This document shows positions 1 to 64,000 of a stretch of 64,000 nucleotides of DNA, piece after piece (the stretch's first letter is position 1; each line of letters starts with the position of its first letter). The notes beneath the pieces are model-generated. The model did no database searches. It was not told the origin of the DNA and saw nothing but the letters and a program-made list of their open reading frames with translations. The position numbers and the translations under genes are program-made. The stretch lies in the NCBI GenBank assembly GCA_001940995.1, contig MSHC01000001.1:61028-125027 (forward strand), read 5' to 3'. The DNA comes from Ruminococcus sp. Phil15. GTDB taxonomy: Bacteria > Bacillota > Clostridia > Oscillospirales > Ruminococcaceae.

Positions 1-1216
1 AGTCCTGTTCCTTTGCAAGACCTCTCACAATGTCCTCCGCAAGCGCCTTGCAGGTAGGTGCGCCGCACGAGCCGCAGTCAAGACCGGGGAGTCTCTGGCA
101 TATCTGCTCAACCTGCTCCATCTTTTTGAGTCCGTCGGCAAAGTTTGTTCCGAGGTTGAATACGGGAGTGTATTCGATCTCGTTTTCTATGTAGGAATTT
201 TGCGGATAATTTTCCGAAAGCCTGTTCTTGGTCACAGGCATATATTTTCTCATGCTCTTGAGCTTTGCCTTGGCAACGTATGGGTTTTCGACCTGAAGAA
301 CGCCGCCGACGCAGCCGCCCGAGCAGGCGTTAAGCTCAATGAATTCAAGGTTAGTGAATTTCTGGTCCTCCAGGTCCTCAAGCACCTTGATTACGTTTTC
401 AATTCCGTCAGCCGCAAGATAGCTGTCTAGAAGAAGTCCGCTTGCCTCGCCGCCCGACGAACCCCAGCTAAGACCGATAATGCCCGAGTTTGAAATTTCA
501 TCCGTCTGGTCGCACGCCTTGAGCATATACGGCAGGATTTTCGGATATACCTTTTTTATAGCTATAACAGCGTCTATTGCGCTCTTTTCATAGCCCAGAG
601 GACTTTTGACCGACGTAACCTTTGCAGGACAGGGCGAAATGAATATAACGCCTATGTCCTCGGCGGCAAGTCCCGTCTTTTCCATTGCGATTCTTTTTGC
701 CTCGCTCGCCGCAATCTCAACAGGCGAGTTGACCTTTAACAGATGCGGCAGGAGGTTTGGAAATCTTACCTGAATAAGTCTTACAACAGACGGACAGGCA
801 GTAGAAATAAACGGTGCGTCTTCCTTGTGCTTTGAAATATATTCTCTCGAAAGCTCAGAAACAAGCTCAGCCGCCGCAGAAACCTCGTAAACGTCGTCAA
901 AGCCCATAAGCTTTAATGCACGAAGCACAATGTTTGTGTCGTCAAGATTGTTGAACTGAGCGTAGAACGACGGCGCAGGTAGCGCAACCGTGTATTTGTA
1001 GTTGTCCATAACCGAAAGAGGGTCGTAGTATGCCTTTTTTGCATGATGAGGGCATACCCTTATACATTCTCCGCAGTCAATGCAGAACTGCTTTATAATT
1101 CTCGCTTTTCCGTTTCGCACTCTGATTGCCTGTGTGGGGCATCGCTTCACGCAGTGTATGCAGCCCTTGCAAAGGTCCTCCTTGAGGCGAACGGAGTTTG
1201 TGTATTTTTCTTCCAC
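1..1216 (-). CDS. [FeFe]-hydrogenase-like sensory protein (HydS-type), N-terminal ~405 aa; C-terminus lies beyond the window edge
   Basis: Absent from the ORF track because it runs off the edge. The reverse frame is open from GTG at 1216 (AGGAGG 7 nt upstream) to position 2. Translation is VEEKYTNSVRLKEDLCKGCIHCVKRCP...CIDCGECIRVCP (two 4Fe-4S ferredoxin motifs). H-domain-like motifs follow: STACPSVV, SPCPAK, ELNACSGGCVGG, then a CGSCGAPTC cysteine cluster. Confidence 0.8.
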   Translation of the reverse strand, partial: MEEKYTNSVRLKEDLCKGCIHCVKRCPTQAIRVRNGKARIIKQFCIDCGECIRVCPHHAKKAYYDPLSVMDNYKYTVALPAPSFYAQFNNLDDTNIVLRALKLMGFDDVYEVSAAAELVSELSREYISKHKEDAPFISTACPSVVRLIQVRFPNLLPHLLKVNSPVEIAASEAKRIAMEKTGLAAEDIGVIFISPCPAKVTSVKSPLGYEKSAIDAVIAIKKVYPKILPYMLKACDQTDEISNSGIIGLSWGSSGGEASGLLLDSYLAADGIENVIKVLEDLEDQKFTNLEFIELNACSGGCVGGVLQVENPYVAKAKLKSMRKYMPVTKNRLSENYPQNSYIENEIEYTPVFNLGTNFADGLKKMEQVEQICQRLPGLDCGSCGAPTCKALAEDIVRGLAKEQD

Positions 1217-1264
1217 ACATATCCCTCCTTTTGTAGTGCAGATAGTGTAAAATGGCGTATAATG

Positions 1265-1684
1265 CTAGATGTTGACCTTCATCGTGACGGTAGTGCCAAC
1301 GCCGATTACCGTGTCAATATCCATCTCGTCGGAATATTTCTTCATATTCGGAAGTCCCATTCCTGCGCCGAAGCCCAGCGCCCTTATGTTTTCCGACGCA
1401 GTAGAATAGCCTGCCTGCATCGCCTTTTCTATGTCGGTAATGCCGGGTCCCTTGTCCTTGAGTACCATAACAATCTGCGTAGGGGTTATCTCAACGGTTA
1501 TCTCCCCGCCGTCTGCGTGTATAACCATATTTATCTCGCCCTCGTACATAGCGATTGCTACTTTCCTTACAGCCTCAGGCGGTACGCCCATCATCTTGAG
1601 CTTCTTTTTCACATCGCTTGAAGCCTCTCCTGCACGGGTGAAGTCCTCGTTGTCAACAGTATATTTTAGTACAAGATTACTCAA
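1265..1684 (-). CDS. GHKL/HATPase_c protein, anti-sigma-factor-like Ser/Thr kinase family
   Basis: The translation (KDKGPGITDIEKAMQAGYSTA...GFGAGMGLPNMKKYSD) resembles RsbW/SpoIIAB-type ATP-binding proteins. TTG at 1684 is preferred because GGAGGTG lies 6 nt upstream and it overlaps the upstream stop. The ORF track gives ATG at 1714. Confidence 0.65.
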   Translation of the reverse strand: MSNLVLKYTVDNEDFTRAGEASSDVKKKLKMMGVPPEAVRKVAIAMYEGEINMVIHADGGEITVEITPTQIVMVLKDKGPGITDIEKAMQAGYSTASENIRALGFGAGMGLPNMKKYSDEMDIDTVIGVGTTVTMKVNI

Positions 1685-2030
1685 GAAGTTCACCTCCGCT
1701 AAGTCCGTTAGCATAAAGCTCGCCGCAAGCCTCGAACATACGAAGCGGCGATGTCATAACGACAAGCCCCCTGTCCTTTGCAAGCTCAATGATATTTTCT
1801 TCAGGCTTTTTGCCCCTTATGAAGCAGATGCAGATAATGTCCATCATTTCTGCCGTCCTTATAACCTGCGGATTGCAAAGTCCAGTCAGAAGCACGGACT
1901 GGTCCTTTACAAACGCAAGAACGTCGCTCATAAGGTCTGAACCGCAGGCGGTGTGTACGTCCTTTGAAACATATTCTTTTCCGCAAAGAATTTCTGCATT
2001 AAGAAGTCTTTTAACATCAGCAATCGTCAT
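1677..2030 (-). CDS. DRTGG domain protein
   Basis: 117-aa ORF with GAGGAG upstream. The sequence (LTGLCNPQVIRTAEMMDIICICFIRGKKP) is typical of small DRTGG proteins encoded next to sensory hydrogenases. Confidence 0.65.
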   Translation of the reverse strand: MTIADVKRLLNAEILCGKEYVSKDVHTACGSDLMSDVLAFVKDQSVLLTGLCNPQVIRTAEMMDIICICFIRGKKPEENIIELAKDRGLVVMTSPLRMFEACGELYANGLSGGELLE

Positions 2031-2099
2031 AAGCTATTTCTCCTCACATAATAAAGTGCGTAGATTTTTCAAAGCATAAAATGGGTTTCGCATAGAAAT

Positions 2100-2128
2100 A
2101 TGATATCATCTTTTGCCCTACTTTGCAA
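2100..2128 (-). promoter_or_regulatory. sigma-A-type promoter for the DRTGG/GHKL/HydS operon
   Basis: The minus strand reads TTGCAA-17 nt-TATCAT with TGn immediately upstream of the -10. Confidence 0.4.
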
Positions 2129-2287
2129 GGTTTTTTTGTAATATTTTGTTGTAAATTTAATGCAAAACATGTAAGTTTTTGTATATTTTTCAATCATAAA
2201 GCACAGACTTGGTGAAAGATGAACAAAATGCACAAAAAAGTTCAGTTCTCTATGTGTGAAATGTTTATAGCATTTTCGGAAAGATTG

Positions 2288-2296
2288 TGATATAAT
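2288..2296 (+). promoter_or_regulatory. extended -10 element (TGaTATAAT) for the hydrogenase operon
   Basis: TGATATAAT lies about 125 nt upstream of the hydC start. The -35 region is poor. Confidence 0.35.
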
Positions 2297-2418
2297 TATC
2301 AATAGTGTAATATGGTATACTTATGCTCGGTCTGCCCGCAGACCGGACATGGGTTGCAAATTACTGTTTTGTTTTTGTTTTGCCATACATACATATAAAT
2401 TTTATAGGAGGTTTTGAA

Positions 2419-2913
2419 ATGGCTAAAAACATTGCTATCCCATTCAAGGGAACAGCAGAGCAGGAAGCTTTGCTTCGTCAGGTTATCGCTGAGCATAAAT
2501 CTGACAAAGGTGCGCTTATGCCTATTCTTCAGAAGGCACAGGAGATTTACGGTTATCTTCCCGTGGAAGTGCAGAAGATTATTGCTACCGAAATGGACAT
2601 CTCCATGGAGAAGATTTACGGCGTAGTAACATTCTACTCACAGTTCTCACTCTATCCAAAGGGAGAGTACACAATCTCGGTTTGTCTCGGTACAGCTTGC
2701 TACGTTAAGGGTTCGGGCGATATCTTCGATAAGCTCACTGAGGTCCTCGGAATCAAGGGCGGAGAAACAACTCCTGACGGAAAGTTTACCCTCGTAGACT
2801 GCCGTTGCATCGGTGCCTGCGGCCTTGCTCCTGTCCTTACAGTAAACGACGACGTTTACGGCAGGCTTACAACTAAGGACGTTGAGGATATCATCGCTAA
2901 GTACAAGGGCTAA
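2419..2913 (+). CDS. hydC: [FeFe]-hydrogenase gamma subunit, NuoE-like 2Fe-2S protein
   Basis: ATG at 2419 follows AGGAGG; the ORF-track start at 2323 is an upstream extension. It carries the thioredoxin-like 2Fe-2S pattern CLGTAC...CRCIGACGLAP. Confidence 0.85.
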   Translation: MAKNIAIPFKGTAEQEALLRQVIAEHKSDKGALMPILQKAQEIYGYLPVEVQKIIATEMDISMEKIYGVVTFYSQFSLYPKGEYTISVCLGTACYVKGSGDIFDKLTEVLGIKGGETTPDGKFTLVDCRCIGACGLAPVLTVNDDVYGRLTTKDVEDIIAKYKG

Positions 2914-2966
2914 TACCCAATAACTTTCAAAGGGGAAAATATCCGCAAGGATATGACTAAAAGCAA

Positions 2967-3524
2967 ATGATGACAGAGCTTTCTCTCAATGTTCTTGACG
3001 TTGCGCAAAACTCCGTCAAGGCAAAGGCTACGCTTATAAAAGTTGCGGTCGAAAGCGATTTTGAAAAGGACCTTATGAAAATCGTTATCTCGGATAACGG
3101 ATGCGGAATGGACGAGCAGCAGCTCAGTGCGGTCTGCGACCCGTTTTATACAACGAGAACGACAAGAAAGGTCGGACTGGGAGTTTCGTTTTTCAAGCTT
3201 GCCGCAGAAAGCGCAGGAGGCGAATTTTCGATAACCTCTGAAAAGGGCGTCGGCACAACTACAACAGCTACCTTTCAGATTTCAAATATCGACAGAATGC
3301 CACTGGGCGATATGACGGCGACAATGCACAGCCTTATAACACTCAATACAGGGATTGACTTTGTTTATGAATACAGGGTTGACGATAAGAGCTTTACTCT
3401 TGATACAAGAGAGTTCCGTGAAATACTCGACGGCGTACCGTTTGATGTGCCGGAGGTTTCCGAGTACATAAGAGAGTATCTCGCCTCTAATAAAGAAGAG
3501 GTCGACTGCGGTAAGATCCTGTAA
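2967..3524 (+). CDS. GHKL (histidine-kinase-like) ATPase domain protein with no DHp/phosphoacceptor domain
   Basis: Motifs ISDNGCGMD and GLGVSFFKL...GVGTT match the HATPase_c N, G1 and G2 boxes. Its position between hydC and hydD matches Caldanaerobacter-type hyd clusters. Confidence 0.7.
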   Translation: MMTELSLNVLDVAQNSVKAKATLIKVAVESDFEKDLMKIVISDNGCGMDEQQLSAVCDPFYTTRTTRKVGLGVSFFKLAAESAGGEFSITSEKGVGTTTTATFQISNIDRMPLGDMTATMHSLITLNTGIDFVYEYRVDDKSFTLDTREFREILDGVPFDVPEVSEYIREYLASNKEEVDCGKIL

Positions 3525-3589
3525 AATCCTGAAGCTAAAAATCAAGATATAAGCGGCGTGAGCCGACTTTTCGGAATGGAGGATTTATA

Positions 3590-3955
3590 ATGAAATCTTT
3601 AGAAGAGCTCAAGGCTATTCGTGAGAAGATGCAGGGCAAGGTTGGCTTCCGTAAGGAAGAAGCCGAGGGCATTCGTGTAGTAGTCGGAATGGCTACCTGC
3701 GGAATCGCAGCAGGCGCAAGACCCGTTCTCAATGCTTTCGTTGAAGGCGTTGCACAGGCCGGTCTTAACGACAAAATCACAGTAACACAGGCAGGTTGTA
3801 TCGGTCTTTGCCAGTATGAGCCGATTGTTGAAATCATAGAGCCGGGCAAGGACAAGATAACCTACGCTAAAATGACACCTGACAAGGCTAAGGAAGTAAT
3901 CGAAAAGCACCTCAAGGGCGGTCAGGTCGTAGCACAGTACACATTATCAATGTAA
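3590..3955 (+). CDS. hydD: small thioredoxin-like 2Fe-2S ferredoxin subunit
   Basis: 121 aa with the Cys pattern GMATCG...AGCIGLCQYEP and GGAGGA upstream. Confidence 0.7.
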   Translation: MKSLEELKAIREKMQGKVGFRKEEAEGIRVVVGMATCGIAAGARPVLNAFVEGVAQAGLNDKITVTQAGCIGLCQYEPIVEIIEPGKDKITYAKMTPDKAKEVIEKHLKGGQVVAQYTLSM

Positions 3956-3975
3956 TTTAAGGAGGAGTACGAATT

Positions 3976-5790
3976 ATGTATCGTTCACACATTCTGGTCT
4001 GCGGCGGAACAGGCTGTACTTCTTCGGGAAGTGCTGCCATTATCGACAAGCTGAACTACGAGCTGGCTAAGAACGGACTCGAAAACGAGGTTCAGGTTGT
4101 AAAGACAGGCTGCCACGGACTCTGCGCACTCGGCCCAATCGCTATCGTATACCCGGAGGGCACATTCTACTCAATGATTAAGGTTGAGGACGTTGAAGAA
4201 ATCGTAACAGAGCACCTTCTCAAGGGTAGAGTAGTAACAAGACTCGTTTATGATGAAACAATCAAAAACGGCGAAGTCAAGGCTTTGGCAGATACCGACT
4301 TCTATAAGAAGCAGAAGAGAATCGCACTCAGAAACTGCGGCGTGATCAATCCTGAGGATATCGAAGAATACATCGGTACAAGAGGATACGAGGCTCTCGG
4401 TAAGGTTCTTACAGAGATGACTCCGGAACAGGTCATCGACACAATTTTAGCTTCAGGACTCAGAGGCAGAGGCGGCGCAGGCTTCCCGACAGGTAAGAAG
4501 TGGCAGCTCGCAAGAAACCTTGTCCAGGACGGCGGTCAGAAGTATGTATGCTGTAACGCCGACGAAGGCGACCCGGGCGCATTTATGGACCGTTCGGTTC
4601 TCGAAGGCGACCCGCACGCTCTTATCGAAGCTATGGCAATCGCAGGCTACGCTATCGGCGCTTCACAGGGCTACGTTTATGTTCGTGCCGAGTACCCGAT
4701 CGCTGTAAGCCGTCTCCAGATTGCTATCGAGCAGGCTCGTGAATACGGTCTCCTCGGTAAGGATATCTTCGGAACAGGCTTCGACTTCGATATCGGTATC
4801 AGACTCGGTGCAGGCGCATTCGTCTGCGGCGAGGAAACCGCTCTTATGACATCTATCGAGGGCAACAGAGGCGAACCTCGTCCACGTCCTCCGTTCCCTG
4901 CTGTTAAGGGCCTTTTTGAAAGACCGACAGTTCTCAACAACGTTGAAACATACGCTAACGTTCCACAGATCATTTTGAACGGCGTTGAATGGTTTACCTC
5001 TATGGGTACCGAAAAGTCCAAGGGTACTAAGGTATTTGCACTCGGCGGTAAAATCAACAACACAGGTCTTGTTGAAGTCCCAATGGGTACAACTCTCCGT
5101 GAAATCGTTGAAGAAATCGGCGGCGGTATCCCTAACGGAAAGAAATTCAAGGCTGCCCAGACAGGCGGACCTTCAGGCGGATGTATCTCTGCTGAAAACC
5201 TCGACGTTCCTATCGACTACGATAACCTCATCGCTATCGGTTCTATGATGGGTTCAGGCGGACTTATCGTTATGGACGAGGACAACTGTATGGTAGATAT
5301 CGCTAAGTTCTTTCTCCAGTTTACGGTTGACGAATCCTGCGGTAAATGTACTCCTTGCCGTATCGGTACAAGAAGACTTCTTGAGCTTCTCGATAAGGTA
5401 ACTAAGGGTCAGGCTACAATGGAAGATATCGACAGAATTGAAAAGCTTTGCTACTACATTAAGGACAACTCTCTCTGCGGTCTTGGTCAGACAGCTCCTA
5501 ACCCTGTTCTTTCCACACTCCAGTATTTCAGAGACGAATACATTGCCCACGTTGTTGACAAAAAGTGTCCTGCAGGCGTATGTAAGGACCTCCTTTCATT
5601 CACAATTGATAAGGATAAGTGTATCGGATGCGGTATGTGCGCTAAGCAGTGTCCTGCAGGTGCAATCTCAAAGACCGATTACATCGCTCCGGGCAAGAAG
5701 CTTCCCGCTCTTGCAATTGATACGTCTAAGTGCGTTAAGTGCGGCGCTTGTATCGAAAAGTGTAAGTTCGGCGCAATAGAAAAGAAGTAA
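3976..5790 (+). CDS. hydB: [FeFe]-hydrogenase beta subunit, NuoF-like NAD(H)/FMN-binding protein
   Basis: Contains GRGGAGFPTGKKW (FMN/NADH site), an N-terminal 2Fe-2S domain, and the C-terminal motifs CIGCGMCAKQCP and CVKCGACIEKC (2x 4Fe-4S). Confidence 0.9.
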   Translation: MYRSHILVCGGTGCTSSGSAAIIDKLNYELAKNGLENEVQVVKTGCHGLCALGPIAIVYPEGTFYSMIKVEDVEEIVTEHLLKGRVVTRLVYDETIKNGEVKALADTDFYKKQKRIALRNCGVINPEDIEEYIGTRGYEALGKVLTEMTPEQVIDTILASGLRGRGGAGFPTGKKWQLARNLVQDGGQKYVCCNADEGDPGAFMDRSVLEGDPHALIEAMAIAGYAIGASQGYVYVRAEYPIAVSRLQIAIEQAREYGLLGKDIFGTGFDFDIGIRLGAGAFVCGEETALMTSIEGNRGEPRPRPPFPAVKGLFERPTVLNNVETYANVPQIILNGVEWFTSMGTEKSKGTKVFALGGKINNTGLVEVPMGTTLREIVEEIGGGIPNGKKFKAAQTGGPSGGCISAENLDVPIDYDNLIAIGSMMGSGGLIVMDEDNCMVDIAKFFLQFTVDESCGKCTPCRIGTRRLLELLDKVTKGQATMEDIDRIEKLCYYIKDNSLCGLGQTAPNPVLSTLQYFRDEYIAHVVDKKCPAGVCKDLLSFTIDKDKCIGCGMCAKQCPAGAISKTDYIAPGKKLPALAIDTSKCVKCGACIEKCKFGAIEKK

Positions 5791-5808
5791 TTGGGAGGAT
5801 ATAGAATA

Positions 5809-7548
5809 ATGGATATGGTTAATATTAAGATTAACGGCGTTCCTGTTTCAGCTCCAAAGGGTTCTACAATCCTCGAAGCCGCAAGAATTGCCGGAATTGA
5901 AATCCCAACGCTCTGCTTCCTCAAGGACATCAACGAGATAGGCGCTTGCCGTATCTGCGTAGTTGAAGTCAAGGGTGCAAGAAGCCTCGTAGCTTCCTGC
6001 GTGTACCCAATCAACGAGGGTATGGAGATTTTCACAAACACACCTAGGGTTCTCGAATCCAGAAAGACAACACTCAAGCTCATTCTTTCTAACCACGACA
6101 AGAAGTGCCTCTCCTGCGTGAGAAGCGGTAACTGCGAGCTTCAGAAGCTCTGCCGTGACCTCGGCGTTGAGGACGAAGAAGAATTTGCAGGCGTCAGAAC
6201 TGAAGTCGAAATTGATGATTCTGCAGCACATATGATAAGAGATAACGGAAAGTGCATACTCTGCCGCCGCTGTGTCGCCGTATGCGAAAAGAATCAGGCA
6301 GTAGGCGTTATCGGCGCAAACGAAAGAGGCTTCAAGACCAATATCGGCACAAGCTTTGAAATCGGACTCGCTGATACATCGTGCGTATCCTGCGGTCAGT
6401 GTATCGCCGTATGTCCGACAGGCGCTCTCAGAGAAAAGGAATCCATCGACGATGTGTTCGCTGCAATCGCAGACCCGACTAAGACAGTTCTGGTTCAGAC
6501 AGCTCCTGCCGTAAGAGCCGCTCTCGGTGAAGCGTTCGGTATGCCAATCGGCACAGACGTAGAAGGCAAGATGGCTGCCGCTCTCAGAAGACTCGGCTTT
6601 GATAAGGTGTTCGACACAGACTTTGCCGCTGACCTTACAATTATGGAAGAAGCACACGAGTTCGTCGATAGAGTTAAGAACGGCGGTAAGCTTCCGCTTA
6701 TCACTTCCTGCTCACCGGGATGGGTAAAGTACTGCGAGCATTACTTCCCTGAACTCACAGATAACCTCTCAAGCTGTAAATCTCCTATGCAGATGTTCGG
6801 CGCCACAGCTAAGACATATTACGCTCAGAAGATGGGCATTGACCCTAAGGATATCGTAGTAGTTGCCGTAATGCCATGTACTGCAAAGAAGTTTGAAATC
6901 GGCAGAGACGACGAAAATGCAGCAGGCGTTGCAGACGTTGACTTTGCTATCACAACAAGAGAGCTTGCAAGAATGATCGACAAGGCAGGCATCAAGTTTA
7001 CTCAGCTCCCTGATGAAAAGTTTGACGAGCCTCTCGGACTCTCCACAGGCGCAGGCGTTATCTTCGGCGCAACAGGCGGAGTTATGGAAGCAGCTCTCAG
7101 AACTGCCGTTGAAACGCTCACAGGCGAACAGCTCCAGTCCCTCGACTTTACAGATGTAAGAGGAACAGAGGGCATCAAGGAAGCTTCCTACGACGTTGCC
7201 GGTATGACAGTTAAAGTTGCAGTAGCTTCTGGCCTTGCAAACGCTAAGGCACTTCTCAAGAAGGTTGAAAGCGGCGAAGCCGACTACCACTTCATCGAGA
7301 TCATGGGTTGCCCGGGCGGATGCGTAAACGGCGGCGGTCAGCCACAGCAGCCGGGTTATATCAGAAATACCGTTGATATCCGTGGACTCAGAGCTAAGGT
7401 TCTCTACGATATAGACGCTGATATGCCAATCAGAAAGTCGCACGAAAATCCTGCAATCAAGGAAGTTTACGCTGACTTCTTCGGAGAGCCGGGTTCTGAA
7501 AAGGCACACCACATTCTCCACACAACATACGTTAAGAGAGGTCTTTAA
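5809..7548 (+). CDS. hydA: [FeFe]-hydrogenase catalytic subunit (H-cluster domain plus N-terminal 2Fe-2S and 4Fe-4S domains)
   Basis: ATG at 5809 lies after GGGAGG. Motifs present are TSCSPGW, MPCTAKKFE, EIMGCPGGCVNGGGQP, CILCRRCVAVC and CVSCGQCIAVCP. Confidence 0.9.
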   Translation: MDMVNIKINGVPVSAPKGSTILEAARIAGIEIPTLCFLKDINEIGACRICVVEVKGARSLVASCVYPINEGMEIFTNTPRVLESRKTTLKLILSNHDKKCLSCVRSGNCELQKLCRDLGVEDEEEFAGVRTEVEIDDSAAHMIRDNGKCILCRRCVAVCEKNQAVGVIGANERGFKTNIGTSFEIGLADTSCVSCGQCIAVCPTGALREKESIDDVFAAIADPTKTVLVQTAPAVRAALGEAFGMPIGTDVEGKMAAALRRLGFDKVFDTDFAADLTIMEEAHEFVDRVKNGGKLPLITSCSPGWVKYCEHYFPELTDNLSSCKSPMQMFGATAKTYYAQKMGIDPKDIVVVAVMPCTAKKFEIGRDDENAAGVADVDFAITTRELARMIDKAGIKFTQLPDEKFDEPLGLSTGAGVIFGATGGVMEAALRTAVETLTGEQLQSLDFTDVRGTEGIKEASYDVAGMTVKVAVASGLANAKALLKKVESGEADYHFIEIMGCPGGCVNGGGQPQQPGYIRNTVDIRGLRAKVLYDIDADMPIRKSHENPAIKEVYADFFGEPGSEKAHHILHTTYVKRGL

Positions 7549-7570
7549 TCCTTAAAACGTGTAGTATATC

Positions 7571-7604
7571 AATCGCCGTCAAGTTATCTTGACGGCGATT
7601 TTTG
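7571..7604 (+). terminator. intrinsic terminator of the hyd operon
   Basis: 13-bp stem AATCGCCGTCAAG/CTTGACGGCGATT, loop TTAT, followed by a T run. Confidence 0.7.
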
Positions 7605-7662
7605 CTTCTCAGCTTTTGACAAATTTAGCCGCATCAGAATAATACGGATTTCTTACATAAAT

Positions 7663-7701
7663 AAAGAAGCAGTACTTTTTTCGTACTGCTTCTTTATTTT
7701 T
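7663..7701. terminator. bidirectional stem-loop terminator
   Basis: 13-bp stem AAAGAAGCAGTAC/GTACTGCTTCTTT flanked by an A run and a T run. It may serve pheA on the minus strand. Confidence 0.6.
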
Positions 7702-7704
7702 ATA

Positions 7705-7732
7705 TTGACGTAACACAACGTTTTGATATAAT
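7705..7732 (+). promoter_or_regulatory. orphan consensus-like promoter pointing into the 3' end of pheA (antisense)
   Basis: TTGACG-16 nt-TGaTATAAT. No plus-strand ORF with a usable RBS lies downstream. Confidence 0.35.
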
Positions 7733-7808
7733 AAGCACAACCGTCTGGAAGTATGCCGTTTTCTATACTAGTTGTGCAACTTTTATGCACAGGCTTGTCT
7801 GGCGGAAA

Positions 7809-8678
7809 TCATTCCGAAGCGTCGGAGATTTCGCTGTAAATGCCAAGCACCTCAAGCTTTGAGAGATATCCCTCTAGTTCTGAAATAAGCGACTTGGTTT
7901 CCGCGTCCGAAAGCCTCGCCTCAAAATCAATGTAGAACAAAAACTCGAAGTCCGTGCCGGGAATAGGCCTGCTCTCAATTTTTGTCAGATTGACTCCACG
8001 CTGTGCGAAAATGCCCAGAAGTCCGTAAAGCGAGCAGGGCTTGTGCGGGAGTGAGCAAACAATGCTGAATTTGTCCGAGCCGTCGTATACTACGGGACTT
8101 TTGCTTATGCAGATAAACCTCGTGCAGTTGTACTGTGCGTCCTGAATGCCAATGGCGAGAGGTTTAAGCCCGTATATCTCCTTGCACTGAATGGAGCAGA
8201 TCGCCGCCAGATCATCTCTGCCGCTCTCCGCCACAAGTCTTGCCGCGAGCGCCGTGTTCGAGCATACAGTTACCTTTATGTGCGGGTGACTCTTAATAAA
8301 TTCCGAGCATTGACCGATTGCCTGCTCGTGGGACAGAATTTCGGTAATGCCCGAAAGCCGTGAGCTTTCCCTGCCCAGAAGATTGTGGGTAATGGAAATC
8401 TTCACCGCCTTGACAATTCCGAAGCTGTGCTTTTGCATAAGGTCGTAAACAGCCGTAACAGAGCCGTGCGTGCTGTTTTCAATGGGCAGTATTCCATACT
8501 GACACATTCCGCTTTCTACCGCAGAAAACACTGCAGAAAAGCTTTTGAAGAACATAATGTCAGGGTCGGTAAAAAGCGTCCTGCAAGCTGTTTCCGAGTT
8601 TGAGCCTGCAATGCCCTGACAGGCTACAACCGACTTATGTGGGAATGGGTCTGCCGCTCTCTTGATTTCAATATCCAT
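7809..8678 (-). CDS. pheA: prephenate dehydratase with C-terminal ACT domain
   Basis: Signature TRF and ESRP motifs (NCTRFICI, KIESRPIPG). The start abuts the aroF stop. Confidence 0.9.
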   Translation of the reverse strand: MDIEIKRAADPFPHKSVVACQGIAGSNSETACRTLFTDPDIMFFKSFSAVFSAVESGMCQYGILPIENSTHGSVTAVYDLMQKHSFGIVKAVKISITHNLLGRESSRLSGITEILSHEQAIGQCSEFIKSHPHIKVTVCSNTALAARLVAESGRDDLAAICSIQCKEIYGLKPLAIGIQDAQYNCTRFICISKSPVVYDGSDKFSIVCSLPHKPCSLYGLLGIFAQRGVNLTKIESRPIPGTDFEFLFYIDFEARLSDAETKSLISELEGYLSKLEVLGIYSEISDASE

Positions 8679-8679
8679 T

Positions 8680-9690
8680 TTAGTACATTTCCTTTACTAT
8701 GCCGTGAAGCGTGTGAATCTGCTTTGCAAGAGTGTCGAAGCTGTCGGGAGTGATAGACTGAGCGCCGTCGCACTTTGCGTGGCGGGGGTCGTTATGCACC
8801 TCGATGATAAGTCCGTCAGCGCCCGCCGCAACTGCCGCAAGCGACATAGGCTTTACCATAGCGGCAATACCCGTTGCGTGGCTTGGGTCGATGATTACAG
8901 GGAGATGCGTCTTTTCCTTGAGTACCGGGATTGCGGAAAGGTCAAGCGTGTTTCTTGTAGCGGTTTCAAATGTCCTGATACCTCTCTCGCAGAGAATAAC
9001 CTTTTCGTTTCCGCCTGCCATAATGTATTCGGCGCTCATAAGAAGCTCTGAGATAGTAGCAGCAAGACCACGCTTTAAGAGAATAGGCTTGTCGGTCTTG
9101 CCGAGAGCCTTTAAAAGCTCGAAGTTCTGCATATTTCTTGCGCCGACCTGAATAATGTCAACGTTGTCGAAAAGCGGAAGCTGTGAAAGGTCCATTATCT
9201 CGGTTATGATAGGAAGCCCCGTCTTTTCCTTAGCCTCAATAAGAAGGTCAATACCGTCTGCACGAAGTCCCTGGAATGCGTAAGGCGAGGTTCTCGGCTT
9301 GAATGCGCCGCCCCTTAATACAGTAGCGCCCGACTCCTTTACAGACTGTGCAATAGAGCAGATCTGTTCCTCCGACTCAACAGAGCATGGGCCTGCCATA
9401 ATCGTGAAGGTGCCTCCGCCGACAGTCGTGTCGCCCACCTTGATTACTGTGTCATCTGGGTGGAACTTGCGGTTTGCCTTCTTGTAAGGCTCCTGGATTC
9501 TTTTGACGGATTCTACAATGTCAAGCGCTTCGAGAAGCTCAATGTCAACCGAGCTTGTGTCGCCTACAAGACCAAGGACGGTCGAGTGAGAGCCTTTGAT
9601 CGTCTGAATGTCAAGGTCGTGCGAGGTGAGCCAGTCGGTGAGGTGGGCAAGTTGTTTTTCGTCTGTGTTCTGCTTGAGTACGATAATCAT
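8680..9690 (-). CDS. aroF: 3-deoxy-7-phosphoheptulonate (DAHP) synthase, type I-beta, with N-terminal ferredoxin-like regulatory domain
   Basis: Core sequences [31 protein letters not shown] and IIDPSHATG. An N-terminal extension of about 70 aa resembles the Thermotoga-type enzyme. Confidence 0.9.
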
Positions 9691-9708
9691 TTGATAATCC
9701 TTCTTTCT

Positions 9709-9745
9709 TAAATTAAAAGAGCCTCGGCAACATCGTTACCGAGGC
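9709..9745 (-). terminator. leader (attenuator) terminator upstream of aroF
   Basis: The minus strand reads GCCTCGGTAAC-GAT-GTTGCCGAGGC (11-bp stem) followed by TCTTTTAATTT. It ends about 20 nt before the aroF RBS. Confidence 0.7.
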
Positions 9746-9776
9746 GAAAAATGAACGTTGATTTGTTTCAATTCAT

Positions 9777-9863
9777 TCAAGCTTTTCGGCAACGCAAATC
9801 GGACCTTTCAAAAAATGAAAAGCCAAAAAAGACGTTAAAAAAGTTGAACGACGAATTATGCAT
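9777..9863 (-). CDS. Phe-rich leader peptide MHNSSFNFFNVFFGFSFFERSDLRCRKA (28 codons, 8 Phe)
   Basis: ATG at 9863 lies 8 nt downstream of GGAGA, and TGA is at 9777-9779. The ORF sits between a consensus promoter and the leader terminator. It is too short for the ORF track. Confidence 0.6.
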   Translation of the reverse strand: MHNSSFNFFNVFFGFSFFERSDLRCRKA

Positions 9864-9899
9864 GGCGATAATCTCCGGAAAAATTATTTTACAGGCTTT

Positions 9900-9928
9900 A
9901 TTTTATCATATTAGCACAGTGTTGTCAA
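9900..9928 (-). promoter_or_regulatory. sigma-A promoter of the aroF-pheA leader
   Basis: The minus strand reads TTGACA-17 nt-TAAAAT. Confidence 0.6.
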
Positions 9929-10028
9929 TGTAAGAATATTATTATTTTATATGAATAAATCGTATGGGCTTGTGCAAAATCTACAATCATGCACTCAAAA
10001 AAACTCGAAAACGCACAATTCTAATTCG

Positions 10029-10057
10029 TTGACTTTGCTTTTTGCAAATGTTATACT
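10029..10057 (+). promoter_or_regulatory. promoter of surface-protein gene A
   Basis: TTGACT-17 nt-TATACT. Confidence 0.55.
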
Positions 10058-10108
10058 TATATAGTACGGGAGCGAGTCCGTATAATATTTTTATAAGGGA
10101 GAAATATT

Positions 10109-10972
10109 ATGAAATTTAAAAAGGTTTTTGCAGTTTTAGCTGCATCGGCAATGGCTCTTGCAACAATGACAACAACAGCATTTGCAGATGAGCCGACAGT
10201 ATATGGTCAGGCAGGTATCTCTTTCCAGGTAAGAGACTCATGGGAACACCGTGACGCAGTAGGCGTTGCCGCATTCGACGAGACGGGCGAAGCAGAGCTT
10301 TACTCCGTCTATAAGGACGTTAATATCACAGGCAACGGCGATTATTCGGTTTCTATGGAAGGCTGGGCTTGCGACTGGAACGAAGCGATCCTCGGCTGGC
10401 TTATGGTAGACACAACTCTCGCAACAAATAAGGACGCAGATAATGTCGTAACTGTCGCAGATTATCCTGAAATGACGCTTACAATCACAAGTTTCTCAAT
10501 GGACGGCAAGGATTATTCAGCAGAGAACCTCGAAATTCTTGCAGAGCAGAACAACAGCTCGCTCGCTTGCTGGAAGATTGTAAATTCCTGGGGACAGGTA
10601 GAAGATCCAAGAGGTATGGACGATATGGTATGGGCAACTACCGACCCCGTAACAATCAACTTCACGATCGCAGGACTTCCTACCGATAAGGTAACGGACG
10701 GCTCCGATGTTATTGAGTTCGTATCAGGCGAAAAACCTGTTGACGAGCCTGAGTCAAGCGTAGCAGAGGACAGCTCCGAAGAGCCTGCTTCCTCTGAAGC
10801 AACAGAGTCCGTAGAGGACGAAAGCAAGGCAGACGAATCTTCCGTAGCAGCAGAAAGCTCATCTGAAGCAGAAAAGGAAGAAAGCTCTAAGCTTCCATTT
10901 ATTCTCGGCATCGGCGCAGGCGTTATCGTTGTAGTTGCGGCCGCAATAGTTGTAATTAAAAAGAAGAAGTAA
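10109..10972 (+). CDS. secreted protein of unknown function with acidic Ser/Glu linker and C-terminal TM tail anchor
   Basis: Signal peptide MKFKKVFAVLAASAMALATMTTTAFA, and C-terminus LPFILGIGAGVIVVVAAAIVVIKKKK. I recognised no family. Confidence 0.7.
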   Translation: MKFKKVFAVLAASAMALATMTTTAFADEPTVYGQAGISFQVRDSWEHRDAVGVAAFDETGEAELYSVYKDVNITGNGDYSVSMEGWACDWNEAILGWLMVDTTLATNKDADNVVTVADYPEMTLTITSFSMDGKDYSAENLEILAEQNNSSLACWKIVNSWGQVEDPRGMDDMVWATTDPVTINFTIAGLPTDKVTDGSDVIEFVSGEKPVDEPESSVAEDSSEEPASSEATESVEDESKADESSVAAESSSEAEKEESSKLPFILGIGAGVIVVVAAAIVVIKKKK

Positions 10973-10989
10973 TTATTAGCAATCTTAAA

Positions 10990-11025
10990 TCGGCGGACAA
11001 TTTGTCCGCCGAATTTTCTATTTTT
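10990..11025 (+). terminator. intrinsic terminator
   Basis: Stem CGGCGGACAA/TTGTCCGCCG followed by a T-rich tract. Confidence 0.6.
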
Positions 11026-11043
11026 CGCGAATTTGACAAACCG

Positions 11044-11055
11044 GAAAACGTTTTC
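11044..11055. promoter_or_regulatory. perfect 12-bp palindrome GAAAACGTTTTC (cre/LacI-family-like operator)
   Basis: The same 12-mer recurs at 13035-13046. It sits in the spacer of a possible distal promoter (TTGACA-17 nt-TTATGC), about 65 bp upstream of the main -35 of gene B. Confidence 0.45.
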
Positions 11056-11114
11056 TTATGCAACTTTTACAAAAATGGATAAAAATTTTATCTCTTATGT
11101 TAATGGAAAATGTG

Positions 11115-11143
11115 TTGACTTTTTAAAAATGCAGTGCTATAAT
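11115..11143 (+). promoter_or_regulatory. promoter of surface-protein gene B
   Basis: TTGACT-17 nt-TATAAT. Confidence 0.6.
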
Positions 11144-11197
11144 GATTACAGAATCGTTACACGATTCGATAACAAAATTTTAATGGAGGAAATAACA

Positions 11198-11992
11198 ATG
11201 AAAAAGATTCTTGCTTCTATCGCAGCTCTCGCAGTAGCTTCAACTATGGCTGTATCTGCATTTGCTGCAACAACACTTGCAGGCGTTGATGAATACGTTG
11301 GCGACTGGAGTGCATCATGTTTCGTTGACGCTGAGGGCAATGTTGTTAATTATATTGACAATGCTTACTTTGCTGATTATCTCGACACAGGTTGTACAGT
11401 AACAATAACCTACGACTACAAGACACTCGCAGGTGCTTACTATGAATACTACCTCTTCAGTGTATGCGATCAGTCTTGGGCTAAGCTTGCTGCTACTGAC
11501 GCTTCCTACGTCGCAGGCGTTCCGACTGAAGATGAGGCTAGAGTTACAAAGGGCGGCGAAACTAAGCTTTATGAAGGCACATCAGTTCCTGTTTATAAGT
11601 ACTTCACACAGTCTGACGGATTCACAGTATTCTGCCAGAATGACGGCGCTTGGACAGGCGATACTTTCAAGTTCACACTTACAGCTGATTGCCTCAAGTA
11701 CCTCGCTGAAAACCCATCAACCGGCGATGACGGTTCAGAGTGGGGCGGTATCGTATTCCAGACATACGGCATCGACGTTAAGAGCATCACAATTGACGCT
11801 GTAGACGACACTATCATTGACTTCGCTACAAATGCTAATCCTAACGCTGGCACAGATGACCCAGCTGATGACCCGGCAGACGATGACAAGACTGACGATG
11901 AGAACAAGCCAACAGGCGCTTCCGCTGGTCTTGCACTCGCTGCAATCGCTCTTGCAGGCGCTGCAGTAGTTGCTACTAAGAAGAACAAGTAA
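11198..11992 (+). CDS. secreted cell-surface protein of unknown function with C-terminal PTGA-type sorting-signal-like tail
   Basis: ATG at 11198 follows GGAGGA; the ORF-track start at 11033 is an extension. Signal peptide is MKKILASIAALAVASTMAVSAFA. C-terminus is KPTGASAGLALAAIALAGAAVVATKKNK. It is a paralog of the protein at 12123-12950. Confidence 0.75.
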   Translation: MKKILASIAALAVASTMAVSAFAATTLAGVDEYVGDWSASCFVDAEGNVVNYIDNAYFADYLDTGCTVTITYDYKTLAGAYYEYYLFSVCDQSWAKLAATDASYVAGVPTEDEARVTKGGETKLYEGTSVPVYKYFTQSDGFTVFCQNDGAWTGDTFKFTLTADCLKYLAENPSTGDDGSEWGGIVFQTYGIDVKSITIDAVDDTIIDFATNANPNAGTDDPADDPADDDKTDDENKPTGASAGLALAAIALAGAAVVATKKNK

Positions 11993-12030
11993 TTGTTAAT
12001 CTTAGAAAACTTAATAATTAGCTAATCACA

Positions 12031-12058
12031 AAAGCTCTCCGTGTCGGGGAGCTTTTGA
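12031..12058 (+). terminator. intrinsic terminator
   Basis: Stem AAAGCTCTCC/GGGGAGCTTT followed by T residues. Confidence 0.55.
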
Positions 12059-12122
12059 TGTGTTAGAGCAATGTAATTGATTACACACGGCGATGTGTAA
12101 TAAAAGTTTGGAGGAAAATACT

Positions 12123-12950
12123 ATGAAAAAGACTTTAGCACTTTTACTCGCCCTTGCAGTAAGCTGCTCTATGCTCGCTTCCTGCGGCGGCGACGACAGC
12201 TCATCAAGCTCTAAGGCTGACGACAGCTCAGTAGCAGATTCTTCATCTGTTGCAGATGAAAGCTCCGTAGAGGACAACTCCGTAGAGGATAGCTCGGTAG
12301 AGGACAGCTCCACAGAGGACAGCTCCGAGGCTGATCCTGAACCGATCGAAGGTCCTGTAACTCTCACAGGAAGCGGCGAATATGCCGGCGACTGGAGTTC
12401 TCCTATGTTCGTTGACGCTGAGGGTAACCTCATTTCTTACATTGACAATGCAGTCTTGGAGCAGTACCTCGAAACAGGCTGCACAATCACAATGACAGTA
12501 AGCTACTACAAGCTTGCAGGCAACTATATGGAAAAGTATATGATTGCTCCTTGTAACGCAAACGGTTGGGAGAAGCTCTACGCAACGGATCCAACATACG
12601 TTGAGGGCGTTCCTGCTCCGGAAGTAGGCCTTACAGACCCTGCTGATGAAAACTCACAGGCTAAGTACGATGACGGCACTTACGTTTGCAAATACTACTT
12701 CAAGACAGACGGATTTGGCCAGATTAATCCGAACGCTGACGGCACAGAATGGCCGACAGATACTATCTCGTTCAGCCTTTCTGCCGACGCTGTAAAGTAC
12801 CTCGCAGAAAACTGCGGTACAAATGACGACGGCTCAACATGGGGCGGACTTATTTTCCAGAGCTATGGTATTTTGATCGACAGCATTACTGTTGACGCTT
12901 ACACAGAGCTTCCTGCTGATAACAATATGAACCCTGAGCCGGCAGCTTAA
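12123..12950 (+). CDS. lipoprotein paralog of the 11198-11992 protein, unknown function
   Basis: ATG at 12123 follows GGAGGA. Lipobox MLASC, then an SSVAD/SVED acidic linker. The core aligns with gene B (YAGDWSSPMFVDAEGN vs YVGDWSASCFVDAEGN; DDGSTWGGLIFQSYGI vs DDGSEWGGIVFQTYGI). Confidence 0.75.
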   Translation: MKKTLALLLALAVSCSMLASCGGDDSSSSSKADDSSVADSSSVADESSVEDNSVEDSSVEDSSTEDSSEADPEPIEGPVTLTGSGEYAGDWSSPMFVDAEGNLISYIDNAVLEQYLETGCTITMTVSYYKLAGNYMEKYMIAPCNANGWEKLYATDPTYVEGVPAPEVGLTDPADENSQAKYDDGTYVCKYYFKTDGFGQINPNADGTEWPTDTISFSLSADAVKYLAENCGTNDDGSTWGGLIFQSYGILIDSITVDAYTELPADNNMNPEPAA

Positions 12951-12972
12951 TAATCACAGCCTAAATTGCATT

Positions 12973-13013
12973 AAATCCCATACGAGATATACTCGTGTGG
13001 GATTTTCATTTTT
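12973..13013 (+). terminator. intrinsic terminator
   Basis: Stem AATCCCATACGAG/CTCGTGTGGGATT followed by TTTCATTTTT. Confidence 0.6.
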
Positions 13014-13034
13014 GTGAAGATTATTACAATTTCA

Positions 13035-13046
13035 GAAAACGTTTTC
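13035..13046. promoter_or_regulatory. second copy of the palindrome GAAAACGTTTTC
   Basis: Identical to 11044-11055. It lies about 105 bp upstream of the gene D -35, again between -35-like (TTACAA) and -10-like (TAAAAT) hexamers. Confidence 0.45.
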
Positions 13047-13147
13047 ATTAAAATTATTCGTTATTTATGCGAAAAAAGTGCTGTCTTTTGTGCAGATAAT
13101 ACAAAATGGGAGGGAAAATTATGTCGTAATAGAATATAGAATTTCCG

Positions 13148-13177
13148 TTGACAAAGCTTGTTTGGTAGTGTTATAAT
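13148..13177 (+). promoter_or_regulatory. promoter of surface-protein gene D
   Basis: TTGACA-18 nt-TATAAT with TGn upstream of the -10. Confidence 0.6.
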
Positions 13178-13229
13178 AGAACTAGAATTGAAAATCAGTT
13201 CAAAATCAAAAAAATGGAGGAAAACAAAA

Positions 13230-14285
13230 ATGAAAAAGATTCTTGCTTCTATCGCAGCTCTTGCTCTTTGTGCAACAGTTGTAACATCTGCATTTGCTGC
13301 TGACGTTACAGATACTTATGAAGTATCTGCTAATAGTGATGCATTCAACATCAGCGTTGACGAGCTTCTTGCTGACGGAGTTGAAACAGTTACATTTGAT
13401 TTCGACTTCTCAAACGGCAGCTGGGGCGGAGGAACAGTCGGCTACAATGCTAAGGACGCTGACGGCAATCCTGTATGGACTTCAAATGACTACTCAAATG
13501 AGGGTGCAACACAGGTTGTCGTAGATACTGATGACCTCTGGGTTAACACAGAAGACCCAACAGACCTTCAGTATGTTCAGTGCCAGGTATGGTGGGCAAC
13601 AGATGATGCTACGAAGCCGTTCACAGTAAAGGTTACAAAGACATCTCCCGATGCTGAGCCGGAAACAGACGAAATCGTAATTGATACTCAGTACTTAAAG
13701 AATGGCATATTCTACCTTATCGGCGATGAAGCTAAGGGCGAAAACGGACCTTTCAACGACAACGCTGCTGAGCTTGCTAAGTATCAGACAATCACAGCTA
13801 CAATCGCTATGAACGATGCAGACTTCGATGCATCAGCTGCAGGTGAAATTTGGATTGGTCTTGCTCTTACACTTAACTCCGACTCAACAGGATGGAAGGG
13901 CATTGAAGCTTCTCCGCAGGCTGATGCCGGTAAGCCGCTCGCAGTAGAAAAGGTTGAATCAGGCGTATACAAGATTGTTTACACAGTTGAAGGCGGTATC
14001 TTCGCAGATACTGATACGTACGCTCAGGTTGGTCTTCAGGACTGGTCAGGCGCAGATGCTCCTTACGCTACAATCACAGGTTTAACACTTTCCAACAAGA
14101 TTGCAGAGGATACTCCTGACGAACCAACAGACGAACCAACAGACGAGCCAACTGATGAACCTACTGACGAACCAACAGACGAGCCTAAGGATGACAATGT
14201 TCCAACGGGCGCAACAGCTGGTCTTGCACTTGCTGCTATCGCTCTTGCAGGCGCTGCAGTAGTTGCTGCTAAGAAGAACGACTAA
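13230..14285 (+). CDS. secreted cell-surface protein of unknown function with (PTDE)n linker and PTGA-type C-terminal tail
   Basis: ATG at 13230 follows GGAGGA. The signal peptide is MKKILASIAALALCATVVTSAFA, and its first 32 nt are identical to gene B. C-terminus is VPTGATAGLALAAIALAGAAVVAAKKND. Confidence 0.75.
   Translation: MKKILASIAALALCATVVTSAFAADVTDTYEVSANSDAFNISVDELLADGVETVTFDFDFSNGSWGGGTVGYNAKDADGNPVWTSNDYSNEGATQVVVDTDDLWVNTEDPTDLQYVQCQVWWATDDATKPFTVKVTKTSPDAEPETDEIVIDTQYLKNGIFYLIGDEAKGENGPFNDNAAELAKYQTITATIAMNDADFDASAAGEIWIGLALTLNSDSTGWKGIEASPQADAGKPLAVEKVESGVYKIVYTVEGGIFADTDTYAQVGLQDWSGADAPYATITGLTLSNKIAEDTPDEPTDEPTDEPTDEPTDEPTDEPKDDNVPTGATAGLALAAIALAGAAVVAAKKND
14112..14186 (+). 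repeat. 12-nt in-frame tandem repeat encoding (PTDE)x5-6 linker
   Basis: CCAACAGACGAA-like units repeat, giving the translation TPDEPTDEPTDEPTDEPTDEPTDEP. Confidence 0.8.
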
Positions 14286-14319
14286 TTTAGTGATTTTTTC
14301 ATACGAGCCTCCTTACTCG

Positions 14320-14358
14320 GAAAAAAGACTTCGGATTAATCTCCGAAGTCTTTTTTTG
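14320..14358. terminator. bidirectional terminator between convergent genes
   Basis: Stem AGACTTCGGA/TCCGAAGTCT flanked by A6 and T7 runs. Confidence 0.7.
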
Positions 14359-14361
14359 TCA

Positions 14362-14871
14362 TTATGAAAAATCTGCTTCAAAACCGCCGCCAACCTTGAG
14401 CGACAAAGGCTCTCCGCTTTTTGTTACATAAAGCTCGTATTGTCCAAAATCAAGCTCTCCGCTTATTACGATGTCCTTGCCGTCAGCGTTTGCCTTTGTG
14501 TCGGACGAAGCGTCTGCGTGGTCAAGCACAGAAGTAATTATCCCCATAACCGAGTGTTCGGGCAGGCTGTCCGAACTTGCCGTGTAGCAAAGCCCCATAT
14601 ACTCGATTTCTGTGTCGCCGCCCATACTGCTTATGCAAAGTCCCTCGATTGTGTCGGGCGCTGAAAATTTGCCTGACCATATACCCTCGCCGCTTTTTGA
14701 AAGCTCGATCCCGCAGTTGAAATCGCCTGCCGTTACCTCTGCCGTAAACGGCTCATAAACCTGAAGCTTCGGCTTGTCGGCTTCCTTGCCGCTCGATTTG
14801 CAGGCGTTAAGTATAAGCGCACAAACGCATAGCGACAGCGTAAGCGTCAGCTTTTTAAGTTTTGTTTTCAA
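14362..14871 (-). CDS. lipoprotein, unknown function
   Basis: TTG start lies 8 nt after GGAGG. Signal peptide and lipobox LILNAC. Confidence 0.6.
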   Translation of the reverse strand: MKTKLKKLTLTLSLCVCALILNACKSSGKEADKPKLQVYEPFTAEVTAGDFNCGIELSKSGEGIWSGKFSAPDTIEGLCISSMGGDTEIEYMGLCYTASSDSLPEHSVMGIITSVLDHADASSDTKANADGKDIVISGELDFGQYELYVTKSGEPLSLKVGGGFEADFS

Positions 14872-14885
14872 TCGGTTTTCCTCCG

Positions 14886-16376
14886 TTATTTCTCCAGATT
14901 GAAAAACACCTCAGGCAGAGTCTCGATTATGTCACGGGCAATAACCCCTCGCTCGGATCTAGTTTCTGTCAGCATTTCCGCACTTCTGCCAAGCACAAAG
15001 CTTGCAACAGCGCAAGCTTTAGGAATTTCCATTCCCTGCGCAATAAGCGACGCAGTTATGCCGGCAAGCACATCACCGCTGCCGCCCTTTGAAAGCGCCG
15101 TGTTGCCCCTGTTTGTGAGGTAACATTCCGTATCGGATACAATGATCGTCTCCGCAGCCTTTGACATTACCGTTACGCCGCAGTCCTCGCAAAGCTTTGC
15201 TGCCAAAGAGTATCTATCTTGCGGCACAGCGTTAAGTCCGCACAGCCTTGCAAGCTCCATAGGGTGGGGAGTAAGTAAAACGTTTGCCTTAGTGCTTTTC
15301 AGTATATCTATATTCTCCGAAAGACAATTTATTCCGTCTGCGTCAATAACGACCGGGCATTCCGCACAGGAAAGAGTTACCTGAAGCAGCTTTTTGGTAT
15401 ATTCGTTGTTCTGCAAGCCGCAGCCGATAAGCACGCAGTCTGCAAGAGCTATTGCATTCTGAAGTTCGTCGTATCCGCCGCTTATGCATCCGTTTTCCTC
15501 AGGCAAGGGCGTATAGACAGCTTCAAAAACGCTCTGAGCTACCGCAGCCGCTACCGATTTTGCTGTGCACAAATTTACAAGACCCGCACCGCTCCTGAGC
15601 GCCGACATTGTGGACATCGCTCCTGCCCCGATGTATTTTCCGCTTCCGCAGACTGCGAGAACTCTGCCGAACGTACCCTTGTGTCCGTAAGGCTTGCGGT
15701 ATGGGAGCATCTCTCTTGCCATTTTTTCGGTGAGCAGGGTTATCGGCTTATTGCAGTCCGCCTCATCTGGTATCCCTATATCGCACACCTTGTTTTCGCC
15801 GCAAAGATATTTCGCCGGCGAAAGGTATGTGCCGAGCTTTGGTGCGTGGAACGAAACAGTCATATCAAAGCGTATAACGTTTTTGTCCGCCTCGCCCGTC
15901 AGCGCATTGACTCCTGAAGGCAGGTCGCAGGCGATTTTGCAGGAATCCGTTTTTCCTGCATCGCATAGAATTTCGGCTATGTTCTGCGGCAGACTGCCCC
16001 TGAAGCCCGTGCCGAAAATGCAGTCGCAGATTACGTCGTAGGTCTTATAGTCAGGCTTTTCCACGATCCCAACATCATCGGAAAGCCTTCCAAAAGCACT
16101 TTTCGCAAGCTCTGTTTTAGGCTCTCCCATACAAAGCATAACGCTGGCAGAGATTCCCGATTTTGCAAGAATTTCAGCCGCAACAAACCCGTCGCCGCCG
16201 TTGTTTCCGTTTCCGCACAGGAACAAAGCTTTTTTGAAGAAACGCTCGTAGCAGAGCTTCCTTAAACATTCCGCCAGTGCGTTTCCTGCACCGTCCATAA
16301 GCGTTGCTAGCGACACGCCGCATCTCTCGCTTTGTGCCTCGCAGTCTGCCATCTGCCTTGGCGTCAGTATATTCAT
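14886..16376 (-). CDS. nnr: bifunctional NAD(P)H-hydrate repair enzyme (epimerase/ADP-dependent dehydratase)
   Basis: YjeF_N motif GNGNNGGDGFVAA and C-terminal kinase-fold motif GGSGDVLAG. Confidence 0.85.
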   Translation of the reverse strand: MNILTPRQMADCEAQSERCGVSLATLMDGAGNALAECLRKLCYERFFKKALFLCGNGNNGGDGFVAAEILAKSGISASVMLCMGEPKTELAKSAFGRLSDDVGIVEKPDYKTYDVICDCIFGTGFRGSLPQNIAEILCDAGKTDSCKIACDLPSGVNALTGEADKNVIRFDMTVSFHAPKLGTYLSPAKYLCGENKVCDIGIPDEADCNKPITLLTEKMAREMLPYRKPYGHKGTFGRVLAVCGSGKYIGAGAMSTMSALRSGAGLVNLCTAKSVAAAVAQSVFEAVYTPLPEENGCISGGYDELQNAIALADCVLIGCGLQNNEYTKKLLQVTLSCAECPVVIDADGINCLSENIDILKSTKANVLLTPHPMELARLCGLNAVPQDRYSLAAKLCEDCGVTVMSKAAETIIVSDTECYLTNRGNTALSKGGSGDVLAGITASLIAQGMEIPKACAVASFVLGRSAEMLTETRSERGVIARDIIETLPEVFFNLEK

Positions 16377-16750
16377 AAGCTATCTCCCTTTCCATATGCA
16401 ATTACAACAGCCGTTGCGTATAAGTCCGAGTGGCTTATGCTTACGGTAAAGCTAAGCGACATATCCTCGGCAAGCTTCTTGGCATTGCCGTTTAAGCGGA
16501 TATAGGGTGCGCCAAGCTCGTCCCTAAGCACCTCGACCTCGTTCATCGAAAATCCCTCAACGCCCGTGCCGAGCGATTTTGCAAACGCTTCCTTTGCCGC
16601 CCAGTTGCCCGCCATAGACTCATACGGCTTTTTGCGTGACGAAAAAAGGGTCTGCTCGGCATCTGAGTAAACCCTTTTGATAAAGCTCTCACGCTGAGCG
16701 CTCTTTTCTATTCTGTTTATTTCAACAATATCAGTTCCGACTCTCAGCAT
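16373..16750 (-). CDS. acpS: holo-[acyl-carrier-protein] synthase
   Basis: MLRVGTDIVEINRI is a typical AcpS N-terminus. ATG at 16750 lies 5 nt after GGTGG; the ORF-track start is 16759. Confidence 0.8.
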   Translation of the reverse strand: MLRVGTDIVEINRIEKSAQRESFIKRVYSDAEQTLFSSRKKPYESMAGNWAAKEAFAKSLGTGVEGFSMNEVEVLRDELGAPYIRLNGNAKKLAEDMSLSFTVSISHSDLYATAVVIAYGKGDSL

Positions 16751-16761
16751 TTTGTCCACCG

Positions 16762-17280
16762 TTACTTTCTTAATTCTCTTGGGAAGAACGGCTTTAATTC
16801 CTCAACAAATTCATCACTCGGTGTGAAAACGAGGTAGCATAGCCCAAAGTTTTTGTGCTTGCATTCGAGATAGTAGTCCCCGTCCGAGCATAGGTTGTCT
16901 GTCGCATCTATTACGGTATGCTCGGAAGCGAAAATCTCCGCTCTCTTTTCGTCGGATATCTTTCCGAAATCCATTATGGACGGAATGTCAATAGTAGCAA
17001 GACGCTTTCTCTTTCTCTGACCCATTATCTTGTCGATGTCAAGGTCGCCGTTTGTGAAGATGTATTCATATTCCACACGCTTCATTGCTGCGTAGTAGTA
17101 GGTTCCGTAAAAGCCTGCCATTATAGCAAAAAGCACAAACCCGATAAACGGCGCAATGACCTGCATAGAAAGCACCGAAAGGATAAGCGCAAGAGTGCAT
17201 AGAAAAATAAGTCCGAATATTTTAAGCTTGTCTTTTGTGTCCTGGTATCTTGTTACCATATATTCCTTGAATGTATCCAT
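16762..17280 (-). CDS. hypothetical membrane protein (two predicted TM helices)
   Basis: 172-aa ORF with hydrophobic segments IFGLIFLCTLALILSVL and FIGFVLFAIMAGFYG. I recognised no family. Confidence 0.5.
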   Translation of the reverse strand: MDTFKEYMVTRYQDTKDKLKIFGLIFLCTLALILSVLSMQVIAPFIGFVLFAIMAGFYGTYYYAAMKRVEYEYIFTNGDLDIDKIMGQRKRKRLATIDIPSIMDFGKISDEKRAEIFASEHTVIDATDNLCSDGDYYLECKHKNFGLCYLVFTPSDEFVEELKPFFPRELRK

Positions 17281-17445
17281 TTTTTATAAAGCTCCGTTCC
17301 AAAATATAATACAGTAATTATAGCATAGTTTTTTACATTTTACAAGTAAAATTCACAATTCCAACCACTTGTAAAAAGCTTTGCGTTGTGTTATACTTGA
17401 AATGCAGGAAAAATTTGAAAGGAGGCATATTCCGATAACCGGGGT

Positions 17446-18318
17446 ATGACTTTTGGTATGATATACACTATAACATCGGGCAATATGACAGCTAAAATTT
17501 CAACAATGGGCGGCGAGCTTTGCTCTTTTGTAAAGGACGGCAGGGAATATCTCTGGCAGGCAGGAGATGCGTGGAACAGACACGCACCCATACTCTATCC
17601 TTTTATATGCTCGCCAAAGGATAAAGCCTATCTCGCAGGCGGAAAGCAGTATAAAATGAAGGCGAACCACGGCTTTGCAAGAGATTTGGAGTTCCAGCTC
17701 GTGCATATTGCAGACGATTTCGTTGTTCTCTGCCTTGAAGATAATATAGAAACCAAGTCGCAGTATCCATACCGCTTTAAGCTTTATGTGAAATACTGCT
17801 TTGAGAACGGCAGACTCGTAAATTCATTCAGAGTGGTGAACCCGTCCGATAAAACGACCTATTTCTATCTCGGCGGCCACCCTGCGTTCAATTGTCCCCT
17901 TGACGAGGGACTTTCGTTCGACGATTACTATGTAGAGTACGAAAAGAGCGAGAATGTGATGCAGTACCTTGACGGCGGAAAAGAGATTGAGATTTTAAAG
18001 AACGATAACAAAATTCCCCTAACAAGAGCGATTTTCGACAACGACGTTATTATGAAGGACGCGCCGAACTCAAAGGCTATATCTCTTAAATCCGACAAGG
18101 GAGAAAGCTCGGTAACGCTCTATTATCCGCAGAGCAACTGTATCGCAGTCTGGTCTCCGACAGCAAACGACGACGCAAAATTTGTCTGCCTGGAGCCGTG
18201 GACATCTGTTCCCGTGTACTGCGACGACGAATTTCCCGATATCGAGAAAAAGCCGCACGCAATATCTTTACAGCCGGGCGAAACTTTCGATTACAGATAT
18301 GATATAGAAGTCAGGTAA
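17446..18318 (+). CDS. aldose 1-epimerase family protein (LacX/YihR-like)
   Basis: The N-terminus MIYTITSGNMTAKISTMGGELCSF resembles LacX-type mutarotase-fold proteins. The start could instead be 17458. Confidence 0.6.
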   Translation: MTFGMIYTITSGNMTAKISTMGGELCSFVKDGREYLWQAGDAWNRHAPILYPFICSPKDKAYLAGGKQYKMKANHGFARDLEFQLVHIADDFVVLCLEDNIETKSQYPYRFKLYVKYCFENGRLVNSFRVVNPSDKTTYFYLGGHPAFNCPLDEGLSFDDYYVEYEKSENVMQYLDGGKEIEILKNDNKIPLTRAIFDNDVIMKDAPNSKAISLKSDKGESSVTLYYPQSNCIAVWSPTANDDAKFVCLEPWTSVPVYCDDEFPDIEKKPHAISLQPGETFDYRYDIEVR

Positions 18319-18330
18319 GGAGTATAAAGA

Positions 18331-18771
18331 ATGAAACTCGTTGTTCAAAGGGTAACAAGCGCCTCGGTCGAGGTTGACGGCAAAATCGTGGGCAGTATCG
18401 GGAACGGCTACCTCGTGCTTTTCGGGGCAGGAAAGGGCGACGCTTTAGCCATGTGCGATAAGCTTGCAGATAAGCTTTCAAAGCTCAGAATTTTCTCCGA
18501 CGAGAACGGCAAAATAAATCTCTCGCTCGGCGACGTGGGCGGAGATGTCCTGCTGGTGTCGCAGTTTACTCTCTATGCCGACTGCTCTCACGGCAACAGA
18601 CCAAGCTTTGTAAACGCCGCACCGCCGCAGGAAGCAAACGACCTGTACGAGTATTTTGCAAAGGCGCTTTCCGAGCGTATTTCCGGCAGGGTCGAAACGG
18701 GCGTTTTCGGCGCTGATATGAAGGTAAAGCTTTTAAACGACGGGCCGTTTACGGTAATTCTGGAGGCGTAG
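18331..18771 (+). CDS. dtd: D-aminoacyl-tRNA deacylase
   Basis: MKLVVQRV... and the SQFTLYAD motif. Confidence 0.9.
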
Positions 18772-18774
18772 CCT

Positions 18775-19125
18775 ATGGGACTTCAGATATTCGGAAAATC
18801 AAAGTGCTTCGACACTAAGAAAGCACAGCGCTATTTCAAAGAGCGTGGCATAAAGTTTCAGTTTGTCGATTTGTCGCAAAAGGAAATGAGCAAGGGCGAG
18901 CTTCAGAGCGTAATCTCAGCCGTCAAGGGGATAGACAACATCATAGACTTCGACGGAAAATCGCAGGACGCAGTGCTTATGAGGTATCTGGGTTCGGATG
19001 CGGAGAAGCTGCAAAAGCTTATCGAAAATCCAATGCTTCTCAAAACTCCGATTGTAAGACTCGGCAAACTCGCAACAGTCGGATATTGCCCCGATATTTG
19101 GAAGACGTGGGACGTAAACAAGTAA
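18775..19125 (+). CDS. ArsC/Spx-family small redox protein
   Basis: 116 aa with an N-terminal KCFDTKKAQRYFKERGIKFQFVDL pattern. Confidence 0.65.
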   Translation: MGLQIFGKSKCFDTKKAQRYFKERGIKFQFVDLSQKEMSKGELQSVISAVKGIDNIIDFDGKSQDAVLMRYLGSDAEKLQKLIENPMLLKTPIVRLGKLATVGYCPDIWKTWDVNK

Positions 19126-19134
19126 ATATCCGCT

Positions 19135-19180
19135 TCTCCTGTTCCCCGATTTTTTGGGGGAACAGGGGGAGCGTTTTGTT
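19135..19180 (+). terminator. intrinsic terminator
   Basis: Stem CTCCTGTTCCCC/GGGGAACAGGGGGAG followed by a T-rich tail. Confidence 0.6.
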
Positions 19181-19225
19181 TTTAAAATTTTTTCGATTTC
19201 AAACGATTAAGATTTTTGCACCCCC

Positions 19226-19254
19226 TTGAAAAAGACAGGTAGATGTGATACAAT
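19226..19254 (+). promoter_or_regulatory. promoter of the GH94 gene
   Basis: TTGAAA-17 nt-TACAAT. The -10 context ATGTGATACAATA is identical to that at 24140-24152. Confidence 0.55.
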
Positions 19255-19323
19255 AGCTATAAGCTTGGGCAGAGCGGAAAAATATGCCCGAAAAAATTAC
19301 AAAAATATATAGGAGAAGATAAT

Positions 19324-21732
19324 ATGAGATACGGACATTTTGACCTCGAAAACAAAGAGTATGTCATCACAAGACCCGATACTCCCGCACCTTGGGCGAA
19401 CTATTTGGGTTCTCCGGCTTACGGCGCAATCATTTCAAATAACGCAGGAGGATACAGCTTCGTGCAGAGCGGAGCTAACGGAAGAATTGCCCGTTACAGA
19501 TTTAATTCCAATATGGCGCTTCCGGGAAGATATGTTTATATCAGAGATAACGATACAAGCGATTACTGGTCTGCTTCATGGCAGCCTGTCGGCAAGCCGC
19601 TAGATCAGTACAAGTCCGAGTGCCGCCACGGTACTGCATACACCGTTATGACGGCCGAGTATGCGGGCATAAAGTCTGAAACTACCTACTATGTTCCGCT
19701 TAATAAGACATATGAGGTGTGGAGAGCTAAGATCACTAACGTTTCCGGAAAGTCAAGAAACCTCTCAACATACGGCTTCATCGAGTTCACAAACGAGAAC
19801 AACTACGAGCAGGATCAGGTAAATCTGCAGTATACCCTCTTTATCACAAGAACCTCATTTGAAGATAATAAGATTTTACAGCATATCAACGAAAACAGCG
19901 GCAAGGACGCAACAGGCTCAAATAACAGAGAAAGATTTTTCGGTATGGTAGGCGCTCCCGTGTCTGCATATAACGGAAACCTCGACAGCTTTATCGGTCC
20001 TTACAGAACATACTCAAACCCTATCGTTGTTGAAAGCGGCAAGTGCGACGGCGTTCTTAACTACAATTCAAACGCCTGCGGCGCACTTCAGTCCGATATC
20101 ACGCTCGCTGACGGAGAAACAGCTGAGCTTATCTACGTCCTCGGTCAGAGAAACAATGCCGCAGCTAACGAGATCCTCGACAGCTACAAGACAGCAGGCA
20201 AGGTCGACGAGGAAATCGCAGAGCTTAAAAATTACTGGCACACAAAGCTTGAAAATTTCGTAGTCAAGACTCCTAGCGAAGAATTTAACAATATGGTCAA
20301 CGTATGGAACGCATATCAGTGCTTTATCACATTCATCTGGTCGAGAGCAGCGTCGTTTATCTACTGCGGACTCAGAAACGGCTACGGCTACCGTGATACA
20401 GTGCAGGATATACAGGGTATCATTCATATCGACCCTGAGCTTGCGGCAGAGAAGATCAGATTTATGATCTCCGCACAGGTCGATAACGGCGGAGGACTCC
20501 CTCTCGTTAAGTTCAACCACAACGCAGGTCACGAAACAACGCCTGACGAGAACGACGAAAATTCTGTTTACGCTAAGGAAACAGGACACCCGTCATACAG
20601 AGCCGATGACGCACTGTGGCTGTTCCCGACGGTACTCAAGTATATCGGCGAGAGCGGAAACAAGGCATTCCTCGACGAGGTTATCGTTTATGCAAACGGC
20701 GGCGAGGATACTGTTTACGACCACCTCAAGAACGCTATCCGCTTCTCTATGGAAAGACTCGGCGCACACAAGATGCCGGCAGGTCTCCATGCTGACTGGA
20801 ACGACTGCCTCAGAATGGGCAAGAAGGGCGAGTCAACATTCGTTGCGTTCCAGCTTTACTACGCAATGAGCGTAATTAAGGACTGGGCAGCCGAAAGAAA
20901 CGACACAGATTATGTCGCATATATCGAAAAGGTACAGGCAGAGCTTGGTGAAAGCCTCGCAGACTGCTGGGACGAGGACAGATTTATCCGTGGTATCAGA
21001 GAGAACGGCGTAGTTGTAGGCGCAAAGAACGACAAGGAAGCAAGTATGTGGCTCAACCCGCAGTCATGGTCCGTTATCTCCGGCTTTGCTTCAAGCGAGC
21101 AGGCTAACACGGCAATGGATAAGGTTCACGAAATTCTCAATACTCCTTACGGAGTAAAGATTATGGAGCCTCCATACGTTGACAACTACTTTGACGGCGC
21201 ACTTATGCACATCTTTAATCCGGATACAAAGGAAAACGGCGGTATCTTCTCCCAGACGCAGGGCTGGGCAATCCTCGCTGAATCACTCCTCGGACACGGC
21301 AACCGTGCATTTGAATACTTTATGGAAAGCTCGCCTGCCGCAATGAATGATAAGGCGGAGATCAGAGTCCTCGAACCATACGTTCACGGCCAGTTTACCG
21401 AGTCTACACGCTCGCCGTTCGCAGGACGTTCACACGTTCATTGGCTCACAGGTACAGGCTCTACTGTAATGGTAGGCTGTGTTGAGGGTATCTGCGGTAT
21501 GCGTCCGAACGCCAACGGACTCGTAATCAGCCCGTCTATCCCGTCTGCTTGGGACGGCTTCACGATCGACAAGAAGTTCAGAGGAAAGAATATCCATATT
21601 GATATTCAGAATCCTAACCACGTTGAAAGCGGAGTTAAGTCTATGGTAGTAAACGGCGAAACTATCGAGGGCAACTTCCTCTGCGAGTGCAAGATGACCG
21701 AAAATACAAACGTTACAATCGTACTGGGTTAA
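19324..21732 (+). CDS. GH94 cellobiose/cellodextrin phosphorylase family protein
   Basis: 802 aa. The N-terminus MRYGHFDLENKEYVITRPDTPAPWANYLG closely matches known cellobiose phosphorylases. Confidence 0.85.
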   Translation: MRYGHFDLENKEYVITRPDTPAPWANYLGSPAYGAIISNNAGGYSFVQSGANGRIARYRFNSNMALPGRYVYIRDNDTSDYWSASWQPVGKPLDQYKSECRHGTAYTVMTAEYAGIKSETTYYVPLNKTYEVWRAKITNVSGKSRNLSTYGFIEFTNENNYEQDQVNLQYTLFITRTSFEDNKILQHINENSGKDATGSNNRERFFGMVGAPVSAYNGNLDSFIGPYRTYSNPIVVESGKCDGVLNYNSNACGALQSDITLADGETAELIYVLGQRNNAAANEILDSYKTAGKVDEEIAELKNYWHTKLENFVVKTPSEEFNNMVNVWNAYQCFITFIWSRAASFIYCGLRNGYGYRDTVQDIQGIIHIDPELAAEKIRFMISAQVDNGGGLPLVKFNHNAGHETTPDENDENSVYAKETGHPSYRADDALWLFPTVLKYIGESGNKAFLDEVIVYANGGEDTVYDHLKNAIRFSMERLGAHKMPAGLHADWNDCLRMGKKGESTFVAFQLYYAMSVIKDWAAERNDTDYVAYIEKVQAELGESLADCWDEDRFIRGIRENGVVVGAKNDKEASMWLNPQSWSVISGFASSEQANTAMDKVHEILNTPYGVKIMEPPYVDNYFDGALMHIFNPDTKENGGIFSQTQGWAILAESLLGHGNRAFEYFMESSPAAMNDKAEIRVLEPYVHGQFTESTRSPFAGRSHVHWLTGTGSTVMVGCVEGICGMRPNANGLVISPSIPSAWDGFTIDKKFRGKNIHIDIQNPNHVESGVKSMVVNGETIEGNFLCECKMTENTNVTIVLG

Positions 21733-21752
21733 TATTTTATAGGCAATAATAT

Positions 21753-21790
21753 CCGGCCAAGCTGTCTTTCACGGCTTGGCTGTTTGCTTT
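21753..21790 (+). terminator. intrinsic terminator
   Basis: Imperfect stem CGGCCAAGCTG/CGGCTTGGCTG followed by TTTGCTTTT. Confidence 0.5.
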
Positions 21791-21802
21791 TAGCGTATCT
21801 CT

Positions 21803-21834
21803 TTTTGAAAAAGCTATTGAATGCTTTTTCAAAA
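21803..21834. promoter_or_regulatory. 12-bp perfect inverted repeat bracketing the -35 of the CotH-1 promoter
   Basis: TTTTGAAAAAGC-8 nt-GCTTTTTCAAAA. The promoter TTGAAT (21817-21822)-17 nt-TATAGT (21840-21845) is embedded in it. Confidence 0.45.
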
Positions 21835-21880
21835 TATAGTATAGTAGATGTAGAATTATCTCACAGGAGGTATACCTTGT

Positions 21881-23479
21881 ATGAAATTCCGAAAAATGCT
21901 TATCCCGATTGTAACAGCTCTGCTCCTCGTAGGCTGTACCGGGTCAGACAGCGGCTCAAAAGCCGTTTCCTCCGATTTAAGTTCCGATACGGCAAATAAT
22001 TCAAGCTCCGGCGGCGACAGGACAAACGGCGATGCTGTGATACCTTTGCTTTCTATTGAAACCGTCGAGCAGGGCGGGAACGTGATGGACTTTGTAACAA
22101 AGCCTGTCACACGCTATGTCGCGGAACAAATAGCAAGCTGGACCCCCGGCTATGTAATGCCGCCCGAGACATATTATGAGCTTTGCAATATAACGCTTGC
22201 AGACGAGGACGGCGGCGTGTTGCTGGATTCTGCCGAAGCGCAGGTAAAGGTGCGTGGCAACTGGACTACGACCTACGATAAAAAGGCTCTGCGGATTAAG
22301 TTTACCGAGAAACAGAATATGCTCGGCCTTAACGACGGCGCACAGATGAAAAACTGGATTCTGCTTTCGGAGTATAAAGATGCGTCAATGCTCAGGAACA
22401 AGACAGCCCTTTCTATTGCAAGCGAAATTCTGGAAAAGGACGGACTCTATACCTCCGACGCAGAGCTTGTCGAGGTCGAAATCAACGGAGAGTACTGGGG
22501 TGTGTATCTCCTTGCGGAAATGCAGCAGATAAACGCAGACAGAGTAAACATCACCGAAGCGGAGCAGGACTACACAGGCACGGATATCGGCTACTTTTTA
22601 GAAATGGACGGCTATTATATGCACGAGCCTGAATTGCAGCAGTTCCACGTTGACTATGCTGACAACGCACCGCTTGTTCCTTATGACGGAAACGGCGGCA
22701 GCGGAAAAACGATGAAGTGCTTTGGCGGCGAAAAAAAGGATATAGGATTCTCTATCAAAAGCGATATATATTCGCAGGAGCAGCACGACTTTATCGCAGA
22801 CTATGTAAATAACGTCTATAATATTATGTACTACGCCGCATACGAGGATAAGGCATATATATTTAATTCGGACTTCACCGAAATATACGAGGACTCATCT
22901 ATCACCCCTCAGGAGGCTGTCGAAAGGGTGATTAACGTAAATTCTCTTGCAGATATGTATATCGTCAGCGAGCTTACCTGCGACGCCGATATATACTGGT
23001 CAAGTTTCTTTATGAGCGTGGATTTCGGCGAAGGAGGCTCTGAAAAGCTTACCTTTGAAGCTCCGTGGGACTTTGACTCGTCAATGGGCAACAAGGACCG
23101 TTGCGCCGACGGAACAGGCTTCTATGCCGCAAACACCGTACCCGACGTAGACGGAAACTATATGACGATAAATCCTTGGCTCGCCGTGCTTATGTACGAG
23201 GACTGGTTTACCGATATTATAAAAGATAAGTGGACGGGCGCATACGACGACGGAGTTTTCGAGCGTGCGTATGAAAGACTGGAAAACGACAAGACAAGCT
23301 GTGCGGAAGCCTTCGACAGAAATTACGACAAGTGGAATAATATCATCAACAACCAGTCGTTTGCAAACGAGCTTTGCAGTGCCGCCGCAAGCTGTAAAAC
23401 ACAGGCAGAGGCGGCGGACTACCTCTCTGAATGGCTTAAAGCAAGAGTCGGATTTTTAAACGAACAGTGGCATAAATAG
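21881..23479 (+). CDS. CotH-family (atypical kinase fold) lipoprotein
   Basis: Lipobox LLVGC. CotH-like core VKVRGNWTT...KKALRIKF...GEYWGVYLLAEMQQINADRV. Paralog of 43163-44905. Confidence 0.7.
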   Translation: MKFRKMLIPIVTALLLVGCTGSDSGSKAVSSDLSSDTANNSSSGGDRTNGDAVIPLLSIETVEQGGNVMDFVTKPVTRYVAEQIASWTPGYVMPPETYYELCNITLADEDGGVLLDSAEAQVKVRGNWTTTYDKKALRIKFTEKQNMLGLNDGAQMKNWILLSEYKDASMLRNKTALSIASEILEKDGLYTSDAELVEVEINGEYWGVYLLAEMQQINADRVNITEAEQDYTGTDIGYFLEMDGYYMHEPELQQFHVDYADNAPLVPYDGNGGSGKTMKCFGGEKKDIGFSIKSDIYSQEQHDFIADYVNNVYNIMYYAAYEDKAYIFNSDFTEIYEDSSITPQEAVERVINVNSLADMYIVSELTCDADIYWSSFFMSVDFGEGGSEKLTFEAPWDFDSSMGNKDRCADGTGFYAANTVPDVDGNYMTINPWLAVLMYEDWFTDIIKDKWTGAYDDGVFERAYERLENDKTSCAEAFDRNYDKWNNIINNQSFANELCSAAASCKTQAEAADYLSEWLKARVGFLNEQWHK

Positions 23480-23492
23480 CTATAAAAACAAT

Positions 23493-23536
23493 CAAGCCTG
23501 AGAAGATTATTATTTCTTCTCAGGCTTGGCTTTTTC
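23493..23536. terminator. stem-loop terminator shared by convergent genes
   Basis: 13-bp stem CAAGCCTGAGAAG/CTTCTCAGGCTTG. It overlaps the last codons of the minus-strand ORF. Confidence 0.6.
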
Positions 23537-24004
23537 CGCCGATGCCAGTATTATATCCGACAGCTTGGAGCCCTGCGGAAATCTTTTCTTAAATAGCTCA
23601 GCCGAACGCATAAACCCGTCTGCGCAGTTATCGCAGCACATAAGCTCGTTCTTGCAGTCAATAGCGAGCGAGATAAGCTTTTTCTGCCACTTAAACGGAT
23701 ATGCAAAGCGAAAGCATTTTAGTATCCTTTCAAGCCCCGCATTTTCAGGTTTTTCGGGCATTATCCCGCAGATCCATAACTCGCATACGTCAATTGCCTT
23801 AAAAAGCAGGCCGGGGTTTTGCAGATAGAACAAAACGCTATTTGTATTTCTCTCGTCATCGGGCAGTATAGAAAGCCCCAGCAAAAGGGCATTTTTAACA
23901 TAAAGTGAGCAGTCGCCAAAGCTGCCGCAGAAGATATCTATGTCGGATATTTTCGGCAGATACGGTCTTTTGATTTTGCGGTATGTCACTTTCATTCCGG
24001 CCAC
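23510..24004 (-). CDS. hypothetical Cys-rich protein
   Basis: 164-aa ORF with no recognisable family. Coding status is inferred from length and position only. Confidence 0.4.
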   Translation of the reverse strand: MAGMKVTYRKIKRPYLPKISDIDIFCGSFGDCSLYVKNALLLGLSILPDDERNTNSVLFYLQNPGLLFKAIDVCELWICGIMPEKPENAGLERILKCFRFAYPFKWQKKLISLAIDCKNELMCCDNCADGFMRSAELFKKRFPQGSKLSDIILASAEKAKPEKK

Positions 24005-24121
24005 TCCCTAGTTAAGCTTCTATGTTCATATTATAGCACCGTCTGTATTGTAATGTCAATAAATGCTGCGGTTTCCGCAAATTGTTGATATGTATAGGCT
24101 CTGAACCACAACCTGTTGTAG

Positions 24122-24150
24122 TTGAAAATTTTTGTAAAATGTGATACAAT
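24122..24150 (+). promoter_or_regulatory. promoter of the GH95-GH26 unit
   Basis: TTGAAA-17 nt-TACAAT with TGTG upstream of the -10. Confidence 0.55.
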
Positions 24151-24193
24151 ATAGATGTATATAATCTTATAAGGAGTAACGGCTTTTGCCGTT

Positions 24194-26476
24194 TTGAATA
24201 TGAACAGACAAGGCGAACTTTTGTGGTATAAAAACGAGGCGCAGGACTGGAACGAAGCTCTGCCCGTCGGCAACGGCAGGTTAGGTGCGATGGTGTTCGG
24301 CAGACCGCTTTACGAGGAGATCCAGCTTAACGAGGATTCAGTCTGGTCGGGCGGCAAAAGAGAACGCAACAATGCGTCGGCGCTTGAAAATCTTCCGAGG
24401 GTAAGAGAGCTTCTGCTCGATGAGAAAATTTCCGAGGCGCAGGATATAGTGTGCGAGTGCTTTTGCGGCACTCCCGTAAATCAGCGCCACTACCAGACTT
24501 TAGGTTCGCTCTTTATCGGCATAGACGGCGATGCGGATAAGATAACTGACTACGAAAGAAACCTCGATATCTCGCAGGCTGTCGCAAAGACCGTGTTCAC
24601 TCTGGACGGCAACTGGATAGAGCGCACAGTGATCGCCACAAATCCCGACAACCTCATTCTCGTGAATATAAAGTCGCATAAGCCTATAAGCATAAATATC
24701 TCAATCAACGGCAGAGATGACTACTTCGACTCCAACACCCCCGTGTCTGATAACGAAATACATTACTGCGGCGGTATGGGCGGCAAGAACGGAATAGACT
24801 TTTTTTCAAGCATTAAGGTCTGTGCAGACGGAAAATGCAAAAGAAGCGGCTCGCTGCTAAGAGCGTATGATATAACGGAGGCGACAATAGCAGTTTCCTG
24901 CCGTACAAGTTATTATCATAAGGATAATTTTGAGAGCATTGCAATTGCCGATACCCAAAAGATAGCCGGCATAGCGTTTTCAGAGCTTCTGAGCAGGCAT
25001 ATCGCAGACTACAAAAGCTACTATGGCAGATGCTCGCTCAATTTGTGCGACAACAGCAGCGGCGCAAGCGACCTTGCGACAGACGAGCGGCTTTCAAATA
25101 TCAAGGGAAATAACGACAATAAGCTTTTTGAGCTTTACTTTAACTTCGGCAGATACCTGATGATTTCGGGCAGCCGTGAGGGTACGCTCCCCACAAATCT
25201 CCAGGGTATCTGGAACAAGGATATGTGGCCTGCGTGGGGCTGTAAGTTTACGATAAATATAAATACGCAAATGAACTACTGGTGTGCCGAAAACTGTGCA
25301 TTAGGCGATCTGCATACGCCGCTCTTTGACCTTATCGAAAAGATGCGTCCAAGCGGCAGGGCAACTGCAAGGGAAATGTATAACTGCGGAGGCTTTATGT
25401 GCCACCACAATACCGATTTGTGGGGGGATACAGCGCCGCAGGATCTGTGGATACCGGGCACTCAGTGGCCTATGGGTGCGGCTTGGCTATGCCTGCATAT
25501 ATGGGAGCATTACTTGTATACCTTGGATAAGGACTTTCTAAAAGAGAAGTACGAAACGATGAAGGAAGCCTCCGAGTTTTTCGTGGACTTTCTTATAGAG
25601 GATAAAAAGGGCAGACTTGTTACCTGCCCGTCCGTGTCGCCCGAAAACACCTACCTCACCGAAAGCGGCACACAGGGAAGCGTCTGCGCAGGCCCGTCAA
25701 TGGATACGCAGATTATCACGGATCTCTTTAACGCAGTGATCTCGTCAGGCAGGATTTTAGGCATAGATGAGGAGTACGGTGAAAAGCTCTCTGGAATGCT
25801 TGAAAGACTGCCAAAGCCTGAAATAGGAAAGTACGGCCAGATCAAGGAGTGGGCGGAGGACTATGATGAGGTAGAACCCGGCCACAGGCATATCTCACAG
25901 CTTTTCGCACTCTATCCGTCAGCACAGATTACACGCAGAAAAACCCCGGAGCTTAGTAAAGCCGCAAGAGCCACGATAGAGCGAAGACTCAGTCACGGCG
26001 GCGGGCATACGGGCTGGAGCAGAGCGTGGATTATAAATATGTGGGCAAGACTCGGCGACGGCGAGCAGGTATTTGAGAACATCAAGGCGCTGCTCTCGAT
26101 GTCCACCAACAAGAATATGTTCGACAACCATCCGCCTTTTCAGATAGACGGAAACTTTGGAGGAACGGCAGGAATTGCCGAGGCTTTAATGCAAAGCCAT
26201 GACGGCGGGATATGCTTTATCCCTGCGCTCCCCAAGGAGTGGGAAAGCGGAAAATTCGAGCATTTCAAGGCAAGAGGCGGCTATGACCTGTCGCTTGAAT
26301 GGGAAAACTGCAAGCCAAAGGCGGCTATAATAATCCCGTCAAAGCAGGGCGTTTGCCGTGTCATGTCAGAAAATGTCAGAGTTTTTGCGTCAGATACAGA
26401 AATAGAAACAGAAAGAAACGGCGATATCACGTCGTTTGAAGCAAAGGCAGACACAGTATATAAGCTATTATTTTAA
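24194..26476 (+). CDS. GH95 family glycoside hydrolase (alpha-L-fucosidase-like)
   Basis: LLWYKNEAQDWNEALPVGNGRLGAMVFG is the typical GH95 N-terminal signature. The start is TTG at 24194 or ATG at 24200. Confidence 0.8.
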   Translation: MNMNRQGELLWYKNEAQDWNEALPVGNGRLGAMVFGRPLYEEIQLNEDSVWSGGKRERNNASALENLPRVRELLLDEKISEAQDIVCECFCGTPVNQRHYQTLGSLFIGIDGDADKITDYERNLDISQAVAKTVFTLDGNWIERTVIATNPDNLILVNIKSHKPISINISINGRDDYFDSNTPVSDNEIHYCGGMGGKNGIDFFSSIKVCADGKCKRSGSLLRAYDITEATIAVSCRTSYYHKDNFESIAIADTQKIAGIAFSELLSRHIADYKSYYGRCSLNLCDNSSGASDLATDERLSNIKGNNDNKLFELYFNFGRYLMISGSREGTLPTNLQGIWNKDMWPAWGCKFTININTQMNYWCAENCALGDLHTPLFDLIEKMRPSGRATAREMYNCGGFMCHHNTDLWGDTAPQDLWIPGTQWPMGAAWLCLHIWEHYLYTLDKDFLKEKYETMKEASEFFVDFLIEDKKGRLVTCPSVSPENTYLTESGTQGSVCAGPSMDTQIITDLFNAVISSGRILGIDEEYGEKLSGMLERLPKPEIGKYGQIKEWAEDYDEVEPGHRHISQLFALYPSAQITRRKTPELSKAARATIERRLSHGGGHTGWSRAWIINMWARLGDGEQVFENIKALLSMSTNKNMFDNHPPFQIDGNFGGTAGIAEALMQSHDGGICFIPALPKEWESGKFEHFKARGGYDLSLEWENCKPKAAIIIPSKQGVCRVMSENVRVFASDTEIETERNGDITSFEAKADTVYKLLF

Positions 26477-26506
26477 GGAGAAGCGGTTTTTAACCGCAAG
26501 AAAATT

Positions 26507-28267
26507 ATGAAACGAGCATTATCATTTTTTCTTGCCCTGACGGTTGCCGTTACAGGACTCTGCTCCTGCGGCAATTCTTCGGACAGCACAGAAAGCACGA
26601 TGGGCGATATGGCAGGCTCATCTGATGAAACAACCACAACAACTACTGCCTCAACATCGTCGCAGAGTACTGCTGACGAAAGCACAACTACCACAACTGC
26701 GTCGGCTGTTGACCCCGAGCCTGAAATTACAACGTCAGAGGACGCAGAGATTACGCCGTCAGTTCCGACATTTACCGAGTTTGAAAAGATTGTCGAAGCG
26801 CAAAGCGGAACATACGGCGAAAACGTCAAGGAAGCGTCTAAGCGTGAGGGAGCAAGCGAAAAAAGCTATATGAACGGCTTCTCCGCCGACGAAAAAGGCA
26901 GATGGGAAACCAAAATTTCTCTCCCGTCTTCGCAGTATTATAACGTCGTGATCGTCATTGCTTCCGATAAAGGCAAAGCAGTTACAAACAGCGTCGTTAT
27001 CGACGGCGAGGAGTACGGCGATGTGGAAACAGATAAGAGCGGTAAATTCCAGGCGGTAGGCTTTGACAATATATGGCTTGAGGAGGGCGAGCATACCTTT
27101 TCGCTGGGCGTCAAGGACGGCGGAATCGACTTTGACTATATGGTAGTGTCGGCAAGCGATACGGTCGAAAAGATTGACCTTACCTATGAAAAACAGCCGA
27201 CCCTAGTGAATAAGAACGCAAACTATAAAACAAAGGCTGTGTATTCATACCTCACAAGCGTCTACGGCAAAAATATCCTGAGCGGTCAGTATGTCACAAT
27301 CGGTACGACAGCAGAAACAGATGCGGTATACGAGGTGACGGGACATTACCCCGCAATAAGACTCGGCGATATGATAGCATATACATCTGAAAGCACCTTT
27401 GCAGACGATATAAGATATGCAAAGGAATGGTCTGATAACGGCGGAATCGTAAGCTATATATGGCATTGGGCAGACCCGCTCGGAAAGGAAGCATATTACT
27501 CGAAGGACACCGATTTTGATCTCTCTAAGGCGGTCGTAAGCTTTACAGTATCACAAAGCTCGTATGAGGAGCTTCAGAAAATGTACGAGGAGGGCAAAAT
27601 TTCGGGCGAGTGCCTCGCAATAATAAGAGATATAGATATTATCTCGGAACAGTTCCTTACCCTGCAGGAGCAGGGCGTTACGATTTTGTGGCGGCCTCTC
27701 CATGAAGCAGGCGGCGGCTGGTTCTGGTGGGGCAGGGACGCAGAGTCGTATAAATGGCTGTGGAAACTTCTCTACAACAGAATGACAAACTATCACGGAC
27801 TCAATAACCTCATCTGGGTGTGGAACGGACAAAATCCCGATTGGTATGTCGGCGATGCGTACTGCGATATGATTTCCGCAGATATCTATGACGAAGCAGG
27901 CTCAAGTCAGCTTTCAGCATTTCTCTCGCTGCGCAGGATCAATGCCAATAAGCCGCTAGCTCTCAGCGAGTGCGGCAGAGCGCCCGATGTCCAGTCGCTT
28001 GCAAACGAAAAGACAATGTGGAGCTGGTTCGGAATCTGGAGCGGCGCGTATGTAATAGACAGCTACGGAGAGTATTCCGAGGAGTTTATCACAAAGGACG
28101 AAATGATAAGGCTGTATTCAAACAATATCGTTATCTCCCGTGAGGAGCTGCCCGATTTTGATGCTATGGCAGAGGATTTGGAGGAGCAGAGCAAGCTTTT
28201 GCCCGAAACCCAAAAGCCGGAGCAAACAGGCGAAGTGAATAGCGATAATTCAGTAAAAGCTGAATAA
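26507..28267 (+). CDS. lipoprotein GH26 endo-beta-1,4-mannanase with N-terminal CBM-like module
   Basis: Lipobox GLCSC and a Thr/Ser linker. GH26 signature ILWRPLHEAGGGWFWWG. Confidence 0.8.
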   Translation: MKRALSFFLALTVAVTGLCSCGNSSDSTESTMGDMAGSSDETTTTTTASTSSQSTADESTTTTTASAVDPEPEITTSEDAEITPSVPTFTEFEKIVEAQSGTYGENVKEASKREGASEKSYMNGFSADEKGRWETKISLPSSQYYNVVIVIASDKGKAVTNSVVIDGEEYGDVETDKSGKFQAVGFDNIWLEEGEHTFSLGVKDGGIDFDYMVVSASDTVEKIDLTYEKQPTLVNKNANYKTKAVYSYLTSVYGKNILSGQYVTIGTTAETDAVYEVTGHYPAIRLGDMIAYTSESTFADDIRYAKEWSDNGGIVSYIWHWADPLGKEAYYSKDTDFDLSKAVVSFTVSQSSYEELQKMYEEGKISGECLAIIRDIDIISEQFLTLQEQGVTILWRPLHEAGGGWFWWGRDAESYKWLWKLLYNRMTNYHGLNNLIWVWNGQNPDWYVGDAYCDMISADIYDEAGSSQLSAFLSLRRINANKPLALSECGRAPDVQSLANEKTMWSWFGIWSGAYVIDSYGEYSEEFITKDEMIRLYSNNIVISREELPDFDAMAEDLEEQSKLLPETQKPEQTGEVNSDNSVKAE

Positions 28268-28291
28268 CATCAGCATTTAAGCTGCATAATA
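28261..28291 (+). promoter_or_regulatory. sigma-G-like forespore promoter upstream of spoVAC
   Basis: TGAATA-18 nt-CATAATA matches the Bacillus sigma-G pattern (GHATR-18 nt-CATNNTA). It ends about 30 nt before the start codon. Confidence 0.45.
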
Positions 28292-28323
28292 TCTCTGAAG
28301 AATATTTTTCTGGAGGGAATATT

Positions 28324-28761
28324 ATGCAGCTTAGTAAATCTCAGTATACTCAAATGTATAAGGAAGCAAGCGAGAATACAAAATCCTACCTCACGATACC
28401 GAAAGCCTTTGTAATAGGCGGCATTATCTGTGCGCTGGGTGAGTTTTTCCTTACAACCTATGAAAATCTCGGACTCACAAAGGAGCAGTATTCGCTCCTT
28501 ACCTCCGTAACGCTCATTTTCCTGTCCGCACTTCTTACAGGACTCGGCATCTACGGAAAAATTGCCAAGCACGCAGGCGCAGGTACTCTTGTTCCCATAA
28601 CAGGCTTTGCAAACTCTGTCGTAGCGCCTGCGGTAGAGTTTAAGGCGGAGGGATTTATTTTGGGACTCGGTGCGAAGATCTTTATAATATCGGGGCCAGT
28701 AATTCTCTACGGTACGCTCGCCTCCGCAATATACGGCGTGATTTATTACCTCATAAAATAA
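28324..28761 (+). CDS. spoVAC: stage V sporulation protein AC
   Basis: 145-aa membrane protein with GAGTLVPITGFANSVVAPAVEFKAEGFILGLGAKIFIISGPVILYG, typical of SpoVAC. Confidence 0.8.
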   Translation: MQLSKSQYTQMYKEASENTKSYLTIPKAFVIGGIICALGEFFLTTYENLGLTKEQYSLLTSVTLIFLSALLTGLGIYGKIAKHAGAGTLVPITGFANSVVAPAVEFKAEGFILGLGAKIFIISGPVILYGTLASAIYGVIYYLIK

Positions 28762-28782
28762 CATTTTAAGGAGTAAAACATA

Positions 28783-29262
28783 ATGCTGACAGAAATTTTA
28801 TCAAGAGAAGAATGTGCGAGATGCAGAATATGCTGCTGCTTCGACAGCTACGATATATGGGAAGCTCCCGTTATCTCAGACGAGCTTTCAAGGAAAATCC
28901 TGCATGACATAAACCCAAAGCAGGAGTTTGTCCCAAAGGGAAGCAGCTATGTTATGAAAATGCAGAAGGAGCAGGACGAGGACCTCTATTATTGCAGCGT
29001 TTTAGACCACAGTAAGGGCTGCCTTTTAGGTACCGAAAAGCCGTTCGATTGCAGCATATGGCCGCTCCGTGTTATGAGATTTGAGGGGAAAAGGGTCATA
29101 GCGCTCTCTCCCGTATGCCCTGCGCTTATGAAAAAGCCTGTCGGAGACGTCGTAAACATCGCAAAAAAGCTCTCTGAAAAAATCTTTTCCGAGGCAAACA
29201 AAAATCCCGACCTCGTCAAAAATTACGAAGTCGGGTACATAATCTTAGTTATCGAAGAATAG
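28783..29262 (+). CDS. YkgJ-like cysteine-cluster (CxxCxxCC) protein
   Basis: N-terminal CARCRICCC motif. Confidence 0.5.
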   Translation: MLTEILSREECARCRICCCFDSYDIWEAPVISDELSRKILHDINPKQEFVPKGSSYVMKMQKEQDEDLYYCSVLDHSKGCLLGTEKPFDCSIWPLRVMRFEGKRVIALSPVCPALMKKPVGDVVNIAKKLSEKIFSEANKNPDLVKNYEVGYIILVIEE

Positions 29263-29746
29263 CTACCTGAGAAGCGATAGTCTTTGCAAGTGCGAGAGGC
29301 GGCTCGTCACCCGATACAACGACCTTTGAAGCGCCCTCGTAAACGGGCGTCCGTGAATTGTATCTTGCTAAAAGCTCGTCGTAGCTTGCAGTTGCGGCAA
29401 GCGGCCTGTTTTCATCGCCGCTTATTCTCTTGTAGCAAGTATCAAAATCTGTTTTTATGTATACCGTCACGCCCTGCGAATTTGCCGCAAGGGCGTTTTC
29501 TTTTCTCAAAATCGCACCGCCGCCGAGCGCTACAACATTGTTACCCTCAAAGCCCTTTATGGCTTTCGTTTCTAAGTCACGGAAGTATTTCTCTCCGCTT
29601 TCCGAGAAAATCTGAGGGATAGTCCTGCCCTCCGTCTGCTCGATAAGCTCGTCAAGGTCGTAGAATTTGTATGAGAGGAGTCTTGAAAGCTCCCTGCCTA
29701 CCGTTGTTTTTCCGCAGCCCATAAATCCGCAGAGAAATATAGTCAT
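29249..29746 (-). CDS. aroK: shikimate kinase
   Basis: Walker A GFMGCGKTTVG and a length of 165 aa. Confidence 0.85.
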   Translation of the reverse strand: MTIFLCGFMGCGKTTVGRELSRLLSYKFYDLDELIEQTEGRTIPQIFSESGEKYFRDLETKAIKGFEGNNVVALGGGAILRKENALAANSQGVTVYIKTDFDTCYKRISGDENRPLAATASYDELLARYNSRTPVYEGASKVVVSGDEPPLALAKTIASQVAILR

Positions 29747-29758
29747 ATTTTACGCTCC

Positions 29759-30616
29759 TTACTTAAATTCTGTCCTTATGCTGTCCTCAACAGCCTTGAT
29801 GATGCCGTTGACCTCGTCGTCGGTGTAAAAATCGTTGTCCCAGATTTCGTGCGCTTTTACAGCTTGATAAACGAGCATTGCCGCACCGCCGACCGCTTCC
29901 TTTCCGAGTGCGTGGAATTTCTTTACAAGCACGGTTTCGACAGGATTGTATATTACGTCAAAACAGCATTTGCAGTTTTCAATAATTTCGTCCGGTACAG
30001 GGCAGGCGTCTACCTTAGGGTACATTCCGACAGGAGATGCGTTGATGAGCAGATCGTAGCTGCCCGATATCTCGCTTGTGAGAGTAAGAATTACCTTAGC
30101 GTCAGGAAAGTGCTTTAAGATATCTCCACGCAGAGCCAATGCCTGCTCTTCTGCGTCGGGAATGTGCGCAATGGTAAGCTCAGCCCCATGTCTTGCACAT
30201 TCAATGGCAATCATTCTGCCCACGCCGCCGCAGCCGATAAGAAGCACCTTTTTGTCGAGCGGCATATTTTTTGACTTTACCGAAAGCAGAAATCCGTCAC
30301 AGTCAGTGTTGTAGCCGACTGCCTCGCCGTTTGCGTTGTTTACGCAGTTTACCGCCCCGTAAAATTCCGCCGACTCGTCGAGCCTCGTAAGATACGGGAT
30401 AATATCGCACTTGTACGGAATCGTAATGTTGTATCCGGAAAGAGAGGAAAGCGTTTCGTAGCTTTCCGAAAGCTCGTATTCGCTGCATTCTATAATGCCG
30501 TAGTCGCCCGATTTTCCCTTTGCCTCGAACAGATTTTTGTGGATAAAAGGGGAATATGTGTGCGAAAGGCTCTTTCCGAGCAGACAGTACATCGCTCTCT
30601 CGTTTGTAAATTTCAT
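29759..30616 (-). CDS. aroE: shikimate dehydrogenase
   Basis: ATG at 30616 lies 7 nt after GGGAGG. Motifs LLGKSLSHTYSP, NITIPYK and GCGGVGR. Confidence 0.85.
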   Translation of the reverse strand: MKFTNERAMYCLLGKSLSHTYSPFIHKNLFEAKGKSGDYGIIECSEYELSESYETLSSLSGYNITIPYKCDIIPYLTRLDESAEFYGAVNCVNNANGEAVGYNTDCDGFLLSVKSKNMPLDKKVLLIGCGGVGRMIAIECARHGAELTIAHIPDAEEQALALRGDILKHFPDAKVILTLTSEISGSYDLLINASPVGMYPKVDACPVPDEIIENCKCCFDVIYNPVETVLVKKFHALGKEAVGGAAMLVYQAVKAHEIWDNDFYTDDEVNGIIKAVEDSIRTEFK

Positions 30617-30820
30617 AGGTTTTCCTCCCAAAATGAATTGATAACAGAGATTTTTTTCTTTTTCCGTGTAAAATATACGGATTAAGCAATTAAGAATTAA
30701 AACATATTATTAAAAGTGACAAAAATATAAAAAGGTATTGACGAAGTGAAAAAATGTTTATATACTAAGTATTAAGAAAGAGAAACTCTTTGAAGTTTTG
30801 TAATGGGCAGGTGAAATTCA

Positions 30821-31054
30821 ATGACACTCGATACAGTAAAGAATATTATTGCAGGTCAGCTCGACATTGATGAAGATGAAATTACAATGGAAGCTTCTAT
30901 CATTGATGACCTCGGCGCAGATTCTATCGACGTTGTAGATATCCTCATCGCTTTTGAAGATGAATTCGACGTTAAGATTCCTGATGAAGAGGTTGAGCAG
31001 TTCAAGACTGTCGGTGATATCGTAAGATACATTGAAGAAAAGACAGCCGAATAA
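30821..31054 (+). CDS. acpP: acyl carrier protein
   Basis: 77 aa with the phosphopantetheine site DLGADSID. Confidence 0.9.
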
Positions 31055-31096
31055 CATTAGGAATGCTTGTTCGGTATAAAGACTTGATTACCACAG

Positions 31097-31135
31097 AATA
31101 TCCTTTCGGAGAACCCGAAAGGATATTTTTATTTG
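31097..31135 (+). terminator. intrinsic terminator
   Basis: 13-bp stem AATATCCTTTCGG/CCGAAAGGATATT followed by a T run. Confidence 0.7.
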
Positions 31136-31160
31136 CAAGGGTCTGCGGCGCTTTTAAGCT

Positions 31161-31766
31161 TTACGACTCGTAAGCGCGAACCCTTAAAGCAACGCCTATC
31201 TGTTCGCAGAGCGCCTTTGCCGTTTCGATATCTTCCTTTGGGATAACGTCAACAACGGTCATCATGACGTTTGGCACCTTGCTCTTGCAGGATTTTGCAA
31301 ACTCCAGCATTGCCTCAAATGCGTCGTCATAAATAGGTCTTGTAACAGCCATGTATCCGTCTTTGTAAGGAGAGTTAAGACTTATTGAAACCGTGTCGAT
31401 TCTTCCGCTAAGAAGTCCGGCACAGCCGCCTTTTTCGGGATTGAGCTTGTCTGCAAGACCGTTTGTGTTTAGCCTTGTTGGGGTCTTTGAAACGCTCTTT
31501 ATGTAGTCGCAGGCGGAAAGAAGAATATCAAACTCGTTGGTAGGCTCGCCGTATCCGCAGAATATGATTTCCTCGTAGCTGTCAAGGTCACGTCCCTTGA
31601 GATTTTCGATGACCTCCTCTGCGGTAGGCTGATGCTCGAGCCACAGACTGTCAGAACCGTATGCTCCGTCGCCGTTCTGCCTGATACAGAAGGTGCAGCT
31701 GCAGGGGCATTTGTTTGTAATATTGAGATAAAGCTTTTTTCCTATTTCGTAGCTTATCGTCATCAT
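31161..31766 (-). CDS. radical SAM protein (TatD-associated radical SAM family-like)
   Basis: CX3CX2C motif CPCSCTFC near the N-terminus. MMTISYEIGKKLYLNITNKC suggests a start at 31766 rather than 31910. Confidence 0.65.
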   Translation of the reverse strand: MMTISYEIGKKLYLNITNKCPCSCTFCIRQNGDGAYGSDSLWLEHQPTAEEVIENLKGRDLDSYEEIIFCGYGEPTNEFDILLSACDYIKSVSKTPTRLNTNGLADKLNPEKGGCAGLLSGRIDTVSISLNSPYKDGYMAVTRPIYDDAFEAMLEFAKSCKSKVPNVMMTVVDVIPKEDIETAKALCEQIGVALRVRAYES

Positions 31767-31999
31767 TTTAAAATCAACTCCGTAATATTTATTTTTTTCT
31801 ATACTATTATAATCCCTTTGGCTTAAAATTGCAAGACGTATCTTTAACTCGGCGCCGTAAAGAGATTGAGGAGCGATGTTTTGATCTGCGATTTTTCTTG
31901 ACTCTATCATAAAATTATCACATTGCAGCGGTAAAATAACAACAATGAAACAAAAGCAAACAGTTTCATGGCATTTCCCGAAAGGCAGGTAAAATCACA

Positions 32000-33355
32000 A
32001 TGGATTTTATGCAGAACGAAAATCAGAACGTACAAAATGTTAGCAGCAATCCTAACGAACAGTTACGGCAGGCAAATCCTGCCTGTGAATACAGCTTCTA
32101 CCCCGACGGCAGTAAGCCGCCGAAGAAGCGAGGCTTGCTTAAAAAAATCGCAGGCGTAACGGCAGCGCTCGTATGCGCAGTGGCAATCGGTGCAACCTCA
32201 ATTTTCGGATACACCTTAATTACAGGGAAAAATGCTTTTGAGGAGGAAAAGGACGGCTCTTCAAAAACAAATTCTTCCGTTGTAGACGCAGATGCAAACG
32301 CAGACCAAAATATGTCAGTAAACACAGCGCCGAAAAGAGAAATTCCAAGCCTATATCAGCTTGCGGCACTTGACAACGCTCTTACAGTACCGGAAATAGT
32401 AACCAAGGTTTCTCCGTCGGTAGTAGGCGTTTCCTGCGTTATGTCGGGAGGCACGGCGTCCGGAACAGGCTTTGTAATCTCTGAGGACGGATATATCGTA
32501 ACGAACTATCACGTTATAGACGGCGCAAGAGCAATCTCTGTCAGCTTTTCAACAGCAGTAGACGGCGAACAGCTTGAAGCCGAGCTTATCGGCGGCGATG
32601 AGCAGACCGATATAGCAGTCCTCAAAATCGACAAGGACGGTCTTACGCCTGTTACATTCGGCAAGTCCTCCGAGCTTATCGTAGGCGAGCTTGCCATAGC
32701 GATCGGCAATCCGCTCGGCAGTGAGCTTTCAGGTACTGTAACAGCCGGCATAATCTCAGCGCTCGGCAGAGAGCTTACTATCGAGGATAAGGAAATGACG
32801 CTTATCCAGACGGACGCTTCCATAAACAGCGGTAATTCGGGCGGCCCGCTCATCAACAGCTACGGTCAGGTTATCGGCATCACCTCTGCAAAGGTTTCAA
32901 CGATATACGGCGAGGGCCTTGGTTTTGCAATCCCTATCGACGAGGCTCTTCCTATCATCAGGGATCTAATCGAGCACGGTTACGTCAAGGGCAGACCTGT
33001 CGTAGGAATTTCAGGCGAGAATATCTCTGAAATATATGCCCAGTATTATGACATTCCTCAGGGATTTATTGTAAGAGAGCTGAGCGAGGGCGGCCCTGCC
33101 GAAAAAGCAGGCGTTAAGGTCGGCGATATAGTAATCGGTATCGAGGGAACGCTTATTGAAAGTGTGAGCGAGTTCAACGATGTCAAGAAGAATTACAAGG
33201 CAGGCGATACGATCACCATCTCGGTTTACAGAAATGAAGAGATTGTAGATATTAAGATCACACTCGCAGAGGATACGTCCGCAATAAAGCAGGACACTGA
33301 AGACCAGGAGAATTACCCTTGGAGCAATGACAATTATAACGGATTGTTTAGGTAG
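32000..33355 (+). CDS. HtrA/DegP-family serine protease with N-terminal TM anchor and C-terminal PDZ domain
   Basis: Catalytic motifs TNYHVI, DIAVLK and GNSGGPLIN, with a PDZ-like C-terminus. Confidence 0.85.
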   Translation: MDFMQNENQNVQNVSSNPNEQLRQANPACEYSFYPDGSKPPKKRGLLKKIAGVTAALVCAVAIGATSIFGYTLITGKNAFEEEKDGSSKTNSSVVDADANADQNMSVNTAPKREIPSLYQLAALDNALTVPEIVTKVSPSVVGVSCVMSGGTASGTGFVISEDGYIVTNYHVIDGARAISVSFSTAVDGEQLEAELIGGDEQTDIAVLKIDKDGLTPVTFGKSSELIVGELAIAIGNPLGSELSGTVTAGIISALGRELTIEDKEMTLIQTDASINSGNSGGPLINSYGQVIGITSAKVSTIYGEGLGFAIPIDEALPIIRDLIEHGYVKGRPVVGISGENISEIYAQYYDIPQGFIVRELSEGGPAEKAGVKVGDIVIGIEGTLIESVSEFNDVKKNYKAGDTITISVYRNEEIVDIKITLAEDTSAIKQDTEDQENYPWSNDNYNGLFR

Positions 33356-33374
33356 AGCAAGAATTTTATAATAG

Positions 33375-33415
33375 AAAATCCCTGTGCAGGTTTCTTACCT
33401 GTACAGGGATTTTGC
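33375..33415. terminator. bidirectional terminator
   Basis: 14-bp stem AATCCCTGTGCAGG/CCTGTACAGGGATT flanked by A and T runs. Confidence 0.7.
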
Positions 33416-33422
33416 ATCGTTT

Positions 33423-34463
33423 CTATTTTATGAAATCGCCCCTGGAGAAAGAGATTCTGTACCCTATGGATTTCATCTTTTCCTGAACAGATCTAACATT
33501 CTGCGCACTTTCGTCGCCGGTGCAGATTTTTCCCTCGTAGAGCATATATTTCTTTCTTACCGAAAGCGGGGAAAGGTTTGGCATAATTACGTTCGCCCCT
33601 GCAAGAACACCAAGCTCCCTGCCCTTGGGATTAATCGTGCCGAGCGCAGTAGTAGCAGGCAGAAGAACGTTTGGCAGCATTATACGAACCAGACTCAAAA
33701 GGAATATGCACAGCTCAAACGAGCCTCCGGGTTCTGCGTAAAACGGCGTGTCCCTGTGCGGAATAAACGGCCCTAAGCCTACCATCTGCGGCTTTAATTT
33801 GTAAAGATAAAGCATATCGAGCGCTAAATGCTCTGCCGTCTGATACGGAGAGCCTACCATCATTCCTGCGCCCGTCTGAAATCCCAGCGAAATGAGGTCG
33901 GAAAGGCATTGCTTTCTTACCGTAAGCGACATAAAATTCGGGTGCAGAAGCGAGTAATGCCCCTCGTCTGCCGTTTCGTGGCGAAGAAGATATCTGTCTG
34001 TGCCTGCCTCCTTGTACGCCTTGTATTCGTCATACGGCTTTTCGCCAAGCGAAAGAGTAACTGCACAGTCGGGATAGCGTGACTTTATTTCTTTTACCAG
34101 CGAGCAAACACGTTCCTTTGTGAATTGACCGTCCTCGCCGCCCTGCAATACAAAGGTGCGAAATCCTATCCCATATCCCTCATGACAGCACTCTAAAATC
34201 TCATCGTCTGTCAGCCTGTAACGCTGTGCATTCTTGTTTGAACGTCTTATTCCACAGTAAAAGCAGTCGTTTTTGCAGTAGCTTGAAACCTCGATAAGTC
34301 CACGCAGGTATATGTCCTTGCCGTAAATACCATCGCAGATTTTTCTCGCAATTTTAGCGGCATAGTCCATATCCTCTTTGGTATATGTGGACAAAAGCAA
34401 AATGAACTCGTCCTTTGTCAGTATCTGCGTCCTAAGCTTTTCTATCAGCTCTGTGTTTGTCAT
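33423..34463 (-). CDS. hydE: [FeFe]-hydrogenase H-cluster radical SAM maturase HydE
   Basis: CKNDCFYCGIR radical SAM motif and overall biotin-synthase-like HydE architecture. ATG at 34463 lies 7 nt after GAGGGG. Confidence 0.75.
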   Translation of the reverse strand: MTNTELIEKLRTQILTKDEFILLLSTYTKEDMDYAAKIARKICDGIYGKDIYLRGLIEVSSYCKNDCFYCGIRRSNKNAQRYRLTDDEILECCHEGYGIGFRTFVLQGGEDGQFTKERVCSLVKEIKSRYPDCAVTLSLGEKPYDEYKAYKEAGTDRYLLRHETADEGHYSLLHPNFMSLTVRKQCLSDLISLGFQTGAGMMVGSPYQTAEHLALDMLYLYKLKPQMVGLGPFIPHRDTPFYAEPGGSFELCIFLLSLVRIMLPNVLLPATTALGTINPKGRELGVLAGANVIMPNLSPLSVRKKYMLYEGKICTGDESAQNVRSVQEKMKSIGYRISFSRGDFIK

Positions 34464-34473
34464 AGCATACCCC

Positions 34474-35484
34474 TCAGATGTTTTCAAGACTCAGCGTTGC
34501 AATGCCGTTTAAGCTCTCGTCGGCACGCTTTCCGGCAAGATAATCGTAGTAGCCCTGACAGCCTATCATAGCCGCATTGTCGCCGCAGTATTTAAGCTCA
34601 GGAAGATAGAGCGTAATACCTCTGTCTGCACAAGCCTTCTGCATAGCATCCCTTATTCCGCTGTTTGCCGAAACGCCGCCTGCGACGGACAAAACTTTGT
34701 GTCCCGTCTGTTCGGCGGCAAGCATCGTTTTCTTCACCAGTATGTCGCATACCGTTTTCTGAAACGATGCCGCAATGTCCTCAGGACAGAGCTTTTCGCC
34801 CTTCTGATTTGCATTATGCACAAGATTTATAACAGCCGTTTTAAGCCCCGAGAAGCTGAAATCAAGCTCGCTTCCTGCGACCTTCGGCTGTGGGAAGCGG
34901 TAGGCGTTCGGATTGCCTGCTTTGGCGGCAGCGTCAATGAATTTTCCGCCGGGGTATTCGTAGCCTATAGTTCTTGCAACCTTGTCAAAGCATTCTCCCG
35001 CCGCATCGTCCCTCGTCCTGCCGATGACCCTGTACGTTGTGTAGTCAAGCACCTCTACAATGTGGCTGTGTCCTCCGCTTACGACAAGGCACAGGTAGGG
35101 CGGCTTTAGCTCCGGGTGGGAAATGTAGTTTGCCGCAATGTGTCCTGCAATGTGGTGAACGGGGATAAGAGGCTTGCCCGATGCCATAGAAAGTCCCTTT
35201 GCAAAGCTTATACCCACAAGAAGCGCTCCTATAAGACCCGGCGCATAGGTAACGGCGATAGCGTCAATGTCGGAAAGCTCCATACCGCAGTCGGCAAGCG
35301 CCTTTGAAACAACAGCCGAAATATTCTCGCTGTGTCTGCGTGACGCTATCTCTGGCACAACTCCGCCGTACAGCCTGTGCTCGTCGATCTGCGTCGCAAC
35401 AACGTTTGAAAGCACCCTTGTTCCGTCCTCTACGACAGCGCAGGCTGTTTCGTCGCAGGAGCTTTCAATGCTAAGTATTCTCAT
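34474..35484 (-). CDS. tsaD: tRNA N6-adenosine threonylcarbamoyltransferase
   Basis: MRILSIESSCDETACAVV and HHIAGHI motifs. Confidence 0.9.
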   Translation of the reverse strand: MRILSIESSCDETACAVVEDGTRVLSNVVATQIDEHRLYGGVVPEIASRRHSENISAVVSKALADCGMELSDIDAIAVTYAPGLIGALLVGISFAKGLSMASGKPLIPVHHIAGHIAANYISHPELKPPYLCLVVSGGHSHIVEVLDYTTYRVIGRTRDDAAGECFDKVARTIGYEYPGGKFIDAAAKAGNPNAYRFPQPKVAGSELDFSFSGLKTAVINLVHNANQKGEKLCPEDIAASFQKTVCDILVKKTMLAAEQTGHKVLSVAGGVSANSGIRDAMQKACADRGITLYLPELKYCGDNAAMIGCQGYYDYLAGKRADESLNGIATLSLENI

Positions 35485-35504
35485 AAAATCATATCCTTTG
35501 ACCT

Positions 35505-35945
35505 TTATTTTAATAGCTTTGTCATAAGCGAGGCGTTCTCTGTCGGCTCTCTGTAAAAATCACGGCGCACCCCAACTTTGACGTACCCAAGCTTTTTGTA
35601 CAGAGAAATAGCGACACTATTGCTCTCCCTTACCTCTAAGGTTATAAACTCCGCATTTTCGGTGCAGGCGTTTTGCAGTCCCTCCATTAACGCAGTTCCC
35701 ATACCCATTTTTCTGTATTGCGGCAAAATCGCAATGTTGTTTATGTAGCACTCTCCGCAGATCTCCCTCATATCCGCAAAGCCCGCTATCTCGCCGTTTG
35801 CCTCGGAAACGAGTATTGTCGCCTGCGGATTTTTAAGCTCTGACAAGAACGACTGCTCGCTCCACGGCTCGGTAAAGGTCATTGCCTCGATTTTGGCTAC
35901 CTGTGCGATATCTTCCTCACGCATTTTTCTTACTACAAAATCCAT
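35505..35945 (-). CDS. rimI: ribosomal-protein-alanine N-acetyltransferase (GNAT)
   Basis: 146-aa GNAT protein adjacent to tsaD, with QYRKMGMGTALM. Confidence 0.75.
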   Translation of the reverse strand: MDFVVRKMREEDIAQVAKIEAMTFTEPWSEQSFLSELKNPQATILVSEANGEIAGFADMREICGECYINNIAILPQYRKMGMGTALMEGLQNACTENAEFITLEVRESNSVAISLYKKLGYVKVGVRRDFYREPTENASLMTKLLK

Positions 35946-35947
35946 AG

Positions 35948-36775
35948 CTATTCACCGGCTTCCAGAAGCGCAGAGTAGATGTCGCCCTTTGAAAAGCCCG
36001 TAGACTTTGCTATCTGCTTTGCTGCGTCCGCCTTTCTCATACCCTTTGTTACAAGCTCGGTGGCCCGCTTTACGGCGTCCTCTAAGGTTTCTGTTTGCTC
36101 CGTTTCGGTGTTGCCCTCAACGATAAGCACATATTCGCCCCTTGGAGAAAGCTCTGCGTAGTATTCAATTGCTTCCTCGATAGTCATTCTCAGAACCTGT
36201 TCGTGAATTTTAGTGATCTCCCTGCAAAGAGATATTCTGCGGTTGCCGAAATATTTAAGCATATCCGAAAGCGTGTCGCACAGCTTGTGCGGCGCTTCGT
36301 AGAAAATAAGAGTGTCGGGAATTTTCGACGCTTCCTCAAGCTGTTCGTAGCGTGAACGCTTGTGTACCGAAAGAAATCCCTGAAACGAAAACCTCGCCGT
36401 CGGAAGTCCACTTATCGCAAGCGCTGAAACCGCCGCACTCGGACCGGGTACAGCAACGACCTCTACCCCGTGGTCGGCGCAGTATCTTACGAGGTCCTCT
36501 CCGGGGTCTGAAATGCACGGCATACCGGCGTCTGTCACGATTGCGCAGTCCTCGCCGTTTAGTATCCTCGCCGTTATTACGTCACAGCTTGGCTTCTTGT
36601 TATGCTCGTGATGGCTCACAAGCGGCTTCTTTATCCCTAGGTAGTTCAAAAGCTTCGCCGTAACTCTCGTGTCCTCAGCACAGACAAAATCTACCGCTTT
36701 GAGCGTTTCAACCGCCCTGTATGTGATGTCGCCGAGATTTCCTATCGGCGTTCCGACAACATAAAGCTTTGCCAT
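35948..36775 (-). CDS. rsmI: 16S rRNA (cytidine1402-2'-O)-methyltransferase
   Basis: MAKLYVVGTPIGNLGDITYRAVETLK...CAEDTR. Confidence 0.9.
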   Translation of the reverse strand: MAKLYVVGTPIGNLGDITYRAVETLKAVDFVCAEDTRVTAKLLNYLGIKKPLVSHHEHNKKPSCDVITARILNGEDCAIVTDAGMPCISDPGEDLVRYCADHGVEVVAVPGPSAAVSALAISGLPTARFSFQGFLSVHKRSRYEQLEEASKIPDTLIFYEAPHKLCDTLSDMLKYFGNRRISLCREITKIHEQVLRMTIEEAIEYYAELSPRGEYVLIVEGNTETEQTETLEDAVKRATELVTKGMRKADAAKQIAKSTGFSKGDIYSALLEAGE

Positions 36776-36789
36776 TTTTGATACCTCCG

Positions 36790-37779
36790 TCAGTCGTTTG
36801 CCCTGTGTTTTCTTACTATGTCCTCTGCAAGCGACTGCAATACGTCATATTTCACAAGCGTAGAACAGCTGTTCCTTATAGCGGACGAATTCGGCAAGCC
36901 CTTGACGTACCATATAACGTGCTTCCTTGCCTCTCTCATTCCATGCTCCTCGCCAAGCTCGTCGCACAGCATTTTAGCGTGCAGGAGCATAATTTCCATT
37001 CTCTTTTCTATTGTTGGCTCAGGGATTATCTCGCCCGTGTCAAAGTACCTGCGTACCTGCTCGAATACCCAAGGCCTGCCATAACTGCCCCTGCCTATCA
37101 TAACAAGGTCGCAGCCCGTTTCCCTGTACATTTTCTCGCACTCTAGAGCCGTGCGCACGTCGCCGTTTCCGATAACGGCGCAGCCAACTGCTTTTTTTAC
37201 CTGCCTTATTATATTCCAGTCGGCGTTTCCGCTGTAAAACTGCTTTCTTGTCCTTGCGTGTACAGCGATTGCCGAAACGCCTGCCGCTTCAAGTCCCTGC
37301 GCAAAAGGCACAGCGTTTATGCTGTCCTCGTCCCAGCCGCTTCTGATTTTCGCTGTGACAGGGCAGGAGACGTTTTCCACGACCGCCCTCGCAATTTTAA
37401 ATGCCCTGTCGGGGTCTTTCATTAATGCGCTCCCGCTCTGATTGTTTACGACCTTAGGCACGGGACAGCCCATATTGATGTCGATAATGTCAGGCTCAAA
37501 GCGTGAGATGAGCGAAGCCGCCCTGCCCATAAATTCAGGGTCTTCGCCGAAAAGCTGTATCGCCATAGGTCTTTCATACGCAGTAATACTGCACAGTGTG
37601 TCGGTCTTTTTGTCGCCGTAGCAAAGACCCTTCGACGACACCATCTCGCTCACAAGGTATGAAGCGCCGTTTCGCTTGCAAAGAGTCCTGTAAACCCTGT
37701 CTGCGACAGACGCCATAGGTGCGAGAGCCGCAGTCTTTTCTATTTTAACGTTTCCGATGTATATTGTTTCGATAGCCAT
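36790..37779 (-). CDS. dusB: tRNA dihydrouridine synthase
   Basis: LAPMASVADRVYR, INMGCP and the TIM-barrel Dus pattern. The start is taken at M23 of the track ORF (GGTGA upstream). Confidence 0.8.
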   Translation of the reverse strand: MAIETIYIGNVKIEKTAALAPMASVADRVYRTLCKRNGASYLVSEMVSSKGLCYGDKKTDTLCSITAYERPMAIQLFGEDPEFMGRAASLISRFEPDIIDINMGCPVPKVVNNQSGSALMKDPDRAFKIARAVVENVSCPVTAKIRSGWDEDSINAVPFAQGLEAAGVSAIAVHARTRKQFYSGNADWNIIRQVKKAVGCAVIGNGDVRTALECEKMYRETGCDLVMIGRGSYGRPWVFEQVRRYFDTGEIIPEPTIEKRMEIMLLHAKMLCDELGEEHGMREARKHVIWYVKGLPNSSAIRNSCSTLVKYDVLQSLAEDIVRKHRAND

Positions 37780-37890
37780 AGCTTCACCGTTCTGAGAATT
37801 TTTGTCATACAAATCCATTATAGCAGATTTTTGCAAAACAAGCAATACTGCCTGCCGAAAAGCTCCAAAAAGATTGACATAAGTATCCCG

Positions 37891-38649
37891 TTATCCTGCC
37901 ATAACTCCGAGCAGAATAAATTTCTTTCCGCTCTCGGACTTCGGCAGGGATATGCGTATCTTTCTCTTCCTTTTTTCGCTGTAGCAGAAAAGCTCCTGCA
38001 CGACAGGGTTTCCCCAGCCGAAAATGCTGTACCCCTGAAGCGGCGTTACCTCTTTTCCGTCTGTTTCCGCAACAGCCGTGCCCAAAGTCTTGTCGTTGCT
38101 GATTACAAAAATTGCCGCCGAAAACGAGCATTCTTCCGTCAGCTCCAAAAACGAGCCTGCGCCGTCTGCAACATAGCTTTTCGGAAAGCAGAAATATCCC
38201 TTGTCCGTTTCTGTGAAATTTGTTTTGAAGCCGCCGCACAGACGTGCGTTCCGATATGTTTCTGACTGCGGAAACTGAGGAGAGGGCAGTTCTGTATCTG
38301 CTTGCGGCGTATGCATGATTTGCTCTATCGCACATATCGCAATATCTGCAATCGGCACAGCCCCCTCCTTTATCGGGTGTCCCTCGTCGCAGGAATATTC
38401 CGACCAGTCGAGCCCGCCGCCGAAAAGTGGATAGATTTTTTCCTTGAGATCTGCGCACAAAAGTCCGTACCTGCCGCACAAACCCCTAACAAGCTCGGAG
38501 CAGGAGTAGCCGTCCTTCGAGCATACGCAAATAGGTATCAAAACAGGCTTGCCCGGGAGGGAGAGAAGCTTGCGGATAAGCCCCTCAAAATATGCTGCCC
38601 CCTTGCGTGAATGCACAAGGTTAATAAAGAAGCAGAGCACAAAATACAT
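37891..38649 (-). CDS. SGNH/GDSL-hydrolase-like protein apparently lacking the N-terminal catalytic Ser block (possible 5'-truncated remnant)
   Basis: A block V-like DEGHP motif is present, but there is no GDS(L) block. The reading frame stays open upstream of the first Met, running into AT-rich sequence with no start codon. Confidence 0.4.
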   Translation of the reverse strand: MYFVLCFFINLVHSRKGAAYFEGLIRKLLSLPGKPVLIPICVCSKDGYSCSELVRGLCGRYGLLCADLKEKIYPLFGGGLDWSEYSCDEGHPIKEGAVPIADIAICAIEQIMHTPQADTELPSPQFPQSETYRNARLCGGFKTNFTETDKGYFCFPKSYVADGAGSFLELTEECSFSAAIFVISNDKTLGTAVAETDGKEVTPLQGYSIFGWGNPVVQELFCYSEKRKRKIRISLPKSESGKKFILLGVMAG

Positions 38650-38779
38650 ACAAAGACAGCCACCCCCCGCCGCTATTCCGTACAGTGAGTGAGGAAAAAT
38701 GTAGAAAATTTCATATTTGTATGATAAAATAAGATGAAGTTGGAAAATGAAAAATTGAAAGTTGTGGAGATGTCCCGAT

Positions 38780-39367
38780 ATGAATACACCAATGTTAAAA
38801 ACAGAAAGACTGATTTTAAGAAAATTTACAGAAAATGATATAGAGGCTCTTTTTTTGATTCTGAAAGATGAAGATGTTAATACCTTTCTCCCGTGGTTTC
38901 CTCTAAAAAACCTTAAAGAAACAAGGAGATTCTACGAAGAAAGATACGCCGCAAAATACGCACAGGAACAGGCATACGCTTATGCCATTTGTCTGAAAAA
39001 GGATAACTACCCTATTGGATACATAAAGGTTGATATGGAAGAACATTATGATTTTGGCTATGGACTATGTAAAGAGTTCTGGCATAGAGGGATTGCTTCC
39101 GAAGCAGGTAAAGCTGTAATTGAACAAGTGAAAAAAGATGGATTACCATACATTACAGCTACACATGATATAAACAATCCAAAAAGCGGTAATGTAATGC
39201 GAACTTGTGGTATGAAATATCAATATTCCTATGTAGAACAATGGCAGCCCAAAGATTTCCCCGTTACATTTAGAATGTATCAGCTGAATTTTAATACGGA
39301 CGACAACTTTGTGTATAACAAATATTGGAATATGTACCCCAATCATTTTATTGAGAAGCTTGATTAA
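38780..39367 (+). CDS. GNAT family N-acetyltransferase (RimJ/RimL-like)
   Basis: MLKTERLILRKFTENDIEALF...FWHRGIASEAGKAVI. The gene is visibly more AT-rich than its neighbours. Confidence 0.7.
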   Translation: MNTPMLKTERLILRKFTENDIEALFLILKDEDVNTFLPWFPLKNLKETRRFYEERYAAKYAQEQAYAYAICLKKDNYPIGYIKVDMEEHYDFGYGLCKEFWHRGIASEAGKAVIEQVKKDGLPYITATHDINNPKSGNVMRTCGMKYQYSYVEQWQPKDFPVTFRMYQLNFNTDDNFVYNKYWNMYPNHFIEKLD

Positions 39368-39423
39368 ATTTCCATTGTCAAGGAGTTGAATCGAGCGAAA
39401 AATCAAGAATCGGAGGATTGAAT

Positions 39424-40017
39424 ATGAATATATTACTTATTTCTGGAAGCCCCAGAAAAAACGGAAATACCAATGCAATTGTTCAGAAAGTATCTGAAAA
39501 GCTAACGGTAGCCCATAATGTGAAAGTCTGTCGTATCTCGGACTATCAGATTAACGGATGCCTGGGCTGCAATCACTGCCAGAGCGTTCTGGATGAACCT
39601 GGATGCGTGCAAAAAGATGATGTGACCCGTCTGTTGGGCGAGGTCATGGACGCTGATGTAGTGCTTTATGGAACGCCGCTGTACGGACACTCTTATTCGG
39701 AACAGCTAAAGCTCCTGATGGATCGTCATGTAGCATTGTTCAAATTTGTGGACGGTGCAGACAAGGCTGTGGACGAAATGAAAATTAAGTCTTTCATTGA
39801 GAAGAAACCAGTGGCATTGATTGTTTCTTGTCAGGGACCAGAGGAAAATAATACTGAATTGGTTCAAATGCAGTTTAGCAGATTTTGCGAATCTTCTTTG
39901 ACATACTGTATGGGGACATACATTTTCCCATGGTGTTCGCCCAATGTGACAGACAGCCAATTTTCTGAAAAAACACTAAATCAACTTGTTTGTGATATAG
40001 AAGCGTTGGAAAAGTAA
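39424..40017 (+). CDS. flavodoxin-like NAD(P)H-dependent FMN reductase / iron-sulfur flavoprotein family
   Basis: ILLISGSPRKNGNT and the CLGCNHC motif. ATG lies 6 nt after GGAGGA. Confidence 0.7.
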   Translation: MNILLISGSPRKNGNTNAIVQKVSEKLTVAHNVKVCRISDYQINGCLGCNHCQSVLDEPGCVQKDDVTRLLGEVMDADVVLYGTPLYGHSYSEQLKLLMDRHVALFKFVDGADKAVDEMKIKSFIEKKPVALIVSCQGPEENNTELVQMQFSRFCESSLTYCMGTYIFPWCSPNVTDSQFSEKTLNQLVCDIEALEK

Positions 40018-40280
40018 TTATAACGGCTTCAGAATGCCAACTTTCTATTTGTCGTAGAGATAGCAAACCCCGCCGAGCCAGTCAACGGCAAGTGAATGGA
40101 CTTCGCCCACCGTTGACAGCCCCGCCTGTCTTTGCTGATAGGCAATCAAGAGGACGATAGCCTAAAGTGCTGCTACCCTCTTTTATTAGCTACAACTGAA
40201 TACCCGCCGCCATCACAGCGGCACACCGAGCAGTAAATCTGAAAAGATTTGCTGCTTTGTTGCGCTCATTTTTGGCATTT

Positions 40281-40822
40281 TTAGAAGTTGCCTGTATTAA
40301 AGCACACAAAGGAGATGGAAAAAATTTCATTTCCCATTTGGCAAATCCGAAAGCTGTCCGTGGAGGGGGAAAGAGAAAATTTGCTCTTTTGTTTGGCAGT
40401 TTCCATCTTTACGGTGGTGTGGGGAGTGAAAGGAAATACTATGAAAACCGCTCTGCTAAGTTGGCAAAATCCCCGCCTCCGTCCGTCACAACAAATGAAA
40501 GTTCCGACAGCTCTGACGCCTTTATAGATTCCGCAGTTATAAACCTGCAACTGCGGTTTTTTATGTCGGAAGCCGTCAGCATACTGCCGCTGTGTCCGTC
40601 ATTGAACGGGTGTCCCTCTGCGACAGCCAGAATAAGCGTTTCCTTTGCGGGCGCTTCGGTCTGGTACAGCTTCAGGTCAAAGCTGCCCGTGCCGAGCTTT
40701 TTCTCAATCGCCATAATGCTCTGGCTGAGCGACGGCTGTGTGACATAAAGCTTCTGCGCCGCCTTTGAAAAGCTCCTCTCCTGCGCAACGGCAAGAACGT
40801 AATCAATCTGCTGTTCCGTCAT
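40281..40822 (-). pseudogene. decayed LysR-family regulator (intact HTH, internal deletion, frameshift)
   Basis: MTEQQIDYVLAVAQERSFSKAAQKLYVTQPSLSQSIMAIEKKLG is a LysR HTH. It joins directly to mid-effector-domain-like sequence (FDLKL...LILAVAEGHPF) and stops after 127 aa. Effector-domain-like sequence continues in another frame. Confidence 0.55.
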
Positions 40823-40945
40823 TAGTCCTGCCTCCCTTTGTGCTATTGATTTTAACTTATAATAATTATTATAATATAACTACTTGCTTATTTCGATACG
40901 GTGTGCTACAATTGTAGTGAAATAAAAATTGCGGAGGTAATCTGT

Positions 40946-42187
40946 ATGAAGCTTAAAAGAATTTTGGCGGTTTTGTCCGCTGTTTCTGTTTCAGTTACAA
41001 TGCTTTGCAGCTGCGGAAGCGACGATTCGTCAAAGTCCGACCCGAACGGCTCAGCTGCGGCGGACAGCGTGACTGACAGCGTGGCTGACGAAACAAGCTC
41101 TAAGGAGGAAGAAAATTTGGAAAACGTATATAAGCTCACTTCTGAAAATGTAAAGCTGGTCGGCAGAACCTGGTATAACGAGGACGCATTATGGCTCGCA
41201 CTTTCGGGAGCAGGCGCAGAATTTAAGTACACGGGCAAGAAGCTCGACATTACGATCGTAGGCGACGGCGTCGCTTCATCGGGAAATGCCGACAACCAGG
41301 CAAGGGTCGCTGTCTATGTTGACGGTGAAAGGGTCGTTGACGAGATGATAGACGCCCCCGAAAAGACCTTTACCGCATTTGAAAGCGCCGAGGCAAAGAC
41401 GGTAGACGTTAAGATAATAAAGCTTTCCGAGTGTGCAATGTCCACCTGCGGTATCAAGGATATACAGGTTGCAGAGGGAGAAACGATTACCCCTGCCGAG
41501 AAAAAAGCGCACACGATAGAGTTTATCGGCGATTCTATTACCTGCGGCTACGGCGTAGATGACGAGGTAAAGGAAAATCACTTCTCGACTAAGACTGAGG
41601 ACGTTACTAAAGCGTACGCTTATAAGACGGCACAGCTCCTTAACGCTGATTACAGTATGTTCTCTACAAGCGGCTACGGAATCATCTCCGGCTATACAAC
41701 AGGCAGTACGCCCGTCAAGGAACAGACTATTCCTCAGTATTACGAGAGCCTCGGCTTCTCCTACGGCGCATTTGAAGGATCTACAACTCCGCACTCGCTC
41801 GAATGGGATTTCTCAAGCTATCAGCCTGAGGTTATTGTAATCAATTTAGGTACAAACGACGCAAGCTATTGCAGCGCATATTCCGACAGAAGAAATGAAT
41901 ATAAGGACGGTTACGTTGCATTTCTAAAGAAAATCAGAGAGAATAACCCCGACGCTGTGATTTTCTGTACTTTAGGCACAATGGACAACAGGCTTTGCGA
42001 AAAGATGATAGAGGCTGCCGCACAGTACACAGAAGAAACAGGCGACAGCAATATACACTATATGCTCTTTGACCTCCAGAACGGCGCAGTTGACGGCTAT
42101 GCCGCAGACTGGCACCCGACAGAGGCAACACACGAAAAATCCGCCCAAAAGCTTGCCGATGAGATCAAGACGGTAATGGGCTGGTAA
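40946..42187 (+). CDS. lipoprotein carbohydrate esterase, CE2-like (N-terminal beta-sandwich plus SGNH domain)
   Basis: ATG at 40946 follows GGAGG. Lipobox MLCSC. Motifs GDSITCGYG, INLGTNDAS and DWHPTEATH. Confidence 0.75.
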   Translation: MKLKRILAVLSAVSVSVTMLCSCGSDDSSKSDPNGSAAADSVTDSVADETSSKEEENLENVYKLTSENVKLVGRTWYNEDALWLALSGAGAEFKYTGKKLDITIVGDGVASSGNADNQARVAVYVDGERVVDEMIDAPEKTFTAFESAEAKTVDVKIIKLSECAMSTCGIKDIQVAEGETITPAEKKAHTIEFIGDSITCGYGVDDEVKENHFSTKTEDVTKAYAYKTAQLLNADYSMFSTSGYGIISGYTTGSTPVKEQTIPQYYESLGFSYGAFEGSTTPHSLEWDFSSYQPEVIVINLGTNDASYCSAYSDRRNEYKDGYVAFLKKIRENNPDAVIFCTLGTMDNRLCEKMIEAAAQYTEETGDSNIHYMLFDLQNGAVDGYAADWHPTEATHEKSAQKLADEIKTVMGW

Positions 42188-42202
42188 ATCGAGGTAATCT
42201 AT

Positions 42203-43048
42203 ATGAATCTCAAGAAGATATTGCTTGTATTGCTTAGCGGAGGTATTCTTATGACAACAGCCTGCTCATCTTCCGACAGTTCCTCTGTAAAGGACGGTAC
42301 TGTTTCGGAAGCTGAAACAACAACCACAACTACTGCGCCTGTTTCCTCAGAGCCTGAGAAAACGGCCACGACCTCTTTTGCATTCACAGAGCCCGAGCTT
42401 CGTGAGCCAAGCGAGTACGGAAAGGTAATCGCAATCACATTCGACGACGGACCAAACACCTCCACGACAATGCAGGTTCTGGATCTTCTGGAGGAGTATG
42501 GTGCAAGAGCGTCCTTCTTCCTTATAGGCAATAATATCACAGAGCCTACCCACGAGGTCATGAGAAGAATGGTGACGCTGGGCTGCGAGATCAACAGCCA
42601 TTCTCTTACACATTCTTATATGAATGTCATGAGCGCAGAGGAAATCACCGCCGAGATGGACGCAACTGCAAAGCTTATCAAGGACGTTATCGGTATCGAA
42701 CCTAAGTTTTTCAGACCGCCGTACATTGCAGTAAATCCTAAGATGTACGAAACAATAGACATTCCGTTTATCAACGGCTACGGCTGTAACGACTGGGACA
42801 GCAAGGTCACGACCGAAGAGCGTGTCGAAAAGGTTCTTTCACAGGCAAAGGACGGCGCAATCATTCTCCTGCACGACTCTCAGGGAAACACCCAGACGGT
42901 AGAGGCGTTAAAGGAAATCATTCCGGCGCTTCAGAAAGACGGATACGAGCTTGTAACGCTTACAGAGCTTTTCCATGCAAAGGGCGTTGACCCGTCCCTC
43001 GCCGAGTATACGATATTCTCCTTCGCAGAACAGACCGAGAGATGGTAA
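42203..43048 (+). CDS. lipoprotein polysaccharide deacetylase (CE4)
   Basis: Lipobox MTTAC. Motifs TFDDGP, HSLTH, FFRPPY and ILLHD. Confidence 0.8.
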   Translation: MNLKKILLVLLSGGILMTTACSSSDSSSVKDGTVSEAETTTTTTAPVSSEPEKTATTSFAFTEPELREPSEYGKVIAITFDDGPNTSTTMQVLDLLEEYGARASFFLIGNNITEPTHEVMRRMVTLGCEINSHSLTHSYMNVMSAEEITAEMDATAKLIKDVIGIEPKFFRPPYIAVNPKMYETIDIPFINGYGCNDWDSKVTTEERVEKVLSQAKDGAIILLHDSQGNTQTVEALKEIIPALQKDGYELVTLTELFHAKGVDPSLAEYTIFSFAEQTERW

Positions 43049-43057
43049 TACTTAAAT

Positions 43058-43085
43058 AAGCGCCTGATTTTCGGGTGCTTTTTGT
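43058..43085 (+). terminator. intrinsic terminator
   Basis: Stem AAGCGCCTGA/TCGGGTGCTT (with G-U pairs) followed by TTTTG. Confidence 0.45.
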
Positions 43086-43162
43086 TCTGAAAGCTGTTGA
43101 CATAGCTTAGTTCGCAGTGTTATACTATATTTGAAAGGTTATACTTTAAGGAGGAAAATGGT

Positions 43163-44905
43163 ATGAAAATGAAGCTTGCGATGATGTCGCTCCTGCTTGC
43201 GGCGGCTATGTCTCTTTGTGCCTGTGGAAACAGCGATTCCGGCTCTGACATTTCAAAGCCCGACAGCTCGTCCGAAACGTCTGTCACAACCACTACAACA
43301 ACGACTGAAGCTAAAACAAAGCCTGAAACAACGACTACCTCAAAACCTGAAACAACGACTACGACCGCCGAAACGACCGTGACAACCGTGTCCGAAACCT
43401 CGGATGTGGATAATACTACCGCTTCTTTCCAAAAGACAAATACCACTACAACCCAAAATCCTTACAATACCACGACCACAACGAGGAAAAAGCCGGCTAC
43501 AACGACTACTACAAGAAAGCCTACAACAACTACAACGAGCGGTACGACGATGAAGCCTAATTCTGTCTATGAGGAATACGGCCACGACCAGGCGTCGCTC
43601 GGCAGGTTCATAAACAGAATTGATAACAATACCGGAATCCCCGTAATCAATATCTCGACAAAGGACAGTAAATCTGTTACATCCCGTGAGGTGTATACGG
43701 ACTGCATAGTTGACCTCTTTAGCTGCGACAGCAAGTATGTTATAACAGGAGCAACGGCAGGCATAAGAGTGAGAGGTAACTCAACTGCATACTATGGCGA
43801 CGTTTCCCAGATTTTGAAGAATCAGGTTCCGTACAGGATTAAGTTTGACGCAAAGACAAATATGCTCGGACTCAACGGCGGCGCAGAGTGCAAGAGCTGG
43901 GTGCTTCTTAAATCAAACTGGAATCTTATCTCCGACTATATGGGCTTTAAGCTCGGCAGCGTGCTTGTAGAGCCGGACAATTACTGCTCCGACTGTCAGC
44001 TTGTCCACGTCTATGTAAATAAGGCGTTCAAGGGCGTGTATCTCCTTTGCGAGCAGACGCAGGTAAATAAAAACCGTGTGGATATCTATGAGCCTGCAAA
44101 CGGATATACCGGCAACGATATCGGCTATTTAGTTGAAATAGACAACTACGCAGGCGACGACGAAGGCCCTTGGTTCGATGTTGACTATAATAATAATTCA
44201 ACAGTAACCGATATAGAGGGTACAAGGAGAGCCTTTGAAACAGCGCAGTACAGTATTAAGAATGATATCTACGCACAGTCGCAGAACGACTTTATAAAGA
44301 AATACATAAACGGCGTGTTCACAATAATGTACGAGGCGTGCGAGAATGACAACTTCCTAACATTTGACGGAAATTACAACCTCGTAAAAGCGCCGTACAC
44401 AAATGCTAAGGACACAATCGCCGCAGTTGCGGATATCGACTCTATCGTGAATATGTACATACTTGACGAGCTTGTACACGACAACGACTGCGGAGAGGGA
44501 AGCTTCTTTATGGCGGTGGACTTCTCGGCTGACAGCAAGATGAAAAAGCTCACCTTTACGGCTCCTTGGGACTACAACTGGGGATATGAAGGAAATGCAA
44601 CGGGCAAGTATTATGCGGCGGCATTTAACGATAAGACCTTTGTAAACCAGTTCGGCGACAGAACAAATCCTTGGTATGTCCTCCTTATGACGGAGGACTG
44701 GTTCAGAGATATGGTTTCCGAAAGATGGAAAGAGGTCTATACCTCAAACGGACTCAAGAAGGTCATTGCCGACGCAAAGAAGCTTTGTATGGCGCACTAT
44801 GACGAGTATTCCAAAAATCAGCAGTGGGCGCCCGAATGCGGCGTGTCGCTCGCTGAGTGGGTAGAGAAAAGGATGAAGTGGCTCGACAAGCAGTGGAATA
44901 AGTAA
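43163..44905 (+). CDS. CotH-family lipoprotein with Thr-rich linker
   Basis: Lipobox SLCAC and a linker of about 100 aa rich in T/P/K. CotH-like core IRVRGNSTAYYG...PYRIKFD...KGVYLLCEQTQVNKNRV. Confidence 0.7.
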   Translation: MKMKLAMMSLLLAAAMSLCACGNSDSGSDISKPDSSSETSVTTTTTTTEAKTKPETTTTSKPETTTTTAETTVTTVSETSDVDNTTASFQKTNTTTTQNPYNTTTTTRKKPATTTTTRKPTTTTTSGTTMKPNSVYEEYGHDQASLGRFINRIDNNTGIPVINISTKDSKSVTSREVYTDCIVDLFSCDSKYVITGATAGIRVRGNSTAYYGDVSQILKNQVPYRIKFDAKTNMLGLNGGAECKSWVLLKSNWNLISDYMGFKLGSVLVEPDNYCSDCQLVHVYVNKAFKGVYLLCEQTQVNKNRVDIYEPANGYTGNDIGYLVEIDNYAGDDEGPWFDVDYNNNSTVTDIEGTRRAFETAQYSIKNDIYAQSQNDFIKKYINGVFTIMYEACENDNFLTFDGNYNLVKAPYTNAKDTIAAVADIDSIVNMYILDELVHDNDCGEGSFFMAVDFSADSKMKKLTFTAPWDYNWGYEGNATGKYYAAAFNDKTFVNQFGDRTNPWYVLLMTEDWFRDMVSERWKEVYTSNGLKKVIADAKKLCMAHYDEYSKNQQWAPECGVSLAEWVEKRMKWLDKQWNK

Positions 44906-44911
44906 AATCAC

Positions 44912-44947
44912 AAGCAGGGATTGTCTTTTTTCAATCCCTGCTTTTTT
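44912..44947 (+). terminator. intrinsic terminator
   Basis: 12-bp stem AAGCAGGGATTG/CAATCCCTGCTT followed by a T run. Confidence 0.7.
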
Positions 44948-45055
44948 GTGACAGTTGTCATAGTGACAAACGCCAATGTGACAGTTGTCATAGTGACAAA
45001 CGTCAATGTGACAGTTGTCATAGTGACAAACGTCAATGTGACATTTGTCACTGTT
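44948..45055 (+). repeat. 30-bp tandem direct repeat, about 3.6 copies, each containing GTGACA/TGTCA inverted half-sites
   Basis: The unit GTGACAGTTGTCATAGTGACAAACG(C/T)CAAT begins at 44948, 44978 and 45008. A partial copy follows at 45038: GTGACATTTGTCACTGTT. Confidence 0.9.
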
Positions 45056-45074
45056 AAATTGTGATTTTTTTCAC

Positions 45075-45103
45075 TTGCGAAAAGCTTGACGGGCTGGTAA
45101 AAT
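45075..45103 (+). promoter_or_regulatory. promoter of the ABC-2 exporter operon
   Basis: TTGCGA-17 nt-TAAAAT with TGn (extended -10). Confidence 0.45.
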
Positions 45104-45138
45104 ATAATCAAGATAAAAAATAGACGGAGGAAACTTTT

Positions 45139-46089
45139 ATGAGTACACCTGTTGTAAAAATTGAAAATCTTGTTAAGAGATATAAGGAGCTTATAGCTCT
45201 CGACCATTTCTCTTTAGAGATAGAGGAAGGCGAGGTTTTCGGACTTTTAGGTCCTAACGGCTCGGGCAAGACGACTACAATAAACTGCCTGCTCTCGCTC
45301 CTCTCTTACGATAAAGGAAATATAGAAATCTTCGGCAGCAAGATGACCCCCAACAACTATGAGGTAAAGAATAATATCGGAGTCGTAATGCAGAATGTCG
45401 CAGTCTTTGACGAGCTAACGGTCTATGAGAATATCGACTACTTCTGCGGACTCTATGTCTTTGACAAGGCGGAGAGAAAGAAGCTTGTCGAGGAAGCAAT
45501 AGAGTTTGTAGGACTTGGCGAATTCAGAAAGTTTTATCCAAAGAAGCTGTCGGGCGGCCTTTTAAGACGACTCAATATCGCCTGCGGTATCGCACATAAG
45601 CCAAAGCTTATCATTTTCGACGAGCCGACAGTCGCAGTTGACCCGCAGAGCAGAAACAAGATACTTGAGGGTATCGAAAAGCTCAACAAGGACGGAGCAA
45701 CGGTAATCTATACCTCCCACTATATGGAGGAGGTAGAGCAGATTTGCACCCGTATCGCAATAATGGACAAGGGCAAGTGCAGAGCGATAGGCACAAACGC
45801 AGAACTGAGAAAGCTTATCCACAACACTGAAACAGTCACAGTCGAGATTGCAAAGCCGTCGGATGACGATATGAGCGAAATCTCAAATCTCCCGCACGTT
45901 TACGAAACGGAATACAGCGACGGAAAGCTTGTCGTAAAGTACAGCGGCGGAAAGCACAATCTCATAAGACTTATGAACCTCCTCAGTGAAAAGCAGTATT
46001 CTATGGGCAGAGTATTCTCAGAGCTTCCTACGCTCAATGACGTGTTCCTCGAAATCACAGGAACGGCGCTTCGTGACAGCGAGCAGTAA
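45139..46089 (+). CDS. ABC transporter ATP-binding protein (ABC-2 type, LnrL/YfiL-like)
   Basis: Walker A GPNGSGKTT, signature LSGGLLRR and Walker B LIIFDEP. Confidence 0.85.
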   Translation: MSTPVVKIENLVKRYKELIALDHFSLEIEEGEVFGLLGPNGSGKTTTINCLLSLLSYDKGNIEIFGSKMTPNNYEVKNNIGVVMQNVAVFDELTVYENIDYFCGLYVFDKAERKKLVEEAIEFVGLGEFRKFYPKKLSGGLLRRLNIACGIAHKPKLIIFDEPTVAVDPQSRNKILEGIEKLNKDGATVIYTSHYMEEVEQICTRIAIMDKGKCRAIGTNAELRKLIHNTETVTVEIAKPSDDDMSEISNLPHVYETEYSDGKLVVKYSGGKHNLIRLMNLLSEKQYSMGRVFSELPTLNDVFLEITGTALRDSEQ

Positions 46090-46121
46090 TCCTAAAAACC
46101 ATAATTCAAAGGGGCGTAACA

Positions 46122-47258
46122 ATGTTTTTTCATAACTTTAAATACAGACTTCTACAAACCGTCAGAGCAAAGGAAATAATGTTCTGGGCGCTCGGATTTA
46201 CGATTATCCTCGGCACCCTTTTCTATGCTGCATTCGGTAACATCTATGAGTCTGAAAAATTCACAGCGATTCCCGTTGCAGTAGTGACAGAAAAAGAGGA
46301 CAAGAGCTTTGACGAGCTTTTAAATGCTCTCTCTGACGGCGACGGCGCACTCCTGTCAGTTCAGTATATGGACAGCAGCAAGGCATATGAGATGCTCGAA
46401 GAAGGCGAGATAGAGATGGCGGTTATCGTGGACGAGAAAATCTCGCTCCGTATTGCAAGCAGCTCCGACAGCGTTTCGGTCAGCATAGTTTCATCGGTTA
46501 TAGACGAGTATACCTCAAAAGCCGCAATCATCAACGAGATAGCTAAAACCAATCCCAAAGATCTCGATAATGCAATTAAGGCTCTCTCTGCCGATATAAC
46601 AAACGCAATTACAGAGCATAAGCTCACAGACGCAAACATGAATGGCTATACCGACTATTTCTTCAACCTTATCGCAATGGGTATCATGTTCGGCTCAACC
46701 TTTGGACTTTTTGCCGCACTTCATTCTCAGGGCAACCTCTCGGCACTAGGTGCAAGAAGGTGCGTTTCGCCAACAAAGAAAATCGTTTCCGCCCTCGCCG
46801 ATAATCTAGCCACCGTCGTATCAGTCTTTGGTTGTTCGGTAGTCACAATAGTCTATGTAAAATTCGTTCTGGGTGTTGACTTAGGAAACAGATTTTTACT
46901 GTTCTTTCCGACAGCATTTGTCGCAAGCTTTATGTCAGTAAGCCTCGGCTATGCGGTAGGCTCGGTAGGCAGGCTCTCCGATAAGGCAAAAGAGGGAATA
47001 CTTCTGGTGTTCACACTTTTCGGCGGCTTCCTTTCGGGACTTATGGCAAATTCAATGCGGCAGCTTGTAGAGGAATCCGCCCCTATCGTCAATAGGATAA
47101 ATCCTGCGGCAGTTCTCACAGATTCGTTCTACGCATTGGCAGTATGCCCTAATTACGACAGATATGTAAGAAATCTCACAACTATGCTTGTTATGACAGC
47201 AATCTTCACAACGTTTGGTATAGTATTATCAAGGAGGAAAAAGTATGCAAGTCTTTAA
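46122..47258 (+). CDS. ABC-2 family permease
   Basis: 378-aa polytopic membrane protein with an N-terminal TM helix and a large extracytoplasmic loop. Translationally coupled to the neighbouring genes. Confidence 0.75.
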   Translation: MFFHNFKYRLLQTVRAKEIMFWALGFTIILGTLFYAAFGNIYESEKFTAIPVAVVTEKEDKSFDELLNALSDGDGALLSVQYMDSSKAYEMLEEGEIEMAVIVDEKISLRIASSSDSVSVSIVSSVIDEYTSKAAIINEIAKTNPKDLDNAIKALSADITNAITEHKLTDANMNGYTDYFFNLIAMGIMFGSTFGLFAALHSQGNLSALGARRCVSPTKKIVSALADNLATVVSVFGCSVVTIVYVKFVLGVDLGNRFLLFFPTAFVASFMSVSLGYAVGSVGRLSDKAKEGILLVFTLFGGFLSGLMANSMRQLVEESAPIVNRINPAAVLTDSFYALAVCPNYDRYVRNLTTMLVMTAIFTTFGIVLSRRKKYASL

Positions 47259-48399
47259 GCTCGTGTTCAAGGTTCTAAAAAAGAACCTTGGAACAGTCGT
47301 TATGTACGGATGCATATTCTTTACAACAATTATGCTTATTACAAGTTTTGGTGATACTAGTGACGAATACACCTCTACAAAAATTGATGTTGCAATCAGA
47401 GATTTGGATAATACATCAGCCTCCCGGCAGCTCGTTGACTGGGTGTCAGAAAATCACAATATTGTGGACGCGGATTTTGAGGACGAGGACGAGCTGCTTG
47501 CCAAAATGTACTTCAACTTCTGTGACTACGCTATCACAATAAACGAGGGATTTGAAGAAAAGCTTGCCGGCGGCAACACCGAGGATTTGTTTACAGTATC
47601 TAAAAGACCTAACGGCTACAGCTACGGTACAATCTACTTTGAGTCACAGCTAAACAGCATCGTCTCTGACGCTAACGCCTATGTTGCAGGCGGTATGACG
47701 GCAGATGAGGCACTCCAAAAGACGGTAGAAGTACTGAATAGCAAAACGGAGATCAGCTTCATAGAGGAAAAGGAGGACTCTGCTGCCGGAATTTACTTCA
47801 ACTATATGGCATACATTCTTTTAGTTATGAATATCACAGTAATGTCTACAATTCTCCTCGTAGTATTTAAAAAGGACATTACAGCAAGAACCTATTGCAG
47901 TTCTTTCTCACAGCTAAAATATATCCTCCAAACAATCGGTGCAGTTTCAATAATTTCAGTAGGCTTTTGGGTGATTCTCGTTCTCGGTTCACTTTGCTTT
48001 GACTCAAGCGCTTTGTCGTCAACAGTAGGACTTCTTATGGTATGCAACAGCTTCGTGTTCCTTATCTGCTCAGTTGAAATAGCAGTTATAGTATCTCTGC
48101 TTGTAAAGTCAAGTATGGCAGTATCCGCAATCTCCAACATCGTATCATTGGGAATGGCATTCCTATGCGGCGTGTTCGTTCCACAAAGTGTACTCTCAGA
48201 CGGAGTTTTGAGTGTCGGCAGATTTTTCCCCGCATACTGGTATATCAAAGCGGTTGATAGTATAAACGGATGGCATGGTTCAACCTATAATATCACAGAA
48301 ATCACAAAGGCAATCGGTATAGAGGCATTCTTCGTAGTCGCTCTTATGGCGGTGATCCTCGTAATCGTCCGTTCAAAGCGCACACAAAAGAGCCTTTAA
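47245..48399 (+). CDS. ABC-2 family permease (second subunit)
   Basis: 384 aa with the same architecture. It overlaps the previous gene by 14 nt. Confidence 0.75.
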   Translation: MQVFKLVFKVLKKNLGTVVMYGCIFFTTIMLITSFGDTSDEYTSTKIDVAIRDLDNTSASRQLVDWVSENHNIVDADFEDEDELLAKMYFNFCDYAITINEGFEEKLAGGNTEDLFTVSKRPNGYSYGTIYFESQLNSIVSDANAYVAGGMTADEALQKTVEVLNSKTEISFIEEKEDSAAGIYFNYMAYILLVMNITVMSTILLVVFKKDITARTYCSSFSQLKYILQTIGAVSIISVGFWVILVLGSLCFDSSALSSTVGLLMVCNSFVFLICSVEIAVIVSLLVKSSMAVSAISNIVSLGMAFLCGVFVPQSVLSDGVLSVGRFFPAYWYIKAVDSINGWHGSTYNITEITKAIGIEAFFVVALMAVILVIVRSKRTQKSL

Positions 48400-48414
48400 C
48401 AGAAAATCAGCATA

Positions 48415-48450
48415 AAATCGTCCTCCGATGATCGGGGGACGATTTTTTTA
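48415..48450 (+). terminator. intrinsic terminator
   Basis: Stem ATCGTCCTCCGAT/ATCGGGGGACGAT followed by T7. Confidence 0.65.
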
Positions 48451-48469
48451 GAAAAATATTGAAAAAGTG

Positions 48470-48508
48470 TTGACAAACCCCTTAGGGAGTGATATACTGT
48501 ATATACAG
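48470..48508 (+). promoter_or_regulatory. consensus promoter overlapped by the palindrome CTGTATATACAG
   Basis: TTGACA-17 nt-TATACT (48470-48498). The 12-bp perfect palindrome lies at 48497-48508, around the predicted transcription start. Confidence 0.5.
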
Positions 48509-48646
48509 CATATACGCAGAAAGCGCAATTGGCCAAAGCGAAACAGCTCGATGTAAATGGAATTGACGTTTTGCATAATAATATTCAGCGGTATAAATTG
48601 AAATTTATTAAATCGCCGAATTGGTGAGATTTAGCCTCCGCTTAGG

Positions 48647-48675
48647 TTGAAAAAGCTTACTATGTGTGTTAAAAT
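48647..48675 (+). promoter_or_regulatory. proximal promoter of the natAB-like operon
   Basis: TTGAAA-17 nt-TAAAAT with TGn. Confidence 0.5.
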
Positions 48676-48705
48676 GGTATTATTATTTATAAGGGGGGAA
48701 TATCC

Positions 48706-49458
48706 ATGGCGAAGGTCCTTGAGGTAAAGGGACTCTCAAAGCAGTACAAAAAGGGTGTGTACGCATCGCATAATGTTAGCTTTGATATTGACGAGGGCGA
48801 GATTTTTGCTCTTATCGGACCTAACGGCGCAGGAAAAACAACAACGATAAGAATGATAGCTACGCTGTTGCAGTCAACAGAGGGCGACGCAACAGTCGCA
48901 GGCTACAGCATAAACGACAATCCTAATAAGGTAAGAGAGTGTATAACATATCTTCCCGACGAGGCAGGCGCTTATAAGACAATGACAGGTACGCAGTACC
49001 TAAAGTTTATGGCAGGCATCTTTGCTCCCGATAAGGCGACAGCAAACGAATATGTGAAGAACGCAACAGAGATGTGCGGCTTAGGCGACAGGCTTTCCGA
49101 CAAGATCGGTAGCTATTCAAGAGGTATGATAAGAAAGCTTTTGCTTTCAAGAGCGGTGATGTCAAGACCGAAGCTCGCAATTTTAGACGAGCCTACAAGC
49201 GGACTCGATATAATAAATGCCCTTGAAATCAGAAGAATGATTAAAGAGCTTGCTCAGAAGTATGGTATGAGCTTCCTGTTAAGCTCGCATAATATGCTCG
49301 AAATTGAGTTTGTAAGCGACAGAGTGGGAATTATCGCAAAGGGTCATCTCCTTGAAGTAGGCAAGCCAAACGAGCTTAAAGTAAAGCACGGCGTAGGCAA
49401 TCTTGAAGAAGTATTTGAAAGGGTGGTGAAGGACAGTGAAGCTTCTGACATTGCTTAA
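48706..49458 (+). CDS. ABC transporter ATP-binding protein (NatA-like)
   Basis: Walker A GPNGAGKTT, signature YSRGMIRK and Walker B LAILDEP. Confidence 0.85.
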   Translation: MAKVLEVKGLSKQYKKGVYASHNVSFDIDEGEIFALIGPNGAGKTTTIRMIATLLQSTEGDATVAGYSINDNPNKVRECITYLPDEAGAYKTMTGTQYLKFMAGIFAPDKATANEYVKNATEMCGLGDRLSDKIGSYSRGMIRKLLLSRAVMSRPKLAILDEPTSGLDIINALEIRRMIKELAQKYGMSFLLSSHNMLEIEFVSDRVGIIAKGHLLEVGKPNELKVKHGVGNLEEVFERVVKDSEASDIA

Positions 49459-50770
49459 AAAGGAATTGAGAGAGCTTCTCACCCTTACCACGGTTATAAC
49501 TATTATCGGCTCGGTAATTCTGCTTGTAGCGCTTGGCAGCGTAATGGATTCCGCTATGTCGGAGATTGCAGAAAGCGGCGAGGACATCACCATCTGCAAT
49601 AAGGATACGGGCGCATTTTCGGGTGCGGTAATCAAGTCGCTCGAAGAAGCAGATTATAATGTTAAGCTGGTAGACCTTGAGGTAGGCGACTACGCAAGTC
49701 AGCTTAATGAACTTGATATCGCAAGCGTCGTAATTATCCCTGAAAGCTTCAGCGCAAGTGTTGAAAATATCCTCTCAGGCGAACTTAATACGGAAGGCAA
49801 GATTACCCCCGTTGACGTTGAGTATGTTTCAAAGATGACATCTCTCTCCGCACTCAGCAACGTTGACGTAGGCTCTCAGATGGCTCTTACGGCGATCGAA
49901 GCGGCAGTTAAGTCGGTCGTCTATGCAAACAAGAATATGAGCCTTGCGGAAATCGAGCTTATAGAATCCCCTGTAAACCTCATCGAAACAACCGTAGTAG
50001 GCACAAAGCAGGAACAGGTTTCCTCGATGCTTCTTTCCTCTTACGGTATGATTACGGGTATGATTATCCCGATCGTAATTTATGTACTTATAATCTATTC
50101 ATCTCAGATGATTATGAGCGCAGTTTCCACGGAAAAAATCGACAAGACCCTCGAAACGCTCCTTACAGCGCCGGTTTCAAGACTCTCCGTGCTTATGGCT
50201 AAGATGTGCGCCGCAACAATCGTTTCCGCACTCTTCGCAGTAGCCTTTATGGTAGGCTTTGACAGTATGATGGGCGGTATGGCAAGCGGTGTCGCAGGCA
50301 ACGTAGATAACTCAGTGCTTGATAAGCTCGGACTCAATCTCTCCGTTTCGGGATATATTCTTCTCGGACTCCAGATGTTCCTCTCGCTCCTCATCACGCT
50401 TGCAATCTCGCTTATCCTCGGCGCTCTTGCCAAGGATGCAAAACAGTCCCAGACGCTTATGATGCCTATTACTGTTACAGCAATGATTCCTTATATGCTC
50501 TCGATGTTCGTAGATATGAACGAAATGGGCGTAGTAAAGTGGATACTCTACGCAATCCCTTATACGCACACTTACATCGCACAGGACAACATCATCTTCG
50601 GCAACACAGGACTCTATGTCGGCGGACTTGTCTACCAGATTGTTGTTCTTGTAGTTTGTATGACAATCGCAGTAAGACTCTTTATGTCTGACAAGCTCTT
50701 TACTATGTCACTTAATTTTGGCGAAAAAAGGAAGAAAACCAGAAAGAAAAAGTCGCCTCTCGCTGAGTAG
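49436..50770 (+). CDS. ABC-2 permease (NatB-like)
   Basis: GTG start after GGTGAAGGA, overlapping the ATPase gene. It has an N-terminal TM helix, a large loop and a C-terminal TM bundle. Confidence 0.75.
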   Translation: MKLLTLLKKELRELLTLTTVITIIGSVILLVALGSVMDSAMSEIAESGEDITICNKDTGAFSGAVIKSLEEADYNVKLVDLEVGDYASQLNELDIASVVIIPESFSASVENILSGELNTEGKITPVDVEYVSKMTSLSALSNVDVGSQMALTAIEAAVKSVVYANKNMSLAEIELIESPVNLIETTVVGTKQEQVSSMLLSSYGMITGMIIPIVIYVLIIYSSQMIMSAVSTEKIDKTLETLLTAPVSRLSVLMAKMCAATIVSALFAVAFMVGFDSMMGGMASGVAGNVDNSVLDKLGLNLSVSGYILLGLQMFLSLLITLAISLILGALAKDAKQSQTLMMPITVTAMIPYMLSMFVDMNEMGVVKWILYAIPYTHTYIAQDNIIFGNTGLYVGGLVYQIVVLVVCMTIAVRLFMSDKLFTMSLNFGEKRKKTRKKKSPLAE

Positions 50771-50800
50771 ACTTTTTATACGAAAGGATTATAGATTACT

Positions 50801-51898
50801 ATGAAAAGACTTCTCGCAATAACAGCACTATGTGCCTCATTGATTATTACCTGTTCAGCCTGTTCAGATAATGAAGATTCATCTTCCAAGGCTGACTCAT
50901 CAAGCTCCGTTTCTGACAGCTCATCAGTAACCGACTCGTCAGCCGAGGATAGTTCGTCAGTTGAGGACAGTTCATCGGTAGAGGACAGCTCGCAGGATCC
51001 GTTCGGACCGCAAAAGAAAGAGGAGTCCGATATCACTCCTGCTATGTGGACGGCGACCACAAAAACTGGCAAGACTGTCTACTTCCTTGGTTCTATGCAC
51101 GCTCTTGCAGATGATTGCTATCCGCTCCCCGACGAGATTTTAAATGCGTACAACAGCGCAGACGCCCTCGCAGTCGAGTGCGACATAGTTGCGTATTTGT
51201 CGGACCTAGAAGCTCAGATGAACGATATCCAGAATATGATTTACTTCGACGGAACTACGATTCGTGACCACATTGACGCAGACCTCTATGAGAATATCAA
51301 ACAGATTCTTGAGGACGTAGGTCTTTACAACGAAGTGTACGATATGTATAACGAGCTTATGTGGGCGTCGCTTGTCGATATGGCAATGATAAATGACGCA
51401 GAACTCTCCTCCGAGCTTGGTATCGACAATTTACTGCTAAAAAAGGCGCACAGCGAAGGCAAGAAGATTATTGAGATCGAATCCGTTGAGCTTCAAAACG
51501 GAGTTCTCTACGGTCAGCCGGAAGAGCTTAATATGTTTATGCTCGAAAGCTCTGTTTACTACTACGAGGACCAGGTCGAATTGCTCAAGGAGATGTACGA
51601 GGCATGGAAGTCCGGCGACCTTGACAAGCTTATGGAAATCGACTCCGCTGAAATAGAGGATGAAGACGGCTCGGAATTTGAAGAAATCACGCCTGAACTT
51701 CAGGAGATGATTGACAACTACAACAAGGAGCTTATGGACGACAGAAACGTAGGTATGATTGAAACAGCAATCGAAATGCTTGAGGGCGACGAGAGCATTT
51801 TCTATGTTGTAGGTGCTGCACACTACTGCGGAGAAACGGGAATCCTCAAGGGACTTGAAGATGCAGGATACACTCTTGAACCCGTTGTCTACGACTAG
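50801..51898 (+). CDS. TraB/GumN (TIKI superfamily) lipoprotein
   Basis: Lipobox ITCSAC and an SSVED-rich linker. Paired GxxH motifs (GSMHAL, GAAHYCG) and a conserved Glu (LAVECD). Confidence 0.7.
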   Translation: MKRLLAITALCASLIITCSACSDNEDSSSKADSSSSVSDSSSVTDSSAEDSSSVEDSSSVEDSSQDPFGPQKKEESDITPAMWTATTKTGKTVYFLGSMHALADDCYPLPDEILNAYNSADALAVECDIVAYLSDLEAQMNDIQNMIYFDGTTIRDHIDADLYENIKQILEDVGLYNEVYDMYNELMWASLVDMAMINDAELSSELGIDNLLLKKAHSEGKKIIEIESVELQNGVLYGQPEELNMFMLESSVYYYEDQVELLKEMYEAWKSGDLDKLMEIDSAEIEDEDGSEFEEITPELQEMIDNYNKELMDDRNVGMIETAIEMLEGDESIFYVVGAAHYCGETGILKGLEDAGYTLEPVVYD

Positions 51899-51974
51899 AA
51901 AGACTGTGAGAAATCCCCGCACCGCAAAAAGAAAATTAATAGAGAATATTGTGTGAAAAAGTATGGTAAACTAA

Positions 51975-52016
51975 AAAATCGGCAGGAAGTCTGTATTCCT
52001 GCCGATTGCTTTTTGC
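51975..52016 (+). terminator. intrinsic terminator
   Basis: 12-bp stem AATCGGCAGGAA/TTCCTGCCGATT followed by GCTTTTTG. Confidence 0.65.
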
Positions 52017-52034
52017 TTACTGCGTCAAAATCTC

Positions 52035-52075
52035 CGTAAATAAAAAGGCTTGGGTACTCGTCCCGTACTCAAGCC
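52035..52075 (-). terminator. intrinsic terminator for the minus-strand two-gene unit
   Basis: The minus strand reads GGCTTGAGTAC-7 nt-GTACCCAAGCC followed by TTTTTATTTA. Confidence 0.6.
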
Positions 52076-52098
52076 ATTAGTATTATATTTATGCGATA

Positions 52099-52623
52099 TT
52101 ATATCTGCTGATTTGCTATCTGAGGATTCATAGCAGCCTGCTGCTGTGCGAACTGCTGTTGCTGCTGTTTAAGCGCACGCTGACGCTCGATTCTCTCCCC
52201 GATAAGGTCAGTGATAAGCTGGCGGTATTCTCCCGTAAGAGCGTTGTTTGCCGCAACAGGATATCTGGAAGCGATGTTATTAAAGATCAATGAAACAGAA
52301 GCTTCGCTGTTGTCTGCCGCACCTGCGCAAAGTCCTTGAAGCTCCTTGAAGCACTTCTTTGTCATTGACTTAGTCATAGGCTTGTAAAGCTCTTTGAGGG
52401 CCTTGAATTCCTGCTTGGTGATTTCCTTGCCCGCTTCACAGCTCTTGCAAGCAATGAAATAGCCCTTTGTTTTCATAAAGACAGGTATGTAGCTGATGTG
52501 TACTCTGAACACGAGCTTTGAAAGATATCTCGGTGCAAAGCTTCCGCAGCTCTGACACCACTGGTAACCCATGATCTGCTTGTGTTTTACAACATCTCCC
52601 CAACCGTAAACAATCATTCCCAT
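52099..52623 (-). CDS. hypothetical zinc-ribbon-like protein with Gln-rich C-terminal tail
   Basis: CQSC...CKSC pairs and the C-terminus RQRALKQQQQQFAQQQAAMNPQIANQQI. Confidence 0.5.
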   Translation of the reverse strand: MGMIVYGWGDVVKHKQIMGYQWCQSCGSFAPRYLSKLVFRVHISYIPVFMKTKGYFIACKSCEAGKEITKQEFKALKELYKPMTKSMTKKCFKELQGLCAGAADNSEASVSLIFNNIASRYPVAANNALTGEYRQLITDLIGERIERQRALKQQQQQFAQQQAAMNPQIANQQI

Positions 52624-52661
52624 AATAATTTCCTCCTATAATTCAAAAATCAGACTACTGA

Positions 52662-53213
52662 TTACTTCATATATTCACGGATCGCCTCGTCGCTCCACAC
52701 CTGAACCTCGATAAAACGTTCAGGGCCAAGCTCGCCTTCAGGATTCCATTCCTGCGGCAGTCCGTATTCTTCGATTATTTTCAAAATCTGCTCGTAAGTG
52801 AACAGCTTACCTCTGTATGGGTTTGCGGTATCCTCTTCCATAAGTGGATTCAGGTTTGACTGCATATCGCCGTATGTAAAGGTCAGCGTGTCCTTGTCGA
52901 ACTTATCGATCGGTATGTCTATAAAGCCGCTGTTCTGATACCATTCGCTCATCCACTTGCAGTACTCAACGACCATATAGTAAGGCGATGTGCGCTGCGG
53001 TTTTCCGCCCATCTCAATAAATTTCTCGTAAGCGAGCTTCTCGCACTGCCTGCGCCTTTTCATATATAATATGTCACGCTGTGCAGGCTGAGAATATGGC
53101 CTTGACTCTCTCATATCGAGCAGGATCTTGTTAGCCTCTTCGTCGGAGAGGTCGGAAAGGTTTTTGAACGGGCCTATTGTTTTATCATAGTAGTGATAAA
53201 GATATATCGCCAT
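52662..53213 (-). CDS. hypothetical protein
   Basis: 183-aa ORF with a good RBS context. It is co-oriented with and 38 nt upstream of 52099-52623. I recognised no family. Confidence 0.5.
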   Translation of the reverse strand: MAIYLYHYYDKTIGPFKNLSDLSDEEANKILLDMRESRPYSQPAQRDILYMKRRRQCEKLAYEKFIEMGGKPQRTSPYYMVVEYCKWMSEWYQNSGFIDIPIDKFDKDTLTFTYGDMQSNLNPLMEEDTANPYRGKLFTYEQILKIIEEYGLPQEWNPEGELGPERFIEVQVWSDEAIREYMK

Positions 53214-53422
53214 AATATTTTTCTCCTGTTTCTTTTGTTGTCAAGGACATTGTACCATATTAAAGAAATAAAATCAATAGTTGGTTTTTAAAATTGACAA
53301 TTTCATCATCAAACCAAAAAGCACGGGTCTTTTTTTGTGAATTTTATAAAATCACTTGTACTTTTTACAAAAAGGTAGTATACTTTATTTGAAATTAAAT
53401 TTTCAATAAAGGGGAAAAACGT

Positions 53423-55273
53423 ATGAAGGACGGCTTTCTTAAAGTAGCGGTGTGCAGACCGAAAATAAAGCTCTGCGACTGCGATTATAACAAAAATTCA
53501 ATCATAGAAGAAGCAAAACAGGCTGTATCGCTGGGTGCAAAATTGATAGTATTCCCAGAGCTTTGTGTGACAGGTGCAACCTGCGGAGATTTGTTTTACA
53601 GCGACGCATTGCTCTGCGGCGCAGAAAGAGCGGCAAAGGATATAGCAGCCTCGCTTTCCGATGCCGATGCAGTTGTGGCGGTAGGATTGCCGAAAAAGCA
53701 TAAGGGCGGCGTTTTCAGCTGTGCGGCAGTAATGCAGTCGGGCAGTATTTTGGGCTATGTTCCGTCAGCCGACAGCAGAAGAAAACAGCTTTCAAGCGGT
53801 ATAGACGACCTCTCTCAGAGCCTTGTTCTGTCTGTTTGCGGGAATGATGATATAAAAATCGGATTTGTCGTGGGCGACGGTATAGGCAGTGACAGACAGT
53901 ATGCAAGAGAGCTTTGTGCAATGGGCGCAACGGTTATATGTAACCTTACCTCAACGCCCGAAATCGTCTGCGCTAAATCACGCAGGAGAGATTTTGCAAA
54001 AAGCGAGTCAGCCGACCTCTGCGCAGGCTATGTACTGTGCAACGCAGGCGAGGGAGAGTCTACCTCGGAGGAGGTTTTCTCAGGACATAGCTTAGTCTGT
54101 GAAAACGGCAGAGTGCTGTGCGAAAGCGCTTTGTTTGAAAACAAAATGCTAATTACCGATATAGACTGCGGCAGGGTCGCCTTTGAAAGAAGATTAAGGG
54201 GCGGATGTGAAATATGCGACGGCGAGCTTACCGAAATTTCTGTAAACAGCGGCGACGTATCTCTCACAAGAAAGTTTAACAAGCTTCCGTTTGTCCCCGA
54301 AAACAGCGCAGAGCTTTCTGAAAGATGCGAGCTTATTATGTCGATACAGGCGCAGGGACTTAAAAGACGAATGGAGCATACCTGCTCGAAAAAGCTTGTA
54401 ATAGGAGTATCCGGAGGACTCGATTCAACCCTTGCTCTTATCGTCTGCGCAAAGGCCGCCGATGCGCTCGGTATGCCGAGAAAGGATATAGTCGCAGTAA
54501 CTATGCCATGCTTCGGCACTACGACACGAACACGCTCCAACGCTCAGATTATCTGCGAGGAGCTGGGAGCAGATTTCCGTGAGGTAAGAATTTCAAAAAG
54601 CGTTGAACAGCATTTTGAGGATATAGGCCACGACATTAACAATCATAACGTAGTGTTTGAAAATGCGCAGGCAAGAGAGAGAACGCAGGTGCTTATGGAT
54701 ATAGCAAACGAGGTAGGCGGCCTTGTTGTCGGAACAGGCGACCTCTCCGAGCTTGCACTCGGCTGGGCTACCTATAACGGCGACCATATGGCAATGTACG
54801 GCGTAAATGCGTCAGTTCCTAAAACGCTTATCAGATATATTGTGAGGTATTATGCAAGCGTATGCAAAAACGATACTCTCGCTAAATCGCTGATTGATAT
54901 AGTCAAAACACCCGTTTCGCCGGAGCTTCTCCCTACAAACGAAGCCTCCGACAAGATGACCCAGATTACCGAGGATCTTGTAGGCCCTTACGAGCTTCAC
55001 GACTTCTTTATCTATCACGCATTAAGATGCGGATACAGTCCGAAGAAGATTTACCGTGTCGCAAAAATCGCCTTTGCAGGGGAATACGACGACGCTATAA
55101 TTCTAAAATGGCTCAGAACATTCTTCCGCAGATTTATAAACCAGCAGTTCAAGCGTTCCTGCTTGCCTGACGGAGCCGCAGTAGGCTCGCTCAGCCTGTC
55201 GCCCAGAGGCGCATTCTCAATGCCGTCCGACGCCTGCGCTGCGCTGTGGCTCAGAGAGCTTGAAGAACTTTAA
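53423..55273 (+). CDS. nadE: glutamine-dependent NAD+ synthetase (CN-hydrolase plus NAD synthetase domains)
   Basis: N-terminal nitrilase-like domain (FPELCVTG) and the PP-loop GVSGGLDST. Confidence 0.85.
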   Translation: MKDGFLKVAVCRPKIKLCDCDYNKNSIIEEAKQAVSLGAKLIVFPELCVTGATCGDLFYSDALLCGAERAAKDIAASLSDADAVVAVGLPKKHKGGVFSCAAVMQSGSILGYVPSADSRRKQLSSGIDDLSQSLVLSVCGNDDIKIGFVVGDGIGSDRQYARELCAMGATVICNLTSTPEIVCAKSRRRDFAKSESADLCAGYVLCNAGEGESTSEEVFSGHSLVCENGRVLCESALFENKMLITDIDCGRVAFERRLRGGCEICDGELTEISVNSGDVSLTRKFNKLPFVPENSAELSERCELIMSIQAQGLKRRMEHTCSKKLVIGVSGGLDSTLALIVCAKAADALGMPRKDIVAVTMPCFGTTTRTRSNAQIICEELGADFREVRISKSVEQHFEDIGHDINNHNVVFENAQARERTQVLMDIANEVGGLVVGTGDLSELALGWATYNGDHMAMYGVNASVPKTLIRYIVRYYASVCKNDTLAKSLIDIVKTPVSPELLPTNEASDKMTQITEDLVGPYELHDFFIYHALRCGYSPKKIYRVAKIAFAGEYDDAIILKWLRTFFRRFINQQFKRSCLPDGAAVGSLSLSPRGAFSMPSDACAALWLRELEEL

Positions 55274-55283
55274 TTTTGTATGA

Positions 55284-55328
55284 AAAGAACTCCGCACCCG
55301 TAAGTTTTTACGAGTGCGGAGTTTTTAT
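55284..55328. terminator. bidirectional terminator
   Basis: 16-bp stem AACTCCGCACCCGTAA/TTACGAGTGCGGAGTT flanked by A and T runs. Confidence 0.7.
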
Positions 55329-55339
55329 GTCGTAAAATT

Positions 55340-57448
55340 TTACGCGTTGTTAATAGCGGCGTATTTTGCAATTACGCCTGCAACGAGATGCGAGGGAAGC
55401 TGCTCATAGCGAAGCTTTTCAAAGGTGAAATAACCTCTGCCCTGAGTCATCTGCCTGAGGAGAAGAACAAAGTCTGTCATCTCGCTCATCGGAACCTCGG
55501 CAACTATTTCCGTAAGGCCCTTTTTGTCGGCAGGCGTCATACCGAGAACTCTGCCGCGGCGCTTGTTAAGCTCGCCCATCATATCGCCCGTGTTTTCGTC
55601 AGGCACGCAAACGCTGAGTGCGCCGATAGGCTCTAAGAGAACAGGGTCTGCCTGCGGTATACCGTCCTTGAAAGCGAGAGAAGCGGCGATCTTGAATGCC
55701 ATTTCCGACGAGTCAACAGGATGGTAAGAGCCGTCGACAAGGATAGCCTTGATGCCTACGACAGGGAAGCCAGCGAGAAGTCCCTTCTTTACGCAGTCCT
55801 GAAGTCCCTTTTCAACGGCAGGGAAGTAGTTCTTAGGAACTGCGCCGCCGAATACTCTTTCTTCAAATATAAGGTCGTCTGATACGCAAGGCTCGAATTC
55901 GATCCAAACGTCGCCGTACTGTCCATGACCGCCCGACTGCTTTTTGTGTCTGCCCTGCACCTTAACCTTTTTGCGGATTGTTTCACGGTAGGAGATCTTA
56001 GGAACCTCTGCAACGACCTCAACGCCGAAGGTGTCCTTTAGTCTGCCGCATACGCTGTCAAGATGAAGTCCGCCGAGAGTGCTGAGTATCATTTCGTTTG
56101 TAGCCGTGTCAAGTGCGTAGGAAAGGGTGAGATCTTCCTCAAGAAGTCTTGCCATAGCGGAAGATATCTTGCTTTCGTCGCCCTGCTTCTTAGCCTTAAT
56201 CGCCATATTGTAGCAAGGCTTAGGGAACTGTACCTTTTCGATTGAAACAACCCTTGCAGGGTCGCAGATAGTGTCGTTCGTGTTTACGTTCATCTTTGTT
56301 GCAACAACTATGTCGCCGGCACCGGCAGAAGCAACGTCAATCTGTTTTTTGCCGACAAGTGAGATAAGCTTTCCGACCTTTTCCGTTCCGCCGTTAGTTG
56401 CGTTAACGATGTCCTTACCCGATGTAAGAACGCCGCTGTAAACTCTTATAAACGACATTTTTCCTACAAACGGGTCGGCGATCGTCTTGAATACGAATGC
56501 GCTGAGCGGCTCTGAGTCGCTGCATTTGATTTCTATAATGTCATCGCCGCGTACAGCCTCGATAACGTCGTCGTCGCTCTGACTCGGAACGAGCAGGCAA
56601 AGCTCCTTTAAAAGCATATCCACGCCTGCGAGAGTTGCGGAAGATACGCAGGTAACAGGCGTAATAATGCCCGACTTCATACCGTTATGTATTCCGTCGA
56701 TAAGCTCCTTCTGCGTGAAAGCCTCGCCTGAGAAGAATTTCTCAAAGAGAGCCTCGTCTGTTTCTGCAACAGCCTCGGAAACGGCTTCAACAAGACCGTC
56801 TATTCTGTATTCCATCTTAGCGGAGATCTCTGCGGTCGGCATATCCGTTTCGACAGCGTTGCCCTTTTCGTCATATTTGTATGCCTTCATCTCAATGAGG
56901 TTTACATAAGATACGATTTTTCTGTCTGCAATAACAGGCACTACGACAGGACATACGGTAGGTCCGAATTCAGATTTCAGCTGTGTAAGCACGTTGTTGA
57001 AGTTAGCGTTTTCATCGTCCAGCTTTGTAACGACAAACATCTTAGGCTTTTTAAGCTCTGTCGCACAGTCGTAAGCCTTGTGTGTTCCTACCTTAACGCC
57101 CGACTTACCCGAAACAGTGATAACTGCGCAGTCGCAGGCAGCAATACCCTCTGTCATACCGCTTGCGTAGTCGAAAAGACCGGGCGTGTCGAGAAGATTG
57201 ATTTTAAGCTCGTCGAGCGAAAGACCCGCCTTAGCGGTTTCAAAAGTTGCAAGAGCCGTGTAAACCGAGCATTTTCTCTTGATTTCGTCAGCGTTAAAGT
57301 CGCATACGGTATTTCCGTCAGCAACCTTACCGAGTCTGTCGGTAGCTCCGCATTTATAAAGCAAAGCTTCAGCAAGCGAGGTCTTTCCTGAACCTGCGTG
57401 TCCTGCAAGAGCTATGTTCTTGATTTTGCTGTGTTCGTAGTTTTTCAT
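55340..57448 (-). CDS. elongation factor G family GTPase (EF-G paralog)
   Basis: G1 motif AGHAGSGKTS and DTPG, with five-domain EF-G length (702 aa). It is not located in a str operon context. Confidence 0.75.
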   Translation of the reverse strand: MKNYEHSKIKNIALAGHAGSGKTSLAEALLYKCGATDRLGKVADGNTVCDFNADEIKRKCSVYTALATFETAKAGLSLDELKINLLDTPGLFDYASGMTEGIAACDCAVITVSGKSGVKVGTHKAYDCATELKKPKMFVVTKLDDENANFNNVLTQLKSEFGPTVCPVVVPVIADRKIVSYVNLIEMKAYKYDEKGNAVETDMPTAEISAKMEYRIDGLVEAVSEAVAETDEALFEKFFSGEAFTQKELIDGIHNGMKSGIITPVTCVSSATLAGVDMLLKELCLLVPSQSDDDVIEAVRGDDIIEIKCSDSEPLSAFVFKTIADPFVGKMSFIRVYSGVLTSGKDIVNATNGGTEKVGKLISLVGKKQIDVASAGAGDIVVATKMNVNTNDTICDPARVVSIEKVQFPKPCYNMAIKAKKQGDESKISSAMARLLEEDLTLSYALDTATNEMILSTLGGLHLDSVCGRLKDTFGVEVVAEVPKISYRETIRKKVKVQGRHKKQSGGHGQYGDVWIEFEPCVSDDLIFEERVFGGAVPKNYFPAVEKGLQDCVKKGLLAGFPVVGIKAILVDGSYHPVDSSEMAFKIAASLAFKDGIPQADPVLLEPIGALSVCVPDENTGDMMGELNKRRGRVLGMTPADKKGLTEIVAEVPMSEMTDFVLLLRQMTQGRGYFTFEKLRYEQLPSHLVAGVIAKYAAINNA

Positions 57449-57628
57449 TTGAGTATCTCCCCAGTCTTATTGAAATTAGTGATAAATCAGTTAGCATGAT
57501 TAAATCAGGCATCTTCTATTATTAAAAGTGCCAAAAAATATTCAACTGCACGAACTAATTATATAACATTTTCACATAGATTTCAATGCTCTTTGCCATA
57601 GTTTACAAAATGTTAATATATTAAGAGG

Positions 57629-60256
57629 CTATATTTTGTTGACAATGCCCGAAACCAAGGGTATTGCGGCGGAGCAGGCAATTCCTACTATAAATTCGTA
57701 CGGCGACAGGAGAGCCGTTTTGAACACAGCCTGAAGCGGAGGCATGAGCATTACAGCCATAAGACAGAAGAAAGAAATGCCTACCGCAAGCAGCATAAAC
57801 GGATTGGAAAAATGCTTTACCGTAAAAATGTTCTTGTCCTCGCTTTTACATTCAAAAACGTGCAGAAGTTGTGACATAACGAGCGTAAATAACGCACAGC
57901 TGCGTGCGCTTTCAAGACTGCCGGAAATTCTGAGCGACAGCACAAAGGAAATAAGAGTGCATATTCCTATTAAAAGGCCGCGGAAAACGATTCTCGATAA
58001 CAACCCGTCTGAGAAAAAGCTGTCGGAGCTCTTTCTCGGCTTTTTCTTCATAACGCTTTCTTCGGTAGGCTCTAAGCTGAGAGCTATAGCAGGCAGACCG
58101 TCCGTTACGAGATTTACCAGCAGAAGTTGAATAGGCAGCAGAACAACAGGCAGTCCCAGAATTATCCCGAAAAACATCGTTACAATCTCGCCTATGTTGC
58201 AGGAAATAAGATATCTTACAGTCTTTCTTATGTTGGAGTAAATGGTTCTGCCCTGCTCGACTGCGCTTACGAGCGTAGCGAAGTTGTCGTCAAGAAGCAC
58301 AACGTTCGCTGCGCTTTTCGTAACGTCTGTGCCGGTAATCCCCATCGCAACGCCTATGTCAGCCTCTTTTACCGCAGGTGCGTCGTTTACTCCGTCGCCC
58401 GTCATAGCAACAACATTGCCCCTTGCCTTGAACGCCTTTACAATTCTCAGCTTGTCAGCCGGGCTGACCCTCGCAAAAACAGAAACCTTGTCAAGCACTG
58501 CGTTAAGCTCGGCGTCCGACATTCTGCCAAGCTCCTCGCCGGTCAGCGCAATATCTCCACTGTGGAAAATACCTACCTGCCGTGCGATCTCCGTTGCGGT
58601 AAGCTTGTGGTCGCCCGTGATCATAACGGTGCGTATGTGCGCCTTTGAGCAAAGCTTGACAGCCTCCTTCGCCTCCTGCCTCGGCGGGTCGAGCATACCC
58701 ATAAATCCGAGGAAAACCGTCTTGCCCTCCTGCTTTTTTGCAAAGCATAAAACTCTGAGCGCACGCTTTGCCAGAGCTTCGCCCTTTTGAAGCATAAGCC
58801 TTTTCGCCTTTGAATCGAACTGTACTGCGTTTCCCCTCAGCATTATGTATCCGCATTGCGGAATTACAGCGTCCGACGCACCCTTGATGTATTCCGCTTC
58901 TTCATCGCCGACCCTTGCCCTTACGGACATCTGCCTGTTTTCGCTCTCAAACGGCGTTTCGGATATCCTTTTAATGTTAAGCCCCTCTGCCGTGACTCCG
59001 CCCTTTGCGCAGGCAACAAGCAGAGCCGATTCGGTTGGGTCGCCTGTCACGGAGTATTCTTTAGCGCCCTTTTTAAATACCGCAAGAGGATTTTCGTCAA
59101 GAGCAATAGCCGCATTGTTGCATATTACGGCGCAGGACAGAAGCTCACGAAGCATATCCGGATTGTAGCTAGCCTCGTCCGAGCAAAGGATACTGCCCTC
59201 GACAGCGTTTCCGTTCCCCGTTACGGCAAAATCCGTGTCGGGAGTGGAGATTGCTACAACGGTCATCTTGTTTTCGGTAATTGTGCCTGTCTTGTCGGTG
59301 CATATTACCTGCGCACAGCCGAGCGTTTCAACGCTGTGAAGCCTATGAACGAATGCGTTTCTCTTGAGCATTCTTCTTACGGCAAGTGCAAGAGCAATGG
59401 TAACTGTCGCAGGAAGTCCCTCGGGAATTGCCGCGATCGCAATCGTTATGCCGGTCATAAGCATTTGGAATGCAGGCTGTCCGTAGATAAGTCCCGCCGC
59501 AAATACCGCAACGCATACAAAAATGCAGATTACGGAAAGCACCTTTCCCAGCTCGCCAAGCTTCTTTTGCAGAGGAGTCATACCCTCGTCGATCTCCGAC
59601 AGCATACCCGAAACCTTGCCCATCTGCGTGTTCTTTCCCGTGAGGGAAACCTCCGCAGTAGCCCTGCCTTTGAGTGCGGTAGCGCCCATATACGCAATAT
59701 ATGGAAGATTTAAGCTGTCGCAGGTCGTTTCGTCCTTGCGGCTTCTTTTCTTCGCAGGCTCTGCCTCGCCCGTTAAGATTGCCTCGTCGCACATAAATCC
59801 CTGCTGTGAAATTATGTAGCAGTCGGCAGGTATCCTGTCGCCTGCCTCAAGCTCTATAGCATCGCCCCTTACAAGCTGTGACGCAGGAAGCGTTTTAAGT
59901 ACTCCGTCACGGTATACCTTAGCTGTCGGAGCTGTCATCTCCTCAAGCGCTTCCAATGTCTTTTCCGTCCTGTATTCCTGGAAAAATCCTATCGCCGAGT
60001 TCATAAGAACAATGAGCAGTATCGTTATTGCGTCATAGATTTCTCCTAAAAATGCCGACAGCACCGCCCCCACGACAAGCAGTAATACCATTACGTCTTT
60101 GAACTGATTTGCAAAAATTCCCAGAGTGTTTTTCTTCTTTTGTTTTTCCAGAGTGTTTTCACCCTCGCATTCAAGCCGCCGCATAGCCTCCTCCTGCGGC
60201 AAGCCCAGCTCTTTGACCTCCTGTTCCTCTATTTCTTTAACGAAGTATTCTAGCAT
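57629..60256 (-). CDS. P-type cation-transporting ATPase, Ca2+-ATPase (type IIA)-like
   Basis: ATG at 60256 lies 7 nt after AAGGGAGG; the track start at 60466 is an extension. Motifs ICTDKTGTIT, PEGLPATVT, TGDHKLTA and MTGDGVNDAPA. Confidence 0.85.
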   Translation of the reverse strand: MLEYFVKEIEEQEVKELGLPQEEAMRRLECEGENTLEKQKKKNTLGIFANQFKDVMVLLLVVGAVLSAFLGEIYDAITILLIVLMNSAIGFFQEYRTEKTLEALEEMTAPTAKVYRDGVLKTLPASQLVRGDAIELEAGDRIPADCYIISQQGFMCDEAILTGEAEPAKKRSRKDETTCDSLNLPYIAYMGATALKGRATAEVSLTGKNTQMGKVSGMLSEIDEGMTPLQKKLGELGKVLSVICIFVCVAVFAAGLIYGQPAFQMLMTGITIAIAAIPEGLPATVTIALALAVRRMLKRNAFVHRLHSVETLGCAQVICTDKTGTITENKMTVVAISTPDTDFAVTGNGNAVEGSILCSDEASYNPDMLRELLSCAVICNNAAIALDENPLAVFKKGAKEYSVTGDPTESALLVACAKGGVTAEGLNIKRISETPFESENRQMSVRARVGDEEAEYIKGASDAVIPQCGYIMLRGNAVQFDSKAKRLMLQKGEALAKRALRVLCFAKKQEGKTVFLGFMGMLDPPRQEAKEAVKLCSKAHIRTVMITGDHKLTATEIARQVGIFHSGDIALTGEELGRMSDAELNAVLDKVSVFARVSPADKLRIVKAFKARGNVVAMTGDGVNDAPAVKEADIGVAMGITGTDVTKSAANVVLLDDNFATLVSAVEQGRTIYSNIRKTVRYLISCNIGEIVTMFFGIILGLPVVLLPIQLLLVNLVTDGLPAIALSLEPTEESVMKKKPRKSSDSFFSDGLLSRIVFRGLLIGICTLISFVLSLRISGSLESARSCALFTLVMSQLLHVFECKSEDKNIFTVKHFSNPFMLLAVGISFFCLMAVMLMPPLQAVFKTALLSPYEFIVGIACSAAIPLVSGIVNKI

Positions 60257-60401
60257 AACGTAACCTCCCTTTTTATAAAAGATATATGTAGACAAGTAGC
60301 CGATAATGCACGAACTAAAAGACTTTAAGAGGCATAGTATAAACTGAAGTGTCACATAAATGGGATGTAAAATCCTGACGAAAGGAGAATTATCATAAGA
60401 G

Positions 60402-60641
60402 ATGAACGACACGGGCTTTATATTTTCGTTGTCCTCTGTGACATACGCCATAAAAGCGCAAAGCATACTTCGTAAGAACGGCTACCGCTGTGAGGTTATA
60501 AAAACGCCTAAGGATATGGGAAAAAGCTGTGGGTACAGTATAAGAGCATACGGCGACAGAATGAAAGCAAGAGTTCTCCTGTCAAAGCAGGGGATAGATA
60601 TAAAGAGCGCAAAACCGCCATTTGAGGAGGACAGGATATGA
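60402..60641 (+). CDS. DUF3343-like small protein (putative S/Se carrier-associated)
   Basis: 79 aa, translationally coupled (ATGA overlap) to the downstream class V aminotransferase. Family assignment is from memory. Confidence 0.5.
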   Translation: MNDTGFIFSLSSVTYAIKAQSILRKNGYRCEVIKTPKDMGKSCGYSIRAYGDRMKARVLLSKQGIDIKSAKPPFEEDRI

Positions 60642-61777
60642 TTTATTTTGATAATTCGGCAACGACCTATCCCAAGCCCGATTCCGTCGCAAGCGCAGTA
60701 TACCACGCAGTAAAATCCCTCGGCGGAAATCCGGGAAGGAGCGGGCATAAGATGTCTGTAAAGGCAGCAGGAGCGGTATATTCCGTAAGAGAGTCTGTCG
60801 CAGAACTTTTCGGCGCACAGCCTGAGAACGTTATTTTTACGCTCAACTGCACCCATGCGCTCAACCTCGCAATCAAGGGCATACTCGGGAGCGGCGACCA
60901 CGTTATCATCTCAACTCTCGAACATAACGCCGTCGCAAGACCCGTACACGCCTTGAAAGAGCAGGGGACTGAGGTCAGCATTGCGCCCGTGTATGATACG
61001 GACGATGAAACGGTAAAAGCGTTTGAGAAGCTTGTCCGTAAAAATACCAAAGCCGTGGTCTGCACGGGTGCGTCAAACGTTACGGGCAGACTTATGCCGA
61101 TAAAGAGAATAGCAAAGCTTTGCGAAAGCCGTGGCATAGTATTTATCTGCGACGGCGCTCAGACGGCAGGAGTCGTCGATATGAAGGTAGGAGACGGCAT
61201 TAATTTTATATGTACAGCAGGACATAAAGGACTCTACGGCACAACGGGAACAGGAGTTCTTGTATCGGACGGTAAGTATAAGCTGTCTACGATTATAGAG
61301 GGCGGCACAGGCACAACCTCGCTGGAGCTTTCTCAGCCTGATGACCTCCCCGAAAGATTAGAAAGCGGTACTGTAAATACTGTAGGGATTATGGGACTGG
61401 GTCAAGGCGTTGCATTCGTCAGACGTATGGGCATAGAGAATATCCATAGAAAGGAAAACGCCCTCTGCCTCAGATTTATAAACGGACTTAAAAGAATCGA
61501 CGGCGTAAGGATTTACAGACAGGGCGAGCATTTTGTACCAATCGTCGCTTTTAATGTAGATAACTTCCATTCGTCAGAGGTGACAGACTACCTCTCCGAG
61601 CAGGGATTCGCCCTCCGAGGAGGCTATCATTGCGCCGCACTTGCCCACGAATTTTACCAAACTACAGAAAACGGCGTCGTCAGATTTTCGCCGTCTGTGT
61701 TCAATACCCCGGGGCAAGTCGATTTGTTGCTCCAAAGCATAAAAAAATTCGCAAAATTGAGCAAAAACCCCTTGTGA
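60638..61777 (+). CDS. class V aminotransferase-fold PLP enzyme (cysteine desulfurase family)
   Basis: MIYFDNSATTYPKP N-terminus, and TAGHKGLYG containing the PLP-binding lysine. Confidence 0.8.
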   Translation: MIYFDNSATTYPKPDSVASAVYHAVKSLGGNPGRSGHKMSVKAAGAVYSVRESVAELFGAQPENVIFTLNCTHALNLAIKGILGSGDHVIISTLEHNAVARPVHALKEQGTEVSIAPVYDTDDETVKAFEKLVRKNTKAVVCTGASNVTGRLMPIKRIAKLCESRGIVFICDGAQTAGVVDMKVGDGINFICTAGHKGLYGTTGTGVLVSDGKYKLSTIIEGGTGTTSLELSQPDDLPERLESGTVNTVGIMGLGQGVAFVRRMGIENIHRKENALCLRFINGLKRIDGVRIYRQGEHFVPIVAFNVDNFHSSEVTDYLSEQGFALRGGYHCAALAHEFYQTTENGVVRFSPSVFNTPGQVDLLLQSIKKFAKLSKNPL

Positions 61778-61871
61778 TTTTTAAAAATATATGATAAAAT
61801 AATATGATGTAAGAGGTGTCGCCCGGCTTTGGCTCTGCGGCACGGAAAAAAGAATCAAAAAACGAAAGGAA

Positions 61872-62768
61872 GTGACGACCGTGGCGACCCTTGAAAATAT
61901 GTGGCAGTCTTTTATAAGCGTGTTCAGAACTATATCGCTTGCCGACATACTCGATATGCTTTTGCTCTCATATCTTCTCTTTAAGTGCTTTAAGCTTGTT
62001 AGGGAAACAAGAGCACAGCAGCTTTTGAAGGGTATCGCTGTAATGGTTGTCGCATACCTTATTGCCGACCTAATCGGACTTAAAACCATGAGCTTTATCC
62101 TCACAAACCTTTTCCAGTGGGGAATCTTGGCAATTATTATTATGTTCCAGCCTGAGCTTCGCAGAATACTCGAAAAGATAGGCAGAGCAAAGTTTGTAGA
62201 TTTAAGCGTTTTCGGAAGCAATGATTCCGATGCAGACAGCGACGCATGGTCAAGGGCAATCGACGTTATCGGAAACGCCGTATATGAGCTTGCTTCAACC
62301 GCAACAGGCGCACTTATCGTCTGCGAAAGACAGACAAGGCTCGGCGAACAGATTGACACAGGCACTATCCTTAACTGTACTCCAAGCGAGGCGGTTTTCG
62401 GCAATATATTCTTCCCGAATACTCCGCTCCATGACGGCGCAGTCATTATGCGTGACGGAATGATTTTGGCGGCAGGCTGCTTCCTGCCAAAGCCGCAGAA
62501 GGAAGAACTCATTAATAAACAGCTCGGCTCACGTCATAGAGCCGCAATCGGTATGAGTGAAAACTCTGACGCTATCGTTATCGTTGTTTCCGAGGAAACA
62601 GGTACCGTGTCGGTAGCAGAGGACGGCGAGCTTACAAGAGGCTATACAAAGGAAAGCCTCAAGAAGCTTCTGAAGAACAGGCTCATTCCGGAAAAGCCTT
62701 CGTCACAGAAAAAAGATAAGAAGGCGTTCGCTGAGAAAGTGAGGTCCAAATGGAAAAAAGAAAATTAG
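61872..62768 (+). CDS. cdaA: diadenylate cyclase (c-di-AMP synthase), membrane-anchored
   Basis: Three N-terminal TM helices and DAC-domain motifs LHDGAVIM and GSRHRAAIG. Start choice is uncertain (61872, 61881 or 61899). Confidence 0.85.
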   Translation: MTTVATLENMWQSFISVFRTISLADILDMLLLSYLLFKCFKLVRETRAQQLLKGIAVMVVAYLIADLIGLKTMSFILTNLFQWGILAIIIMFQPELRRILEKIGRAKFVDLSVFGSNDSDADSDAWSRAIDVIGNAVYELASTATGALIVCERQTRLGEQIDTGTILNCTPSEAVFGNIFFPNTPLHDGAVIMRDGMILAAGCFLPKPQKEELINKQLGSRHRAAIGMSENSDAIVIVVSEETGTVSVAEDGELTRGYTKESLKKLLKNRLIPEKPSSQKKDKKAFAEKVRSKWKKEN

Positions 62769-64000
62769 GACCTCGCAAGAAGCTGGGTCAGGATATGGGA
62801 CTGCGTATTCTCTCGGTTATCCTCGCAATAATTATCTGGTTTGTTCTTTCTATTACCCTTTATCCGACAGTATATATGACGGTAGACGACGTCCCCGTAA
62901 CGTTCAGCCTCGACGGCACGACCGCAAACGCACAGGGACTCTCCGCACTTGACTATGACAAGGATACGGTAGTCGATGTAAGCATAAGTGGTATGAGGCA
63001 CGAAATCGGCAGCTATAACGCCGACGATCTGCAAGCTTATGTAGACGCTTCCGGCATAACGGAAGCAGGAACATACGAGCTTGCCATAAAGGTAAGACCG
63101 AAAGATATCTCCGACGATTGCGAGGTGCTGAAGGTTTCTCCATCTACCGTAAAGGTAAAGTTTGACTATATTAAATCAGTCACCGTGCCTCTACAGGTAA
63201 GAGCAACTTCTATCTCAGCAGACGAGGGATATTCTCTTGGAACTCCTGTCGTTTCTCCCGTAACAGTCGAAGTAACAGGCCCTGAAAAGCTTGTCGATAA
63301 AATAAGCTACGCAGTATTTGCGATCGACCAGAAAAAGCTTCTTCAGGAAACCTATACAACATCTGACGGAAAGCTCCTACTCTATTCCGAGGACGGCGCG
63401 CTCATAGACGATAAGTCGTTTTCGCTTGACCACGACCCTATATCGGTAAAATTCCCCGTCTACTTCTTAAAGACAATGAACTTTACCTTTGACTACCAGG
63501 GCGTGCCGGATAATTTCGATACAAGCATACTTAAATACAGCCTGTCAACAGACAGCATCGAAATTATGTCCTCGAACAGCGATATTCTCAATATGGATAC
63601 TATTCATTTGGGATATATAAGCCTTAACACAATAAATCTGGATGATACAGTGACCTTTGACGTTTCACTTGACGCAGGTATGACAAGCACCTCAGGCGTT
63701 GAAAGCGTAACGGTTACCTTCGACCCGACAGGCTTTGTGGCAAAGGAATTCAGTATTCCAAGCAGTAACATCAAGGTTATTAATGTGCCGAGCGATAAAA
63801 TGGCGGTTCTCTCAACAAAATCGCTTACAAACGTTACCGTTTACGGCCCGCAGGCGGTTATGGACAATCTTACAGCAGACGACCTCATCGCAGAGTATGA
63901 TATGCTTGCGTCCGAGCTTGATAACGGCACATACACCAGAACAGTAAAGATTTATACTCCGCACGTAGATAACGTGTGGTGCTACGGTACTAAGGAGATA
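62750..64000 (+). CDS. cdaR: CdaA regulatory protein CdaR (YbbR-domain repeats), partial; continues beyond the window
   Basis: Absent from the ORF track because there is no stop in the window. ATG at 62750 lies 6 nt after GAGG and overlaps the cdaA end. It has an N-terminal TM helix (ILSVILAIIIWFVLSI) and repeated YbbR-like modules. The frame is open through 64000. Confidence 0.75.
   Translation, partial: MEKRKLGPRKKLGQDMGLRILSVILAIIIWFVLSITLYPTVYMTVDDVPVTFSLDGTTANAQGLSALDYDKDTVVDVSISGMRHEIGSYNADDLQAYVDASGITEAGTYELAIKVRPKDISDDCEVLKVSPSTVKVKFDYIKSVTVPLQVRATSISADEGYSLGTPVVSPVTVEVTGPEKLVDKISYAVFAIDQKKLLQETYTTSDGKLLLYSEDGALIDDKSFSLDHDPISVKFPVYFLKTMNFTFDYQGVPDNFDTSILKYSLSTDSIEIMSSNSDILNMDTIHLGYISLNTINLDDTVTFDVSLDAGMTSTSGVESVTVTFDPTGFVAKEFSIPSSNIKVINVPSDKMAVLSTKSLTNVTVYGPQAVMDNLTADDLIAEYDMLASELDNGTYTRTVKIYTPHVDNVWCYGTKEI

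Follow-up and report, generated by a model that had tools for sequence, protein, structure and literature searches.

Attenuation by a leader peptide is described for pheL and trpL of Escherichia coli, where the output of pheL is set by the charging of tRNA-Phe (PMC11802643, PMC3082878). In Corynebacterium glutamicum, the Phe-Tyr-Phe leader aroR lies upstream of aroF, and more read-through is reported under Phe limitation (Neshat et al. 2014, as summarised in PMC11802643). A uORF with Phe codons upstream of aroF is also known from Acholeplasma: uORFC-13-1 consists of a promoter, a ribosome-binding site (RBS), a start codon and a U run that encodes Phe directly before an intrinsic terminator, and a mechanism based on ribosome speed was proposed for it (Brewer et al. 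2021, PMC8632094). Its 24 representatives, with ‘at least one’ Phe, come from Acholeplasma and environmental sequences only (PMC8632094). Within the Firmicutes, his leaders are described for the B. cereus group, Peptostreptococcaceae and Erysipelotrichales (PMC2965389, PMC9413887), a Leu-rich attenuator peptide for S. aureus ilv-leu (PMC5794164) and a leader-peptide attenuator for B. subtilis bmrCD (PMC4191407). The earlier note on this DNA had implied that such control is rare in Firmicutes, which is an overstatement since leader-peptide attenuators have already been reported or predicted there. Another example is the leu/phe leader of Lactococcus (Rfam RF01743).

Here we analyzed the region upstream of aroF-pheA in the window, i.e., the whole 64-kb stretch of DNA under study. 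Sequence, folding and comparative evidence make it very probable that this region encodes a classical ribosome-mediated leader-peptide attenuator, predicted to couple aroF-pheA to the supply of charged tRNA-Phe.

Leader anatomy and alternative RNA helices upstream of aroF-pheA

The promoter, the Shine-Dalgarno-preceded and Phe-rich mini-ORF and the GC-rich hairpin with its U tract ahead of aroF had all been read from the sequence before and are present (Table 1); likewise, Pfam domains agree with the proposed operon of DAHP synthase and prephenate dehydratase. The promoter carries in addition a TG at 9908-9907, giving an extended −10 element, and the transcript probably starts near 9893, about 30 nt ahead of the leader ORF. 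Phe is encoded by codons 6, 8, 9, 12, 13, 15, 17 and 18, and all three U6 runs of the ORF are in frame as UUU UUU. In 5000 dinucleotide shuffles of the 240-nt leader, an ATG ORF with at least eight Phe in 13 codons arose once, and five Phe in 13 codons were reached in 6% of them. The terminator stem, GCCTCGGTAAC-GAT-GTTGCCGAGGC (7 of 11 bp GC, −18.1 kcal/mol), is followed by TCTTTTAATTT, and the U tract ends ~20 nt short of aroF. The aroF Shine-Dalgarno sequence, AAGGA at 9702-9698, lies outside the terminator hairpin, and 86 nt separate the leader stop from the aroF ATG at 9690. AroF has an N-terminal ferredoxin-like DAHPS domain (the PF18152 match). The pheA gene follows directly as second and last gene of a two-gene operon, whose end is placed here because a convergent [FeFe]-hydrogenase gene comes next.

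Table 1. Features of the aroF-pheA leader and operon, in order of transcription (minus strand; positions refer to the window).
Feature	Position	Details
sigma-70-type promoter	9900..9928 (-)	TTGACA 9928-9923, 17 nt, TAAAAT 9905-9900; 11/12 matches
Shine-Dalgarno GGAG of leader ORF	9873..9876 (-)	9 nt 5' of ATG at 9863
Leader peptide ORF MHNSSFNFFNVFFGFSFFERSDLRCRKA	9777..9863 (-)	28 codons + stop
Region 1	9832..9851 (-)	leader codons 5-11; 5' strand of anti-antiterminator helix in minimum-energy folds
Regulatory codon cluster (predicted)	9810..9848 (-)	8 Phe codons (7 UUU, 1 UUC) within codons 6-18
Inner hairpin	9800..9826 (-)	distal Phe codons, GGCUUUUCA...UGAAAGGUCC, inside helix 1:2
Region 2	9773..9795 (-)	core CGUUGCCGA 9794-9786; partner region 1 or region 3
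Region 3	9734..9742 (-)	UCGGUAACG in terminator 5' arm; 3' strand of 9-bp antiterminator
Intrinsic terminator (regions 3:4)	9710..9745 (-)	11-bp stem 9745-9721 + U-rich tract 9720-9710
aroF	8680..9690 (-)	DAHP synthase, type I-beta; PF00793 (DAHP_synth_1) 1e-77, PF18152 1e-21
pheA	7809..8678 (-)	prephenate dehydratase + ACT domain; PF00800 3e-55

The leader RNA folds better than 200 of 200 shuffled sequences (z = −4.2). The minimum-energy fold of the full-length RNA contains a long-range helix 1:2 of 20 bp (9851-9832 with 9795-9773), the inner hairpin enclosed by it, and terminator 3:4. The core of region 2 is also complementary to region 3, which yields the antiterminator 2:3, and 10 of the 11 bases of the terminator 5' arm pair upstream when the segment ending at this arm is folded. 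Antiterminator and terminator turned out to be mutually exclusive upon folding, as had been anticipated. Region 2 also contains the UGA stop codon of the leader (9779-9777).

The pairings that the earlier note had drawn by eye were partly right: 2:3 (GCGTTGCCGA with TCGGTAACG) is correct, whereas 1:2 (GGCTTTTC with GAAAAGCT) is unused in the minimum-energy fold, which joins codons 5-11 to 9795-9773 instead. In the same fold, GGCUUUUC forms a local hairpin with GAAAGGUCC. A pairing comparable to GGCTTTTC/GAAAAGCT occurs in one of the relatives.

We also folded the nascent RNA, synthesized through the end of region 3, with a 28-nt ribosome footprint imposed. Whichever of the eight Phe codons the footprint covers, the antiterminator forms (8-9 of 9 pairs); with the footprint moved to codon 24 or the stop codon, none of its nine pairs does. 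Before region 4 is made, the ribosome-free nascent RNA favors the 2:3 form over the 1:2 form by a small margin (−36.2 compared to −32.6 kcal/mol), so that termination without translation would hinge on folding kinetics; when only regions 1 and 2 are present, the minimum is the 1:2 form. In the full-length RNA, the terminator form has the lowest energy in every case, that of a stalled ribosome included, and read-through would thus rely on kinetics. On these folding results, the decision of the switch must be a kinetic one, as in other attenuators.

Leader ORFs and terminators upstream of aroF in Clostridia

Close relatives of the operon, defined by AroF proteins 76-96% identical to that of the window, were collected by protein search and traced to their contigs. 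All of them carry the aroF-pheA pair, and the contig of an NCBI metagenome-assembled genome (MAG; GCA_965313935.1) encodes the AroF of the window together with an identical leader peptide ORF. The leaders of this clade, e.g., MYNSSFNFFNFFFGFSFFGRSDLRCRKA and MYILNARFFNSFFGFSFFERSDLRCRKS, are dominated by Phe and share the core FFGFSFF and the tail SDLRCRK(A/S).

In an alignment of 10 close-clade sequences, 97% of the cells in the antiterminator 2:3 are standard pairs, compared to 26-61% when the partner strand is slid; double changes occur in two of its pairs, and a score at least equal came up in 3 of 500 shuffles. The terminator 3:4 is 92% paired with compensatory changes in 6 of its 11 pairs, a score reached by none of 500 shuffles. 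Helix 1:2 is present in the minimum-energy folds of all 10 members and is built from differing sequences, e.g., UCGUUCAA/UUGAAUGA in one member and AACGCUC/GAGCGUU in another.

To look beyond this clade, we scanned one genome per GTDB species for AroF. The resulting 80 loci (65-75% identity) come almost entirely from MAGs of Clostridia (Oscillospiraceae, Acutalibacteraceae, Ruminococcus, Lachnospiraceae, Limiplasma and others); cultured carriers include Angelakisella massiliensis and Ruminococcus sp. zg-924. Upstream sequence of 300 nt was present for 77 of the loci, and these were searched for ATG ORFs having at least six Phe/Tyr in 12 codons. Such a mini-ORF lies upstream of aroF in 59 of the 77 loci, compared to 1.5% of shuffles and none of the 77 reverse strands; about a quarter of the orthologous aroF loci are without a leader. 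A terminator is found between the stop codon of the mini-ORF and aroF in 57 of 58 analyzed loci (−10.8 to −27.8 kcal/mol), at a median of 31.5 nt after the stop, and a Shine-Dalgarno-like motif precedes the leader in 47 of the 58 loci, compared to 20% of the other ATGs in the same regions. The expectation that orthologs would keep an F-rich mini-ORF plus terminator was thus borne out across Clostridia, with F- or F/Y-rich ORFs and, in the close clade, covariation in 2:3 and 3:4. The leaders, e.g., MKRNLFAAEYFYFNFAYFFGKAF… and MLNNVFTAAYFYFYFIK, are 17-42 aa long, and both sequence and length are poorly conserved beyond the Phe/Tyr run.

Alternative pairing is also apparent in the wide family. 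The terminator 5' arm has 67% of its bases paired with the preceding segment, compared to 49% in shuffles (mean z −0.83, n = 58), and loci pair better with their own terminator arms than with those of other loci (Wilcoxon p = 2.6e-4). The MAFFT consensus follows the same four-region logic: …UUUGCAGCUGAAUAC… / …UUUGCUGCAAAA… / …CCGCAGUG-loop-CACUGCGG…UUUUU. RNAalifold returned no structure for the very gappy 57-sequence MAFFT alignment, and the per-locus folding, the permutation tests and the 10-sequence alignment of the close clade were used in its place. A metagenome scan with PheA as the query gave relatives of at most 58% identity that are mostly not adjacent to aroF and have no Phe-rich upstream ORFs.

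A covariance model was built from the close clade, with an RNAalifold consensus that includes the inner hairpin. Its one real match in the window is the element itself (158 bits), and at E ≤ 0.01 it recovers 22 of the distant leaders with Phe/Tyr runs, each of them in the expected position. Judged by these matches, the window element is a homologous member of a wide Phe/Tyr leader family.

The amino acid composition of the leaders varies with the genes downstream. Clustering of these genes showed that most relatives have aroF-tyrA-aroB-aroA and some aroF-aroB-aroA-aroC, in addition to the aroF-pheA of the window clade. The share of Tyr among Phe plus Tyr in the leader is 0.10 for operons with pheA only (n = 11, essentially one clade). 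It amounts to 0.23 in aroB-aroA-aroC operons, which have neither tyrA nor pheA (n = 9), and to 0.44 where tyrA is present (n = 43). The difference between tyrA and pheA-only operons has a Mann-Whitney p of 3.6e-7, a value that ignores shared ancestry. The window leader contains no Tyr at all.

Predicted mechanism and competing explanations

The locus has the sequence elements and predicted helices of a ribosome-mediated attenuator, namely a leader ORF with an RBS, a cluster of cognate codons, a terminator, an exclusive 2:3 helix and a helix 1:2 that overlaps the coding region. For its operation we infer that the leader is translated, that ribosomes stall in it and that competing helices form under kinetic control with a regulatory output. 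When Phe is ample, the ribosome would pass the eight Phe codons and reach the UGA; this codon being part of region 2, the ribosome would mask that region, the 3:4 hairpin would form and RNA polymerase would stop at the U tract. When charged tRNA-Phe is scarce, a ribosome stalled in the Phe run would melt helix 1:2 and the inner hairpin and expose region 2, so that CGUUGCCGA could pair with UCGGUAACG before region 4 is made; no terminator would form, and transcription would read through into aroF-pheA. If the leader is not translated, region 1 is expected to pair with region 2 once both have been made, which would leave region 3 free for the terminator.

Alternatively, the terminator/antiterminator switch could be real but set by another factor, such as an RNA-binding protein, an uncharged tRNA or a metabolite, with the U-rich ORF as an untranslated by-product of constraints on the RNA. 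Aromatic amino acid genes of Firmicutes are commonly under T-box or TRAP control. Moreover, the conserved peptide part …SDLRCRKA coincides with region 2 at the RNA level, so that the ORF does bear the mark of constraints on the RNA. Against this explanation, Rfam 15 gives no gathering-score match in the whole 64-kb window, and between 9400 and 10300 there is no T-box (RF00230), riboswitch or leader family even at E ≤ 10, the families covered including Phe_leader, leu-phe_leader and the Trp, His, Thr and Leu leaders. The matches to bxd_5, Spot_42, osmY and freshwater-2 at the permissive threshold are noise, all far under their gathering scores. The same search picked up a T-box in an unrelated locus, which makes the T-box negative in the window meaningful, and the reading of the locus as free of a T-box thus holds. 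Nor does a T-box take the place of the leader at aroF orthologs that lack one: none was found upstream of aroF at the 15 such loci. In addition, ATG, Shine-Dalgarno sequence and reading frame are kept despite sequence divergence, the U6 runs are without exception in frame, and the stop codon lies inside region 2. Finally, the replacement of Phe by Tyr goes along with the presence of tyrA. A codon mix that tracks the content of the operon is a prediction of a sensor that reads codons and not of a protein- or ligand-binding RNA, and on such comparative grounds we consider control by another factor improbable.

Still less probable, in our view, is that the leader ORF acts on translation, for instance through reinitiation or the delivery of ribosomes to aroF, and not on termination. 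Leader genes have been proposed to boost downstream translation via reinitiation (PMC4833913), and some attenuators sequester a ribosome-binding site without terminating transcription (PMC9413887). However, a GC-rich hairpin with a U tract is kept in all but one of the 58 loci and shows compensatory changes, the aroF ATG is 86 nt away from the leader stop, and the aroF Shine-Dalgarno sequence is not part of the hairpin. There is, lastly, very little room for an independent function of a small hydrophobic peptide or for a chance arrangement in a T-rich intergenic region: the peptide is indeed hydrophobic and T-rich DNA easily yields Phe codons, as the 6% of shuffles with five Phe in 13 codons illustrate, but eight Phe appeared in just one of the 5000, the leaders vary in length and are poorly conserved outside the Phe/Tyr run, neither Pfam nor NCBIfam has a model that matches them, and the ORF always lies between promoter and terminator upstream of aroF. 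What sequence and comparison show is an ORF with biased codons, three alternative helices that are conserved, and leaders whose composition fits the genes of their operons.

Implications and comparison with known attenuators

The mechanism itself is a known one, of the pheL/trpL kind, and is not new. The family, in contrast, is apparently uncatalogued: Rfam, Pfam and NCBIfam have no model for it, and full-text searches of the accessible literature returned no account of a Phe/Tyr leader family of Clostridia, and a comparative-genomics description from the early 2000s is possible, as these searches leave subscription journals mostly uncovered. We lean slightly towards a broader reading, in which a large uncatalogued family of Phe/Tyr-sensing attenuators, and not T-box or TRAP, would be the predominant control of aroF operons in Clostridia of gut and rumen, among them Oscillospiraceae, Acutalibacteraceae, Ruminococcaceae and Lachnospiraceae. 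The same reading holds that the codon mix evolves with operon content, with Phe only for aroF-pheA and Phe plus Tyr where tyrA is present, and that tandem duplication can occur.

Such a family would provide a concrete mechanism for controlling entry into the shikimate pathway in many uncultured gut and rumen Clostridia, and in the present operon for phenylalanine synthesis specifically. The shift of the leader codon mix with operon content would be a clean natural case of evolving attenuator specificity. For annotation, the signature of Shine-Dalgarno sequence, ATG, Phe/Tyr run, terminator and aroF could enter the respective resources; at present, the mini-ORFs of the family are either not called or annotated as hypothetical genes.

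Ribosome-mediated attenuation needs a lead ribosome that keeps pace with RNA polymerase. In Bacillus subtilis, transcription and translation are reportedly uncoupled (Johnson et al. 2020), and with such uncoupling an attenuator of this type would need a polymerase pause. Because of this need for pacing, a family widespread in Clostridia bears on how general the uncoupling seen in Bacillus subtilis is; if functional, it would imply that pause-synchronized coupling of transcription and translation is widespread in Clostridia.

Compared to the systems described above, the his leaders of Firmicutes, the Leu-rich leader of S. aureus, bmrCD and the leu/phe leaders share with the window element a Gram-positive host and a leader ORF that is sensed by ribosomes and controls a terminator. 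They differ in that they concern other amino acids and other operons; none acts on a Clostridia aroF and none matches the window in Rfam. The C. glutamicum aroR leader (PMC11802643) has both Phe and Tyr regulatory codons, as does the wide family, but belongs to an actinobacterial host and has only three such codons, and no sequence relationship is expected. In its position upstream of aroF, its Phe-coding U run and its terminator, uORFC-13-1 resembles the window element, a likeness drawn from its description only, and the Rfam 15 scan showed no family of that name. The window element differs in having eight Phe codons, in its host from the Clostridia and in belonging to a wider Phe/Tyr family. 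The E. coli pheL leader shows no sequence or covariance-model similarity to the window element (Rfam leader families, E ≤ 10) and is shorter, with 15 codons compared to 28; moreover, the host here is an uncultured Clostridia bacterium, and the operon begins with a DAHP synthase gene. The organization is nevertheless alike: both pheL-pheA and trpL have a short Shine-Dalgarno-preceded ORF and the helices 1:2, 2:3 and 3:4, and pheL shares with the window leader a run of Phe codons, a stop codon near or within region 2 and an intrinsic terminator before a gene of the Phe pathway.

Folding of the nascent leader RNA

When no ribosome is present and the nascent transcript extends only to region 3 (window 9734-9851, minus strand), folding favours the antiterminator (helix 2:3) over the form carrying the anti-antiterminator helix 1:2 by 3.6 kcal/mol (-36.2 versus -32.6 kcal/mol). 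Thus, termination on an untranslated leader would require either kinetic persistence of helix 1:2 or a pause of the polymerase.

Surroundings of the aroF-pheA operon

Two strong hairpins lie between pheA and the convergent hydrogenase gene (window 7552-7701), and probably represent terminators that serve both transcription units. R1, the covariance model made from close-clade leaders, has a weak match to this region (14 bits), which is probably spurious. On the other side of the operon, a pair of ORFs (287 and 319 aa; within window 10029-11992, plus strand), neither with a Pfam domain, diverges from the aroF promoter. The resemblance to the freshwater-2 RNA motif upstream of these ORFs is sub-threshold (23 bits, E = 0.45; gathering score, 49.9).

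Features flanking the operon in the window and tandem attenuators in two relatives
Feature	Position	Strand	Description
Hydrogenase gene 3′ end	window 7548	+	
Hairpin	window 7571-7600		13-bp stem, between hydrogenase gene and pheA
Palindrome	window 7659-7699		AT-rich, 17-bp, between hydrogenase gene and pheA
pheA 3′ end	window 7809	-	
Promoter-like site	window 10029-10057	+	5′ of 287/319-aa ORFs
Small hairpin	window 10064-10083	+	5′ of 287/319-aa ORFs
Tandem attenuators	L170:1275-1600		two consecutive Phe-rich leader ORFs, own terminator after each
Tandem attenuators	L171:1028-1322		two consecutive Phe-rich leader ORFs, own terminator after each

Leader variation among aroF orthologues

A Phe/Tyr leader is absent at about one quarter of the aroF orthologue loci (L014, L015, L018, L027, L028, L030, L036, L039, L048, and L074-L076). 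Rfam searches found no T-box upstream of aroF at these leaderless loci, and the only T-box detected among them is located ∼1.2 kb downstream of aroF (L074:5259-5503). In the aroF-tyrA relative L174, a GC-rich spacer of ∼190 nt (L174:2312-2500), compared to ∼36 nt in other loci, separates the leader terminator from aroF. Because this long GC-rich stretch has no match in an Rfam scan, it could possibly harbor an additional regulatory element.

The Victivallaceae-binned contig L025 carries a Phe/Tyr leader and terminator of typical Clostridial type upstream of an aroF gene (70% identical), suggesting either mis-binning or horizontal transfer. Two relatives with 79-80% identical AroF (L170 and L171) harbor tandem attenuators upstream of aroF-pheA, and R1 matches both copies; the leader ORFs of L170 read, in order, MLYSSTRFESFWSFMFFGFVFFDKACRVAVKQM and MNSVLINSISFTFFWGFAFFFARLD.
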